A stretch of 64,000 nt of DNA, from NCBI RefSeq assembly GCF_964188315.1, contig NC_135667.1, positions 25,358,001 to 25,422,000 on the forward strand. Direction: 5' to 3'. This document shows, one piece after another, positions 1-64,000 of the stretch. The notes under the pieces are model-generated. The model saw only the letters and a program-made list of their open reading frames with translations. It ran no database searches and was not told where the DNA came from. A program made the position numbers and the translations under genes. The first letter of the stretch is position 1; the number at the start of each line of letters is the position of its first letter. This DNA is from Podarcis muralis (Eukaryota).

Positions 1-289
1 TATCACATGAAAAAAAAATTCTAACGCACAGTTTCACAGTCAGGAGGATAGAGCGAGCAGAGATGTTTACATGAAGGAGTGGGGAAGGCCAGCTGCTGCA
101 GGAAGAACTCCCACATTTGATGCTAACTTTCGAATCCTATTTGGGGTGTTACTGTCCCCATGTTCATTAACTCAGGGACCGTGATGTCCTAAGTAGTCAC
201 CCCCTTCCCCATCTTCATGGAAAGAGTATGATTATCAATAACAATGGAGACATTGAGTGCACAGCTGTACATATGAAGGCATAGCCAAA

Positions 290-531
290 CAGTGGTACCT
301 CTGGTTGCGAATGCCCCTGGTTGCGCACGCTGCAGGTTACGAGCTCCGGTAACCTGGAAGTAGCCGCTCCCAGTTGCAAACTTTGCCCTGGGATGTGAGC
401 GGAAATCTTGTGCTGGAGGCCAGTGCGCAGTGGGAGGTGCACTTTCACTAATGGTGCCTCATGTTACGAGTGGTTTCCGGTTACGAACGGACCTCCGGAA
501 CGGTTTCTGTTCGTAACCAGAGGTACCACTG
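290..531. mobile_element. Tc1/mariner (Tigger-like) MITE
   Basis: TIRs CAGTGGTACCTCTGGTT ... AACCAGAGGTACCACTG followed by TA; same family as 6621, 22651 and 33754. Confidence 0.8.
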
Positions 532-636
532 TAAATTGTTACACACTTAACATCAAGACTATGAAGCAGGACTATGTTTGTTTTCCCATATAGATGGACA
601 CATAGGAACACAGAAAGCCTGTCATATCAGGGCATA

Positions 637-1130
637 TGTCAGGAACAGGTCAGCAACAACTCACAAGGTGTCAGTGAAGTTAACTATTTATTCAAAGAAA
701 CAAAACAGCTCAGGCATATAGAGCACAATTCTTCTCAGTAGATCCTACCCCAATGAGGCAGTTGCCAGGACCAAAAGTTCCTGCCTTCCTACAGTTCTCT
801 AAGTCTCCTCCTCTCCTGGGGCCTTCCCAATCTGTATGTTTCTGCTCCACCGTCTTCATACCTTTGTGGGTTCTGGGAGACCAGGGGGGAGGCCACAGCA
901 GCTGGTAGAGACCCCCTGACTTCTTCAGCAGCCTGCCTCTTGTGTCCCCCCCTCCTCTTCAGCCTCTGATTCTGAACTGCTCTCTGCCACAGCCTCTTCC
1001 TGCTCACAACACTATTACCTCTTCAGTTTCTGATACCTCCTTCTCCCCAGTCTGCTCCCTCTTGTCCCTATGACTACTCATTGTCATCTCTCCACCAATC
1101 TCCTGGCTCTACGCCTTCTTCTCTTTTGGA
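637..1130 (-). mobile_element. possible LTR-like remnant
   Basis: Starts TGTCAGG, has a minus-strand AATAAA about 50 bp inside and a CT-rich body; the other end was not identified. Confidence 0.25.
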
Positions 1131-1234
1131 TTTCTTTGGAGGCTCCCTAGCTGGCTCTTTCCACTACTCCTCTGAATCCAGCAGTAGCTTAGTGCAAGGT
1201 TCCCTCAACAAATTGATGGAGTGTTGTCTGCTCT

Positions 1235-1955
1235 TGGTGGGGTTACACTCCCTCTGAAGGCCTGGGTATGCAGCTTGGAGGTACTTATGGATCCATTGAA
1301 TGTCGCTTGAAGCTCAGGTGGTCTCACTGGCACAGAGTGCCTTCCATCAGCTTCAGCCAAATTGCACCCCTATCTGGACAGGGATAGCCTAACTTCTGTT
1401 GTCTATGCTTTGGTAACCTCTAGGTTAGATTGCTGCAACTCATTATATTTGGAGCTGCTTCTGAAGATGGTCCAGAAACTTCAGCTGGTGCAGAATTAAG
1501 CTGCCAGGTTGCTTGCTGGGGCACAACATTTTGAACATATTGCATCAATCATGGCCTGACTGTAGTGGCTGCCAATTAGTTTATGGGGCCAAATTAAATC
1601 ACCGCTTTTGACCTATAAAGCCTTCAGTCTCTCAGGACCACAGTACCTGAAGGACTGCCTCTCCTGCAATAATATTCTGGGGCCCTTCTTCCTGTGTCCC
1701 CTCCACGAGGTCCAGAGGGTGTGGCTCCTTGTTTGTGGAATGCTCTCCCAAGGGAGGCTCATCTGACACCTTCATTACATATCTTTGGGTGCCAGGCAAA
1801 ACCATTCCTCTTTTACCAGGCCTTTGACTGATTAAACCATCTATGGCATTTAAAATATGACTGTGTGTGTCGGGGGGTTGTTGTTGTTAATTTTGTGTTT
1901 TTATACTGTGAACCTCCATGCAAAGTGAGGGGGGGTATATAAATTTAATTAAAAA
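1235..1955 (+). mobile_element. degenerate L2-clade LINE 3' end (RT C-terminus plus tail)
   Basis: Decayed RT C-terminal motifs (VYALVTSRLDCCNSL, KLQLVQN.AARLL, WLPI) ending in an A-rich tail. Confidence 0.7.
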
Positions 1956-2904
1956 ATAACTTTATGGTCAAATATTGCTGGCTGCTCTGGGTTGGAGGTA
2001 GAGAAGCAGAACACAAACTATCTTTTATTTTACCACTGAAATGCGCACAGCAACACTGACATAGTGTGTTAATTTGTGTAAATTTCAGCCATGCAGAAGA
2101 GGTTTGTTTTGGCCATGTGACAGGAAGCAGAGATGTAATCACTGTGACTCAGAGTGCCATTCCTTTGAGTGCTGAGATGCCTGATTACATTTTAAATGAT
2201 GACATAGTGTCCTTGTAGAAAAGCAGAAATTCACCGCATGTGTATGTCCATTGCCGGACACAGAGAGAAGCATATTTCACACAAAACCGATATCCTTTTT
2301 TTGTCTAATGTTTGTCAGTGCTAGGATATTTTTTTTAAAGCAGCATCCCTGCTTAGAGATGCATTTTGTCTTAGGGAAAAAAAGTTTCTTTGCTAACAGC
2401 TTCCTGTGGGCCCCATTAGAGTTACAGAAATGTCACATTGTATGTTGCTTTAGTATCTCAGGAGATTAATCAAAATCTCAGCATTTCTGGTCCACTGGGC
2501 TTGAAGCTGAATTAGTCACTGTGGACCCAATCATTGCTGCCCAGAGTCAAAATTCTCAGAAGTATTATTAGGGAACAAGGAATTTACAAGAAAAATCATC
2601 TGGGGAGATACATCTCATTAACTTCTAGGTAGCTGCCCTTGGGTGATTAATTGCACAAGTTTCATTTTTAGAAAGAAGTTGCAATTAAAGGCACACTGTG
2701 TAATGAAACAAAGTGTAATGATTTTATAGGTTGACACTGTTTACGGCTTTTTTTTGTAGGAAATATGGCTAGACTGAGGTGCTCTTTCAGTCTAGAGATT
2801 ATTTTTTTGCAGTCCATCTCAGTTTGAAAAACCAGATATGTGCTTTGAAGTGCTGGCACTTAAGTTAGCCAGACATCAGAAGAATAATGCTCTTGGACAT
2901 TGCA

Positions 2905-3065
2905 TCTATTTTATTTTATTTTTAATTTTTATTTACCGGTATACCCCATCCTTCCCAGTTTAAAAACCAGGCTCAGGGCGGCTAACAGCAAATATAAAAC
3001 ATTGATTAAAATGCTACTTAAAAACAGCATAAAACAGCATAAAATACAACATAAAATGCAGCATC
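2905..3065 (-). mobile_element. L2/CR1-type LINE 3' tail fragment
   Basis: (TTTTA)n tail plus GGCTCAGGGCGGCTAACA motif and AAAAC-rich tract typical of squamate LINE tails. Confidence 0.45.
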
Positions 3066-3486
3066 AATATCAATGAAATTCAAAAATTCAGGGGTCATTT
3101 TTTCTTTTTTTTGGGGGGGGGGGGGAAGAAGTATATTCAGCATTGAAAACAATAATATAGCCAGAACAACAGCATAGCCTAAGGCTGCAACCCTAAACAA
3201 ACTCACTAGAGTGTAGTCTCCACTAAACACACACAAACATACTTCTCAGTAAACACACATAATAAGACTGTGCTAGCACTCACGGTAGGACATCCAGTCA
3301 ATGTGACTTGCCTCCAACTGAACTGCTCATTGATGTGAAAGTAAGAGCAAAGTTCCTCCTATATCCTAGGAGTATGGTATACATTTTTGATGCAGATTAT
3401 TATTATTTTCTTAATGTAGACACAGAGATTTTTGACCAGAGCTGAATCTTGCAAAACTGATGTCTAATGAAAAATATGCACAGTAT

Positions 3487-4280
3487 AGCATGTTCTCCTT
3501 CATGGAGAGCACGTGTTGCAGTGAGGGCTGCCAGGACACTCCAAAGTTGGGGGTGGGCTAATTGATCGTTGGCTACTGATGTGATTGGGGCTTCCCTTGT
3601 TGTTGGGAAGAAGTTAATGTTGCCATTTGTTGACAGCCAGAAATGCTAAAACTCCTTGCACGAGGCTAGGGCTTCCTCTTTTCTCCCGTGCATCGGATTG
3701 CCCGCCCCCCCTCCCTAGAATTAGGGTTGTTCGCTTTGACCTTGCTATGCCTGTCATGGGGTTGTCTGCTCTTGGGGCAGGGGCCTGGTAGGAATTTTGT
3801 CCATCTGGCTGATTGGCTGGGGCCATTTGGTTTTTGCCTACTGCGTAGCAAATTGTCACACCTTGTAAGGTTGTGGTTAGGCATTGTTTTATGGTTTGGT
3901 TGGTTGAGGGGCATGGATTGGCTGTGCCTGCCCCTCTAATGCTGCTGCTGCAAGGGATTCCGTTAAAGGAATCGGGGGCTAACTATTGCTTGTCCACTCT
4001 GTCAAGGGGGCTCGGCCCATAGCAATGAGCTCCTGGTTGCATTTGGGGAGGGCTGAGGGCAGGTTCCCTGCTCCGTCGCTACCCCCAAGTGTATTCCCCT
4101 TTTCTGACTTTCACATCATTCAGAATGTCAGTCTGTCCCCCATGGTGGGGGCAGATAGTCGCAACCACTCACATTTTTGTATTTTAATAAAGTTGTGGCC
4201 AAAATTATGCCAAAAACCTTAAACAAAAAATTCTGTGTGATGTGTGAGTTATTGGGGTGGCCCTGGGGACCTTGACACGC
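3487..4280 (+). mobile_element. non-autonomous putative tyrosine-recombinase (Ngaro/DIRS-like) retroelement, copy 1
   Basis: 5' AGCATGTTCTCC..GGAGAGCAC hairpin; internal GATTCC-GTTAAA-GGAATC hairpin; AATAAAGTTGTGGCC; 3' end GACACGC-AA; no TSD; clearly similar to 61533-62370. Confidence 0.6.
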
Positions 4281-5394
4281 AAATGAATATGCAAACAGGT
4301 GAACATAAATCTGTTCAGACACACTAAGCAAGATGTAAGCTTAGAAATTCTGACGTTGCTATGTGAGAGTAGTATAACCAGATGGAGGAAAGGTGGGAGA
4401 GGAATTGTTGCAGGTTTTTTCTTCACAGATAGCAAGATAAATACGAGGACAGTAAATGGAAAAGGTTTTTCTTTTTTCTTTGTCAAGGAAGAAAGAAAGA
4501 AAAATGTTAGTCATTATTAATTAGATATTGTTAAGTAATACATTAGACTCAACAGCTTGTGAAACATAAGAATAACAGTCCTTAAAACAACTGACAATTA
4601 AGAAAAACACAAAACCCTACCATTAAAATTCTATATAGCAACATTGGATCAATAGCAGTACAGGAATAAAAATGACCTTTTTTTATAAGGAAAAAAGTTG
4701 GTTTCGGAATAAAAAATGTCTCCATGCTTATCAAAACAAAGCTCGCTGAAGGAGGATATGGGAGGGGATTGACAGATCCCCGTTTTATTCCATTATCAAA
4801 TGCATTAAACTTATCTCCATTTGTCACCTCATTTGGCAGTCATCCTGTCAATGTACTTCATTCAGCAGGCAAAAGCCCACATAACTACTGGTCTAGCTTT
4901 TGTATTTGTGGTCAAACAGGTTGGTCTAGTTTCTGCTCTTTGAAGCAGAATGTAGCATATCAGTATCATTTATTCACTGTTGGATTAGAATCACAGTCCT
5001 GCAGCTACTGAATCTCCTTAAAGATCACAAAACTTAGGTTGTGTCTTCAATAGTTGTTTTATTTCCTGGTCAGTATCTTATGAAAACAGATGATGTAACA
5101 TTCCTGCAATGATCAGTCTCTATTTAAGACCCAAATCAATTTGATTTCCTGGTTTTTGTTTGGGTGTGATGCTAGAAGCTGGTGTTTGAATCCAAGGTAC
5201 ACTATGGACATATATGACAATTAATAGAAGGGTATTTCACAAACCACTCCCTAATTTATCTTGGATAATGGTTGCACTGTATATACTAAAACCATTAAAC
5301 ATATGGGTGGAACAAAAACAAATGAGTGGATCAAAACATAATGTGGATCAGATAAATGTGATGTAAAACGTCTACCAAAAACCCCTGCCCTCTT

Positions 5395-5705
5395 TTCAAA
5401 GATTTAGAGAAGCCGTCCCAGTTTCTGATTTGATCCTGGAATGTCCTGCTTTTTCTTAGTACGTCCCTATTTTCATTGGAGAAATGTTGGAGGGTATGGA
5501 GTTATCCAAGCCTCAAGCCATCTGGAGGCAATCCTGTGTAGGGAAGATTTTATTAAAATGTTTGATATTCTATTGTGTTTTATATGTTGTAAACTTTCCA
5601 GAGTGCTGGCACAACCCAATAAGATGTGTGGGATGTAAATAGTAAAATTATCATTATGGAATGGGACGTCCCTATTTTCATTGGAAAAATGTTGGAGGGT
5701 ATGTG
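5395..5705. repeat. interspersed repeat (hAT-like fragment fused to a LINE tail)
   Basis: GTCCCTATTTTCATTGGAGAAATGTTGG unit occurs twice here and again at 27236-27510. Confidence 0.6.
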
Positions 5706-6620
5706 TTCAATGGTAATGAGACTGGATTCTGCTCTTACCAAATTACATTAAGGGCTTATCATGGATGGAGGTGCTGATAGGTGCACCACCAGGCCATGTG
5801 AACAGACACAGCCCATTTTCATTTTAATTCTCTTCAGTGCAATCCTGTACACCAGTAGTGGGGAGCCTACAACCTATTGGTTTAATTAGGCCCATGAGGC
5901 CTCCCCATTTAGCATACAAGGCTATTTTGGTGAGTGTATGGCCACCTGTCCTTTACTATGATGCTTTATTAAGTGTCACTGGGCTATTATTCCCATTGTC
6001 CCTGAGCATTGTCCATGTTAGCAGGGTCTGTTGGGAGTTACAATCCAATACCATCTGGAAGATATCTAGTTGTAAGGTAGGCTGAGTTGAAAGATAGTGA
6101 CTGGCCCAAGTCTTCCTTGAGAGCTTCATGACAGAATGATGATTTGAATCTCAGACTTCCCAGTTTTGATCACTCTTAAGGCATTACAAAATTCAATGTG
6201 TGGAGGAGATATGTCTGACAGGCCCAGCCCCTCCACCCCTCACATTGTCATTTTTAGTGGCAAGTTGAAGCGCTTCACAGTTTTGGGATTTTGCATGTGT
6301 TTGGACCACTGATTAAAAGGAGGGTTATACACATATTCAGATGAGCATATTTATAAGCTCACTTGAGACCTCACCACTAAATGTGGCAATATCAGGATGA
6401 AGGGAGGGGGACTGTTGTGGTTAGGCTTTTGTAATGCTTGAATATGTCTTTTTAGCACACCAGTGCTGATGGCATTTTCCATGAAAGAACTTGTGAAACA
6501 GTAACCTGTGGCATAGCTTATAATTTTTCTGCTATCTCTACCTATTGGGCTGTACTGCTGAAAACTAGCACCAGAATCTGTCAGCTTATTAAAAATAAAT
6601 GTGAGACATGCTTCCAAGTA

Positions 6621-6862
6621 CAGTGGTACCTCGGGTTACATACACTTCAGGTTACATACGCTTCAGGTTACAGACTCCGCTAACCCAGAAATAGTACCTC
6701 GGGTTAAGAACTTTGCTTCAGGATGAGAACAGAAATCGTGCTCCGGCGGCGCGGCAGCAGTAGGAGGCCCCGTTAGCTAAAGTGGTGCTTCAGGTTAAGA
6801 ACAGTTTCAGGTTAAGAACAGAGCTCCGGAACAAATTAAGTATTTAACCCGAGTTACCACTG
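6621..6862. mobile_element. Tc1/mariner (Tigger-like) MITE
   Basis: TA-CAGTGGTACCTCGGGTTA ... TAACCCGAGTTACCACTG-TA, giving TIRs and a TA TSD. Confidence 0.85.
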
Positions 6863-7686
6863 TAATGTGTTTTGAATCAAGGTGTAATGGTGCTTTCACA
6901 TGGACAGATTTCAAGTTAGAAGAGTTGACCTAGATTGCAGCCTAGGTTCCTGGAAGCAATTCATTTACATACAGTTTGCGACAGCATGAATTCACTGACT
7001 TCTTTCATGAGATCCTTAAGGATCCATTCCATGTCTGACATAGTTCCGGTCTATATTTTATCAGTATATCCAAAATCTCCTGTTAGATAAATGAATGTTC
7101 TTGCCTTTCCAAGATGTGACGTGGGAACACTTATCCACACCAGAAGACATGTGATTTTCAGGAGGGTTGCAACAATGTACATTATCCATGTGAATTCAGA
7201 TCACATCTCGCTGTGCAGTTCTACATTTTATTTAGAAAAAACTCCTGGCAATCAGAAACTTCTAGACAGCTTGGTATGGCTTTATTTTGGAATCAACAAA
7301 TGGGAAGAAGTATTGGCAAAATCAGACTGTATAAACTGATTTAGTGTATGTTGGAAAACCTGATGAAATGTATGAATGAATTTTATTATTTTGGTCACAG
7401 ACCAGTTCCAGCCCACATACAATATCAAGGAAGTCATAAAACACGATAGGGATACATTTGAATTTGCAATTAGGTATAACAGGAACAATACAGATATAGC
7501 AACAGTTAAAAATATATAAATTAAAACTTAGATGAAATGTAATTTTCTGAAACCCACCCTGAAATCATAGAGGCCACATATCAGAACCTCTTAATGTTTT
7601 GGTAGTTTCCAATATATTTTATCATTGCACAAGTTATCACGTGATGCTTGATGGTGAATAGAGAAGGTATCTGAATTTGGTAATTT

Positions 7687-8658
7687 TTAGTTTTGTGATG
7701 GCTTTAGCTTCTCAGTTTGAAAACATTTTGATAACATGGCTGAGTTATGTAAAGCTCTCCTTAAGGTCTTCCTCACTTCCCTGTTTCTAAGGCTGTAGAT
7801 GATTGGATTGAGAAAAGGAGCCACCACTGTGTAGAGGATGGACACCAGCTTGTTGAGATCAAAGGTTCCGATGGCCTTGGGTCGTGCATACATGAATATG
7901 GTGGTGGCATAGAACATAGAAACAACTGCCAGGTGTGAGACACAGGTAGAAAAAGCTTTCCGCTTCCCTTTGACGGAGGGGATTTTTGCAACTGTGCAAA
8001 AGATGCATACGTAAGATGTTCCAGTGACTGCCAGTGAAGTCATGAGGACTGCTAAAGCTGCCACAAAATCCAACATCTCAATGGATGAAGTGTCGGTGCA
8101 TGACAACCTCAACAAAGGTGAGAGGTCACAGAAAAAGTGTCTGATTGTATTTTTCCTGCAAAACTGCAAGTTGGAGATCATCAACACTGATGGAAAGGAA
8201 GCCAGGAAGCCACCTAACCAGGAAACCAGACTCAAGACAGTGAATACTCTGTGATTCATGAGTGTTGCATAATGTAATGGGTAGCAAATGGCCAAATACC
8301 TGTCATAGGCCATAGTTGCCAAGAGAAAGCATTCAGAAGAAGCCAAAGATAAGAAAAAATACAGCTGAGTGATGCAGCCCTCCAAAGTAATTGTCTTCTC
8401 ACCCAACAATAGATTTGATAACAATTTGGGCATTGTTACTGAGACATAGAATATTTCCAAAAGAGAGAGATTTCCTAGGAAGAAGTACATGGGAGTATGA
8501 AGGTGGTTGTTTAGTGAAATGGTCACGATGAGGAGGACATTTTCCAGAAGAGTTAGAAGGTAGATAGTGCTGAAAAATGCAAATAAATATAACTGGTGCT
8601 GTGGAAGTTCAGGGAAACCCATAATTATGAATTCTACATGTGAGGTTTGGTTCCACAT
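7687..8658 (-). CDS. olfactory receptor (class II, OR6/OR11-like), intact, 323 aa
   Basis: Motifs LHTPMYFFL, MAYDRYLAIC, HFFCD, KAFSTCVSHL, PFLNPIIYSLRN; N-glycan site NQT; splice acceptor ttacag 4 nt before the ATG. Confidence 0.95.
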   Translation of the reverse strand: MWNQTSHVEFIIMGFPELPQHQLYLFAFFSTIYLLTLLENVLLIVTISLNNHLHTPMYFFLGNLSLLEIFYVSVTMPKLLSNLLLGEKTITLEGCITQLYFFLSLASSECFLLATMAYDRYLAICYPLHYATLMNHRVFTVLSLVSWLGGFLASFPSVLMISNLQFCRKNTIRHFFCDLSPLLRLSCTDTSSIEMLDFVAALAVLMTSLAVTGTSYVCIFCTVAKIPSVKGKRKAFSTCVSHLAVVSMFYATTIFMYARPKAIGTFDLNKLVSILYTVVAPFLNPIIYSLRNREVRKTLRRALHNSAMLSKCFQTEKLKPSQN

Positions 8659-11600
8659 TCTTCTGTAAGTTAATTGCTGCTTCCGCTGTTAATAAAAACA
8701 GAGCATGCTAAGCACAATTCTTGGGGGGGACGACAGTCAGTGAAATTGATTCATACAAAGTGACATCAGTCATATCAATAAATCCACTTATACTAGTAAT
8801 TATGGCATAGTCTGAAAAAACAATCTGGAAAGTCTGAAATCAGTAACGGGGCAAATCAGATGAAAAGTAGATCAGCAGCTAATAAAATAGTCACAAGATT
8901 CTTACTCATGTGATTATTCACAATTTCAATTTCAATGACTTTTAAAAATGTGTGCATAGATTTATTCAGCCTTTGCTATTGTTCTTCAGTTCAGGAGAGC
9001 ATCTGTTGCTCATTTTGAACATCTTACTTGCATTTACTAGTGGCTTGTAATTTTGATTGTGTGCTGAAGGTCCATTTCCTGGTCTGAGATTAAAATTTCT
9101 TCCCTCCTCACTGCAGCCTCAAAAAATCTGCTCTGGAAGGTTGGGGGACCTTCAGGACCAGATTTTGGAATGTGCATGAGAAGCTGGAGGAAGGGGAAGA
9201 GAAACCTGAACTTGCATTGCAAACACTAATTTCTGTTGTGGAGCTGGGAAGACAGCATTGGATGCCATACATAGTACAGGACTGTCAAAATACACTTCAG
9301 GTTTTATTCTAGTTGAAATGTGATTGTGAGTCTAGCATCCGGAGAGTGATATCTGACTTTCAATTTACGGTATATACCTTCAATTAATAATAAAACCAAT
9401 TCAAGCTATTCTCTATGGTTTTCAAGATTGAGAGCTAAACCATAACCTTCTAAAAAGGTAATAAATGTTACCAAAATACTCCAATTTGGAATACAGTCAA
9501 ATGCTAATTTGGAATACAGTCAAATACCATGACAAATAGGAATTTCCCAATTGACCTCTATGTAATATAAGGTTACACTTAAAAGTATGTGATACCTACA
9601 TGAAATAAAAATGATGACCTCACTGCTGTCACTGACCTGTTCAAATGCAGACAGCTAGTGGAGGAGGAAGAAAAAGAAGCTGAGGCTATCAAGTTCCAAT
9701 GAAACTGGATTTGGAAACAATAACACATGCATAATCAGGTTGTCAGTTTCTGTAATATCTCTTCATATCCTTATAACACAACTCTGAATATATATTTTTT
9801 TAAAAAAATCATTGGTCTGTTTCAGCCAAATTTATGGTCACATCCACACAATACATTTACTGTATAACATTTGCGAAACATTGCCAGGTATGACATCTCC
9901 TAAAATATCTTAGGAATTGTAATTTGTTAAGGGTGCTGGGAACTGTAGCTCTGTGAGGGGTCCCACAGCAACTCACAGCACCTTTAACAAACTACAGCTC
10001 CAATGATTCTTTGGGGGAAGCCATCCCTGTTAAAGTGACAGGAGAGTGCTTTAAATGTATAGTGTGAATGTGAACTGCCTTCAAATTGAGTTAATGCACC
10101 CTACTAAATTTGGCTGGAGCATGTGCTGCTTCAATGTATCTAGAACCCTGAGACTTAAATCTTGTACACACTTACCTGAGAGTAAGACCCATTGGATTCA
10201 GCAATGCCTACTTTTGAACAGACACGATTACATTGCACATCTTCATTTTAACTAGTTATTGGATTGCAATAGTTCTGGAGAAGGTAGACCTTTCAATGGC
10301 CCATTCTCCATGCTTTCTAACGGCAACTGTAAAAAAAGAAGGAAATCCATACTTGGATGGTTCTAAAGTTCTTATTGAAGCACTTCTACATCTGTCCTCT
10401 TTCAAGGTGATGAGAAGCTCAGATGTGAGGGATGCAATTTTTCAAAGGAGTCAAACAAGAAATCCTAAATGAGTAGAACCCTGGAGCTTTAACTTCTCAT
10501 AGCCTAAGAGATTTCCTTCTTATGGCTTTGCTTAGTCACAAATCCCACCTCTGTCCTATTACGTTAATAAGTTTATGGAATGCTAGGAGATCCACTTAGA
10601 ATGTGGTTAATGATAGCAACAAGGTGTCTTTCTCTCTCCTCCACCTTCCTTCTCCTCTCTCCCAGTTACCATACATTTGCCTCTCTACTGAACTGATAAA
10701 ACACATTTAACAATATTTTGAAAGGCGGCACTTTATTGAAATCAGTGGGATTTAGCTTTCTTTTCTTCATTTGCTGACTGACCTTGGCTTGGCTACAGTA
10801 CCCTAGGTCTCCAACAACAACAAAATTCTCAAAAAGCATATAATAGGGAGAAATGTGCTTTAAAATGCATAGATTAGTTGAGACAACATGCAAAAATGCA
10901 TTCTGTTATTGGAAATTGCTTGCACAATGGTTTATATAAGGAGAAATGTGCACTAAAGAACCACATTTTGTAACTGGTCCAAAGACACCCAGAGGTTGGC
11001 TGAGTGATGGCTTGAATCTAGGTCTCCCCACTGGGTCCTCTTCCCAATGTACTATGTTTCAGTTTGTAGCGAGGTGTTTCTCAACTAAGCCACCATTGTA
11101 GAATCACCACAGCAGTATGAGGGTATGTTCTGAAGAATGCATCAACATGGCACCCACAGAGACCAGGGTGCCCCCCCAGTATGGCACCTGCAAGTGTTCT
11201 AAATATATATCCTTTCAAAAAAACATAGTGTATCAGAGATTATTAGCTCTTCCTGTTCAGATCTTGTTGGCACTGGTTCAACTTTTCCTTTATTAAACAT
11301 ACCCTCTCAGGCAGTCCCATGCTTCATTTGATATGAGGAATGAATATGCACCCTCCACCCCATTCTGAAGAAAGGGAAGCTGCAAAAAACTTTTCTTCAT
11401 GAATGACTGCAGTGGTGACTTATATAGATGCACCCCTCCCCCACAATTGATGGAGGAAGGTGATGGATGCATGCCTATACCTGTCTCTTTTTCTGCTCTT
11501 TTAATTGTGGCATCAATTTCATGTTATGCCATGAAATCATGGCAGCCATTTTGTGTTGTGCCATGACCACACAATAGTCCTTTTGTGACTGGTTCCCATA

Positions 11601-12805
11601 GCACCTCCTCAAAATTCCAATGTGCCCACTGGCTCAAAAAAAGTTGGCAACCCCTGGTCTGAAGGCACTAGAGGGAAGGGGAGAGAGCCAAGATACTTCC
11701 AGCCTCCTAGTAGGGTAGACTCACATTTTGAAAGTGCTCCCCTCCCCTCCCCTCCCCCTCCTCTCCTACTGGGTCCTGCAGGCTCTGAAAACACCATAAC
11801 TCAAAAATGCCCTCCACCATCAATGTTTGTTTCACCCCCCCCCCTTGTCTTCCTCTCTGCATAACATATTTATGGACGGCACAGAAGATGAGAAGCCAAG
11901 CTACTATTAAAGGGGCCATGGACAAAATTGCAGCTACACTAAAACTGCAAGCCCCTTTAAGAGCAGCTTAAATTGGGACTTTTTGTGGCAGTGATAGCTT
12001 AATTGTTTCTGTGGCAGTCCCAGCAATTTTGGGGCATTTGGAGGGTATGTGCTATTACCAATGGAGAGATAAGGAAATAGTAGCAGCAACAGTAGTTCAG
12101 TAAAAATGTACATGAAGCTTGAAGCGTCCGTACATAATGCATATTAAACCATTTAAATGTTTATTCATATTCTGTTGACCTTCATGTTAAACACAATTAA
12201 GGAGAAGCAATGATAAGTTTACTGCTTTGTTTTAGTTTCTTTCAGTTTCTCCTCATTGATCCACAGAGGGACATGGTATGAGTCTGAGATGTTTGCCTTC
12301 TTCTGAAAAGTCAATTTACCGTTCCAGTGGCAATGAGAGTTGTGGACTGGTGCAGTCATGGGGGAGTCGGGAGGGAAACTTCCTGTTCCCACACAACCAA
12401 TGGACAATGTAATCTCCTCCATCATTTGCAGGGGTTGTCGGGACTTGCCCGTGAATTGACCAATCATGGGCGAGCTAAGGGGCTGGACTTTTGAAGTGGA
12501 CCTGAGTGAAATCTGACCCTGCCTTAGATCAGCCTCCATTTTATTTGAACTGGGTGTGCTTGCACTCAGAAGTGTGGTAGGCTTTATTACTTCTTCCTAT
12601 GCTCCAACCCCAACAATTTCGGGCTCACTGCACTTGGGGCCATAATGCACATTCTTGGGGCTCTCCTACACCTGTTGAAATCAGAGAATGTAGCATTATT
12701 TAGGGGGAAGGACAACCCTGTATTGAGAACAATTTCTGAAACAATGTTAGATATAAAATTATTTTCCTCGGATATTTGGAATTGGGTCAAAGGGATGCTT
12801 TTGTT

Positions 12806-12943
12806 CAGGCATAGGCAAACTCCGAACCTCCAGATGTTTTGGAACTACAATCCCCATCATCCCTAGCTAACAGGACCAGTGGTCAGGGATGATGGGAATT
12901 GTAGTCTCAAAACATCTGGAGGGCTGGAGTTTGCCTATGCCTA
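12806..12943. mobile_element. hAT-type palindromic MITE
   Basis: CAGGCATAGGCAAAC ... GTTTGCCTATGCCTA TIRs; near-palindromic body; imperfect 8-bp TSD cttttgtt/ctttagtc. Confidence 0.75.
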
Positions 12944-13180
12944 CTTTAGTCCCTTTGAAATGAAATTCACTTGATGTGAATTTGAGAGATTTAAGCTTCT
13001 GTTTAATACTTCCACCTTTAGTAAATGGATGAGGATGATAAAGAATGGTGGTGACAGAGAGCAGTGAGAATAGGGAAGGACACTGTAGCAATTCAGAAGT
13101 CCTACATCAAATGCACAGATGATTCTGTGCACTGCCAGGAAATGTCCCATGCACCATGCAAATGACACATATACAGAACA

Positions 13181-14143
13181 TCAGCCTCTGTCTTTTCTGC
13201 TAATTTGTAACATAGTTGTGAATCTGAATGTGGCCCTGAAAGCTTCTTGCACCTCAGTATTTCTGAGTGTGTAAATGAAAGGATTTAACAAAGGGGTTAC
13301 AATAGTATTCAGGAGAGTGACAGTTTTGGTCAATTCTAGTGACTGATGCTTGGCAGGTGTGATATGTAGGAAAATGGTGGAACCATACCATATTATCACC
13401 ACTGTGAGATGGGAGGAACAGGTGGAAAAGGCTCGTTGACGGCCTTCAGCAGATGCAATCTTTAATATTGTGGTGATGATATAAACATAGGATATTAAAG
13501 TTATCACACATGAGCCCATGATGACAATACCAGCAAGTATGAACCATGCCATTTCTAATGTGTACGTGTCAGTACAGGAAAGGACTATCCAAGGCACAAT
13601 GTCACAAAAGAAGTGGTTGATAACATTGGAGTCACAGAAAGACAATTGGGTAATAAGGAAGGCTGGTACCGAAATCGCTGCAAAGCCACATATCCAAGAT
13701 CCCAATGCCATTTGGACAGACAACATTTTGGACATGATGGTGTGGTAGTGCAATGGGTGGCATATGGCCAAATAGCGGTCATAAGCCATGACAGCAAGCA
13801 GGAAGTATTCTGTACATCCCAAGGAGAAAACAATGTACATCTGTGTGATGCACCCTGTGAAGGTGATGGTTTGGTGGCTCTTGGACACAAGGATTGCTAA
13901 AGTCTTGGGAATACAAGCTGATGTGTACCATATCTCCAGGAAGGCAAGATTGCAGAGGAAGAAGTACATGGGTGTGTGGAGTTGTCGTCTGGCTCGCACT
14001 AAAGCTATGATGGCCACATTTCCAGTGATTGTCAGGATGTACATAAAGAAAAAGAGGATGAAAAGGAAGATTTGTAGTTCATGAGATCCAGAGAAACCCA
14101 GAAGGATGAATTCCTTCACAGTGGAGTCATTTCCTTCTCTCAT
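13181..14143 (-). CDS. olfactory receptor (OR6F1-like), intact, 320 aa
   Basis: LHTPMYFFL, MAYDRYLAIC, AFSTCSSHL, PLLNPFIYTLRN; start placed at MREGNDS because the upstream ATG (14179) lies 5' of a likely splice acceptor (ttttggcag). Confidence 0.93.
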   Translation of the reverse strand: MREGNDSTVKEFILLGFSGSHELQIFLFILFFFMYILTITGNVAIIALVRARRQLHTPMYFFLCNLAFLEIWYTSACIPKTLAILVSKSHQTITFTGCITQMYIVFSLGCTEYFLLAVMAYDRYLAICHPLHYHTIMSKMLSVQMALGSWICGFAAISVPAFLITQLSFCDSNVINHFFCDIVPWIVLSCTDTYTLEMAWFILAGIVIMGSCVITLISYVYIITTILKIASAEGRQRAFSTCSSHLTVVIIWYGSTIFLHITPAKHQSLELTKTVTLLNTIVTPLLNPFIYTLRNTEVQEAFRATFRFTTMLQISRKDRG

Positions 14144-16800
14144 CAGAATCAGGTGTTTTTCTGCCAAAACAACATTCATGAAAACTTAGTGACTGGAAAT
14201 AGTGGCTCTTATACTCTCACTTATTTGAAGAAATATTAATAATGCTCTCCATAGAATAACTGTTAAGAAATAAAAATATAAGCCAAAAGTTCATTGTGAG
14301 AGGATTTTATTAATTTAGCACTTTAGTTCAAAATAATTTCTTTCTCAAATGAAATATCACTACTTCTCATATAATATCAATTTGTCTTACTGTAAAGATT
14401 TCTATTCATAAATCAGTTTATATTATTTTGTCCATTTTTACACCTCTATTTTCTATACACTTTTGTTACAGGTCTTCAGCCTAGAATTAGTGGGTGTCTA
14501 GAATACATGCTGCATTTTCTGCCAGAAGGGCAGAGAGATGCTTTGATTTCTGTTTACAAAATTACTCTCTTTTACTCTGGATCTTTGGCATATTAATATC
14601 ATTAGCAAAAAATAAATACATTAGAAAACCAAACAACACAGAAATAAATTATCACAGGAACATGATTTACACTAATGAAAATAATATATGTTCCCCTGAA
14701 ATTTACTATTCCAGCAACTGATTAATAAAATTCTATTTTCATTAAATTTATCAGAGATTTTTCTTTGCTTCATAATCTTAGGATGGTAAACTGTAGTCAC
14801 TATATCCAAACTTTAAACCTATTAAACAAGGAGATGCTCTAGAAAAGTTTCACTTTGTAATGTTTTTCATAAAGATTTTCCTGGTGTTAGGATGCTGACA
14901 ATGGTGGCTTTAATGGGATTTTATCAATGGCTTTAAGCTTGTGTTATTTTGCTGTCCAATATAGAGCAAGAGAAGTCCATTATTTTCCCAGTCCAGACCA
15001 CTATGCACACAAAAGGGAAGGTGGCAGTGCCGGGTCTTGTGGAACAGTGGGGGAGGGAGGACATTTCTCTCTGCTGTGATCTTGTATGGTCCCATGGAAT
15101 AGGGATCACATATTATAGCAAAAGTATATACAGTTGTCCCAATTGTTTAGAGCCCATACATGTGAGTGTATTTTTTGTGTTTGATTTCCATTTAACAAGA
15201 GTAGTTAATTGGAAAGTCCATGAAGAAATTTGAAAGAATATAATTCTTGGGGAAATCGCTACTACCACATCTACACACATTAACCATTACATTTACAACT
15301 ACAACTTATTTCCCTTCTTCTGAACACTCTAAACTTCTGTCATTGAAATAGTAGAGTTTAGTTCTATTAATTTGTCCTGGATTGTGCCCTAAATGATTTA
15401 TAATAAAGACAATTCTTACCTTTCTATTGTTCCGATTAAGCTGATGAAGACCTCAAGACCAGTGTCACAATTAAAGAAAAAACTTCATTCCTTGGAGATA
15501 AAAAAGTTGTTATTGTTATTTGTGAATTTTCTTGCATTAAAATAATAAGCATTCTCACTTGAAAATTTATGGTGCTTGCCTAATCCATTGCAGCACATTT
15601 TTTAGTTTCTGATCCCATGTGTTTCAACCTTTATGCATCTTTGTTGAGAATTCTCTCCTGACTATAGACAATAAATTTATACACTTTGAGTAAATGCAAT
15701 GGGTGCTGCTTGATTTATTATTAAGCAGCAGGAGTAATGTCTGTGTATTTATTTACTTATTTTAATGTGCCAGGTGTATTGGATCAGGGAGAATGGGTTT
15801 TTCTCCCTAGGGTATAGGTGGAAACTCAGTCACAAACTTTATTTATATATAGCATCTGCAGCTGGGGGAAAAAAATCCCTGAGCAGCTAACAAATAGTGA
15901 CAAGACTCTGTTTCAATACCTCTCTTTTAAAAGCAACAACAAAAACACAGTATATACAAGTGTAGTTCTATGTTGCGTGCATCTGGAACATCACTGCAGT
16001 CAATCATTACTCAGGATGTAATTGAAGGAAAAAAGAAATTATAGATAAGCAAATAATTTTAGAGCTTTTATTTTGGGAGGGGAAGGTCAGTTTAAGGTAG
16101 GGATGGCTAACTCAAAGCTCATGTCCTCATGTGGCCCACCAAGCCATAGGAACCGACCTGCTCATCCCTGCTATCGTTCTTCTTGGGTGATCAAGATCTA
16201 TTTTTGCAGATAAGAAATATCTAAGGAGCAGACAGAGCACAATATCTCCTGAATGGGATATAAACTTTTATCTTGCTGCCCTTTAAATCTCTCAGTTGCA
16301 GTCAGAGCAGAAATGGCTCACTGAGTGACTTTCTAAAATCACCATCATCATCATCAAGACAAGCTGATGATGAAATGTGGAGAAGATTGGAAACAATGAG
16401 AAACAGAGATACCAAAATTGGCAGATTCTACCATCCCTATCACCAGCTTCGTTTCCACTTGGTTCTTCCCAAAAGCCAGATAGATAAAAAGTGCGGAAGA
16501 CATGTTGGATTACGGCAACCATTTCCAGCTCCAGTGTGTCTACAAATAGCATAAGTGATTCAGTTGTTCTGCCACAGAGGTTTTGCTATCATTTTTGAGA
16601 TAATTTTAATCTTTAATTAATAGGAAACAGGCTTGCCATGCAATCTTATGCATAGTTGATGAGGAGAGGCAGAGCAATCTACATCCCTAATCCACAACGC
16701 TGGAAGCTTTTTTGAGGTCTCTGCCCAGACCTGTCTGGCTCTGCCAGTAAGGATCACACCAGTTTACTCACTCAAACAATTGGCTAGTGGAAGAAGTGTT

Positions 16801-18139
16801 GCGTGTTCAGACCCAGAGACCTCCCCCCTAAATAAAAACACATTTGACTCAAATTTTAGTTTTGGTTTTTGGCAGAATTTAGGCCACAGCTTTATTGATT
16901 ACAGAAAAGTGAGTGGTTGCATAGGCTCTGGTTTGACTAGGTCCCTACACCGTTGCAGGTAGCACTGACCCAGAGCACTATCATAAGTCAGCCAAGGGTG
17001 AACACTTGTGGTAGGTGTAAAGCCCGGGAACAGACTCTGTCCATTCTCCCAGATGCTCCCCTGGACTCAGGCATAGGCACAACTCCTCTCGGGGGTTGAC
17101 CAAACCAAGTTGAGTCCCTGGATTCCTTTAATGGAATACCCTTCACATAAGGATGGCGAGACCGTTCTCCCATCCCTATCATTTGAACCAGTGCCTATCC
17201 ACCACACAAGCACCCGCACCCACCGCCAACCACTCACACCTGTAACCAATCCCATAACCCCACTAACACTGCAGTCAGCCACAAATCATCCCCAATCACA
17301 GACAGATGAACCCCATCAAGCCTGTAAAGGGATGGATCACTGAAGGTAATGCCCGGGTGACAGATCACTGTCCCACCCAAGGCCAGAATCTTCATGGCCG
17401 CTGTGCTCTGGACACACTTCCTGGACCTCTCGGTGGCAGCTGGGCAACTGGCTACCGAGCCACACACGTCACTGCCATCAGTGACCAAAATTTTTGAGTC
17501 CAGGAAGAGCTGCTCTCAACTCTTCCAAGTCCCCCCTCCCTACTTCAGATTTTAAAGAAGGGTGGGTGCCTACAAGCACACCACCAAGCAGGCGCAGTTC
17601 CATGAATAAAAGCCACATTGTATCGGGTAAGCCCAATTTCAGCCTCAGCTAAATTCATCCCCATTTTCAAAGGGGCTGCAGAAGCCTAATTGGGGGATGG
17701 GGATGGAACAACGGCAAGCTCCCTTTTACTGGGTGTAAAGCCCCACGCTGGGAAAAGACCCTCTTGTAGGTGAAGGGTTGGTGGGGGGTTAAATTAAGAT
17801 GAGGAGAAAATAAATTAAATTAGAAAGGAACCAGGAAAGAGGATAAAAGGAATCAATATCACCAACTGACAATCGTCAAAGGCAAGTCTCTCAGCTACAC
17901 ACAGGACAGGTTGCTCTCTGTTCCGTTTGCAAGAGGCGAAAGAGAACCTCTGGGTCACATACAAGGGATTAAATAGGTCCCTTGAATTGTTTAGGCTGCA
18001 CCCCATTGGTCAGATTACACCCAGCAACAAGTGACCTACCAATTCGGGTGTTGTGGCTATCCAATAGTCCCACCCACAACCAGGAGGTCGGTCTCCAGGT
18101 CTCACCGCAACACGTGCCCTCTTTTAGGGAGGACACACT
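16801..18139 (-). mobile_element. internally deleted putative Ngaro/DIRS-like retroelement, copy 2
   Basis: Same termini (AACACGC-AA and AGTGTGTCC), hairpins and AATAAAGCTGTGGCC as copies 1, 3 and 4; carries an SGNH hydrolase remnant. Confidence 0.65.
17234..17531 (-). pseudogene. SGNH/GDSL hydrolase C-terminal remnant (retroelement-encoded)
   Basis: Frameshifted DLEELRAALPGLK.WSLM.Q.RVW..CPAATERSRK...HPGITF....YRLDGVHLS; DxxH catalytic block. Confidence 0.6.
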
Positions 18140-20399
18140 ATATCCCTAGAAGGAGTGTTAGACAGTGGGAAACCACCAAATTGGGCACAGGAGAGTGTGA
18201 CCTAGGGTCTGTTAGATCCCAAATCAGCTCTGAATCCATATTTTCCCCTACGCCCTTCCTGCTTCTTGCTCTAAGCTTACTCTAACAGATCTCTCCTCAG
18301 TATCTCCCTCCCCCTCTGGCACATCAACCAGTTCCCCCTCCCTCCAGGGAACTTGAAACCACTGGCTCCTCCCTGACACGCTACACCACTGCCTGGAATA
18401 TCTCTCTGGGTTCCCTAGTGGGACCCCGGATGCTTGGTTCAACACTGATACATGAGTTCAGTACTGGGCGACTCCTAAGGTGAGGGGTTGTGCTTCCCAA
18501 CCTTGAAAGGAATGCCATTCCATCAGTAGAAGCTGAGTAGAATAAAGACTTGATCCTCACCCTGCTGCCATACTACCTCCACCTACTGTTTAATCATCAA
18601 AGTTATGGCTTCATTTCTCCCAAAACTGGTGTTCATTTTGTATTATTTCCACAAGACCCATGAGCCACAAATATGCACCTGCCTGGAGAAACAAAACTCT
18701 AATTTTTTTATAATTAACAAATGAAACAAGCTAAGGGGTCAATCCTAAAACTCGTGAAAGACTGACTTAAAAGGCTCTTGGATGTGGCATTACACACATA
18801 TTTATGCCACCAGTAGCTCCCCCAGTCCACCTACAAAAAACTATGTGGTGATAGATGTGCCACCAGTGGCAGTGAAAATGGGACATTCTTTTGGATGTGG
18901 AGTTTGTTTCATGGGTGGACTTTTTATATTTTTATTATTATTTGGGAATTAAAAAAAGAAAGAAGTTCAGTTTTAAGATCATTCTACGGATTGTGTATTG
19001 TTAGCCATCCTGTGCTCAAGTATAAAGGAAGGGTGGTAGATTAAAATGTAAAATAGAAAAAGGCCCATGGGAAAATGAAAGTACAGGTTCAAAAATGCTG
19101 AACCAATGGGCTGCATGCAGTTTACATCCATCTGAGGATGCAAGTGTGGTGTCATGGTTCAAGTGTTGCATTACTCAGCCATAAGACCCACAGTGTGACC
19201 TTGAGCCAGCCATGCTCTCTCCAGCTAACCTATGCCACTGGATTGCTATTAGTATAAAATAGGAAGGGAAATAGGAAGCATGTACAAAATCGTGAACTTC
19301 TTAGAGGAAAAATGGGATATAAATGGAATAATGATAAAACAAAACAGCACAGCAGCAGCAGCAACAACAACAACAACAATTTTAGAAAAGCCAATCTGAG
19401 TACTTGTTATTTATACCCATAGTGGTGTTTAATTTAGCTCCAGGCATTTTCATTCTTCTCTATTAGAAATTGAAATTTCATATTGAAATTTGTGTTAGCG
19501 TTGCAATCCAAAACCATGGAGAGAATTGACTACAAAAAATATGAAATATCCTTGGGGGGAATCTATTCCATAATTGCTTGAGAACATTTTGTATGAATTC
19601 CTTGGAGATAAAATGTAAAGGGAAGCTCTGATCGTGTCAATGATATAAATATACCTTGCTCAGCTGTCTGTATCTCAGGTGCTTAGAAGGGCTTTCCTGG
19701 TTCGGTTTTAGACTCTGTGAGTAGAAACGATGAGGGATGTAATCAATATAAAGTAGCTGATGACTGAGAGACTGAAAATGTATACAGTATGTGTGAATTA
19801 TAGGATGGGTGAGTGGGTTGCTATGAAAATTCAAAGCGATATTGTCTGTGTATGGATATGAAAGGATGATGCAATAAATATCTGTGAAGTGGCTTTCTTT
19901 ACTTTTTTCTGACAGTTTTTAAATATTAAAGGCATTTGTGATCAGCAATTCATCAAATGGGGAAAAAAAAATACTACTTTGAACAGCTGGCCTGTAGCTT
20001 TCCCTGCCAGTAATAATAATAATAAAAATCAGAGCAGGGGAACCTTTTTCATCCCAAGGGCTGCAGTTCTTTGTTTGCAACATGAGAGAGCTACATGCCA
20101 GAAGGGCGTGAAACTAGAGACAAAGGGGGAAAGAAACAACAGATGTGACTCTTACTGTTGTAATACATTCTAGCCATGAAAAGCCTGAAGCTTCTGCAAA
20201 GAATCAACTCCTCATGTATCTTCACCCTCCATCCATTAAGATAGCTGAAGGACGCATTCCAGATAGGCAAAAGCACTCAAGAAAGCAACAGAGCAGGGCT
20301 AATGAGGAGTCTCATCTGGGGAAGGGCAGAGAGAGAGGTCCGGAGGGTCACAATTGGCTTCTTGGCATGAAGATCAGCTGAGAAGCAGCTGATCTGTTT

Positions 20400-21060
20400 A
20401 CATTAAAATGTTGGCATTTGTCATCTTGAGAGATAATGGAGTGCACCTCTGGGAGTGAAATTAGTGCTGCATTAGTGACCTCCCTGGGGCAAAAGCCTGG
20501 GCAGTATGTACAGAGGTCCTGGGCTGCCCAGACAACAGGACCCCACTCTTGGCCTCGCTGATGGGGTCCAAGGGAAGGCAGATATGTTTGGCACCAGCTT
20601 GGCTGCAGGAGTTGCCAGAAGGAGGCACACAAGGACCCATCCTAATGTCATATGGGCTCCAGATTTGGGTAGGGTTCACTCCTTAGCCTTTTCTTCTCCT
20701 GAAGATATCCCACAAGACAGCAGAGGTTTAGGATCAGAGTTTTCCCTATCCTAGAGGGGTACCTTCCCAGGTAAATGGGCCCCATCTGCCCCTTACTTCT
20801 CTCTACAGCACCTCCTTCATGACCACTGGACCCACTATTGGTCTCATGCATTCAATCTGCTGGAGCCTGTCTTAAGATGCAGGGCAAGTTCTTAACTCTC
20901 TGAGGGATTGAGACCCTTTGGCTACCCTCATCTGGTTTAGCCAGCCAGCTGAAGCTGTTTCTGGGGTATGGCCTCTGTCTCATTCTGATAGCTTCTACGA
21001 GCACAGGTGAGAGCTGAGTGCAGAGTGGGGGTCAAAGGTGGATAAGCTACCCAAAAAGAG
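20400..21060. repeat. interspersed repeat, probably the non-coding part of an RTE-clade LINE
   Basis: GC-rich block contrasting with AT-rich flanks; resembles a common lizard repeat from memory; family not verified. Confidence 0.35.
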
Positions 21061-22213
21061 CACAATGTGTCTCCTACCAGAGGTACTCCCACCCCCTAAC
21101 ACCCTATAAAATCATACATTAAAATGCATATAAAGCAATTGTACCAGTGTGTTGGTCAGTGGGAGAAAACTAAAGATGCAAGAGCTGAAGAGAGAGAGAA
21201 GCAGTATTTTATATCCCCTTTTTATTATTACTATTTTCTTAACAATGTCCCTCTCATGTATATGACAGCTTCAGGGGATAGGAATACTTTGTTTCCTTTG
21301 GATCCATGCTTTTCCCTGATCCACTTTCAGCATGACCAAATATTCTTTGGCATGTCTTTTTGGCAATAGTAAGATAAGGTTTATGGAAGCTTTTGGGGTG
21401 GCCTTATGAAATCTGATCTCACAGTTCAAAGATGCTCCTCTCTCTGTTTCCTTGGAGAGGGAGAGCTACATTTCCCAAGGTCAATAGGACTGCAGTGTTA
21501 GTGAATTTAGAGCAACATCTTTACTGACTGAAGAAGCAAGCACAAGTATGGGCATTAGTGGGATAAAAGCAGTCTTGACTCTGTACAGGATTGCAACCAA
21601 ACTCTCATTCTCAGAAAGGTGAAGGAAGCATATTGCCTAAGAAAATCAAATAGCTTCCAAGCTCTGTTTGTTTTCAGAACATGTAGGCTTTGAGATAAAT
21701 TTGATATTGAATCTTACATGCTGGATTTCCTGTATATAAAAAGAGAGAGAGAACACTATTTGTTAAAATTTTGGATTTTTTAAAAAACTCTCATAGACAT
21801 CTAAAAGTCCACGTTTAATCTGATTTTGAGACCAGACTATACAATATGCAACCTCTACAAACTGAACCCAGAACACAAAATGGAACCAACTGGATGGTCA
21901 TTTTAAATATTTATGTATTGTTTTATATTACTTATTGTCTTTATACCCCACTTTCCCATCTGATTTCAGTAACTGAGCTCAGATCACCCAGTTAGCTTCA
22001 TGACTGAACAGGAATTTGAACCCTGGTCTTTCACTAAGCAACACTGGTGCTTTGAATTCCAAACTGAAATGAGAAAACTCAAGAAAACAACATTTTGAGT
22101 TTCTGCAGCTCCAGACATTTAGCAAAAATGGGTTTTTGCTAGGCTCCCATGGACACATTGGCACCATTCAGGCAAGCTTGGTGGTCTGTGTTCAGTTGGT
22201 TGGATCACAAGTA

Positions 22214-22548
22214 AAGGTAAAGGTAAAGGACCCCTGACAGTTAAGTCCAGTCGCAAACGACTCTGGGGTTGCAGTGCTCATCTCACTTTACTGGCCGAGG
22301 GAACCGACTTTCGTCCACAGACAGTTTTTCCGGGTCATATGGCCAGCATGACTAAGCCACTTCTGGCGAAACCAGAGCAGCACACAGAAACACCATTTAC
22401 CTTCCCACCAGAGCAGTACCTATTTATCTACTTGAACTTTAACGTGCTTTCAAACTGCTAGGTTGGCAGGAGCTGGGATTGAGCAACGGGAGCTCACCCA
22501 ATCATGGGGATTCGAACTGTGGTTTAGACCACAGCACCACCCGCATCC
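22214..22548 (-). mobile_element. Sauria SINE
   Basis: (ACCTTT)n tail, GGTACCTATTTATCTAC-like core, 13-bp TSD TGGATCACAAGTA (22201-22213 and 22549-22561). Confidence 0.9.
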
Positions 22549-22650
22549 TGGATCACAAGTAGGAATTGTCAAATCTGTCCATTTTGGTTTCTCTCAGTTT
22601 CTTTCTCATATTAAAGTAACAGATCCCTAGTTATAAATACTATTAGAATA

Positions 22651-22911
22651 CAGTAGACGCTTGGGTTCCGAATGTGATCCATGCGGGAAGCACGTTCGCA
22701 ACCCACAGCATCAGCGAACCACAGCGCCGTGTCTGCGCATGCACGGGTCACAATTCGGTGCTTCTGCGCATGCGCAAAGCGCCATTTAGCACTTCTGTAC
22801 ACGCACAAGCGCTGAAACCAGGAAGTAACCCGTTCCAGTACTTCTGGGTTCAGCGCAGTGAGCAACCCGAAATCGTGCAACCGGAAGCGTCTGTAACCCG
22901 AGTTATGACTG
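22651..22911. mobile_element. Tc1/mariner (Tigger-like) MITE
   Basis: TA-CAGT...ACTG-TA with degenerate TIRs. Confidence 0.7.
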
Positions 22912-23192
22912 TACTGAATATTGTTCTGGTAACCTTGTCTCCCAAAATGCAGTTATAATTCAAAAATTCATATCAGTTTTTGTATTAGCAATGCTGGGAA
23001 TTCATTTTAGGTGGTGGTCTAGATTTTTTTTAAAAAAAACACAACCAAACAAACCCCAAAACCAAACCTCAATTGATGCAAATTCTACCAACTTTGTGCA
23101 GGGATTGTCTGTAATATTTATATTGAGGGTAAGGAGAAATGTTTCGCATATTCATTCAGAATTGTGTTCCAGCAGGTTAAAGAAAAGAACAG

Positions 23193-24131
23193 ATGGGAGA
23201 AAACAACAGAGAAGAGCAAAATAAATCAAGAGTGATGGAATTCATTCTGCTTGGCTTCCCTGGGTCTTCACATTTCCAGCTAACAATCTTCATCATCTTT
23301 TTAAATATGTACATCTTGACCATTTTGGGAAATTTCTGTATTATCCTTCTAATAGTAACTAATCGCCGTCTCCATACTCCCATGTATTTCTTTCTTTGCA
23401 ATCTCTCTTTTTTGGAAATATGGTACACAACAGCCTCTGTCCCAAAGATCCTGGCTATGTTCCTCGGAAGAAGCAGAAGCATTTCTTTTACAGGTTGCAT
23501 TTTGCAGATGTACTTTATTTTTTCCTTTGGGTGCACAGAGCATTTTCTAATAGCCATCATGGCTTATGATCGATATTTGGCCATATGTTTCCCCCTTCAT
23601 TACAGCACCATTATGGACATTCATCTTTCTAGCAAGTTGGCAGCAGGCTGTTGGCTTGGGGGATTCCTTGCTATGTGTATACCAACCTATCTGCTCACAA
23701 CATTGTCTTTCTGTGGCCCCAATGTTATCAATAATTTCTATTGTAACCTAGATTCCTGGATAGTTCTTTCCTGCACAGACACCCACTTTCTTGAGATAAC
23801 AGCTTTTTTCACAGCTATATTTGTCATTGTAGGCTCCTGTGTAACAACCCTTCTTTCCTATATTTACATTATCCTCACCATCCTACGCATCCCCTCCAAA
23901 AAAGGGAGACAAAAAGCCTTTTCCACATGTTCCTCCCATCTTGCTGTGGTGATTATTTGGTATGGCTCCACTATCTTCCTGTTTGTAAAGCCATCTAAAC
24001 AGACCTCATTAGAACGAACCAAAGTAGTGAGCATCTTCAATCTTATTGTGGTGCCTCTTTTGAATCCTTTCATCTATACTCTAAGAAATAAAGAGGTGAG
24101 GGAGGTGTTGAGAAAAGTATTGTGCAGGTGA
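23193..24131 (+). CDS. olfactory receptor (OR6F1-like), intact, 312 aa
   Basis: LHTPMYFFL, MAYDRYLAIC, KAFSTCSSHL, PLLNPFIYTLRN; NKS glycosylation site; paralog of the OR at 13181, transcribed divergently from it. Confidence 0.95.
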   Translation: MGENNREEQNKSRVMEFILLGFPGSSHFQLTIFIIFLNMYILTILGNFCIILLIVTNRRLHTPMYFFLCNLSFLEIWYTTASVPKILAMFLGRSRSISFTGCILQMYFIFSFGCTEHFLIAIMAYDRYLAICFPLHYSTIMDIHLSSKLAAGCWLGGFLAMCIPTYLLTTLSFCGPNVINNFYCNLDSWIVLSCTDTHFLEITAFFTAIFVIVGSCVTTLLSYIYIILTILRIPSKKGRQKAFSTCSSHLAVVIIWYGSTIFLFVKPSKQTSLERTKVVSIFNLIVVPLLNPFIYTLRNKEVREVLRKVLCR

Positions 24132-24269
24132 TTAACAAAGCACAGATGTGAAGGGGAAGGGGAATAAATAAATAAAATCTGTATTAGTTGGCCTAGATTT
24201 TAGCAGCAGACAGTCTAGTTGTTAAGAGAGTTGCAGATGACTGGAGTAAGATTTCTGTTTGTGCACGTG

Positions 24270-24271
<2 letters not shown>

Positions 24272-24304
<33 letters not shown>
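24272..24304. repeat. (CA)n microsatellite
   Basis: Directly visible. Confidence 0.95.
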
Positions 24305-24306
<2 letters not shown>

Positions 24307-25162
24307 TACATTTACATTTGGATAGCCCTAGGTGTGTCCACCCCACATATGATTCCATAAAACACCTTTCTATGAAAGAACTGAAACTTTGTGCATAGAG
24401 TTAACCTGTCTGTTGTTCAAAGTGTGTGCCTATCAACCCAATAAATACTCTTCACACAGAGCTATGCAAAAGATTGGTTTATTGAAAGCAGTTACTAGAG
24501 ACACCAACCAATTCAAATCAAGCTTGATTTAAGATTAAATCTCAGAATCACCACAACATTGTATAGCAATTTTATCTAAATCATTTTTCCTATTTCCTGT
24601 TTTTGTTTGCTTGTTTGTTTGTTTGTTTGTTTGCAGCTGGTGCGTAGAGGGCCACTATGTGTGTTACAAAGCTATTTCTGTCACTCAAAAGAAAATGAAC
24701 CATTTCTTTCTCTGGGACAACAGTAACTTCTCCACTAGCAGAAAACAAACAAAATGGCTTAATGATGAATTAGGAAGCTTCTTCCCCAGAATGATATACC
24801 CACTGACTTCATTTTGTCTATTTGGATTGATTTCCAAAATTGCTAATCACTGCTATGCCATCATTCATTGGGTGCAAACATTAAAACTGGGACAGTTGTT
24901 TCTCACAAAAGGAATGTCCAGAGCGGCACCTGCATAGTTTGCACTCTAAGAGGTTGGTTTTTTTGGGGGGAGTAGGGCAGGGCGATGCCCAGGGATGGCA
25001 GATACTAATGATGGCTTTCCCTGCCTCACCCTAATAAAAAAAAACCTTTTACCTTTTACCTAGAGCATCTATAAACTGTTTAGACGCCATGGCTCAGTGA
25101 TTGGTTCTGGCCATTGCAGACATGGTCAAAATTGCCTCTAGTTACTTCTAGTTGTTTTTTCC

Positions 25163-25167
<5 letters not shown>

Positions 25168-25213
<46 letters not shown>
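25168..25213. repeat. (TA)n microsatellite
   Basis: Directly visible. Confidence 0.95.
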
Positions 25214-25216
<3 letters not shown>

Positions 25217-27235
25217 AAATCACATCTCTATAGAACTTCCAGTTTTTCAGCACAATTACATGTAAGTGGAATGCATTAAAATAATACTTAAGGATTTAAA
25301 ACCACCTATGTTTTGAAGCAATCACCATCTTGCTTTTGCGCCATTTTTTTTAAAAAAATATTTATTTCCTTTTCATCATGATTCACAACACATTTGCACA
25401 GTATTTCTTACATGGGAAAAATTGCACAAAGGATTGTTTTTTTCTGTTTCTTTTTAATTGTTCTATGGTTAAGCATAGGAGGTTATGCTAGTTGGCCTTT
25501 AATACCGTACATATGGGGGTATAACACTGAATTATTACATTTGTGGAATATATGTGTGTGTTTTAAATAATATACATAACTAACAAACAATCCTAAATAA
25601 ATTCTAAAGCATGTATTTATGTTTTTTTTCTTCATTTGGCTTTCCCCCAAAAAAGAATTACTCAATGCAAAGAAGTCAAAAATATACACAGTATACAAAA
25701 TGCATCAATTATTAAAAAGGGCGAAAGGGTTGTTATACTGTCATTTAATTTCTTTCAAACTTGGTGCTAATCTTATGGAAAGGTCATACTCTATATGTTT
25801 ACATTGTTCTAGCTGCCTCAAAGGAATCAGCAAAGTAATTTCTTTAACTCAACTTTTCTTCCTCTTCAAAAAGTTCACTTGGCTGACGCTATCTCAGTTA
25901 GAAACAGCTTTCCTTTGGGAATAAATATTGTAGTGTGTGACATTCACTTTATATTTTAATGTCAATTGTAGTATAATGTCTAAGTCACTGCACTAGAATC
26001 AACTTTGATGTATAATGGGACATTAAATCAACTTTGATGTATAATGGGACCCAACGTTCATAATCTGTGATTCGTCTGCTTTTGATTTGGTGATGAAGTG
26101 ATCAAACCTTAATTCAGAGTTAGTTTCTAAAATATCAAAAGTGGGAGGAGGATCAAATATACAGCTCCCCGGCCTGAAAAATGTTTAAATGAATTATTTG
26201 TAGCCTCTCGGAAAATCAAGAAATGGTTACATGGGACATTTTTTATAATGGTAAGCTATTTTAAATTTATCTTTAATAAGTTTGATTTCAGAGGTTCATA
26301 TCACAGCACTTTTATTTTATTCAGCATGTTTCATTTCAAGTTATAGCCATTCAGTCTTACATCTAACTGCAGACCTTTTCATAGTTTTCACTAATTTACC
26401 CTAAAGGAAGGTAATACTGGTAAATCTTTAGGACATTTCAACTCAGATCCTAGTAACACCTGTGTTTTTTTATGCTTGTTTATTTCGCCCGGTGCCTTTG
26501 TGTCCAAGTGTCTGCATACTCTAACATGATAAAACTCCAGCAACTCCCATGGTCAAGAAGCTTTGGAACCTTCTTGATCATGGACCTTGCTATAGATAAT
26601 CAGTGAACTCTCAATTCACATCCTGAAAGTAAGAAAGAGCTTGGGATCAGTCTAACTCACACATACATACTCATGATTGCATGACTGCCACCTTGTTTGA
26701 ATGGGCAATGGAAGGCATATCAGGGGAATCAGGACACATATCCAGCTGTTGGCAAATGAAAAAAAAATATGCAAGTGTTGCACATGGTATCTTTGAAACT
26801 GCTATAACATAACGGTTACCATTACCACATGTTGTAAGAGTGATTTTCATTAGTTAATCATTAATTGGATGGAGAAGTAACTGGCGCATTGTGATTTGCT
26901 CATTTGAGCTGAAGAAAGTGATGAACAGCAAACTCCAAAGCACATTCACTCAGAAGTTAAGTTTCCTATGAGCATTTCCTCGGCACTTTCTGTTTAAGTA
27001 AGTGTGCATATGATTGTGGCCCCAATGAAATTCATGTTTTGATTATTAAGACTCTGCACACACTACATAAGAGTAAGCTCCACTGAAGGTACTGCAACTT
27101 ATATCTAAATAACCAATGTGTATGACTGCATTTCATGTGTCATTCATTTCAGTACAATGGTAAGCAACTGTGTAGAAATGAAAGGCAGAATGATCACTTC
27201 AGCTGATTTCCCTGTTATTTGGATTGCAGAGCCTC

Positions 27236-27510
27236 CAAGTGTCCCTATTTTGTAGGGACGTCCCTGATTTAGAGAAGCCATCCCGATTTCTCATTTGATC
27301 CCGGAATGTCCCACTTTTCCTTAGGATGTCCCTATTTTCATTGGAGAAATGTTGGGGGTATGGAGTTAGGCAGCCCCTAAACTGTCTGAAAGCAATCCTG
27401 TAAAGGGAAGGGTTTTTTTTTAATGTTTAATGTTTTATTATGGTTTTTATATATGTTGGAAGCTGCCCAGAGTGGCTGGGGCAACCCAGTAAGATGTGTG
27501 GGGTATAAAA
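27236..27510. repeat. interspersed repeat, second copy of the 5395-5705 family
   Basis: Shared GATTTAGAGAAGCC..GGAATGTCC..GTCCCTATTTTCATTGGAGAAATGTTGG and CCAGAGTG...AAGATGTGTGGG blocks. Confidence 0.65.
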
Positions 27511-28069
27511 CCTACATTGAGCAATATACTGATTATATGCTGTGAAATCCTATTCATAATTATTCAGAAGTTGGATTGTAATATATGTGTGGGTATTGTC
27601 ATATGTGTGGGGGCCCTGTTTCCACCAGGCAATTCATGGCAATATAGTATTCCTGTTAAAGCACTGGATTGCCCCAGATTATTCTGATTTTCCACAGCGT
27701 TGCTTAAGCAATTTGACTCCAATTGAATATGACCTGGTGAGTTAAACTTCCTTACCTGGTGGAAATTGTGTATCTTTGAAAGATGCAGTGTAGTTCTTGA
27801 CAGTTCTGAAGAGAAATGCAGAAATACTTTTTTGAAAGCATTTCAAATGAAATGAACAGGAACTGAAAGGAACTGAAATTAAGGATAAAAATGTATAAAA
27901 AATACCTCTACTCGTTCGCACTGCACAATAGTACATAGCACTGGATAAAATTTTCTGCTATAAATGTCTCCTCTCAAATATACAAGAAAAAGCAAGTCCT
28001 CTTAAATAAATATTCCTTCAGAACATGGGAGGGGGAATTGTGTCTTTATTGAGCTGTGATCAATATATT

Positions 28070-28949
28070 GCATGGCCAGGCGAAGACCCCCTGACCCCAG
28101 GCGACACCTGGGTGGAGTAATGATTCATGACAACATGCTATGGGATTAAAATTGGCCACAACTTTATTAAACTTTCAGATGTATGAAGACCTTGACTTAG
28201 GCATTGGGCATTTATTCCTCCCAGTCCCCAGCCGAGGATCTGGGAAACACCAGGGTTATGTAATCTGTGTGGGGTTAGGGCTGGCTCTGGAAGACGTATG
28301 TTTAAGCAGAGAGCCCCCCCCCCCATTTCACTGCAACACAGGGGAGAGCACTGACAACCTTTCAGCGTATGGCCAGTGACTCCCCTCATCACAACCCCTT
28401 TAACGGGGAACCCTGGGATTGCCGCCATGGGGGGGGGATGAGTCACCGCTCTCCCCCCCCCCCCGCCTCCTTTAGGGAGGATAGACTAAAGGATTCCACC
28501 CAAGGCCTGAAACCGCCAAAGTAGTGACATTTTGCTGTGGGGAAGGCAAAACCTGCCAATGCAGGGAAATTCCTCCCCGGTCCTTCAACAGCAACCATTA
28601 ATGACTGCAGCAGCGCCTGCATACTTGTAAAGAAGAGGTAACCTGCAATAAGAAGGCATAAACTGAGGGAGGGTCGGGCGGGAGAAGCTCTGGAGCTGAC
28701 TGAGGGCTCCCAGGTAAGTTCCACCCTCTATTGTGTGTGCAGGGCGGTCCCAATCCTACCTGGCCCATTCCCCTGGCAACGTCTCCCCAGCTGGGATTGG
28801 TTAATTGTTTAAGGTTAGGCAGGAACCTCCAGGTATCTAGCTTGGGGAAGCAAAGGTGGGCTGCATTGCAGGGAATCGCATTGGCTTGGGGGGAGGCTGC
28901 GCACGATCACACAAACAGTGCCCCCCATTTCATGGTGGGGAGTAGCCAT
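28070..28949 (-). mobile_element. putative Ngaro/DIRS-like element, diverged subfamily, copy 3
   Basis: TT-GCATGG terminus, GGCCACAACTTTATT (reverse complement AATAAAGTTGTGGCC), CCCC-TTTAAC-GGGG hairpin, subterminal hairpin near 28920-28940. Confidence 0.5.
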
Positions 28950-29644
28950 TTCCATTACTGTACAATGTTATTTCCATCCAAATTGATTTAATGGCTTTAT
29001 TATTATTTGTTGAGTCCAGATGCTCATCATGGCTTTACAGACTTGGGGAAAATTGCAAGTTTTGTTGTCAGAGAAATAAATAGGAGTAAAACAGAGAGAA
29101 ATCAAAAAAAATTGTGTCCATATTTTGACTTTTTGAAATATGGCAACCCTACCTTACTCCTATATCCATATGATAAAGCTACAGAACTACAATCATTTGC
29201 ATGCTTGTGTAGGAGTAAACCACATCAAATAAATTAATCCAGGGGCTTCTAACTGACCATGTATAGGATTTCAGGGTCTATACTAAAAATTACTGGCCTG
29301 TTACAATATCCCTAGTGGATATGAGGCCATAGCAGCTCATGCCGGATTGCCTGCACAGCCCCTAACTTGACATTGTATATATACCCAGCATCAGCCAGAT
29401 AAGTTGTAGCAGTTTTAGGACAGTGATTCCACAACTCTGGACAACAACACAGGCTACTAATTATTGTTTCTTCTCTATTTAGTAACATAGTACATAGGAT
29501 ATTCTGAAAGAAGCAGCTAGAAATACTTTCTGTGGTCTGAATTGTACTTTTATTTTATTCCATATAACTGTAACCATTTTACTGTTGTTGTTGTAGTTGT
29601 TATTGTTTCTCTTCTCTTTGTTATAATTTTTTTGTTGCATTCAG

Positions 29645-30661
29645 ATGCTCATTTTACTAGAAAACAATCAAACAACCATCACAGAATTTATTCTCTTGGG
29701 ATTCGGGAATCTTCATGGTCTACAAATCCTTCTATTTGTGACATTCTTGGCTATCTACCTGATTACAGTCTCTGGCAACATCCTCATATTGATTACTGTA
29801 TCACTCAGCCGAGGCCTTCACACACCCATGTATTTCTTCCTGTTAAATTTCTCTTTCCTGGAGATATGGTATACAACCTCAGTTGTCCCAAAGATGCTGA
29901 AGACTCTTCTTAAAGTACGTGAAGCCATCTCCTTCTCTGGTTGCATTACCCAGTTTTATTTCTTTGGCTCCATGGCAGTCGTTGAATGCTATCTCTTAGC
30001 AGTGATGTCTTATGATCGGTACTTAGCCATCTGCAATCCACTTCGCTACACAACCATCATGAACATCAAAGTCTGCTTTCAGATGGCAGCTGGTTCCTGG
30101 ATAAGTGGATTCCTGACTCCCATAGTGACTATCGTGCTAACTTTCCGATTGCCGTTCTGTGCCTCCAATGAAATTGACCATTTCTTCTGTGATTTAAGCC
30201 CTATTATAAAGCTCTCCTGTGCTGACCCTCATATAGCAGAAATGACCACATTCATTTTAGCATCCATGGTGACAATGGTCCCCTTTCTTCTCACTTTGGC
30301 TTCATATGCCAAAATTATTTTGACTGTTTTGAGAATTCCATCTGCCAAAGGGAAGCAGAAAGCTTTCTCCACATGTTCCTCTCACCTCATTGTGGTGACA
30401 CTGTTCTATGTCACTTTAGGTACTGTTTATGCAGCCCCATCAGCAAAACAGTCACCCATTCTCAATAAACTCTTCTCTTTGTTGTACACTGTCATCACAC
30501 CCATGTTCAACCCCATGATCTATAGTCTGAGAAACAAAGATGTCAAAGAAGCCCTGTGGAAACTCATCTATAAAGAACCTTATTGTCCGTGCATGGCCAC
30601 CACTGTGGAACCAGAGGCAGCATATAAGGGAACCCCAATAGAAGTGGCAATAGACCAGTGA
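29645..30661 (+). CDS. olfactory receptor (class II, OR10/OR11-like), intact, 338 aa with a long C-terminal tail
   Basis: LHTPMYFFL, MSYDRYLAIC, HFFCD, KAFSTCSSHL, PMFNPMIYSLRN; ATG directly follows the acceptor ttgcattcag. Confidence 0.93.
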   Translation: MLILLENNQTTITEFILLGFGNLHGLQILLFVTFLAIYLITVSGNILILITVSLSRGLHTPMYFFLLNFSFLEIWYTTSVVPKMLKTLLKVREAISFSGCITQFYFFGSMAVVECYLLAVMSYDRYLAICNPLRYTTIMNIKVCFQMAAGSWISGFLTPIVTIVLTFRLPFCASNEIDHFFCDLSPIIKLSCADPHIAEMTTFILASMVTMVPFLLTLASYAKIILTVLRIPSAKGKQKAFSTCSSHLIVVTLFYVTLGTVYAAPSAKQSPILNKLFSLLYTVITPMFNPMIYSLRNKDVKEALWKLIYKEPYCPCMATTVEPEAAYKGTPIEVAIDQ

Positions 30662-30972
30662 TCCTTACTTCTAATAAGTGAGGTATTGTTTTCTTTGAAG
30701 GGACAATTTACTCATTCATCTCAATCTTTTAATTTTAGAAAGATTTAGTATTAATTTCTATTGTGTTTCTGCATAGGCAATTGCTTGGGTTTATAAATGG
30801 ACGTCATAATTTATGTCAGGGATTCCAAGCCATGTGGCTGCCAAATCTCCTTCCCACACCCCCACCCCAAATGCCAGGGCTATATGGAGGCAGAATAGAT
30901 GCGAAAGACTTTGATCAGAATTGGAATTAAAGGTATCATCATTTTTTTCCCTTTAACTGCTTCTTCTATTCA

Positions 30973-31222
30973 GAGCCAGCATGGTGTAGTGGTTAAGAGT
31001 GGTAGATTTGTAATCTGGGGAACCGGGTTCACTTCCCCGCTCCTCCACATGCAGCTGTTGGGTGACCTTGGGCTAGTCACACTTCTCTGAAGTCTCTCAG
31101 CCTCACTCACTTCACAGTGTTTGTTGTGGGTGAGGAAGGGAAAGGAGATTGTTAGCCACTTTGGGGTTCCTTAAGGGAAGTGAAAGGTGGGATATCAAGT
31201 CCAAACTCCTCCTCCTCTTCTC
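30973..31222 (+). mobile_element. tRNA-derived SINE (Squam3-like)
   Basis: A-box TGGTGTAGTGG, B-box-like GGTTCACTTCC, body and (CTC/CTT)n tail. Confidence 0.75.
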
Positions 31223-31857
31223 TGTTCTACATTCTACTGTTCCTCATTTTCAGTTGAACTAGAATGTCTAACACTGACATAATATATGCAGTTTGCCATA
31301 ACATACAGTCCGTTTAGCCAAATTGCTTCCCCCACTAATTTCTCAAGGTTACACTCAGACATAAAATGTTTTGATGCATTTTGATGTTATTAAAAGTATG
31401 TTTCCATCAATATTTTTTGTTTGTTTGGTCTTACATTGATATGAAAATGCGCTCTTTGAAAGTGGTTTAAAACAAATCTTAATAAATTTCATAAATCTAT
31501 CCTTCACAAACTTTCCCAGATTGAGAAATAAATATGAAATCAAATATATATAAAAATTAGGGCTGCCTTAAGACCAGATTTTCCCAGACATTATTGGGAT
31601 TTCAAAGGTGGAATTGATATCTGGGGAGGAGTTTCTGAAAGGAGACACTTTGTCAAGTCAATGATACAAACTTGTTTTATTGGCGTTTTTGTAAGGGGGG
31701 GGAGCTCAACAATTTTATTATGTTGATTAGAGAGCTGATGTTTTAGTAGCATCCAATGTAGAAGAAAAATCAACACTAAATTAATATAAAATGAAGAGGC
31801 AGTTTATAATTAGCATAAACCTGGTTCAATAAACTATAGAAACAAATATTTAATTCT

Positions 31858-32759
31858 TCAGTTAGTTCTTCGTATTAGCTGTTCCCTTTTGTTCAATTCA
31901 GGCTTCAACAAAATAATGTAGCATTTGGGTGAAAAGATGCAAACCAATAATCCAGCACTGGAGGCTAAGATAGAAAAGATCTCCACAGCTACCATGTATT
32001 TCCCCTTAGTGCTCAAGTAGGTTGGAACAAAGGATAACCACACACTGCAAAACACTAACATGCTAAAAGTGATAAACTTGGCTTCATTGAACGTGTCGGG
32101 TAACTTCCTGGCAAGGAAGGCCAAAGTGAAGCTGGCAATGGCCAGGAAGCCAATATAGCCAAGGACACAATAAAACATAATCACAGTCCCCTCGTTACAT
32201 CCAAGTATTATTTCTTCAGCCATTGAGTGTACATCAGCCTCTGGCAACGGGGGAGAGATTACCAGCCACACAATGCAAATGCCTCCTTGTATAAGGGAGC
32301 AAGAAAGTACAATGGAATTGGCCAGCCTCTTTCCCACCCATTTCCTCATTCTGGATCCTGGCTTGGTGGCCATGAAAGCCAGAACCACAGTGAGGGTTTT
32401 TGCCAGCACACAAGAAACAGCCACTGAGAAGACGATGCCAAAAGCAGTTTGTCGGAGGAGACAGGTCACCATCTGAGGCTGTCCAATGAATAGCAGTGCA
32501 GAAAGGAAGCAGAGCAGGAGGGAGAGGAGGAGAGTGTAGGTGAGCTGCCGGTTGTTGGCTTTGACAATGGGAGTGTTGTGGTTCTTCATAAATGTGAAGA
32601 GGACTAGAATGGTGACCAAAGAACCAGAAAGAGCAGAAAAGGCTAAACTGAGCCCCACAGGTTCTTCAAAAGACAAAAAGCTTATTTCCTTGGGAATACA
32701 GAAATTATGGTTTTTATTTGGGTAAGTTTGGTCTGAACATGTAGCACAGTCAATCGTAT
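31858..32759 (-). CDS. V2R-A exon 6 (end of cysteine-rich domain plus 7TM)
   Basis: [53 protein letters not shown]; TGA at 31858. Confidence 0.93.
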
Positions 32760-33140
32760 CTGAAAAGGAAAATATTTGGCATAATTTCACAAACATGCCG
32801 TTAATCTCAAGAGCAGCCAATTTTACAATTTAAATTGGAGAAGAATAAGTTATTCATCCTGTAAAATGTAGTGTGACTACAGTAATTAAGGCTGAGTCTT
32901 TCTAAAGTGGAAAGTTTCAAATTCTTCCCAACTTTAAGGCCTTAAGCAGCCATTTTGTTTAACTTGAAAACCAAGCAAACAGAAATGATACCACAGAGCC
33001 CTGCTATGCATGTTTGCTTATTGCACTAGTAATCTGTATTTCAATGCTTCTACCAAGGCTGTTATACACATGCAATTCAAATTAGCTGACAAAAGCAATT
33101 GAAATACAACATATGGCTGGAAGGAAGTATATCTTGTTAT

Positions 33141-33692
33141 AAAGGCAAAGGACCCCTGACAGTTAAGTCCATTCGCGAACGACTCTGGGGTTGCGGCGCA
33201 CATCTCGCTTTACTGGCTGAGGGAGCCATCATTTGTCCACAGGCAGTTTTTCCGGGTCATGTGGCCAGCATGACTAAGCTGCTTCTGGTGAAACCAGAGC
33301 AGTGCACGGAAATGCCATTTACCTAGTGGTGGAGCTTCATGCTTCAGCACCGGGGGGCAGAGTGTAGGCAGGGGGGTGGGGTTGGCACGCGTCCTGCGTG
33401 TGTGGTACCCAGCATGGGCGGGAGGGCAGCTGTGATGGCACCCCATCGGGATTGTGCTGCCAGGGGCGATGCGCTCCCCCCGCACTCCTCTTCCTCTGCC
33501 AGTGCATTTACCTTCCCGCCAGAGTGGTACCTATTTATCTACTTGTACTTTGATGTGCTTTCGAACTGATAGGTTGGCAGGAGCTGAGACCAAGCAACGG
33601 GAGCTCATCCCGTCGTGTGGATTCGAACCGCCAACCTTCCGATCAGCAAGCTCTAGGCTCAGTGATTTATATCACAGCACCACCAGCATCCC
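33141..33692 (-). mobile_element. Sauria SINE interrupted by a hAT MITE
   Basis: Colinear with the SINE at 22214 on both sides of 33324-33504. Confidence 0.85.
33324..33504. mobile_element. 181-bp hAT MITE
   Basis: Perfect 8-bp TSD CATTTACC (33316-33323 and 33505-33512); degenerate TIRs TAGTGGTGGAG/CTCTGCCAGTG. Confidence 0.8.
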
Positions 33693-33753
33693 TTATACCT
33701 GCATCCCTTAAATAAGCCCTGCAATTTCATCACATTAAGTTACAACACAAATA

Positions 33754-33935
33754 CAGTGGTACCTCTGGTTGCGGACATTCTGGAGCTCCGGTCAGATACA
33801 GAGGTTTCTTCAAATGGAGGAACTGCTTCTGCGCGTACACACTCAGCAAAAACCCAGAAATATACTTCCTGGTTTGCCGCTTACATATCCCGAAGTTTAT
33901 GTAAGCGGAAGGATACGTAAGCAGAGGTATGGCTG
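33754..33935. mobile_element. Tc1/mariner (Tigger-like) MITE
   Basis: TA-CAGTGGTACCTCTGGTT ... AGAGGTATGGCTG-TA. Confidence 0.7.
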
Positions 33936-34214
33936 TACAATTTTACAGGTTAACAAAATTGCAAATGCATTTAGTACCGAATGCTAATGACATGGAAGTG
34001 GTAAAGAAACCTCCCTCTAAATTCTAGCATCTACTGTTACATATTTTAAAAGGCCACATTAAAAAATTGAAATTATTTGCTAACAATGTTTGGAAAATAG
34101 AATAGAGTGTTATCTGAATGCAGTCCTAGTGTATACACACATCCTTATGCATTTTTAGCCTTGTTTCTCTGAATTTCATGCAATCTTCCTCTTTCTATAT
34201 GCATTACTGCTTAC

Positions 34215-34341
34215 CCTTCTGGTCTGAAATTTTCCCTTCTGGACAGGGGATGCAGTCGTAGCAACAAAACGGCTTCCCTTCCTTCATTTTCTTGCTTGAA
34301 CCAGGAATGCACCTCTTACTGCATACAGAAATAGGCCTTGC
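34215..34341 (-). CDS. V2R-A exon 5 (cysteine-rich domain)
   Basis: ARPISVCSKRCIPG...CCYDCIPCPEGKISDQK, 127 bp, AG/GT flanked; too short for the ORF track. Confidence 0.9.
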
Positions 34342-34510
34342 CTAATCCATGAATGAAAAAAGAGAATATAGAGCTTGGAGTCCTCAAGAACTTGTGGGGG
34401 GGTCAACCTTAAATTGTTACCTTAATTTTAACTGAACTTTTGGTCATAATATAAAAGTGTTGATGCAGGTGCACCTTGTCTGGAATCCACACATTTTTAA
34501 TCAAGGAACG

Positions 34511-35750
34511 GAAATAAGGGTGATTTGGGAGGCCAGCAAAGCGGTAATGAGAGGGTTTCTGATACAACAAAACACAATTAGGAGAAAGTCACAGAATGAG
34601 ACTAAAGACAAAATTATGGAACAACTGAAAGATAAAGAGAAGAAGCTTAGAGGAAACCCAAAGAATTTGCAGATCCAAAAAGAAATTAAAGTCTTACAGG
34701 TTCAATATTCATAGTTAGTTAAGCAAGAAACTGAATGGAAGATAAGAAGGATGAGACAAAGAAATTTTGAATCGGCAAATAAATGTGGGAAATTACTAGC
34801 CTGGCAACTAAAGAAGAGACAAAAACAAAGTACTATTACAAACATTGTTACAGAAGGAAAATTGGTAGAGAACCCTGCAGACATTAGAAAATGTTTTTAC
34901 AAATATTATAAACAACTGTATAAAAAAGAAAAAGAAGATTTAGGGGAAATCGAGCAATTTATAAAGAACAATGGACTGCAACAGATTCCAAAGGATAAAA
35001 AGAATCTACTAAAAGGCTTAATTACAAGTGGAATACGCAATAAATTCAATGCAACTTGGCAAGACACCAGGACCTGATGGTCTAGCAGCGAAATATTATA
35101 AGACATTGAAAGATTGGCTTATGCAACCTCTGGTAGAAATATCTAATTCAATTTTACGGGGGGGGGGGGGGGGGGAAAGCACCTGAAACCTGGAAACAAG
35201 CTTACATTACTCTGATTCCTAAACAGGGTCTGGATAGATCCAATGTTAAAAACTACAGACCAATCTCCCTACTTAATGTGTATTATAATTTTTTTGCAAA
35301 TATACTGGCTAATAGGCTAAAGAAGGTTTTATCTGAGTATATTCATAAAGATCAGGCAGGATTTCTGCCTGGAAGACATATGAAAGACAATATTAGAAAT
35401 GTTGTGGATATTTTGGAAAAGTTAGAAGCAAAAAAGAGTTGGAAAGCAATGTTAATGTTTATCGATGCTGAGAAAGCCTTTGACAATGTTTCTTGGAGTT
35501 TTATGTTACATAACTTAGAGAGTATGGGGATAGATCATGATTTTCTAAACGGTATTAAAGTGATCTATCAAGAACAAAAAGCTAAAATTATTGTAAATAA
35601 TGTGGTTCCAGAGGAAATTAGAATTGAGAAGGGAACCAGGCAAGGGTGCCCATTGTCCCCTCTGCTGTTTATCTCGGTGGTGGAGGTCTTGCTAAGTATG
35701 ATTAGAAAAGATGAACAAGTTAAAGGTATTACAGTAGGTTAGAAACAATC
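34511..35750 (+). mobile_element. degraded L1 ORF2 fragment (linker plus RT N-terminal half) in V2R-A intron 4
   Basis: WEASKAVMRG, KTPGPDG, NYRPISLLN, QAGFLPGR, DAEKAFD, GTRQGCPLSPLLF; contains a stop and frameshifts. Confidence 0.9.
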
Positions 35751-36266
35751 TCTGCTGGAGTGAATCGCTGCAGTTAAGGTAAACCTTACCAACCCAACTA
35801 TGGCCCATCGGCCCTGATGTGGTCAGACAGATAATAACAACCCTTCCTGGGTGGGTGGGTGGGTGGGTGGGTGGTGAATCTGGTGGCAATCCAAGAAGTG
35901 GGACTCCGGGTGTGATTCTATTTTACAGGGTTGCAAGCCCACCTTCCTACAGGCACCTCATTGGCCTTTTTCCCTGGGATCATGCTGTGGCCTTGGCGGA
36001 CAGCAAATGCTGCTTCTCCAGAGCCCCAAGACTATGTTCTGACCTCAAGCAATGATAATTATTTTACATATATTCAATATAAAGGATGCATATTTTTTGG
36101 TTCCTCCAAGAACATCTCAATAAAATCTAAAGCACATCCCCTGTTTTGGAACTTCACATTTAATTTATTTAATCAACTCGTGAATTGTTCATAACATCCA
36201 AGCACATCATTGTCGGGTGAAACTGTGTTACAATCAGGACTCAAAATACCAACAATTTGATTGTAC

Positions 36267-36494
36267 CTGATTAAACCACTTGTGCCATGTTATAGCATCC
36301 TCATGGATGGTGAACATTTTCCCCGAAGATGTCTGGGGATCCATTCTCCCAACTTTAACTTTATGAAAGGATTGGTTTTGCGAAGCAATCCAATTAATAA
36401 TATCAAGCCCAGCTTCCAACTCCCCCTTCTGGTTGAAGGAAACTGTGTCTCCCGCACTATTATTAAATGACACACCCCTGAGGAAATGGTGGAA
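36267..36494 (-). CDS. V2R-A exon 4
   Basis: FHHFLRGVSFNNSAGD...WFNQ, 228 bp. Confidence 0.9.
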
Positions 36495-36658
36495 CTAGAT
36501 TTTGAAAAGAGAGAAAAGAGACATTTATGTCAGTCCTACAAATAAAGACAATGTTAACTGCATCTCACAAGGACCAGAACCATTACAGAGATTGTTTACT
36601 TCACTATTTTAACACCAATTAATGGCGCACGGTCTGAAGGGAAATCTGGCCACATTAC

Positions 36659-37519
36659 CTGCCATAGCTGATAAACCTGAGATGTCAGCTTCCTATTGTC
36701 TTCCAGTAATCTTGAATTGAGTCTGGATGAGGACATGACATGGAGAGCATGGGCCATGGCATAAACAGCATTGTATATACAGTAGCTATGGCCCGTCATG
36801 CTCATTTCAAAAAAAGGTGTAGGAAGCATTTCCAGGTTCTCCTCTCCAGTGCAAATATTCGGATCCATAACATCTGTGACTGTACTTGGGAAGACACAAG
36901 CAAAGGCTTGTTGCCAGAAGTCCTTGATGAAATAATCACCATCTGTGGTGGAGGGACTTATGTGTTCAAGAAATTTGTGAAATTCTGGTAGAGCATTAGA
37001 ATGAATTGTGAAAAACAGAGCCCCATGGATTATTTGTGTATCCCAAGTCTTTTGAAAAACTGCAGAAGTCAGCTCCATCTGGGCTGTCATTATCCACACT
37101 TTACCTCTCGCATCCTCTCCTATCTCTTCTTCTTCTGATAAATATGGAAACCATCTAAGAAATATCATTGAGTAAGATTCTCCATAGAGAACCATCACAT
37201 TGGCTTTGCTACCCATTATTTTATCACATATTTTCGCACACTCCTGTATCATGTCTTTTAGTTCAGTGATGAAAGATACTTTGGGGATTCTTTCTATGAA
37301 GGCAAAACAGATACCACTAGAGGAAAACATTGGAACCACTGTTTGCACAAATTGTTCTCCATTCTCAAGTTCCATCGTAAGGAGCCCAATCCATATCCAC
37401 TTGAAATGCAGAAGTAAGGAGAGAATCCCCTTATACTGAAGGGCTTCCTGGGGGACCATTTGGTAGAAGGAGAGGCCTGGAGTTTTATCATGCATGATGG
37501 GAGCAGGACCATATGTGAG
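36659..37519 (-). CDS. V2R-A exon 3 (Venus flytrap domain)
   Basis: LTYGPAP...FYQMVP..HFKWIWIG...KVWIMTAQ...YNAVYAMAHALH...LWQ, 861 bp. Confidence 0.92.
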
Positions 37520-38572
37520 CTAAAGGGAGGAGGGTGCAGAAAAGAAACAGAATGAATAGGAATGCTTTAATGGATATATCCAGTGAATTTTTCTGCAAGA
37601 TTTAAAAATGTACACCAGCACAATAAACAAAACTGCAAAACCATGAGAACTACCTTATCCCACATGTCCCTATGTGACCGCTATAATATCTGGTCTGCGT
37701 TTGTAAGAAGATTGGTTAGTTTGGCAGTGCCTTCACTTTGAAACTCCCTGCCTGTTTTAGATCAAGCAGTCGGCTTCACTGTGGTCTTTTTAATTGCTGC
37801 TAAAAACAGTTTTTTTTAAATTACCCCACTCAGTTGCTTAGAAAGCTGAGGTAAATTTATATTGTTGCAGTATTCTAACCTTTATATATTTTAAGGTTTG
37901 GTTGTGATTTTCTTTCTTTTTTTTCTTCTCTTAACTGATTTTGAGGTTTCATTTGCATTCAAACGGTTTTAAGTAATAATAAGTAAACAAATTGTCATGG
38001 CTTATGGAGTATGCTTCAATTAATGATGGTAAAATATTTATTAAGAATTGTGTTCTATTTCAGTTATGAATGGACACTCTCAAATGGAATTGAGAGAGCT
38101 GGAGCTTTAGGACTGTATATATGAATACTGATAAAGGAGATGAATGACCCATTCTTCCCTGGTGTCATTTGTACATTCTTGCCCAAAAGATTTGTGGCTG
38201 ATTTCATATATTTCTCAATAATTGTCTTCTATGAAGATTAACAAAGCTGCAACTCTGTTAAATCACATTGTTCTCTGCTTTGAGTTAATGCATCTAACCT
38301 CCTTTTGGTGATTGCCCGGCTATATTCAAGCTGATCCTCAATTTTCTATAAGCTCAGATGATGAAAAAACTAGAGGAATGAAAAAGTATGTTGTTTTGTT
38401 TTTATTAATTGTATTAATAAATTCAGGATTTTTTATTTAAGGTTATGCTTTTTTCACAATACCAGTTTACATATTTTAGCATCTATACCATAAAGTGAAA
38501 TATGGTTGACAATACAAACATTAACAGAAAACCACCTTAAACCCATAGTGCTCAGCACAGAGACTGTTATAC

Positions 38573-38864
38573 CTGTGGAATTTTGTAGATATCCAAGACT
38601 GTTGCTGCATAAAGAGAGGTTAGGGGATCAAGTCCCCCAATGACACCTATCAAATCATTCTGAGTGTCACATTTGTAGTTGGGGACGAATCTGTCTGGGC
38701 TGGACGTAAGGAGCAGTGTGGCATGATAAGTCCCCCTGGCAATGAAATAGCTGTCAAAGATGTGGAAGCCCAAAGTGGTATTAGGTAACATCTGAGGGTT
38801 GCAATTGATCTCCTTTACAGCAAATGCCAAGGCTAGGATGTGCTGGTAATTCTTAGGCACCATT
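38573..38864 (-). CDS. V2R-A exon 2
   Basis: [31 protein letters not shown]...YKIPQ, 292 bp. Confidence 0.92.
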
Positions 38865-38922
38865 CTGGAATAAGAATTGCAATCTGCATCAGAAAGATAT
38901 CTTACATTGTGTAAAATTAGAA

Positions 38923-39070
38923 NNNNNNNNNNNNNNNNNNNNNNNNNNNNNNNNNNNNNNNNNNNNNNNNNNNNNNNNNNNNNNNNNNNNNNNNNNNNNN
39001 NNNNNNNNNNNNNNNNNNNNNNNNNNNNNNNNNNNNNNNNNNNNNNNNNNNNNNNNNNNNNNNNNNNNNN
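38923..39070. other. assembly gap (148 N) in V2R-A intron 1
   Basis: Run of N. Confidence 1.
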
Positions 39071-40223
39071 TTTTATTGGCCAAAATCTGAAATTTTGTAT
39101 CTTGAAACACCAGCCCTGTATTGGCGAAAACAAAATTCAACATAATGCTTGACATCTTTCCCAGAAGTGAGAATGGATTCAGGTCTCATACTCAATTTTG
39201 GCCAAAGGAATGCTCATCAAAAATATTTGACTTGAAAAAATAAAATGCATAATGTAAATGGCATATTTAACTTTAAACCTGTGATTCTAACATTCACTTA
39301 ATGTATAACAATAGGTTGTATTCATGACAGTAATCTTATGCATTTTTAAAGTCAATAGTCTTTTCGCATAAGAGATGCTTAAAGGAAAATAACAAGGTTT
39401 TGTTTTTGTTAGTCAACCATTCTGAGAAATAATCAGCATTTCACCTAATCATGGAAGTATTAGTGGACAATAACCAAAACAATAAATTATCTAGTGCAGG
39501 GGGAGAGGATGGAGAGGATGTGAATATGAGATCAATAAGTACCATTATCAGGAATATATGAAGTTAAAAAAGAAGAAGATGATTTAGGATTTAGGATTTC
39601 ATTTCATTTACAGAATAAAGTAGACAAAGGTTTTTAAAATTAATAGATATGCAGTTAGAATAGTCAGGCTTATATGTCAATTAAATCAATTAATCATTAT
39701 TATAGTCTTCCTTATTTTATTGTTATGGGGAACAGGAAGCTTTAACCCATTCAGTATACAATTAATTTCATTGTTATTATTTTTCTATGATCACAATAAT
39801 AAAACTTAGCATTTTGCATATTGCCCTTGCAACAAAACAAAACAATACTCAACATCAAATTGACCAAAGGAAAGGCAAAACTATTTGATTTTTTCCCCTA
39901 ATGTGAAGTCCATTCATTTAATACATTTGGTGATCTATGCAACATCCTCATCCGTTTTCCTAAGATTGTGGAACACTGGCAGATGAGGTCTCTGTTCTCA
40001 TTCATTCAGACAATGGATTCATCTGATTTATGTATCCTCAAAATTTTCTCAACTGCTTCTCCTTCTACAGCTGGGCATTTGGGAAATTACCTGTTTTAAT
40101 GTTTCTATTCTCTCTTTTTTAAAAAAATAGCAGAAAATACAGAAGGAAAAATCAGTAAGGCACAGTTGCCAGATTTGAGTTCTGGGGCTGACTAAACAAA
40201 GGGACAAAGGAAGAAGTCCTTAC

Positions 40224-40441
40224 ACCAGCTCTTCGGGCAATACCTGTGGGGGATCTTCAGCGAAGGCTAAGGCATTAGAGATGATGTAGCTTTGAGAAGC
40301 TATGCCACCAAGGATGAGGTCTCCTGACTGGTGATACTTGTGAAGTGGAGGGTGTGGATCATGAACATGACACTTCACAATGTGAGCCTTGCATGTTGTG
40401 TGAGGTGGCAGTACAAGAAGCATCACCAGAAATATCAGCAT
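40224..40441 (-). CDS. V2R-A exon 1 (signal peptide)
   Basis: MLIFLVMLLVLP...C..HDP..PLHKYHQSGDLILGGI; phase-2 donor GTAAGG. Confidence 0.88.
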
Positions 40442-43400
40442 CCTGAGTGCAAGGAAAAATCCCCACTCAAGGGCTATCACACTATGTCCACTGTCAACTC
40501 CTTTATTAGAGTGTCTATAGTTTCAAAGGCAAATATAAATGCTCATTCAGTCTTTAAAGAAGTCTGAACCCTGAATAATATATATTGTTAATCTCTAGGA
40601 GTAGCTCTAAACTCTAATTGGTATATTTACTAAATACCATGTTTCAAATTCTTTCCTATTCAGATTCCACAGGGAGTTTGATAGGCAGCAGAATTAATTA
40701 TTGCCATTTTTGCAATGACAGGGTTTCACTGTGGAATAGCAGAAGGGAGCTAGTTTGTCACTTTTGAACAAATTTCCCCCTAATTATTCTGGTATCAGAA
40801 TAAGAGCAAGTCATCAGATGTATAATACCATGGTCTAGAAATGGAAAACACATGGACATGTATTAGGGGGACCACACTGAAGTTTCATACAGAACTTTAT
40901 TAGCTCATTCTGGAAAATATCAAACACCCTCTCATAGATTAGAAATGTGGGCAAACCATTGGTAGGAGGAATTATTAGTTGGTGTGTATGTGTGCAGGGT
41001 GGTTTTGCTTACTTTTAACAAAGACATGCCTCTTCTCCAATCAGCAACTCAGTTGCCTTTAGAAACCCAACTGCAGAGTCCTTTGAAACTCTATACTCAA
41101 ATGTTCCTGGGAAAGACAGTATGTAACTAGTGCTGTTTACATGTTACATAAAACAAGAAGCTTATATACCTGGGAATACAGAAAAAGTGTTTTGTATTTG
41201 GATAAGTTTAGTTTGAACATGCAGGAACTTCAATTAGCAAGTGGAAAATATCTGTCTTGATCTCACAAACATGACCTTAATCTCAATAGCAAGCCCTTTC
41301 TTCTCATAGAAATATTAGTTGCAGTATCGTGATTGTGGAGATTTCTAGGGCTGCACACCAGAGTCAGCAGAAGACTGAACACAATCAGACCTATTCAGTG
41401 GAATCTGAGCTTCACAAGAGTCCTGTGAAAATAGCTCCTTATCTCCCTTGGGTGGGTCACCCAGAGTGATCTGCCAGTGGACTCTGCATTGGGTGGGAAG
41501 TTTACAGGGGTTTGCTTCAACAATATGCCCCTTACAGGGAACACAGTAGTGAAAGAGACCCAAGCAGGATTGAATCCACCACTCATTGCTGAAATGAGAA
41601 TTGTTAAACTGTACCTTGCAGGAGTCAATGCTTCTGCTTAGGCTTGGAGAGGGGAAGGAAACACAAGTTTTCTTTCCACGTCATGACTCTTACAGTAGAG
41701 TTTTAAAAAACATTTATGACTGATTATATTACTATCCTGCATGTTTTCCCAAAGGAGCCCCAATTAAACATTAGCCCTGCATTCTCACAGTTGTTGTTAA
41801 TTAAGCAGGCCGCTGTGGTGACCTTGTGCTGCTAGTATCCACAGATGATAGTGACTGATGGTCCATGCTTTCATTCAGTGGAAATTCTTTGGAAAGCAAG
41901 TTCATTTAATTCTTCCTCCTCGAAAATATATGTAATGGGTGCCAACCCAAAGACCCCTGCACTTATTTGCCAGGTTTCATTGTTTATTTTTATTTGATAT
42001 TATTGGTATTATTTTCAGAATAATTGCATATTTATTCTAGAGATAAAGTGAAGCCATACGCAACAAACCCAGCAAAGCATTCCCTGGAAATTCCCGAAAG
42101 TACATTATAAAAGCCTGTATTTCCATGCATATTGTTACCACTTCCATCATCCAAAAGTTGCTTTTTTGCTTGACTGCAATGGTGCTAAATTAGTTCTGCT
42201 GCTGCATAATCATTTCAGGCTATCATTGTGCCTAAACATGGGATTATTAAAACTGAATAGAGGTATGGGTGCATAGAGGTCAGCTTTGATCCCAATTTAT
42301 ATGTGCTTGGTATCTCCTCCCATATTTTTTCACATTTAGCACAGAGGTCTGAAGGTGGCTTGTGATAGATAGTATGGGTTCTTTACTGGACAAACCAGTT
42401 TCTGTATAAGGATTCACACCCTCAAGAAGTATCGATATCTTTTTATGAGGCAGGATTATTATCCTTTACCTCACCTGATTCTGTCCAGCTGTATGAATGA
42501 TATTTTAACCCTATTTTCAGGGCTCTCACAGCACCAGCCCAACAGACTTGTGGGATACAGTATGAACCATGAGTGAAGTTCTGAATTTACTCTCCTCAAA
42601 CCCAAAGGACATATCTTATAGAACTTTGAAGCTTAGGAGGAAGGCAGTGAGAAATTCAACTGAATTGCCTTTCAGAACCAAGGAAACCAAATGTTAATAT
42701 ATAAAAACCTTTAATAAGAAGACCAGGAAATGGTAGGGAAACAGAAGGAAAACAATTATACACAACACAGGATTGTACATGAAACAAATAAATTCAATCT
42801 TATTGAGCTAGATGTTACCTAACTGAACAGAATTGGGTTTCAGTACATGTGAAGAGTTCCTTATAAAATAGCAGTTCAGAACCAAATATTTTTGGGCTCC
42901 TTATCATATGCTTATAGGAAAACTAAAGCTTAAGGTAAAGCTGCACAGATTTATAGGCGTCTGAGACCTGTAGAAGATGGTATTCACCTTAACAAAGATT
43001 GGTGCCTAGCCCAATCAGGAAATACAATTAATCTGTGATGTCAATGAGCTCTTTGCCTGAGAAAAAAAATTCTATGTCCCTAACAGCCCTAAACTGTCAT
43101 TAATGTAAGCATTGCTTGTTCAGAACACTTGATCCATTGCTTAGAACAGTTTAATTTCAGGATGTGTATTCAGAGACAATGCATTTGGTATCTACCCATT
43201 CAGAAATCAATACAGGTGGTGATAATTGCATATATTCTAAGTGGCCCAGTTGTGCTATCTCAATATATTGCCATTATTCAAAGGACTTACCATATTTACC
43301 CAAGTCAAATGCACCATCGAATCTAATGCACATCTCAATTTTCAGAATCTTGAAACAAAAAAAGTATTTACTGCTGAATGTAAATGTGCCACCAAATTTA

Positions 43401-43456
43401 ATGTGGACTTTAATTTTCGCAATGTAATTTGGTCAAAAAAGGTGACCATTAGATTC

Positions 43457-45521
43457 TTTTTTTTTTATAATATTTTTTATTGCGTTTCTTTTCATAATTT
43501 TGTACATTCCAAACCATACAGAATAAATCAAATACAAGAAACAATTTTTTTGATTTTTTTTTACAAAAGAAAACATTGTACTTCCCCACACCTTCCAGAT
43601 CTGCATTCTTTGTAATAACCATGTCAGCAATTTGTTACCTTATTTCAAACCTTGTTACCACTTTCAATTATTATGTAACCGTTATTCAATAAATTATATC
43701 TCAAATTTGATACCTTTAAAATAAACATAATATGGTTGGTTCACTTTGTCTTCTTTTCTCTTTTATCACTTATTTTGCCATTTACTTAATCATATTTGCT
43801 AAAGCATAACATTTCCAATAACATGCACTATCTTAGGATTCATACAACTTATAATATTTTTGCAAATAGTCTTTAAATTTTTCCCAGTCCGCCTCAACCG
43901 ATTCTTCATCCAAATCTCGGATTCTGCCGGTCATTTCAGCTAATTCCATGTAGTCCATCAACTGCGTCTGCCATTCTTCCAGCGTGGGTAAATCTTGTGT
44001 CTTCCAGTTCTTTGCAATGAGAATTCTTGCTGCTGTAGTAGCATACATAAACAACGTTCTGTCTTTCTTTAGCACTTTCTGGTCCACCATGCCCAGCAGG
44101 AAGGCCTCTGGTTTCTTAGGGAAGGTATACCTAAATACCTTTTTCAATTCATTATAAATCATTTCCCAGAAAGCCTTCACTTTTGGGCAGGTCCACCAGA
44201 GATGATAAAATGTACCTTCTGCCTCCTTACATTTCCAACATTTATTATCAGACAGGTGATATATCTTAGCTAGCTTGACTGGGGTCATGTACCACCGGTA
44301 TATCATTTTCATAATATTTTCTTTCAGGGCAGTACATGCCGTGAATTTTATTCCGGTGTTCCATAACCTTTCCCAGTCTTCAAACATAATGTTATGTCCA
44401 ACATCCTGTGCCCATTTTATCATGGCAGATTTAACTGTCTCATCCTGTGTATTCCATTTAAGCAGCAAGTTATACATTCTTGATAATATCTTAGTTTTTG
44501 GTTCTAACAGTTCTGTCTCCAAATTCGATTTTTCCACTTGGAACCCAACTTTTTTATCCATTTTAAAAACCTCTTGAATTTGAGCATAGTGTAACCAGTC
44601 TCGCACCTTATTTTTTAATTTGTCCTGGCTCTGCAGCTTCCAATTGTCTCCAATTTTTTCAATTATTTCCCAATACTTCGGCCAATGAGCCTCCATATTG
44701 GGCCTTTTTCTGGCCTTGGCCTCCATCGGTGATAGCCACCTCGGGGTTTTACTCTCTAATAAGTCTTTATATTTCATCCAGACTGCAAAAATTGCTTTTC
44801 TGACAATATGGTTTTTGAACAGTTTATGAACTTTAACCTTGTCATACCACAAATATGCATGCCAACCAAATGCATTATCAAAACCTTCCAGATCTAGGAC
44901 ATCAGTGTTTTCCAGCAAAAGCCAATCCTTCAACCAGCAGAAGGCTGCAGCTTCATAGTATAACCTCAAGTCCGGCAGGGCAAACCCTCCTCTTTCTTTC
45001 GAGTCAGTTAATATTTTAAACTTTATTCGAGGCTTTTTGCCCTGCCAGACAAACTTAGATATGTCCTTCTGCCATTTTCCAAAACATTCCACTCTGTCCA
45101 CGATCTGTAGGGTTTGAAACAAAAATAACATTTTCGGCAATACATTCATTTTTATAGCTGCGATTCTACCCAACAAGGAAAGTTTCAATCTTGACCAAAT
45201 TTCTAGATCCTTTTTAATTTCCAACCAACATTTTTCATAGTTGTCTTTAAATAAATTCAAGTTTTTGGGAGACAAGTGAATCCCTAGGTATTTCACTTTT
45301 TTAACCACATTTAGTTCTGTTTCTCTCTGGAACCCCTCTGTTTCTGTAGATGTCAAATTTTTGGTCAAAACCTTTGTTTTTTGTTTGTTTAACTTAAATC
45401 CCGCCACCCGACCAAACTCTGCTATAAGTTCTAAGACTCTTTTTGTACTGGGTTCTGGCTCCTGTAGTGTCAAAACTAAGTCATCTGCAAAAGCTTTCAA
45501 TTTATATTGTTTCACTCTGAC
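43457..45521 (-). mobile_element. young 5'-truncated L1 insertion with uninterrupted ORF2 C-terminal half (ORF 43833-45515)
   Basis: FADD RT motif, KYLGI, CWKC..H..WTC knuckle; AATAAA plus poly(A); perfect 17-bp TSD AGGTGACCATTAGATTC (43440-43456 and 45522-45538). Confidence 0.95.
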
Positions 45522-45554
45522 AGGTGACCATTAGATTCAAGTAAATATGGTATA

Positions 45555-45860
45555 CAGGTGAAACTCGGAAAATTAGAATGTTGTGGAAAAGTTCATTTAT
45601 TTCAGTAATTCAACTTAAAAGGTGAAACTAATATATGAGATAGACTCATGGCATGCAAAGTGAGATATGTCAAGCCTTTATTTGTTATAATTGTGATGTT
45701 TATGGCATACAGCTGATGAAAACCCCAAATTAACAATCTCAGAAAATTAGAATATTAAATGAAATCACTAAATGAATATTAAATTAAATGAATATATTAA
45801 ATGAAATGAATCTATCTCATATATTAGTTTCACCTTTTAAGTTGAATTACTGAAATTCAG
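45555..45860. mobile_element. Tc1-like DNA transposon end fragment
   Basis: TA-CAGGTGAAACTCGGAAAATTAGAAT terminus; internal inverted copy (ATATTAGTTTCACCTTTTAAGTTGAATTACTGAAAT). Confidence 0.55.
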
Positions 45861-46301
45861 AACCTGATACAGAGCACTCTATTACACTGGATCTGATACT
45901 ATGGAAAACAGATTCATGAGCAAAAAACAAACAAATATGGACATACTGAAATGTAAAAGACCAGCTTCATCCCCACAAAAAAATTGTTTTTTTTAGTATC
46001 GGTACTTCTAACCATGTCTGCTTACATGTTTGCAAATTCCTGCACTGTGGAGGGTCCCTTCCAACTCCACAATTCTGTGATTCTATGTCAGTATCCCAAA
46101 GAATGGAGTGAGAATTACTTCCTTATAAAGGGTTAGCATTGCAGCCCTGACTGTAGTGTTTTTGGGACGGGGAACAATGTTTATTAGAGAGAGCTGACTT
46201 TTTAGTAGCATCCACTTTAGAAGAAAAATCAACCCTAAATTCTTATCAAATGAAGAAGTAATGTATAATAAACATGACTCTGGTTCACTAATTAAAGAAA
46301 T

Positions 46302-47203
46302 TCAATTAGTTCTTCGTATTAGCTGTTCCCTTTTGTTCAATTCAGGTTTCAACAAAATAATGTAGCATTTGGGTGAAAAGATGCAGACCAACAATCCAGC
46401 ACTGGAGGCTAAGATAGAAAAGATCTCCACAGCTACCATGTATTTCCCCTTAGTGCTCAAGTAGGTTGGAACAAAGGATAACCACACACTGCAAAACACT
46501 AACATGCTAAAAGTGATATATTTGGATTCATTGAATGTGTCGGGTAACTTCCTGGCAAGGAAGGCCAAAGTGAAGCTGGCAATGGCCAGGAAGCCAATAT
46601 AGCCAAGGACACAATAAAACATAATCACGGTCCCCTCGTTACATCCAAGTATTATTTCTTCAGCCATTGAGTGTACATCAGCCTCTGGCAACGGGGGAGA
46701 GATTACCAGCCACACAATGCAAATGCCTCCTTGTATAAGGGAGCAAGAAAGTACAATGGAATTGGCCAGCCTCTTTCCCACCCATTTCCTCATTCTGGAT
46801 CCTGGCTTGGTGGCCATGAAAGCCAGAACCACAGTGAGGGTTTTTGCCAGCACACAAGAAACAGCCACGGAGAAGACGATGCCAAAAGCAGTTTGACGGA
46901 GGAGACATGACACCTTCTGAGGCTGTCCAATGAATAGCAGTGCAGAAAGGAAGCAGAGCAGGAGGGAGAGGAGAAGTGTGTAGGAGAGCTGCCGGTTGTT
47001 GGCTTTGACAATGGGAGTGTTATGGTTCTTCATAAATGTGAAGAGGACTAGAATGGTGACCAAAGAACAGGAAAGAGTAGAAAGGGCTAAACTTAGCCCC
47101 ACAGGTTCTTCAAAAGACAAGAAGCTTATTTCCTTGGGAATACATAAATCATGGTTTTTATTTGGATATGTTTGTTCTGAACATGTGGAACAATCACTCA
47201 TAT
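46302..47203 (-). CDS. V2R-B exon 6 (7TM)
   Basis: Open 902-bp exon with class C 7TM motifs. Confidence 0.93.
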
Positions 47204-47529
47204 CTGAAATGGAAAATACATGGTTTAATCTCACAAACATGCCATTAATCTCTCTTTTTTCAAATTTTTAATTGATTTTCACAAAATTAAAAACACACTA
47301 ACAAATAAACAGACAAACATAAATCTTAACCTTATTGAAACTAATCTTCTTAACATTGTTAAGTGACTTCCTCGTATCCCCCTAGTTGAATTTCAATGCA
47401 TATCATTTTAACAGTTTTCCAAAAAACATGCCATTAATCTCAAGCCGTTTATGCAATTTGAATCTATAGCCCTGTTGTGATTAAATATCACATAATCTCC
47501 CTCCTATTTCTAAACACATTATTGCTTAC

Positions 47530-47656
47530 CCTTCTGGTCTGAAATCTTCCCTTCTGGACAGGGGATGCAATCATAGCAACAAAATGGCTCCCCTTCTTTT
47601 GCTTTCTTGCTTGAAGCAGGACTGCACTGCTCACTGCATAGAGAAATAGGCCTTGT
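47530..47656 (-). CDS. V2R-B exon 5
   Basis: TRPISLCSEQCSPA...CCYDCIPCPEGKISDQK, 127 bp. Confidence 0.9.
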
Positions 47657-48105
47657 CTAATCCATGAAGGAAAAAAGTGAATATTGATCTTGGAGTCATT
47701 ATTGGGATGGCTAATTTTAAATTATTTCAAACTGAACCTTTAGTCACCACATAAAAGTGGTGATACAGGCTGACCTTGTCCAGAATGCACTCATTGTGAG
47801 GAAGGAACCATGTGCCCTTTCTCAAAGTGAGACACTGAGGGCTGTTTTCATAAACAGAAGGCTGGTCATTTATATTAGCTGCATTGCAGGAAATAACAGT
47901 TCACGGCTCCCCTGTATCCAGCAGCTGAAACAATGATCTAATTGTGTCTTATGATAGTGGCAATGCCACAGTTAAGGAGCGTGGTCATGTCCATTTTGTT
48001 CCATTTGAATTATTGAACTCCGGTCTCATTGCCAATATTCAATCAATATTCAATCAATTATAGGAATACATATTTTTAAAGAAACATGCTATTGTGATGG
48101 TATGG

Positions 48106-48609
48106 TGTCAGTATGCTCTCATCGGCTCCCGAATGGTTACCCAGGAAAGTATAAAGACAAGGAAAAGTTTCCTACAGTCCTTTCTTCATTTCAGACTTTT
48201 CAGAGAGAGGCTATAGAACCCAGGCTCTTGGAGAACAGTGTTGTCCCGAGTGAATCTCCACCCTCACTTTTTCTGTTTCCAACTTCCCCATCCATCAATA
48301 TAATCACCTCCTCTACAGGTGCTCCTAAGTGCCCTCTGTCTTTGAGCTCCTTGCTCTCATACTTTTAAGGCTCACCAGGTTCTGGGAGATGGAGGGTCTG
48401 ATATGATTTCTAATGACAAGGTGTCAGCCAAGTGTTGGCCCAGCTGTCCCATGATTACCCAACTTTCCCCCCTCATCTGTCTCTGAGCTGTGACCTCCCT
48501 CAAATGCCTGTTGTAAATACAGTATATGCCATCTACCTCTTCTTCTTCCCTAGAAGAGCCAAGATGGGGAGATGGATTCCACCATTCCTCCTTTGCCCAT
48601 TACCTGACA
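48106..48609 (-). mobile_element. solo-LTR-like element in V2R-B intron 4
   Basis: TGTCAG...CTGACA termini; paralogous copy at 58270-58766; no TSD seen. Confidence 0.4.
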
Positions 48610-49318
48610 CTGTAGCCTCCTCTCACCAGCCAAAGTACCCAGAATACTGAGGTTACTGAATCAGTGAATTACAAAGTATTAAGGGCTGTTTTGTTACAGG
48701 CAAGAAGGAAATAAAGTTTTCCACTTGTTGAGAGGGAATAGGACTCCTGTCTGGTGATGCTTGCTAGATTGCTCACCTCCCTGACTCTCACTCAGCAGAC
48801 TTCAAGCAGCTGACAGAAATCATTGCATAAAGAAAATGCTTAAAAGTGACATATAGCTTGGTCCTATGAAGGGAATTTGATATTTTGGGTAATATTCAAT
48901 GGTGCAGTATTCTGAGCGTACCCCCTGAAATTAGTGTGCATGTTTGCATTCCCATGTGCATGATACCTGAGGCCAGGTGAGGGGTAAATAAGTGATAAGA
49001 TACAGGGTGTGGGTATTAGGTTGAACTAGGCCAAAAAAAATAAATTGATTAGAGAAATAGTTAGGTTTCGGCCAAAGTATTTGATATGTATGTGGTATCA
49101 AGCAACCCACTTCCTGCCAGTACAGCCGGGGGGAGGGGATGTGCATCCAATCACTAGCTGTGCAGGAAGGAAACCATCACCCTGGGATCATGTCACAGCC
49201 ATGCTGGGAACCGAATGCCACTTCCTTGGATACCAAATAAGTGCAGACTAACTATTTATTTCAATACAAAAAAAATTCCTTCCAGTAGCACCTTAAAGAC
49301 CAACTAAGTTAGTTCTTG

Positions 49319-49356
49319 GTATGAGCTTTCGTGTGCATGCACACTTCTTCAGATAC
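49319..49356 (-). ncRNA. minimal type I hammerhead ribozyme (Penelope-associated)
   Basis: GUAU-CUGAAGA-aGUGUG caug CACAC-GAAAGCUC-AUAC: core CUGANGA/GAAA, stem I, stem II, palindromic AGCU helix III, CUC cleavage triplet. Confidence 0.75.
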
Positions 49357-49931
49357 ACTGAAACAGAAGTTGCCAGATCCTTCTATATAGTGAGAAGGTG
49401 GGGAGGGGTATTACTCAGAAGGGTGGTGGGAATGGGTGATTGGCAGATAGCTGTGATGAGCCTGTTGACGACTCTTAACGACTGCAATAGGTCTTACAGG
49501 AAAAAGTAAGGGGTGAGAAGGTAAAAAATGGCTTTGTCATGTATAATGAGATAAGAATCCAATGTCTTTGTTCAGACCAGGTCTCTCCATGGTTTTAAGT
49601 TTGGTAATGAGTTGCAATTCAGCAGCTTCTCTTTCCAGTCTATTTCTGAAATTCCTTTGTAGTAAAACAGCTACTTTGAGATCTTGTATAGAATGTCCTA
49701 GGAGATTGAAGTGTTCTCCTACTGGTTTCTCTGTCTTGTGATTCTTGATGTCAGATCTATGTCTGTTTATTCTTTGGCGTAAGGTCAAACCTTACGCCAA
49801 ATCTTTGCAGTCGTTAAGAGTCATCAACAGGCTCATCACAGCTATCTGCCAATCACCCATTCCCACCACCCTTCTAATATCCCTCCCCACCTTCTCACTA
49901 TATAGAAGGATCTGGCAACTTCTGTTTCAGT

Positions 49932-49970
49932 GTATCTGAAGAAGTGTGCATGCACACGAAAGCTCAATAC
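49932..49970 (+). ncRNA. second hammerhead copy (1-nt insertion next to stem I)
   Basis: GTATCTGAAGAAGTGTGCATGCACACGAAAGCTCAATAC. Confidence 0.6.
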
Positions 49971-50290
49971 CAAGAACTAACTTAGTTGGTCTTTAAGGTG
50001 CTACTGGAAGGATTTTTTTTTTGTTTTGACTATGGCAGACCAACACAGCTACCTATCTGTATTTATTTCATTCAATAAAGAATATTTTACACATATTCAA
50101 TGCAAAAAAGGCATATTCTTTGTTCACCCAACAACTTATCAATACATAAAATCAAAGAGCTCCTGAAGAGGAATTTCATGAAGTGTACTTTGTATAATCA
50201 GTTCCCAAATTCTCCATAAATTCCATACTCAACACTGAGCAGAGAAACTGTGTTAAAATCAGGACTAAAATAGCTACAATCTGATTGTAC

Positions 50291-50518
50291 CTGATTAAAC
50301 CACTTGTGCCAAGTTATAGCATCCTCATGGATGGTGAACATATTCCCTGAAGAAGTCTGGGGATCCATTCTCCCAACTTTAACTTTATGAAAGGATTGGT
50401 TTTGTGAAGCAATCCAGTTAATAACATCAAGCCCAGCTTCCAACTCCCCCTTTTGGTTGAAGGAAACTGTGTCTCCCGCACTATTATTAAATGACAATCC
50501 TCTGAGGAAATGATGAAA
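50291..50518 (-). CDS. V2R-B exon 4
   Basis: FHHFLRGLSFNNSAGD...WFNQ, 228 bp. Confidence 0.9.
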
Positions 50519-50656
50519 CTAGATTTTGAAAAGAGAGAAGAGAGATGTTCACGTCAGTTTTACAGATGAAGAGAATGCTAACTGCATTTCACAAGGACCA
50601 GAACCATCAGAGAGATAATTTACTGCACTATTTTAACACCAATTTATGGCAAACAG

Positions 50657-50727
50657 CGAAATGAGCGCCGCAACCCCAGAGTCGGTCACGACTGGACCTA
50701 ATGGTCAGGGGTCCCTTTACCTTTACC
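50657..50727 (+). mobile_element. 71-bp 5'-truncated Sauria SINE in V2R-B intron 3
   Basis: (ACCTTT) tail; 14-bp TSD TTTATGGCA(A/C)ACAG; shared with V2R-C, absent from V2R-A. Confidence 0.85.
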
Positions 50728-50767
50728 TTTATGGCACACAGTCTCAAGGGAAATCTGGCCACATTAC

Positions 50768-51628
50768 CTGCCACAGCTGATAAACCTGAGATGTCAGCTT
50801 CATATTGTCTTCCAGTAATCTTGAATTGAGTCTGGATGAGGACATGACATGGAGAGCATGGGCCATGGCATAAACAGCATTGTATATACAGTAGCTATGG
50901 CCCGTCATGCTCATTTCAAAAAAAGGTGTAGGAAGCATTTCCAGTTTCTCCTCTCCAGTGCAAATATTCGGATCCATAACATCTGTGACTGTACTAGGGA
51001 AGACACAAGCAAAGGCTTGTTGCCAGAAGTCCTTGATGAAATAATCACCATTTGTGGTGGAGGGACTTATGTGTTCAAGAAATTTGTGAAATTCTGGTAG
51101 AGCATTAGAGTGAATTGTGAAAGACAGAGCCCCATGGATTATTTGTGTATCCCAAGTCTTTTGAAAAACTGCAGAAGTCAGCTCCATCTGGGCTGTCATT
51201 ATCCACACTTTACCTCTTGCATCCTCTCCTATCTCTTCTTCTTCTGATAAATATGGAAACCATCTAATAAATATCATTGAGTAAGATTCTCCATAGAAGA
51301 CTATAACATTGGCATTGCTACCCATTATTTTATCACGTATTTTCGCACCCTCTTGTAACAAGTCTTTTAGTTCAGTGATGAAAGATACTTTGGGGATTCT
51401 TTCTATGAAGGCAAAACAGATACCACTAGAGGAAAACATTGGAACCACTGTTTGCACAAATTGTTCTCCATTCTCAAGTTCCATCGTAAGGAGCCCAATC
51501 CATGTCCACCTGAAATGCAGAAGTAAGGAGAGAATCCCCTCATACTGAAGGGCTTCCTGGGGGACCATTTGGTAGAAGGAGAGGCCTGGAGTTTTATCAT
51601 GCATGATGGGAGCAGGACCATATGTGAG
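50768..51628 (-). CDS. V2R-B exon 3
   Basis: Open 861-bp exon, AG/GT flanked. Confidence 0.92.
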
Positions 51629-52690
51629 CTACGTGGAGGAGGGTGCAGAAAAGGAACAGAATGAATAGGAATGCTTTAATGGATATATCCAGTGAGTTTT
51701 TCTGCAAGATTTAAAAATGTAGAGCAGCACAATAAACAAAACTGCAAAACCATGAGAACTACCTTATCCCACATGTCCCTATGTGACCACTATAATATAT
51801 GTTCTGCGTTTGTAAGAAGATTGGTTAGTTTGGCAGTGCCTTCACCTTGAAACAACCTGCCCATTGTAGATCAAGCAGTTGGCTTCACTGTGGTCTTTTA
51901 AATTGCTGCTAAAAACATTTTTGTTTAAATTAGCCCACTCAGTTGTTTAGAAACCTAAGGTAAATTTAAATTGTTGCAGAATTCTAACCTTTATATGTTT
52001 TAAGGTTTGGTTGTTTTTTCTTCTTTTTTCTTATTCTCTTAACTGCTTTTGAGGTTTCATTTGCATTCAAGCGGTTTTAAGTAATAATAAGTAAACAAAT
52101 TGTCATGGCTTATGGAGTTGGGTCCCTATGCTTCAATTAATGATTGTAAAATATTTATAAAGATTGTGTTCTATTGCAGTTATGAATGGACGCTCTCAAA
52201 TGGAATTCTGAGAGCTGGATCTGGAGGACTGTATATGATATATGACTCTTGATAAAGGAGATGAATGACCTTTGCTTCCCTGGTGTCACTTGTATATTCT
52301 TGCCCAAAAGATTTGTGGCTGATTTCATATATTTCTCAATAATTGTCTTCTATGAAGATTAACAAAGCTGCAACTCTGTTAAATCACATTATTATCTGCT
52401 CTGAGTTAATGCATCTAACCTCCTTTTGGTGATTGCCCGGCTACATTCAAGGTGATCCTCAATTTTCTATAAGCTCAGATGATGAAAAAACTAGAGGAAT
52501 GAAAAAGTATGTTTTTTTTTTCTTAATTGTATTAATAAATTCAGGATTTTTTATTTAAGGTTATGCTTTATTCACAATACCAGTTTACATATTTTAGCAT
52601 CTATACCATAAAGTGAAACATGGTTGGCCATACAAACATTAAGGGAAAACCCTCTTAAACCCATAGTGCTCAGCACAGAGACTGTTATAC

Positions 52691-52982
52691 CTGTGGAATT
52701 TTGTAGATATCCAAGACTGTTGCTGCATAAAGAGAGGTTAGGGGATCAAGTCCCCCAATGACACCTATCAAATCATTCTGAGTGTCACATTTGTAGTTGG
52801 GGACAAATCTGTCTGGGCTGGACGTAAGGAGCAGTGTGGCATGATAAGTCCCCCTTGCAATGAAATAGCTGTCAAAGATGTGGAAGCCCAAAGTGGTATT
52901 AGGTAACATCTGAGGGTTGCCATTGATCTCCTTTACTGCAAATGCCAAGGCTAGGATGTGCTGGTAATTCTTAGGCGCCATG
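52691..52982 (-). CDS. V2R-B exon 2
   Basis: 292 bp, MAPKNYQH...YKIPQ. Confidence 0.92.
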
Positions 52983-53058
52983 CTAGAATAAGAATTGCAA
53001 TCTGCATCAGAAAGATTTCTTACATTGTGTAAAATTAGAATTACAACATTTTAACCAA

Positions 53059-53081
53059 TGTTGTTGTTGTTGTTGTTGTTG

Positions 53082-53116
<35 letters not shown>
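53059..53116. repeat. compound (TGT)n(TAT)n microsatellite
   Basis: Directly visible; V2R-B intron 1. Confidence 0.9.
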
Positions 53117-54292
53117 TTGAAACCACCAACCCTGCTCATTTTATTGGCCAAAATCTGAAATTTTGTATCTTGAAACACCAGCCCTGTATTGGCGAAAACA
53201 AAATTCAACATAATGCTTGACATCTTTCCCAGAAGTGAGAATGGATTCAGGTCTCATACTCAATTTTGGCCAAAGGAATGCTCATCAAAAATATTTGACT
53301 TGAAAACATAAAATGTAAAATGTAAATTGCATATTTAACTTTAAACCTGTGATTTTAACATTCACTTAATGTATAACAATAGGTTGTATTCATGACAGTA
53401 ATCTTATGTATTTTTAAAGTCAATAGTCGTTTCGTATAAGAGATGCTTAAAGGAAAATAACAAGGTTTTGTTTTTGTTAGCCAACCATTCTGAGAAATAA
53501 CCAGCATTTCACCTAATCATGGAAGTATTAGTGGACAATAACCAAAACAATAAATTATCTAGTGCAGGGGGAGAGGATGGAGAGGATGTGAATATGAGAT
53601 CAATAAGTACCATTATCAGGAATATATGAAAGTAAAAAAAGAAGAAGAAGATTTAGGATTTAGGATTTAATTTCATTTACAGAATAAGGTAGACAATGGT
53701 TTTTAAAATTAATAGATATGCAGTTAGAATATTCAGGCTTATATGTTCATTAAATCAATTAATCATTATTATAGTCTTCCTTATTTTATTGTTATGGGGA
53801 ACAGGAAGCTTTAACCCATTCAGTATACAATTAATTTCATTGTTATTATTTTTCTATGATCACAATAATTAAACTTAGCACTTTGCATATTGCCCTTGCA
53901 ACAAAACAAAACAATACTCAACAACAAATTGACCAAAGGAAAGGCAAAACTATTTGATTTTTCTCCCTAATGTGAAGTCCATTCATTTAATACATTTGGT
54001 GACCTATGCAACATCCTCATCCATTTTCCTAAGATTGTGGAACACTGGCAGATGAGGTCTCTGTTCTCATTCATTCAGACAATGAATTCATCTCATTTAT
54101 GTATCCTCAAAATTTTCTCAACTGCTTCTCCTTCTACAGCTGGGCATTTGGGAAATTACCTGTTTTAATGTTTCTATTCTCTCTTTTTTAAAAAAATAGC
54201 AGAAAATACAGAAGGAAAAATCAGTAAGGCACAGTTGCCAGATTTGAGTTCTGGGGCTGACTAAACAAAGGGACAAAGGAAGAAGTCCTTAC

Positions 54293-54510
54293 ACCAGCTC
54301 TTCGGGCAATACCTGTGGGGGATCTTCAGCGAAGGCTAAGGCATTAGAGATGATGTAGCTTTGAGAAGCTATGCCACCAAGGATGAGGTCTCCTGACTGG
54401 TGATACTTGTGAAGTGGAGGGTGTGGATCATGAACATGACACTTCACAATGTGAGCCTTGCATGTTGTGTGAAGTGGCAGTACAAAAAGCATCACCAGAA
54501 ATATCAGCAT
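54293..54510 (-). CDS. V2R-B exon 1
   Basis: MLIFLVMLFVLP signal peptide; same donor as V2R-A. Confidence 0.88.
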
Positions 54511-55199
54511 CCTGAGTACAAGGAAAAATCCCCACTCAAGGGCTATCACACTATGTCCACTGTCAACTTCCTTATTAGAGTGTCTATAGTTTGAAAGGCA
54601 AATATAAATGCTCATTCAGCTTGTAAAGAAGCCTGAACCCTGAATAATATATATTGATAATCTCTAGGAGTAGCTCTAAACTTTAATTGGTATATTTACT
54701 AAATACCATGTTTCAAATTCTTTCCTATTCAGATTCCACAGGGAGTTTGATAGGCAGCAGAATTAATTATTGCCATTTTTGCAATGACAGGGTTTCACTG
54801 TGGAATAGCAGAAGGGAGCTAGTTTGTCACATCTGAACATATTTCCTCCCCAATTAGTCAGGCATCTAAAAGAGCAAGTCATCTGATGAAGATCACCATT
54901 GTCTGGTGTTGGAAAACACATGGGCATGTCTTAGGAGGACCACACTGAAGTTTCACACAGAACTTTATTAGCTTATTCTGGGAGATCTCAAATGTCCTCT
55001 CCTAGATTGGAAATGGGAGGAAACCACTGGCGGGAGGAATTATAAGTCACAGTGGGGTGTGGGGTGGTGTCATTTACCTTTAACAAAGATAAGCTTCTCC
55101 AATCAGCAGGTCAATTGCTTTCAGAAACCCAGCTGCTGAGCCCTTTGCCTGGTTCCTTGCAGCTTCACTTCTAACAGTGAGGGAGCCACCAGAAGGCCC

Positions 55200-55640
55200 T
55201 CAGAACTAGAGTTCCATGTCTGGGCTGAGCGATGGGGGTAGAGGCACATTGAATTGTGGTCAGAAACCTAATGGGGACCAATGTACATCTTTTAGGATCG
55301 ATGTTACATGGTCCAGGTGGCTGCTCCCAGTCACCAGTCTAGCTTCCACCTTATGGATTAGTTTTAGTTTCTGTGTTACCTTCACATGTAGTCCACATAC
55401 AGCATACTGCAATAGCCCAAGTGGGAGTAACCAGAACATATTCCTCTCTGGCGAGACAGTGGCTTAGAGAGGTAGAGTCTCAGCCAGTGTATCAGATGGA
55501 GCTGGTAGACAGTGGTCCTGGGTGTAGAATTAACCTGCACCTTCATAGACAGCTGTGAGTCCAAAATGATCCCCAGGTCATTCACCTGATCCTTTAGGGG
55601 CACAGTAGCCACATTCAGAACTTCTGCGCACCTCTGAAAA
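55200..55640 (-). mobile_element. degenerate L2-clade LINE RT C-terminal remnant
   Basis: PLKDQVNDLGIILDSQLSMKVQV...YQLHLI..LRLYL. Confidence 0.65.
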
Positions 55641-56644
55641 TTGTGTTTTATTTCTGTGAATGGGAAGGTCCATTACTTTATTAGAAGACTGTAGACAGCT
55701 GTAATTTAAGAAGGAGGTATCTTAAGATGGCCTCGAAGGGTGAGCTTGTTTAGCCCATGCTTGTCTGTAGCCATTTTAGTGAATTGAGGCTAGCATCTCT
55801 GATTTTGATCTGATATTTTGGGAGGTATTGTTGGCAATTTAAAGCTTGCAATATTTTTTCAGCTTTTTGTGCCACCTTTTCTTTTTGATACTTTGAGGAC
55901 TTGACAATTTTGGGAGTAGTTGGCTTGACAGGGCTCCCTGCCACTCTGTTTATATTCTGTTCCCTAGCACCTGCAGTTGACCTTCTGCTATGACTCCTCA
56001 GAATACTAAAGAAGGAGCAAAGCAAAAAGGGAAATCTGTGTTTAGCAAGCAACATTCCCCTAAACTTGTTTCCTCCTCTGATGAAGAGGGGTCTGTTTTG
56101 TCTTCTCTCTTGGTGTGTTTGGATGCCTTAAAGAGAAGAGCAGCTGATTCCTTTCCATTGATAGCACTGGTTTCCTTGCGTGCATAGGGAGCTATGTCTC
56201 AGACAATATAAGCATATTGAGACTATGTTATGGGGCTATAAGGAGAGGGGGAGGAAGAACATAGGCCTTCCTATTCACCTTCATGTTGCGGCCTTGGAAT
56301 GGGAGGCCGTTTTGGTTACCCTAGAAGCTGCCAGTATTAAAATGAAATAGCCCAGATTCATTCTGCGCACATGTAAATATCCTAATGAATTGAACATTAC
56401 TTACCCCAAGGTAAAGGTTTAGGCTTGCAGCCCTGACTTCAGAGTTTGAGAAAAACAAAAATCCTTAATTGCTCTAAATGATAGAGTTATGGCATCATTT
56501 GGCTCTTAACCATCTGAGCCCTAATATGTTAACAAAGTCTCCTGTAGAATAAAAAGTCTAAACTCTTGTGAAATGAAGAGTCAGTTTATAATTAGCATAA
56601 TTGTAATTTAATAACCAGATAGGAAGACAAAATCATTTAATTCT

Positions 56645-57546
56645 TCAGTTGGTTCTTCGTATTAGCTGTTCCCTTTTGTTCAATTCAGGCTTCAACAAAA
56701 TAATGTAGCATTTGGGAGAAAAGATGCAGACCAACAATCCAGCACAGGAGGCTAAGATAGAAAAGATCTCCACAGCTACCATGTATTTCCCCTTGGTGCT
56801 CAAGTAGGTTGGAACAAAGGATAACCACACACTGCAAAACACTAACATGCTGAAAGTGATAAACTTGGCTTCATTGAACGTGTCGGGTAACTTCCTGGCA
56901 AGGAAGGCCAAAGTGAAGCTGGCAATGGCCAGGAAGCCAATATAGCCAAGGACACAGTAAAACATTGTCACAGACCCCTCATTACATCTGAGTATAATTT
57001 GTCTAGCCACTGAATGTACATCAGCCTCTGGCAACGGAGGAAAGATTGCCAGCCACACAATGCAAATGTTTCCTTGTATAAGGGAGCAAGAAAGTACAAT
57101 GGAATTGGCCAGCCTCTTTCCCACCCATTTCCTCATTCTGGATCCTGGCTTGGTGGCCATGAAAGCCAGAACCACAGTGAGGGTTTTTGCCAGCACACAA
57201 GAAACAGCCACTGAGAAGACGATGCCAAAAGCAGTTTGTCGGAGGAGACACGTCACCTTCTGAGGTTGTCCAATGAATAGCAATGCAGAAAGGAAGCAGA
57301 GCAGGAGGGAGAGGAGAAGCGTGTAGGTGAGCTGCTGGTTGTTGGCTTTGACAATGGGAGTGTTGTGGTTCTTCATAAATGTGAAGAGAACTAGAATGGT
57401 GACCAAAGAACAGGAAAGAGCAGAAAGGGCTAAACTGAGCCCCACAGGTTCTTCAAAAGACAAGAAGCTTATTTCCTTGGGAATACATAAATCATGGTTT
57501 TTATTTGGATATGTTTGTTCTGAACATGTGGAACAATCACTCATAT
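56645..57546 (-). CDS. V2R-C exon 6 (7TM)
   Basis: Open 902-bp exon. Confidence 0.93.
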
Positions 57547-57688
57547 CTGAAAAGGAAAATACGTGGCTTAATCTCACAAACATGCCTTTAATCTCAAGAG
57601 CAGCGGATTATACAATTTGAATCTATAGCCCTGTTGTGATTAAATATCATGTAATCTCCCTCCTATTTCTAAACACATTATTGCTTAC

Positions 57689-57815
57689 CCTTCTGGTCTG
57701 AAATCTTCCCTTCTGGACAGGGGATGCAATCATAGCAACAAAATGGCTCCCCTTCTTTTGCTTTCTTGCTTGAACCAGGACTGCACTGCTCACTGCATAG
57801 AGAAATAGGCCTTGC
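57689..57815 (-). CDS. V2R-C exon 5
   Basis: 127-bp cysteine-rich exon. Confidence 0.9.
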
Positions 57816-58269
57816 CTAATCCATGAAGGAAAAAAGAGAATATAGATCTTGGAGTCATCATGGGGATGGCTAATTTTAAATTATCTTATTTCAAACTGAA
57901 CCTTTAGTCACCACATGAAAGTGGTGATGCAGGCTGACCGTGTCCAGAATGCACTCATTGTGAGGAAGGAACCATGTGCCCTTTCTCAAAGTGAGACACT
58001 GAGGGCTGTTTTCATAAACAGAAGGCTGGTCATTTATATTAGCTGCATTGCAGGAAATAACAGTTCACGGCTCCCCTGTATCCAGCAGCTGAAACAATGA
58101 TCTAATTGTGTCTTATGATAGTGGCAATGCCACAGTTAAGGAGCGTGGTCATGTCCATTTTGTTCCATTTGAATTATTGAACTCCGGTCTCATTGCCAAT
58201 ATTCAATCAATATTCAATCAATTATAGGAATAAATATTTTTAAAGAAACATGCTATTGTGATGGTATGG

Positions 58270-58766
58270 TGTCAGGATGCTGTCGTCGGCTCCCGAATGG
58301 TTACCCAGAAAAGTATAAAGACAAGGAAAAGTTTCCTACAGTCCTTTCTTTATTTCAGACTTTTCAGAGAGAGGCTATGGAACCCAACCTCTTTGATAAT
58401 GGTGTTGTTTCAAGTGAATCTCCACCCTCACTTTTTCTGTTTCCAACTTCCCCATCCATCAACATAATCACCTCCTCTACAGGTGCTCCTAAGTGCCCTC
58501 TGTCTTTGAGCTCCTTGCTCTCATACTTTTAAGGCTCACCAAGTTCTGGGAGATGGAGGGTCTGATATGATTTCTAATGTCAAGGTGTCAGCCAAGTGTT
58601 GGTCCAGCTCTCCCATGATTACCCAACTTTCCCCCCTCATCTGTCTCTGAGCTGTGACCTCCCTCAAACGCCTGTTGTAAATACAGTATATGCCATCTAC
58701 CTCTTCTTCCTCCCTAGAAGAGCCAGGATGGGGAGATGGATTCCACCATTCCTCCTTTACCTGACA
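58270..58766 (-). mobile_element. solo-LTR-like element in V2R-C intron 4
   Basis: TGTCAGG...CCTGACA; paralog of 48106-48609. Confidence 0.4.
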
Positions 58767-59641
58767 CTGTAGCCTCCCTTCATCAGTCAAAGTCCCCAGA
58801 ATACTGAGGTTACTGGATCAGTGAATTACAAAGTATTAAGGGCTGTTTTGTTACAGGCAAGCAGGAAATAAAGTTTTCCACTTGTTGAGAGGGAATAGGA
58901 CTCCTGTCTGGTGATGCTAGCTAGATTGTTCACCTCCCTGACTCTCACTCAGCAGACTTCAAGCAGCTGACAGAAATCACTGCATAAAGAAAATGCTTAA
59001 AAGTGACATATAGCTTGGTCCTATGAAGGGAATTTGATATTTTGGGTAATATTCAATGATGCAGTATTCTGAGCGTACTCACTGAAATTAGTGTGCGTGT
59101 TTGCATTCCCATGTGCATGGTACCTGAGGCCATGTGAGGGGTAAATTAGTGATAAGATACAGGGCGTGGGTATTAGGTTGAACTAGCCCCCCCCCAAAAA
59201 AAAGATTAGAGAAATAGGTAGGTTTTGGCCAAGGTACTGGATATGTATGCAGTATCAAGCAACCCACTTGCTGCCAGTACAGCCAGGGGGAGGGGATGTG
59301 CATCCAACCACCAGCTGCGCAGGAAGGAAAACATGGCCCTGGGATCATGTCACAGCCATGCTGGGAACCAAATGCCACTTCCTTGGATACCAAATAAGTG
59401 CAGACTAACTATTTATTTCAATCAATAAGGAATATTTTACACATATTCAATGCAAAAAAAGGCATATTCTTTGTTCACCCAACAACTTATCAATACATAA
59501 AATCAAAGAACTCCTGAAGAGGAATTTCATGAAGTGTACTTTGTATACTCAGTTCCCAAATTCTCCATAAATTCCATACTCAACACTGAGCAGAGAAACT
59601 GTGTTAAAATCAGGACTAAAATAGCTACAATCTGATTGTAC

Positions 59642-59869
59642 CTGATTAAACCACTTGTGCCAAGTTATAGCATCCTCATGGATGGTGAACATTTTCCCCG
59701 AAGATGTCTGGGGATCTATTCTCCCAACTTCAACTTTATGAAAGGATTGGTTTTGTGAAGCAATCCAGTTAATAATATCAAGCCCAGCTTCCAACTCCCC
59801 CTTCTGGTTGAAGGAAACTGTGTCTCCAGCACTATTATTAAATGACACGCGCCTGAGGAAATGATGAAA
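59642..59869 (-). CDS. V2R-C exon 4
   Basis: 228 bp, FHHFLRRVSFNNSAGD. Confidence 0.9.
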
Positions 59870-60007
59870 CTAGATTTTGAAAAGAGAGAAAAGAGATGTT
59901 CACATCAGTTTTACAGATGAAGACAATGCTAACTCTATCCCACAAGGACCAGAACCGTCAGAGAGATAATTTACTGAACTATTTTAACACCAATTTATGG
60001 CACACAG

Positions 60008-60078
60008 CGAAATGAGCACCGCAACCCCAGAGTCAGTCACGATTGGACCTAATGGTCAGGGGTCCCTTTACCTTTACC
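60008..60078 (+). mobile_element. 71-bp 5'-truncated Sauria SINE in V2R-C intron 3
   Basis: Perfect 14-bp TSD TTTATGGCACACAG (59994-60007 and 60079-60092). Confidence 0.87.
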
Positions 60079-60118
60079 TTTATGGCACACAGTCTCAAGG
60101 GAAATCTGGCCACATTAC

Positions 60119-60979
60119 CTGCCACAGCTGATAAACCTGAGATGTCAGCTTCATATTGTCTTCCAGTAATCTTGAATTGAGTCTGGATGAGGACATGGCA
60201 TGGAGAGCATGGGCCATGGCATAAACAGCGTTGTATATACAGTAGCTATGGCCCGTCATGCTCATTTCAAAAAAAGGTGTAGGAAGCATTTCCAGGTTCT
60301 CCTCTCCAGTGCAAATATTCGGATCCATAACATCTGTGACTGTACTAGGGAAGACACAAGCAAAGGCTTGTTGCCAGAAGTCCTTGATGAAATAATCACC
60401 ATTTGTGGTGGAGGGACTTATGTGTTCAAGAAATTTGTGAAATTCTGGTAGAGCATTAGAGTGAATTGTGAAAGACAGAGCCCCATGGATTATTTGTGTA
60501 TCCCAAGTCTTTTGATAAACTGCAGAAGTCAGCTCCATCTGGGCTGTCATTATCCACACTTTACCTCTTGCATCCTCTCCTATCTCTTCTTCTTCTGATA
60601 AATATGGAAACCATCTAAGAAATATCATTGAGTAAGATTCTCCATAGAGAACCATCACATTGGCTTTGCTACCCATTATTTTATCACGTATTTTCACACA
60701 CTCCTGTATCATGTCTTTTAGTTCAGTGATGAAAGATACTTTGGGGATTCTTTCTATGAAGGCAAAACAGATACCACTAGAGGAAAACATTGGAACCACT
60801 GTTTGCACAAATTGTTCTCCATTCTCAAGTTCCATCGTAAGGAGCCCAATCCATATCCACTTGAAATGCAGAAGTAAGGAGAGAATCCCCTCATACTGAA
60901 GGGCCTCCTGGGGGACCATTTGGTAGAAGGAGAGGCCTGGAGTTTTATCATGCATGATGGGAGCAGGACCATATGTGAG
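60119..60979 (-). CDS. V2R-C exon 3
   Basis: Open 861-bp exon. Confidence 0.92.
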
Positions 60980-61532
60980 CTACGTGGAGGAGGGTGCAAA
61001 AAAGGAACAGAATGAATAGGAATGCTTTAATAGATATATCCAGTGAGTTTTTCTGCAACATTTAAAAATGTAGAGCAGCACAATAAACAAAACTGCAAAA
61101 CCATGAGAACCACCTTATCCCACATGTCCCTATGTGACCACTATAATATATGTTCTGCGTTTGTAAGAAGATTGGTTAGTTTGGCAGTGCCTTCACCTTG
61201 AAACTCCCTGCCTGTTTTAGATCAAGCAGTTGGCTTCACTGTTGTCTTTTAAATTGCTGCTAAAAACATTTTTGTTTAAATTAGGCCACTCAGTTGCTTA
61301 GAAAGCTGAGGTAAATTTATATTGTTGCAGTATTCTAACCTTTATATGTTTTAAGGTTCGGTTGTTGTTTTTTCTTTTTTCTTCTTCTCTTAACTGCTTT
61401 TGAGGTTTCATTTGCATTCAAGTGGTTTTAAGTAATAATACGTGAACAAATTGTCATGGCTTATGGAGTTGGGTCCCTATGCTTCAATTAATGATTGTAA
61501 AATATTTATAAAGATTGTGTTCTATTTCAGTT

Positions 61533-62370
61533 GCGTGTGTAGGTCCCCAGGTCACCCCTCAAATAACTTCACACATAACACGTAATTTTGTTTTGGTTTT
61601 TGGGCACTATTTTGGCCACAACTTTATTAAAATACAAAATCAGTGAGTGGTTGTTTAGACATTGGTTATGACTATCTGTCCCCCCGCCTGGGACAGAACT
61701 GGCACCCGAGGTCCGATCGGTAGCCAGTAGAAGAGAAAGTCAAACTGGGGGGTCACTTGAGCTAAGCGTCGGACCCACGCCGCTCACCCCAGCAGCTCCC
61801 CGAAAGCTTGCCTGCCCGGTCCTATAACAAGGATTCCCATAACAGGGATTGGGCGGCCCTGGTCCCATAACAGGGATTGGACGAAATCGTGGCAAGCCCC
61901 AGGATTCCTTTAACGGAATTCCCTTCAGCGCAATAGGAGGGGCAGGCCCAGGCTGACCCCTCCACCACCAGCATATTATAACCAATGCCTAACCGCAACC
62001 TTACAAGTTGTGACGAATTGCTGAGTAGCAGGCAAAAACCAAATGGCACAGCCAATCACCAAATGGCAAAATTCCTACTAGGCCCCCGCTCCAAAGCAGA
62101 CGACCCCATGACAGGCAAAGCAAAGTCAACCGGAAAGAGGGCGGGCGGGCGGGTGATCCGATGCACTCTGCAAAGAGAAAGAGAAACTAGAGTGCACCAA
62201 TATATAAAGACTATGGTCCCACCCACCCAATTTGCAACATACAATTTGCCCCAGCAACCCGGTTACCCAATCATGATGCCAGGCAACAACTATTAACCTG
62301 CCTGGCAACAAGAGGCCTGGCCTGGTGGCCCACACCGCAACACGTGCTCTCATTTATTGGAGAACACGCT
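61533..62370 (-). mobile_element. putative Ngaro/DIRS-like element, copy 4, inserted in V2R-C intron 2
   Basis: Empty site visible in V2R-A and V2R-B (CAGTT|ATGAATGG); termini TT-GCGTGT ... ACACGCT-TT; at most a TT overlap, no true TSD. Confidence 0.7.
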
Positions 62371-62844
62371 TTATGAATGGACGCTCTCAAATGGAATTCT
62401 GAGAGCTGGAGCTGGAGGACTGTATATGATATATGACTCTTGATAAAGGAGATGAATGACTTTTGCTTCCCTGGTGTCACTTGTATATTCTTGCCCAAAA
62501 GATTTGTGGCTGATTTCATATATTTCTCAATAATTGTCTTCTATGAAGCTTAACAAAGCTGCAACTCTGTTAAATCACATTGTTATCTGCTCTGAGTTAA
62601 TGCATCTAACCTCCTTTTGGTGAGTGACCGGCTACATTCAAGCTGATCCTCAATTTTCTATAAGCTCAGATGATGAAAAAACTAGAGGAATGAAAAAGTA
62701 TGTTGTTTTGTTTTTCTTAATTGTATTAATAAATTCAGGGGTTTTTTTTAGCCTCTAAACCATAAAGTGAAACATGGTTGGCCATACAAACATTAAGGGA
62801 AAACCCTCTTAAACCCATAGTGCTCAGCACAGAGACTGTTATAC

Positions 62845-63136
62845 CTGTGGAATTTTGTAGATATCCAAAACTGTTGCTGCATAAAGAGAGGTTAGGGGGT
62901 CAAGTCCCCCAATGACACCTATCAAATCAATCTGAGTGTCACATTTGTAGTTGGGGATGAATCTGTCTGGGCTGGACGTAAGGAGCAGTGTGGCATGATA
63001 AGTCCCCCTTGCAATGAAATAGCTGTCAAAGATGTGGAAGCCCAAAGTGGTATTAGGTAACATCTGAGGGTTGCCATTGATCTCCTTTACTGCAAATGCC
63101 AAGGCTAGGATGTGCTGGTAATTCTTAGGCACCATG
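62845..63136 (-). CDS. V2R-C exon 2
   Basis: 292 bp, MVPKNYQH...YKIPQ. Confidence 0.92.
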
Positions 63137-63217
63137 CTAGAATAAGAATTGCAATCTGCATCAGAAAGATATCTTACATTGTGTAAAATTAGAATTACAG
63201 CATTTTAACCAATGTAA

Positions 63218-63268
63218 TACTACTACTACTACTACTACTACTACTAATAATAATAATAATAATAATAA
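63218..63268. repeat. compound (TAC)n(TAA)n microsatellite
   Basis: Directly visible; V2R-C intron 1. Confidence 0.9.
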
Positions 63269-64000
63269 TGTTGAAACCAGCAATGCTGCTTTTTTATTGG
63301 CCAAAATCTGAAATTTTGTATCTTGCCTTTCTAAAGTAGAAACACAATCCCTGTATTGGCCAAAAGAAAATTCAACATAATGCTTGACATCTTTCCCAAA
63401 AGTGAGAATGGATTCAGTTCTCATACTCATTTTTGGCCAAAGGAATGTTCATCAAAAATATTTGACTTGAAAAAAATAAAATGTATTATGTAAATAGCAT
63501 ATTTAACTTTAAACATGCGATTCTAACATTTACTTAATGTGTAGCGATAAATGGTTAGCTCTTTTTGAGTACTCCAACTAACAAAGAAATTTGAAAATTA
63601 CATTAATCATTTTCAGTATTGCTTTTCTAATGTTGAAGCCACCAGCCTTGCTTTTCTAAGGGCCAAAATAAAATTAAACTCCATTGCCTGGCATTTTTAA
63701 ACATAATAATGAATAGGTTGTATTCATGACAGTAATCTTATGTAGAGCATGCATTTTTAAAGCCAATTGTCTTTTCCCATAAGAGATTCTTAAAGGAAAA
63801 TAACAAGGTTTTTTGGGGGGTAGCAAACCATTCTGAGCCATTAATCAGCATTTCACCTAATAATAGAAGTATTAGTGGTCAATAACCAAAACAATAAATT
63901 ATCTAGTGCAAGTGGAGAAGATGGAGAGGATGTGAATATGAGATCAATCAGTATCATTATCAGGAATATATGAAGGTAAAAAAGAAGAAGAAGATTTAGG

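Follow-up and report, generated by a model that had tools for sequence, protein, structure and literature searches.

Shortened Ngaro retrotransposons in a lacertid lizard and a predicted junction hairpin as a candidate substrate of their recombinase

What are the four diverged elements that lie among receptor genes in a region of the Podarcis muralis genome, and how do such elements insert without duplicating their target? The question arises in a window of 64,000 nucleotides (NCBI RefSeq assembly GCF_964188315.1, contig NC_135667.1, positions 25,358,001 to 25,422,000 of the forward strand), which is the whole stretch of DNA analysed here and is numbered from its first letter. Its open reading frames, as read from their translations, form a cluster resembling olfactory-receptor and V2R genes. 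Olfactory-receptor-like ORFs are present at 8688, 14185, 23181, and 29627. The region 31720-64000 consists of three tandem V2R-like paralogs of 90-97% identity, among which LINE-like ORF fragments are found at 35137-35739 (+) and 45530-43836 (-). The original prediction held that the four elements are solo terminal-repeat derivatives of a Ngaro-like lineage and that their joined ends form an att-like site. It identified the Ngaro family from the sequence alone but chose the wrong symmetry.

The four elements with their common motif and predicted ends are real. The motif AATAAAG(T/C)TGTGGCC occurs at exactly four positions in the window, 4186 (+), 16896 (-), 28168 (-), and 61628 (-), and sits 80-95 nt from one element end in each copy. 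Taken together with the relatives of each copy and the genomic junctions described below, the pattern is far beyond chance. The motif belongs to the part of the element called B, is common to all families, and resembles a poly(A) signal (4186..4200 on the plus strand in copy 1), as which it may function. Copies 1, 2, and 4 start with AGCATGT, AGTGTGT, and AGCGTGT, respectively, and all three end in ACACGC-AA; the copy coordinates given below were refined to include the terminal AA. The four copies represent different subfamilies that display 77-88% identity over short blocks and share only 20 nt with copy 3. In the genome (1.52 Gb), each copy has at least 40 scored relatives, as the searches scored the best 40 candidates each and relative counts are therefore lower bounds.

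Full-length parents of these elements were identified through their junction. The joined-end junction occurred 98 times in the genome, compared to zero occurrences of a control pattern. All 97 junction loci were fetched, one of which carries two junctions. A second B was located ~800 nt downstream of the junction in 97/97 loci, and A1 was located upstream, within 8-8.5 kb, in 95 of them. The parent anatomy in these 95 loci is A1-gag-RT/RH-YR-SGNH-B1-A2-spacer-B2. In other words, the parents have split repeats (A1...B1-A2-B2) whose internal repeats lie downstream of YR, and they contain the internal copy of the end-to-end junction that had been predicted for them. The median sizes (n=95) were 211 bp for A, 174 bp for the unique spacer, 424 bp for B, and 7266 bp in total. 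A1 and A2 were 100% identical in 78/95 copies, B1 and B2 were identical in 63/97, and four open frames with their motifs were kept in 37/97 loci. Among 40 loci selected by RT, 17 showed both repeats abutting.

The proteins of the parents are those of a Ngaro element. Pfam PF00078 (RT) scored above cut-off in 3/3 parents. RNase H was recognised by eye from its D-E-D-D motifs, Pfam giving no match. PF00589 (phage integrase/YR) matched at E values of 1e-4 to 1e-5, under the curated cut-off, and the catalytic residues R-K-H-R-W-Y were present in 11/11 aligned copies. A comparison of the YR with solved structures gave no sequence match at E 0.1, and its AlphaFold model had a pLDDT of 39. The gag-like ORF1 is ~510-590 aa long, with a weak CCCH-finger match in two of three parents. 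GDSL/SGNH matches in Pfam, also in two of three parents, were under the curated cut-off, and GHS and DGxHL motifs were present in 59/97 loci. No methyltransferase family matched the parent ORFs, the RT/RH frame stopping ~30 aa past RNase H, and no integrase or transposase family matched any of the 15 ORFs scanned with Pfam. The nearest named proteins to the parent RT came from Podarcis muralis (97%), followed by Zootoca, Anolis, and other squamates, and then amphibians; these homologs are uncharacterized squamate and amphibian proteins. The parent anatomy matches the Ngaro definition as given in passages of PMC9210276, PMC3783388, and PMC4157794. It is thus almost certain that the four elements derive from Ngaro tyrosine-recombinase retrotransposons of the DIRS order. 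The family has recently been active in this lizard. Both Ngaro and Ngaro solo repeats are already published.

The four copies are different reductions of such parents. Copy 1 (3487..4282, plus strand, 796 nt) is composed of A at 3487-3700, a spacer at ~3701-3871, and B at ~3872-4282, and over its full length it is 89% identical to the A2-spacer-B2 end of the full-length parents L183 and L085. It has 29 relatives at 92-95%, none with B1 upstream. Copy 4 (61531..62370, minus strand, 840 nt) is very young; its A (62370-62154), spacer (~62153-62000), and B (61999-61531) are together 99.2% identical to the A2-spacer-B2 3' end of the full-length copy L100. Identity to a parent's A2-spacer-B2 end marks copies 1 and 4 as solos. 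Copy 3 (28068..28948, minus strand, 881 nt) is a solo A-spacer-B unit of a distant, older family. Its A starts with TGACC and its B ends in CCACGC-AA, and 24 relatives of 79-86% identity were fetched. Three real junctions of this family are present in the genome. They read CCACGC-AA-TGACC, and two of the three lie inside short non-autonomous A1-SGNH remnant-B1-A2-B2 elements that are 72% identical to copy 3. The arms GCATGG/CCAT, which had been taken for a feature of copy 3, turned out to be decay of that copy, as its relatives start with TGACCGC after the target AA and end in CCACGC-AA. Copy 2 (16799..18139, minus strand, 1341 nt) consists of A, an internal piece, an SGNH 3' remnant, and B. 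The remnant of the SGNH-hydrolase ORF, with its DGVHL block (17255..17452, minus strand), showed 53% identity to a parent's ORF (tblastn, E 1.7e-18). Copy 2 is therefore an internally deleted, single-B form of an older family, and the predicted status of a solo terminal repeat applies to copies 1, 3, and 4 only. In all 19 fetched relatives of copy 2, the element stops at one B that no A2 follows, and a genome search found no intact junction of its family.

The ends of the full-length copies argue that the target is preferred but not duplicated. The right end reads ACACGC-AA in 97/97 copies, and the A1 start is intact in 95/95. The left flank ends in AA in 81/95; the remaining 14 all keep the right AA, and the reciprocal case of a left AA with a non-AA right end was never seen (p 1.2e-4). 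Because the right AA is constant while the left flank varies, AA belongs to the element and there is no true target-site duplication, as had been predicted. Duplications of 3-7 bp were present in at most 1/95. The termini are conserved in many copies. The target bases (n=95) were T in 52 copies at -6, G in 44 at -5, a purine in 86 at -4, a pyrimidine in 75 at -3, and A in 89 and 83 at -2 and -1, respectively, which gives a target preference of TGRYAA^. The solos of copies 1 and 4 follow the same pattern. Copy 4 lies inside a V2R paralog but not in its long exon ORF, and its empty sites are found in V2R paralogs at 52181/52182 (within 52175..52188, minus strand, TCATAA^C) and 38065/38066 (within 38059-38072). 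They read TTCATAA^CTG on the minus strand, in agreement with the target preference. The element lies at the caret and ends in its own AA, so that the insertion formally repeats only AA.

The position of the crossover is equally constrained. The predicted role of the junction as the crossover site was borne out, as the crossover falls at one fixed base in every copy, inside AAA, after the second A. No second crossover position was seen in 95 + 97 ends, and no B2 was followed by A sequence at an outer element end. Permuted copies (A2-spacer-B2-A1-ORFs-B1) were found at none of the 97 junction loci. The end of the element reads C(G/A)CAA, followed by A or T.

Which feature of the junction could define this crossover? 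The original prediction pointed to a 6-bp inverted repeat around AAA, formed when the ends are joined. This repeat is present in the main family only and was 62.7% paired with no compensatory change among 21 junctions, and the crossover falls inside AAA rather than at its borders. The inverted repeat is rejected as the functional site for its lack of covariation and its restriction to one family. A different fold-back of ~45 nt spans the B/A junction, in which CGCAA of the B end pairs with TTGCG located ~30 nt inside A. In copy 4 this inner arm, TTGCG, lies at 62336..62340 (minus strand); in copy 1 it lies at 3516..3520 (plus strand), where it would pair with the 3' end CGCAA and has CpG-decayed to TTGCA. 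Read from the outside, the fold opens with a 3-bp outer stem, followed by a bulged A, the 5-bp CGCAA/TTGCG stem, and a 2-nt mismatch right after the crossover, which thus falls at the stem/mismatch border. Further inside are a 4-bp covarying stem, a T-G pair, an inner stem, and a variable loop. The 4-bp stem varies in step as CGTG/CACG, CCCT/AGGG, CCAT/ATGG, CCAC/GTGG, and CCCC/GGGG. At +7, the T-G pair hardly varies, and in most cases the plus strand gives the more stable fold.

The fold was scored on 21 of the 28 listed junctions, seven near-duplicates being omitted. It was 91.9% paired, with two-sided changes in 8/16 pairs, whereas slid controls were 38-52.5% paired. Its covariation was 0.441 compared to 0.156 +/- 0.019 in shuffled alignments, a score to be read with the fact that the structure was derived from the same sequences; two of five fold measures did not beat the shuffles (68/500 and 298/500). 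For further families, the genome was searched with two more distant RT proteins, and 40 loci were fetched. The same fold shape was present in every family examined. In the literature searched, no paper describes a junction hairpin in Ngaro or Ngaro in Podarcis; Goodwin & Poulter 2004, Poulter & Goodwin 2005, Poulter & Butler 2015, Repbase/Dfam, and supplements lie outside this search and may already cover lizard families, solos, or junction details.

The first target base tracks the partner base of the hairpin. In families whose hairpin partner is G (n=159), the target +1 base was C in 58 insertions, A in 57, T in 33, and G in 11. The share of C (58/159) exceeded a background of 22% (p 2.9e-5). 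In copy 3's family, in which the partner is T (n=24), T was found 14 times, A 10 times, and C and G never; the difference in C between the two sets was significant (Fisher p 7.6e-5). Further families agreed loosely with this rule (8/12, 3/3, and 2/2). These counts include the window's own copies and leave out 7/30 copy-1, 3/20 copy-2, and 4/25 copy-3 loci with no recognisable end, as well as 8/30 copy-4 loci, of which seven lie inside full-length copies and one has a changed end.

How might such a junction mediate insertion? On balance, we lean slightly towards a model in which the elements are shortened Ngaro derivatives and the predicted junction hairpin is a recombinase substrate that inserts as a single strand. 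Its core, an exchange of one strand as at integron attC sites, is an analogy for which the case stands about even. In this model, a single strand at the B/A junction of the parents is predicted to adopt an imperfect hairpin. The fold would form in DNA and serve as the substrate of the element's recombinase, which likely cuts the folded strand just after CGCAA. The cut strand would be joined to one strand of a TGRYAA-like target, and replication would likely complete the insertion. The plus strand is somewhat favoured over the minus strand as the one exchanged, and only the end-to-end (B2/A1) copy of the fold would be used. Once freed, the end of the target would pair with the hairpin base that faces +1, and that of the element would pair with the target. 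Cutting the plus-strand fold after CGCAA yields a +1 prediction for each family, with which the observed counts can be compared: A or C where the element's own base is A and its partner is G, and T or A in copy 3's family. A single strand exchange with replicative resolution would also leave one inherited crossover position.

Several observations weigh against the folded-strand model. The T-G pair, being nearly invariant, would suit a fold in RNA just as well, and the +1 rule points to the plus strand, whereas the DIRS-1 intermediate is the antisense strand. The family-specific +1 preferences could stem from the protein. A minus-strand substrate sensing homology at -1 to -4 is a possible alternative to the plus strand. 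The lack of permuted copies would require that only the end-to-end fold is used, for example one formed by pairing the two ends of a linear cDNA. As a single-stranded circle carries two identical folds, 0/97 permuted copies call for an extra assumption there.

One alternative, which we consider unlikely, is that the fold acts in RNA. At the internal B1/A2 junction it would promote template switching, pausing, or Gag/RT binding and thereby set the cDNA ends, and the recombinase would act on linear ends. The U-G reading of the T-G pair at +7 and the greater stability of most folds on the plus strand agree with this idea. Linear ends would account for the lack of permuted copies, and DIRS-1 cDNA is described as mostly linear in the relevant part of PMC7192593. 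However, an RNA fold would not predict a link between the first target base and the partner base of the hairpin, nor does it explain why the crossover lies exactly at the stem/mismatch border, as in attC.

A related question is how the shortened forms arise. Solos likely arise by recombination between A1 and A2, and single-B forms by recombination between B1 and B2. Among the RT-selected loci (n=40), 21 were complete, 14 were single-B forms, and five were truncated or unclear. Recombinase-driven excision at the internal junction would yield the same solos. We consider it unlikely that solos and single-B forms are primary recombinase products, excised at or inserted from the internal junction fold, rather than products of host homologous recombination. 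The idea draws on the abundance of solos even in a very young subfamily, in which they make up 23/30 of the top loci at 97.5-100% identity to copy 4 (with L154, located in a full-length copy, reassigned), on the short length of A (~211 bp) at ~6.4 kb from its twin, and on the intact fold inside every full-length copy. Homologous recombination, however, yields identical products and simply explains the single-B forms (14/40 RT-selected loci and 19/19 in copy 2's family). It also simply explains the tandem 3' repeat of L100. This full-length copy (L100:7715-9866, on G000:C5) has an extra tandem A-spacer-B at its 3' end, with two junctions 840 nt apart, and either unequal recombination or a repeated template jump could have produced it. 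The folded-strand model can be extended to a wider analogy in which Ngaro integrates like integron cassettes, the recombinase recognising the B/A junction as a folded single strand and exchanging one strand with a chromosomal half-site before replication resolves the product, and in which the fold inside full copies lets the recombinase excise or insert solo and single-B forms. We hold this extension tentatively, a little below an even case.

Somewhat less likely than the RNA reading is the classical route, in which elements of the same Ngaro identity integrate when a double-stranded circle recombines with the target at the shared AA, the hairpin being idle or doing something else in integration. 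The main-family junction reads AA-AGCGTG-TT, and this arrangement resembles the core of dif, the site of XerCD, in the form AA-6 nt-TT. The AA of the left flank in 81/95 copies also accords with this route, which is the one published for DIRS-order elements in the part of PMC7192593 that treats them. But the TT is missing in copy 3's family. Moreover, no copy among 97 is permuted though both circle junctions would be identical over >600 bp, so that of the predicted circular DNA intermediate a plain double-stranded circle is doubtful. A second crossover position or a heteroduplex outcome is absent in 95 + 97 ends, and the covarying fold and the excess of C at +1 are left unexplained. Finally, the elements recall an LTR in their size of 0.8-0.9 kb, their promoter-like front, and a poly(A)-like signal close to one end. 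A derivation from TIR transposons, or from an endogenous retrovirus or LTR retrotransposon in the form of solo LTRs, is nevertheless ruled out for practical purposes by parents with YR and split repeats, by zero integrase or transposase matches in 15 ORFs, and by the absence of TG...CA ends and of true target-site duplications (3-7 bp in at most 1/95). None of the outcomes that had been named as refuting the original prediction was seen.

The parents can be compared with DIRS-53_XT of Xenopus tropicalis as presented in the passages on it in PMC9210276. Both have A1...B1-A2-B2 split direct repeats, with an A of ~211 bp here and 236 bp there, and overlapping gag, RT/RH, YR, and SGNH ORFs with no methyltransferase. 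Unlike DIRS-53_XT, the lizard elements have a B of ~424 bp rather than 152 bp and a unique spacer of 151-185 bp between A2 and B2, and those passages hold no description of a junction fold or target preference. They assign the SGNH ORF to amphibian Ngaros, whereas the host here is a lacertid lizard. Of the 90 metagenome/MAG loci, 70 reached a length of 3 kb or more, and an SGNH-like ORF was present in 32 of these 70, so its range extends past amphibians. Hairpins sharing the outline of the junction fold occurred in 9/90 of these loci compared to ~1 per shuffled replicate, a comparison in which collapsed assemblies hid most junctions; only L383, whose ends are putative, had a strong hairpin at a plausible B/A position. 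Ngaro-like RT(-YR-SGNH) contigs, mostly short, occur in bacterial or archaeal MAGs (L379-L388) and probably stem from host animals whose DNA contaminated symbiont bins.

For the Ngaros of Cafeteria, solo AB repeats have been published (PMC8547959). SIRE of the Trypanosoma cruzi element VIPER is an equivalent of a solo AB, its origin being left open in the corresponding part of PMC6681497. Like these, the lizard solos represent the 3' end of a split-repeat YR element that survives as an isolated A(-spacer)-B unit, and like SIRE they have a short exclusive middle part. Unlike both in the accounts available in those sources, they can be tied to 97-99% identical parents with empty sites and a target preference, and a second reduced form (A-ORFs-B) accompanies them. 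DIRS-1 of Dictyostelium, for which the relevant part of PMC7192593 describes a single-stranded, antisense, mostly linear cDNA, is likewise a YR retrotransposon that contains its end-to-end junction as an internal copy and has a few bases in common with its target, but it has inverted repeats with an ICR and a methyltransferase in place of direct split repeats and SGNH.

For the junction itself, the closest comparison is integron attC, the anatomy of which is taken from parts of PMC5027507 and PMC3458562. Both are imperfect hairpins with a conserved shape and a variable sequence, in which the crossover falls in the outer stem, immediately 3' of ...AA, and mismatches follow it; both also have an extrahelical base, a variable terminal loop, and one inherited crossover position. 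As far as those parts describe attC, the lizard junction differs in that the invariant AAC triplet/RYYYAAC core is absent, the cut is followed by a mismatch instead of an invariant paired C, and the bulge lies in the outer rather than the inner arm. There is also no fixed target of the attI type, and the element is a eukaryotic retroelement. The likeness concerns the way the sites would work only, as single-strand chemistry is a prediction here. The attP site of the CTX phage is grouped with attC as another folded-hairpin site.

If the folded-strand model is true, a vertebrate holds a tyrosine recombination system that acts on a folded strand, with a short donor site defined by shape and a target of ~6 loose bases. 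The family and its solos being known, what is added is a well-constrained, testable integration model. The data give a concrete substrate, a fixed cut position, and a target preference. Three quantitative constraints, namely zero permuted copies, one crossover base, and the partner-base rule, make the model testable by a simple oligonucleotide assay. At least 37 copies in this genome have all four frames open, and several families are available together with insertion scars that can be read in the hundreds. Young Ngaro activity seems to have received little description in squamates, and the LTR-like solos, which are numerous in lacertid genomes, might be taken for ERV LTRs.

Several further features of the full-length copies were observed. 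Broken or partly duplicated ORFs are common to many young copies (among them L081-L084, L086, L087, L089, and L098) whose repeats are yet 97-100% identical, which points to young non-autonomous subfamilies moved in trans. In L085, L088, L093, L095, L096, and L099, the SGNH frame is preceded by pyrimidine-rich tracts that end in AG, and a conserved start codon is missing from the YR frame; these sequence features make splicing ahead of both frames likely. Four raw RNA runs gave 147-169 reads each, mostly partial and from related repeats, in which no splice joint and no start or end peak was found, so that they carry no information on expression or splicing. One stretch of ~50 nt in the 5' region of an element (L093:3115-3168) draws many partial RNA reads of another repeat family and is perhaps common to a SINE. 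An Rfam scan of four loci gave one weak, sub-threshold, irrelevant match and no structured RNA or ribozyme. The A2-B2 spacer (150-185 bp), likewise with no Rfam match, differs less between subfamilies than do A and B and is possibly a priming or packaging signal; most of it is missing in L263, in which the repeats are still identical. In L085, the beginning of B and the segment directly preceding B1 show complementarity, by eye, to a stretch that lies a little upstream of the poly(A)-like signal. This complementarity could mask the signal in B1 and permit read-through to B2. Lastly, a 30-Mb contig (G000:C20) holds a disproportionate share of the RT matches, from several families, and is possibly a repeat-rich sex chromosome.
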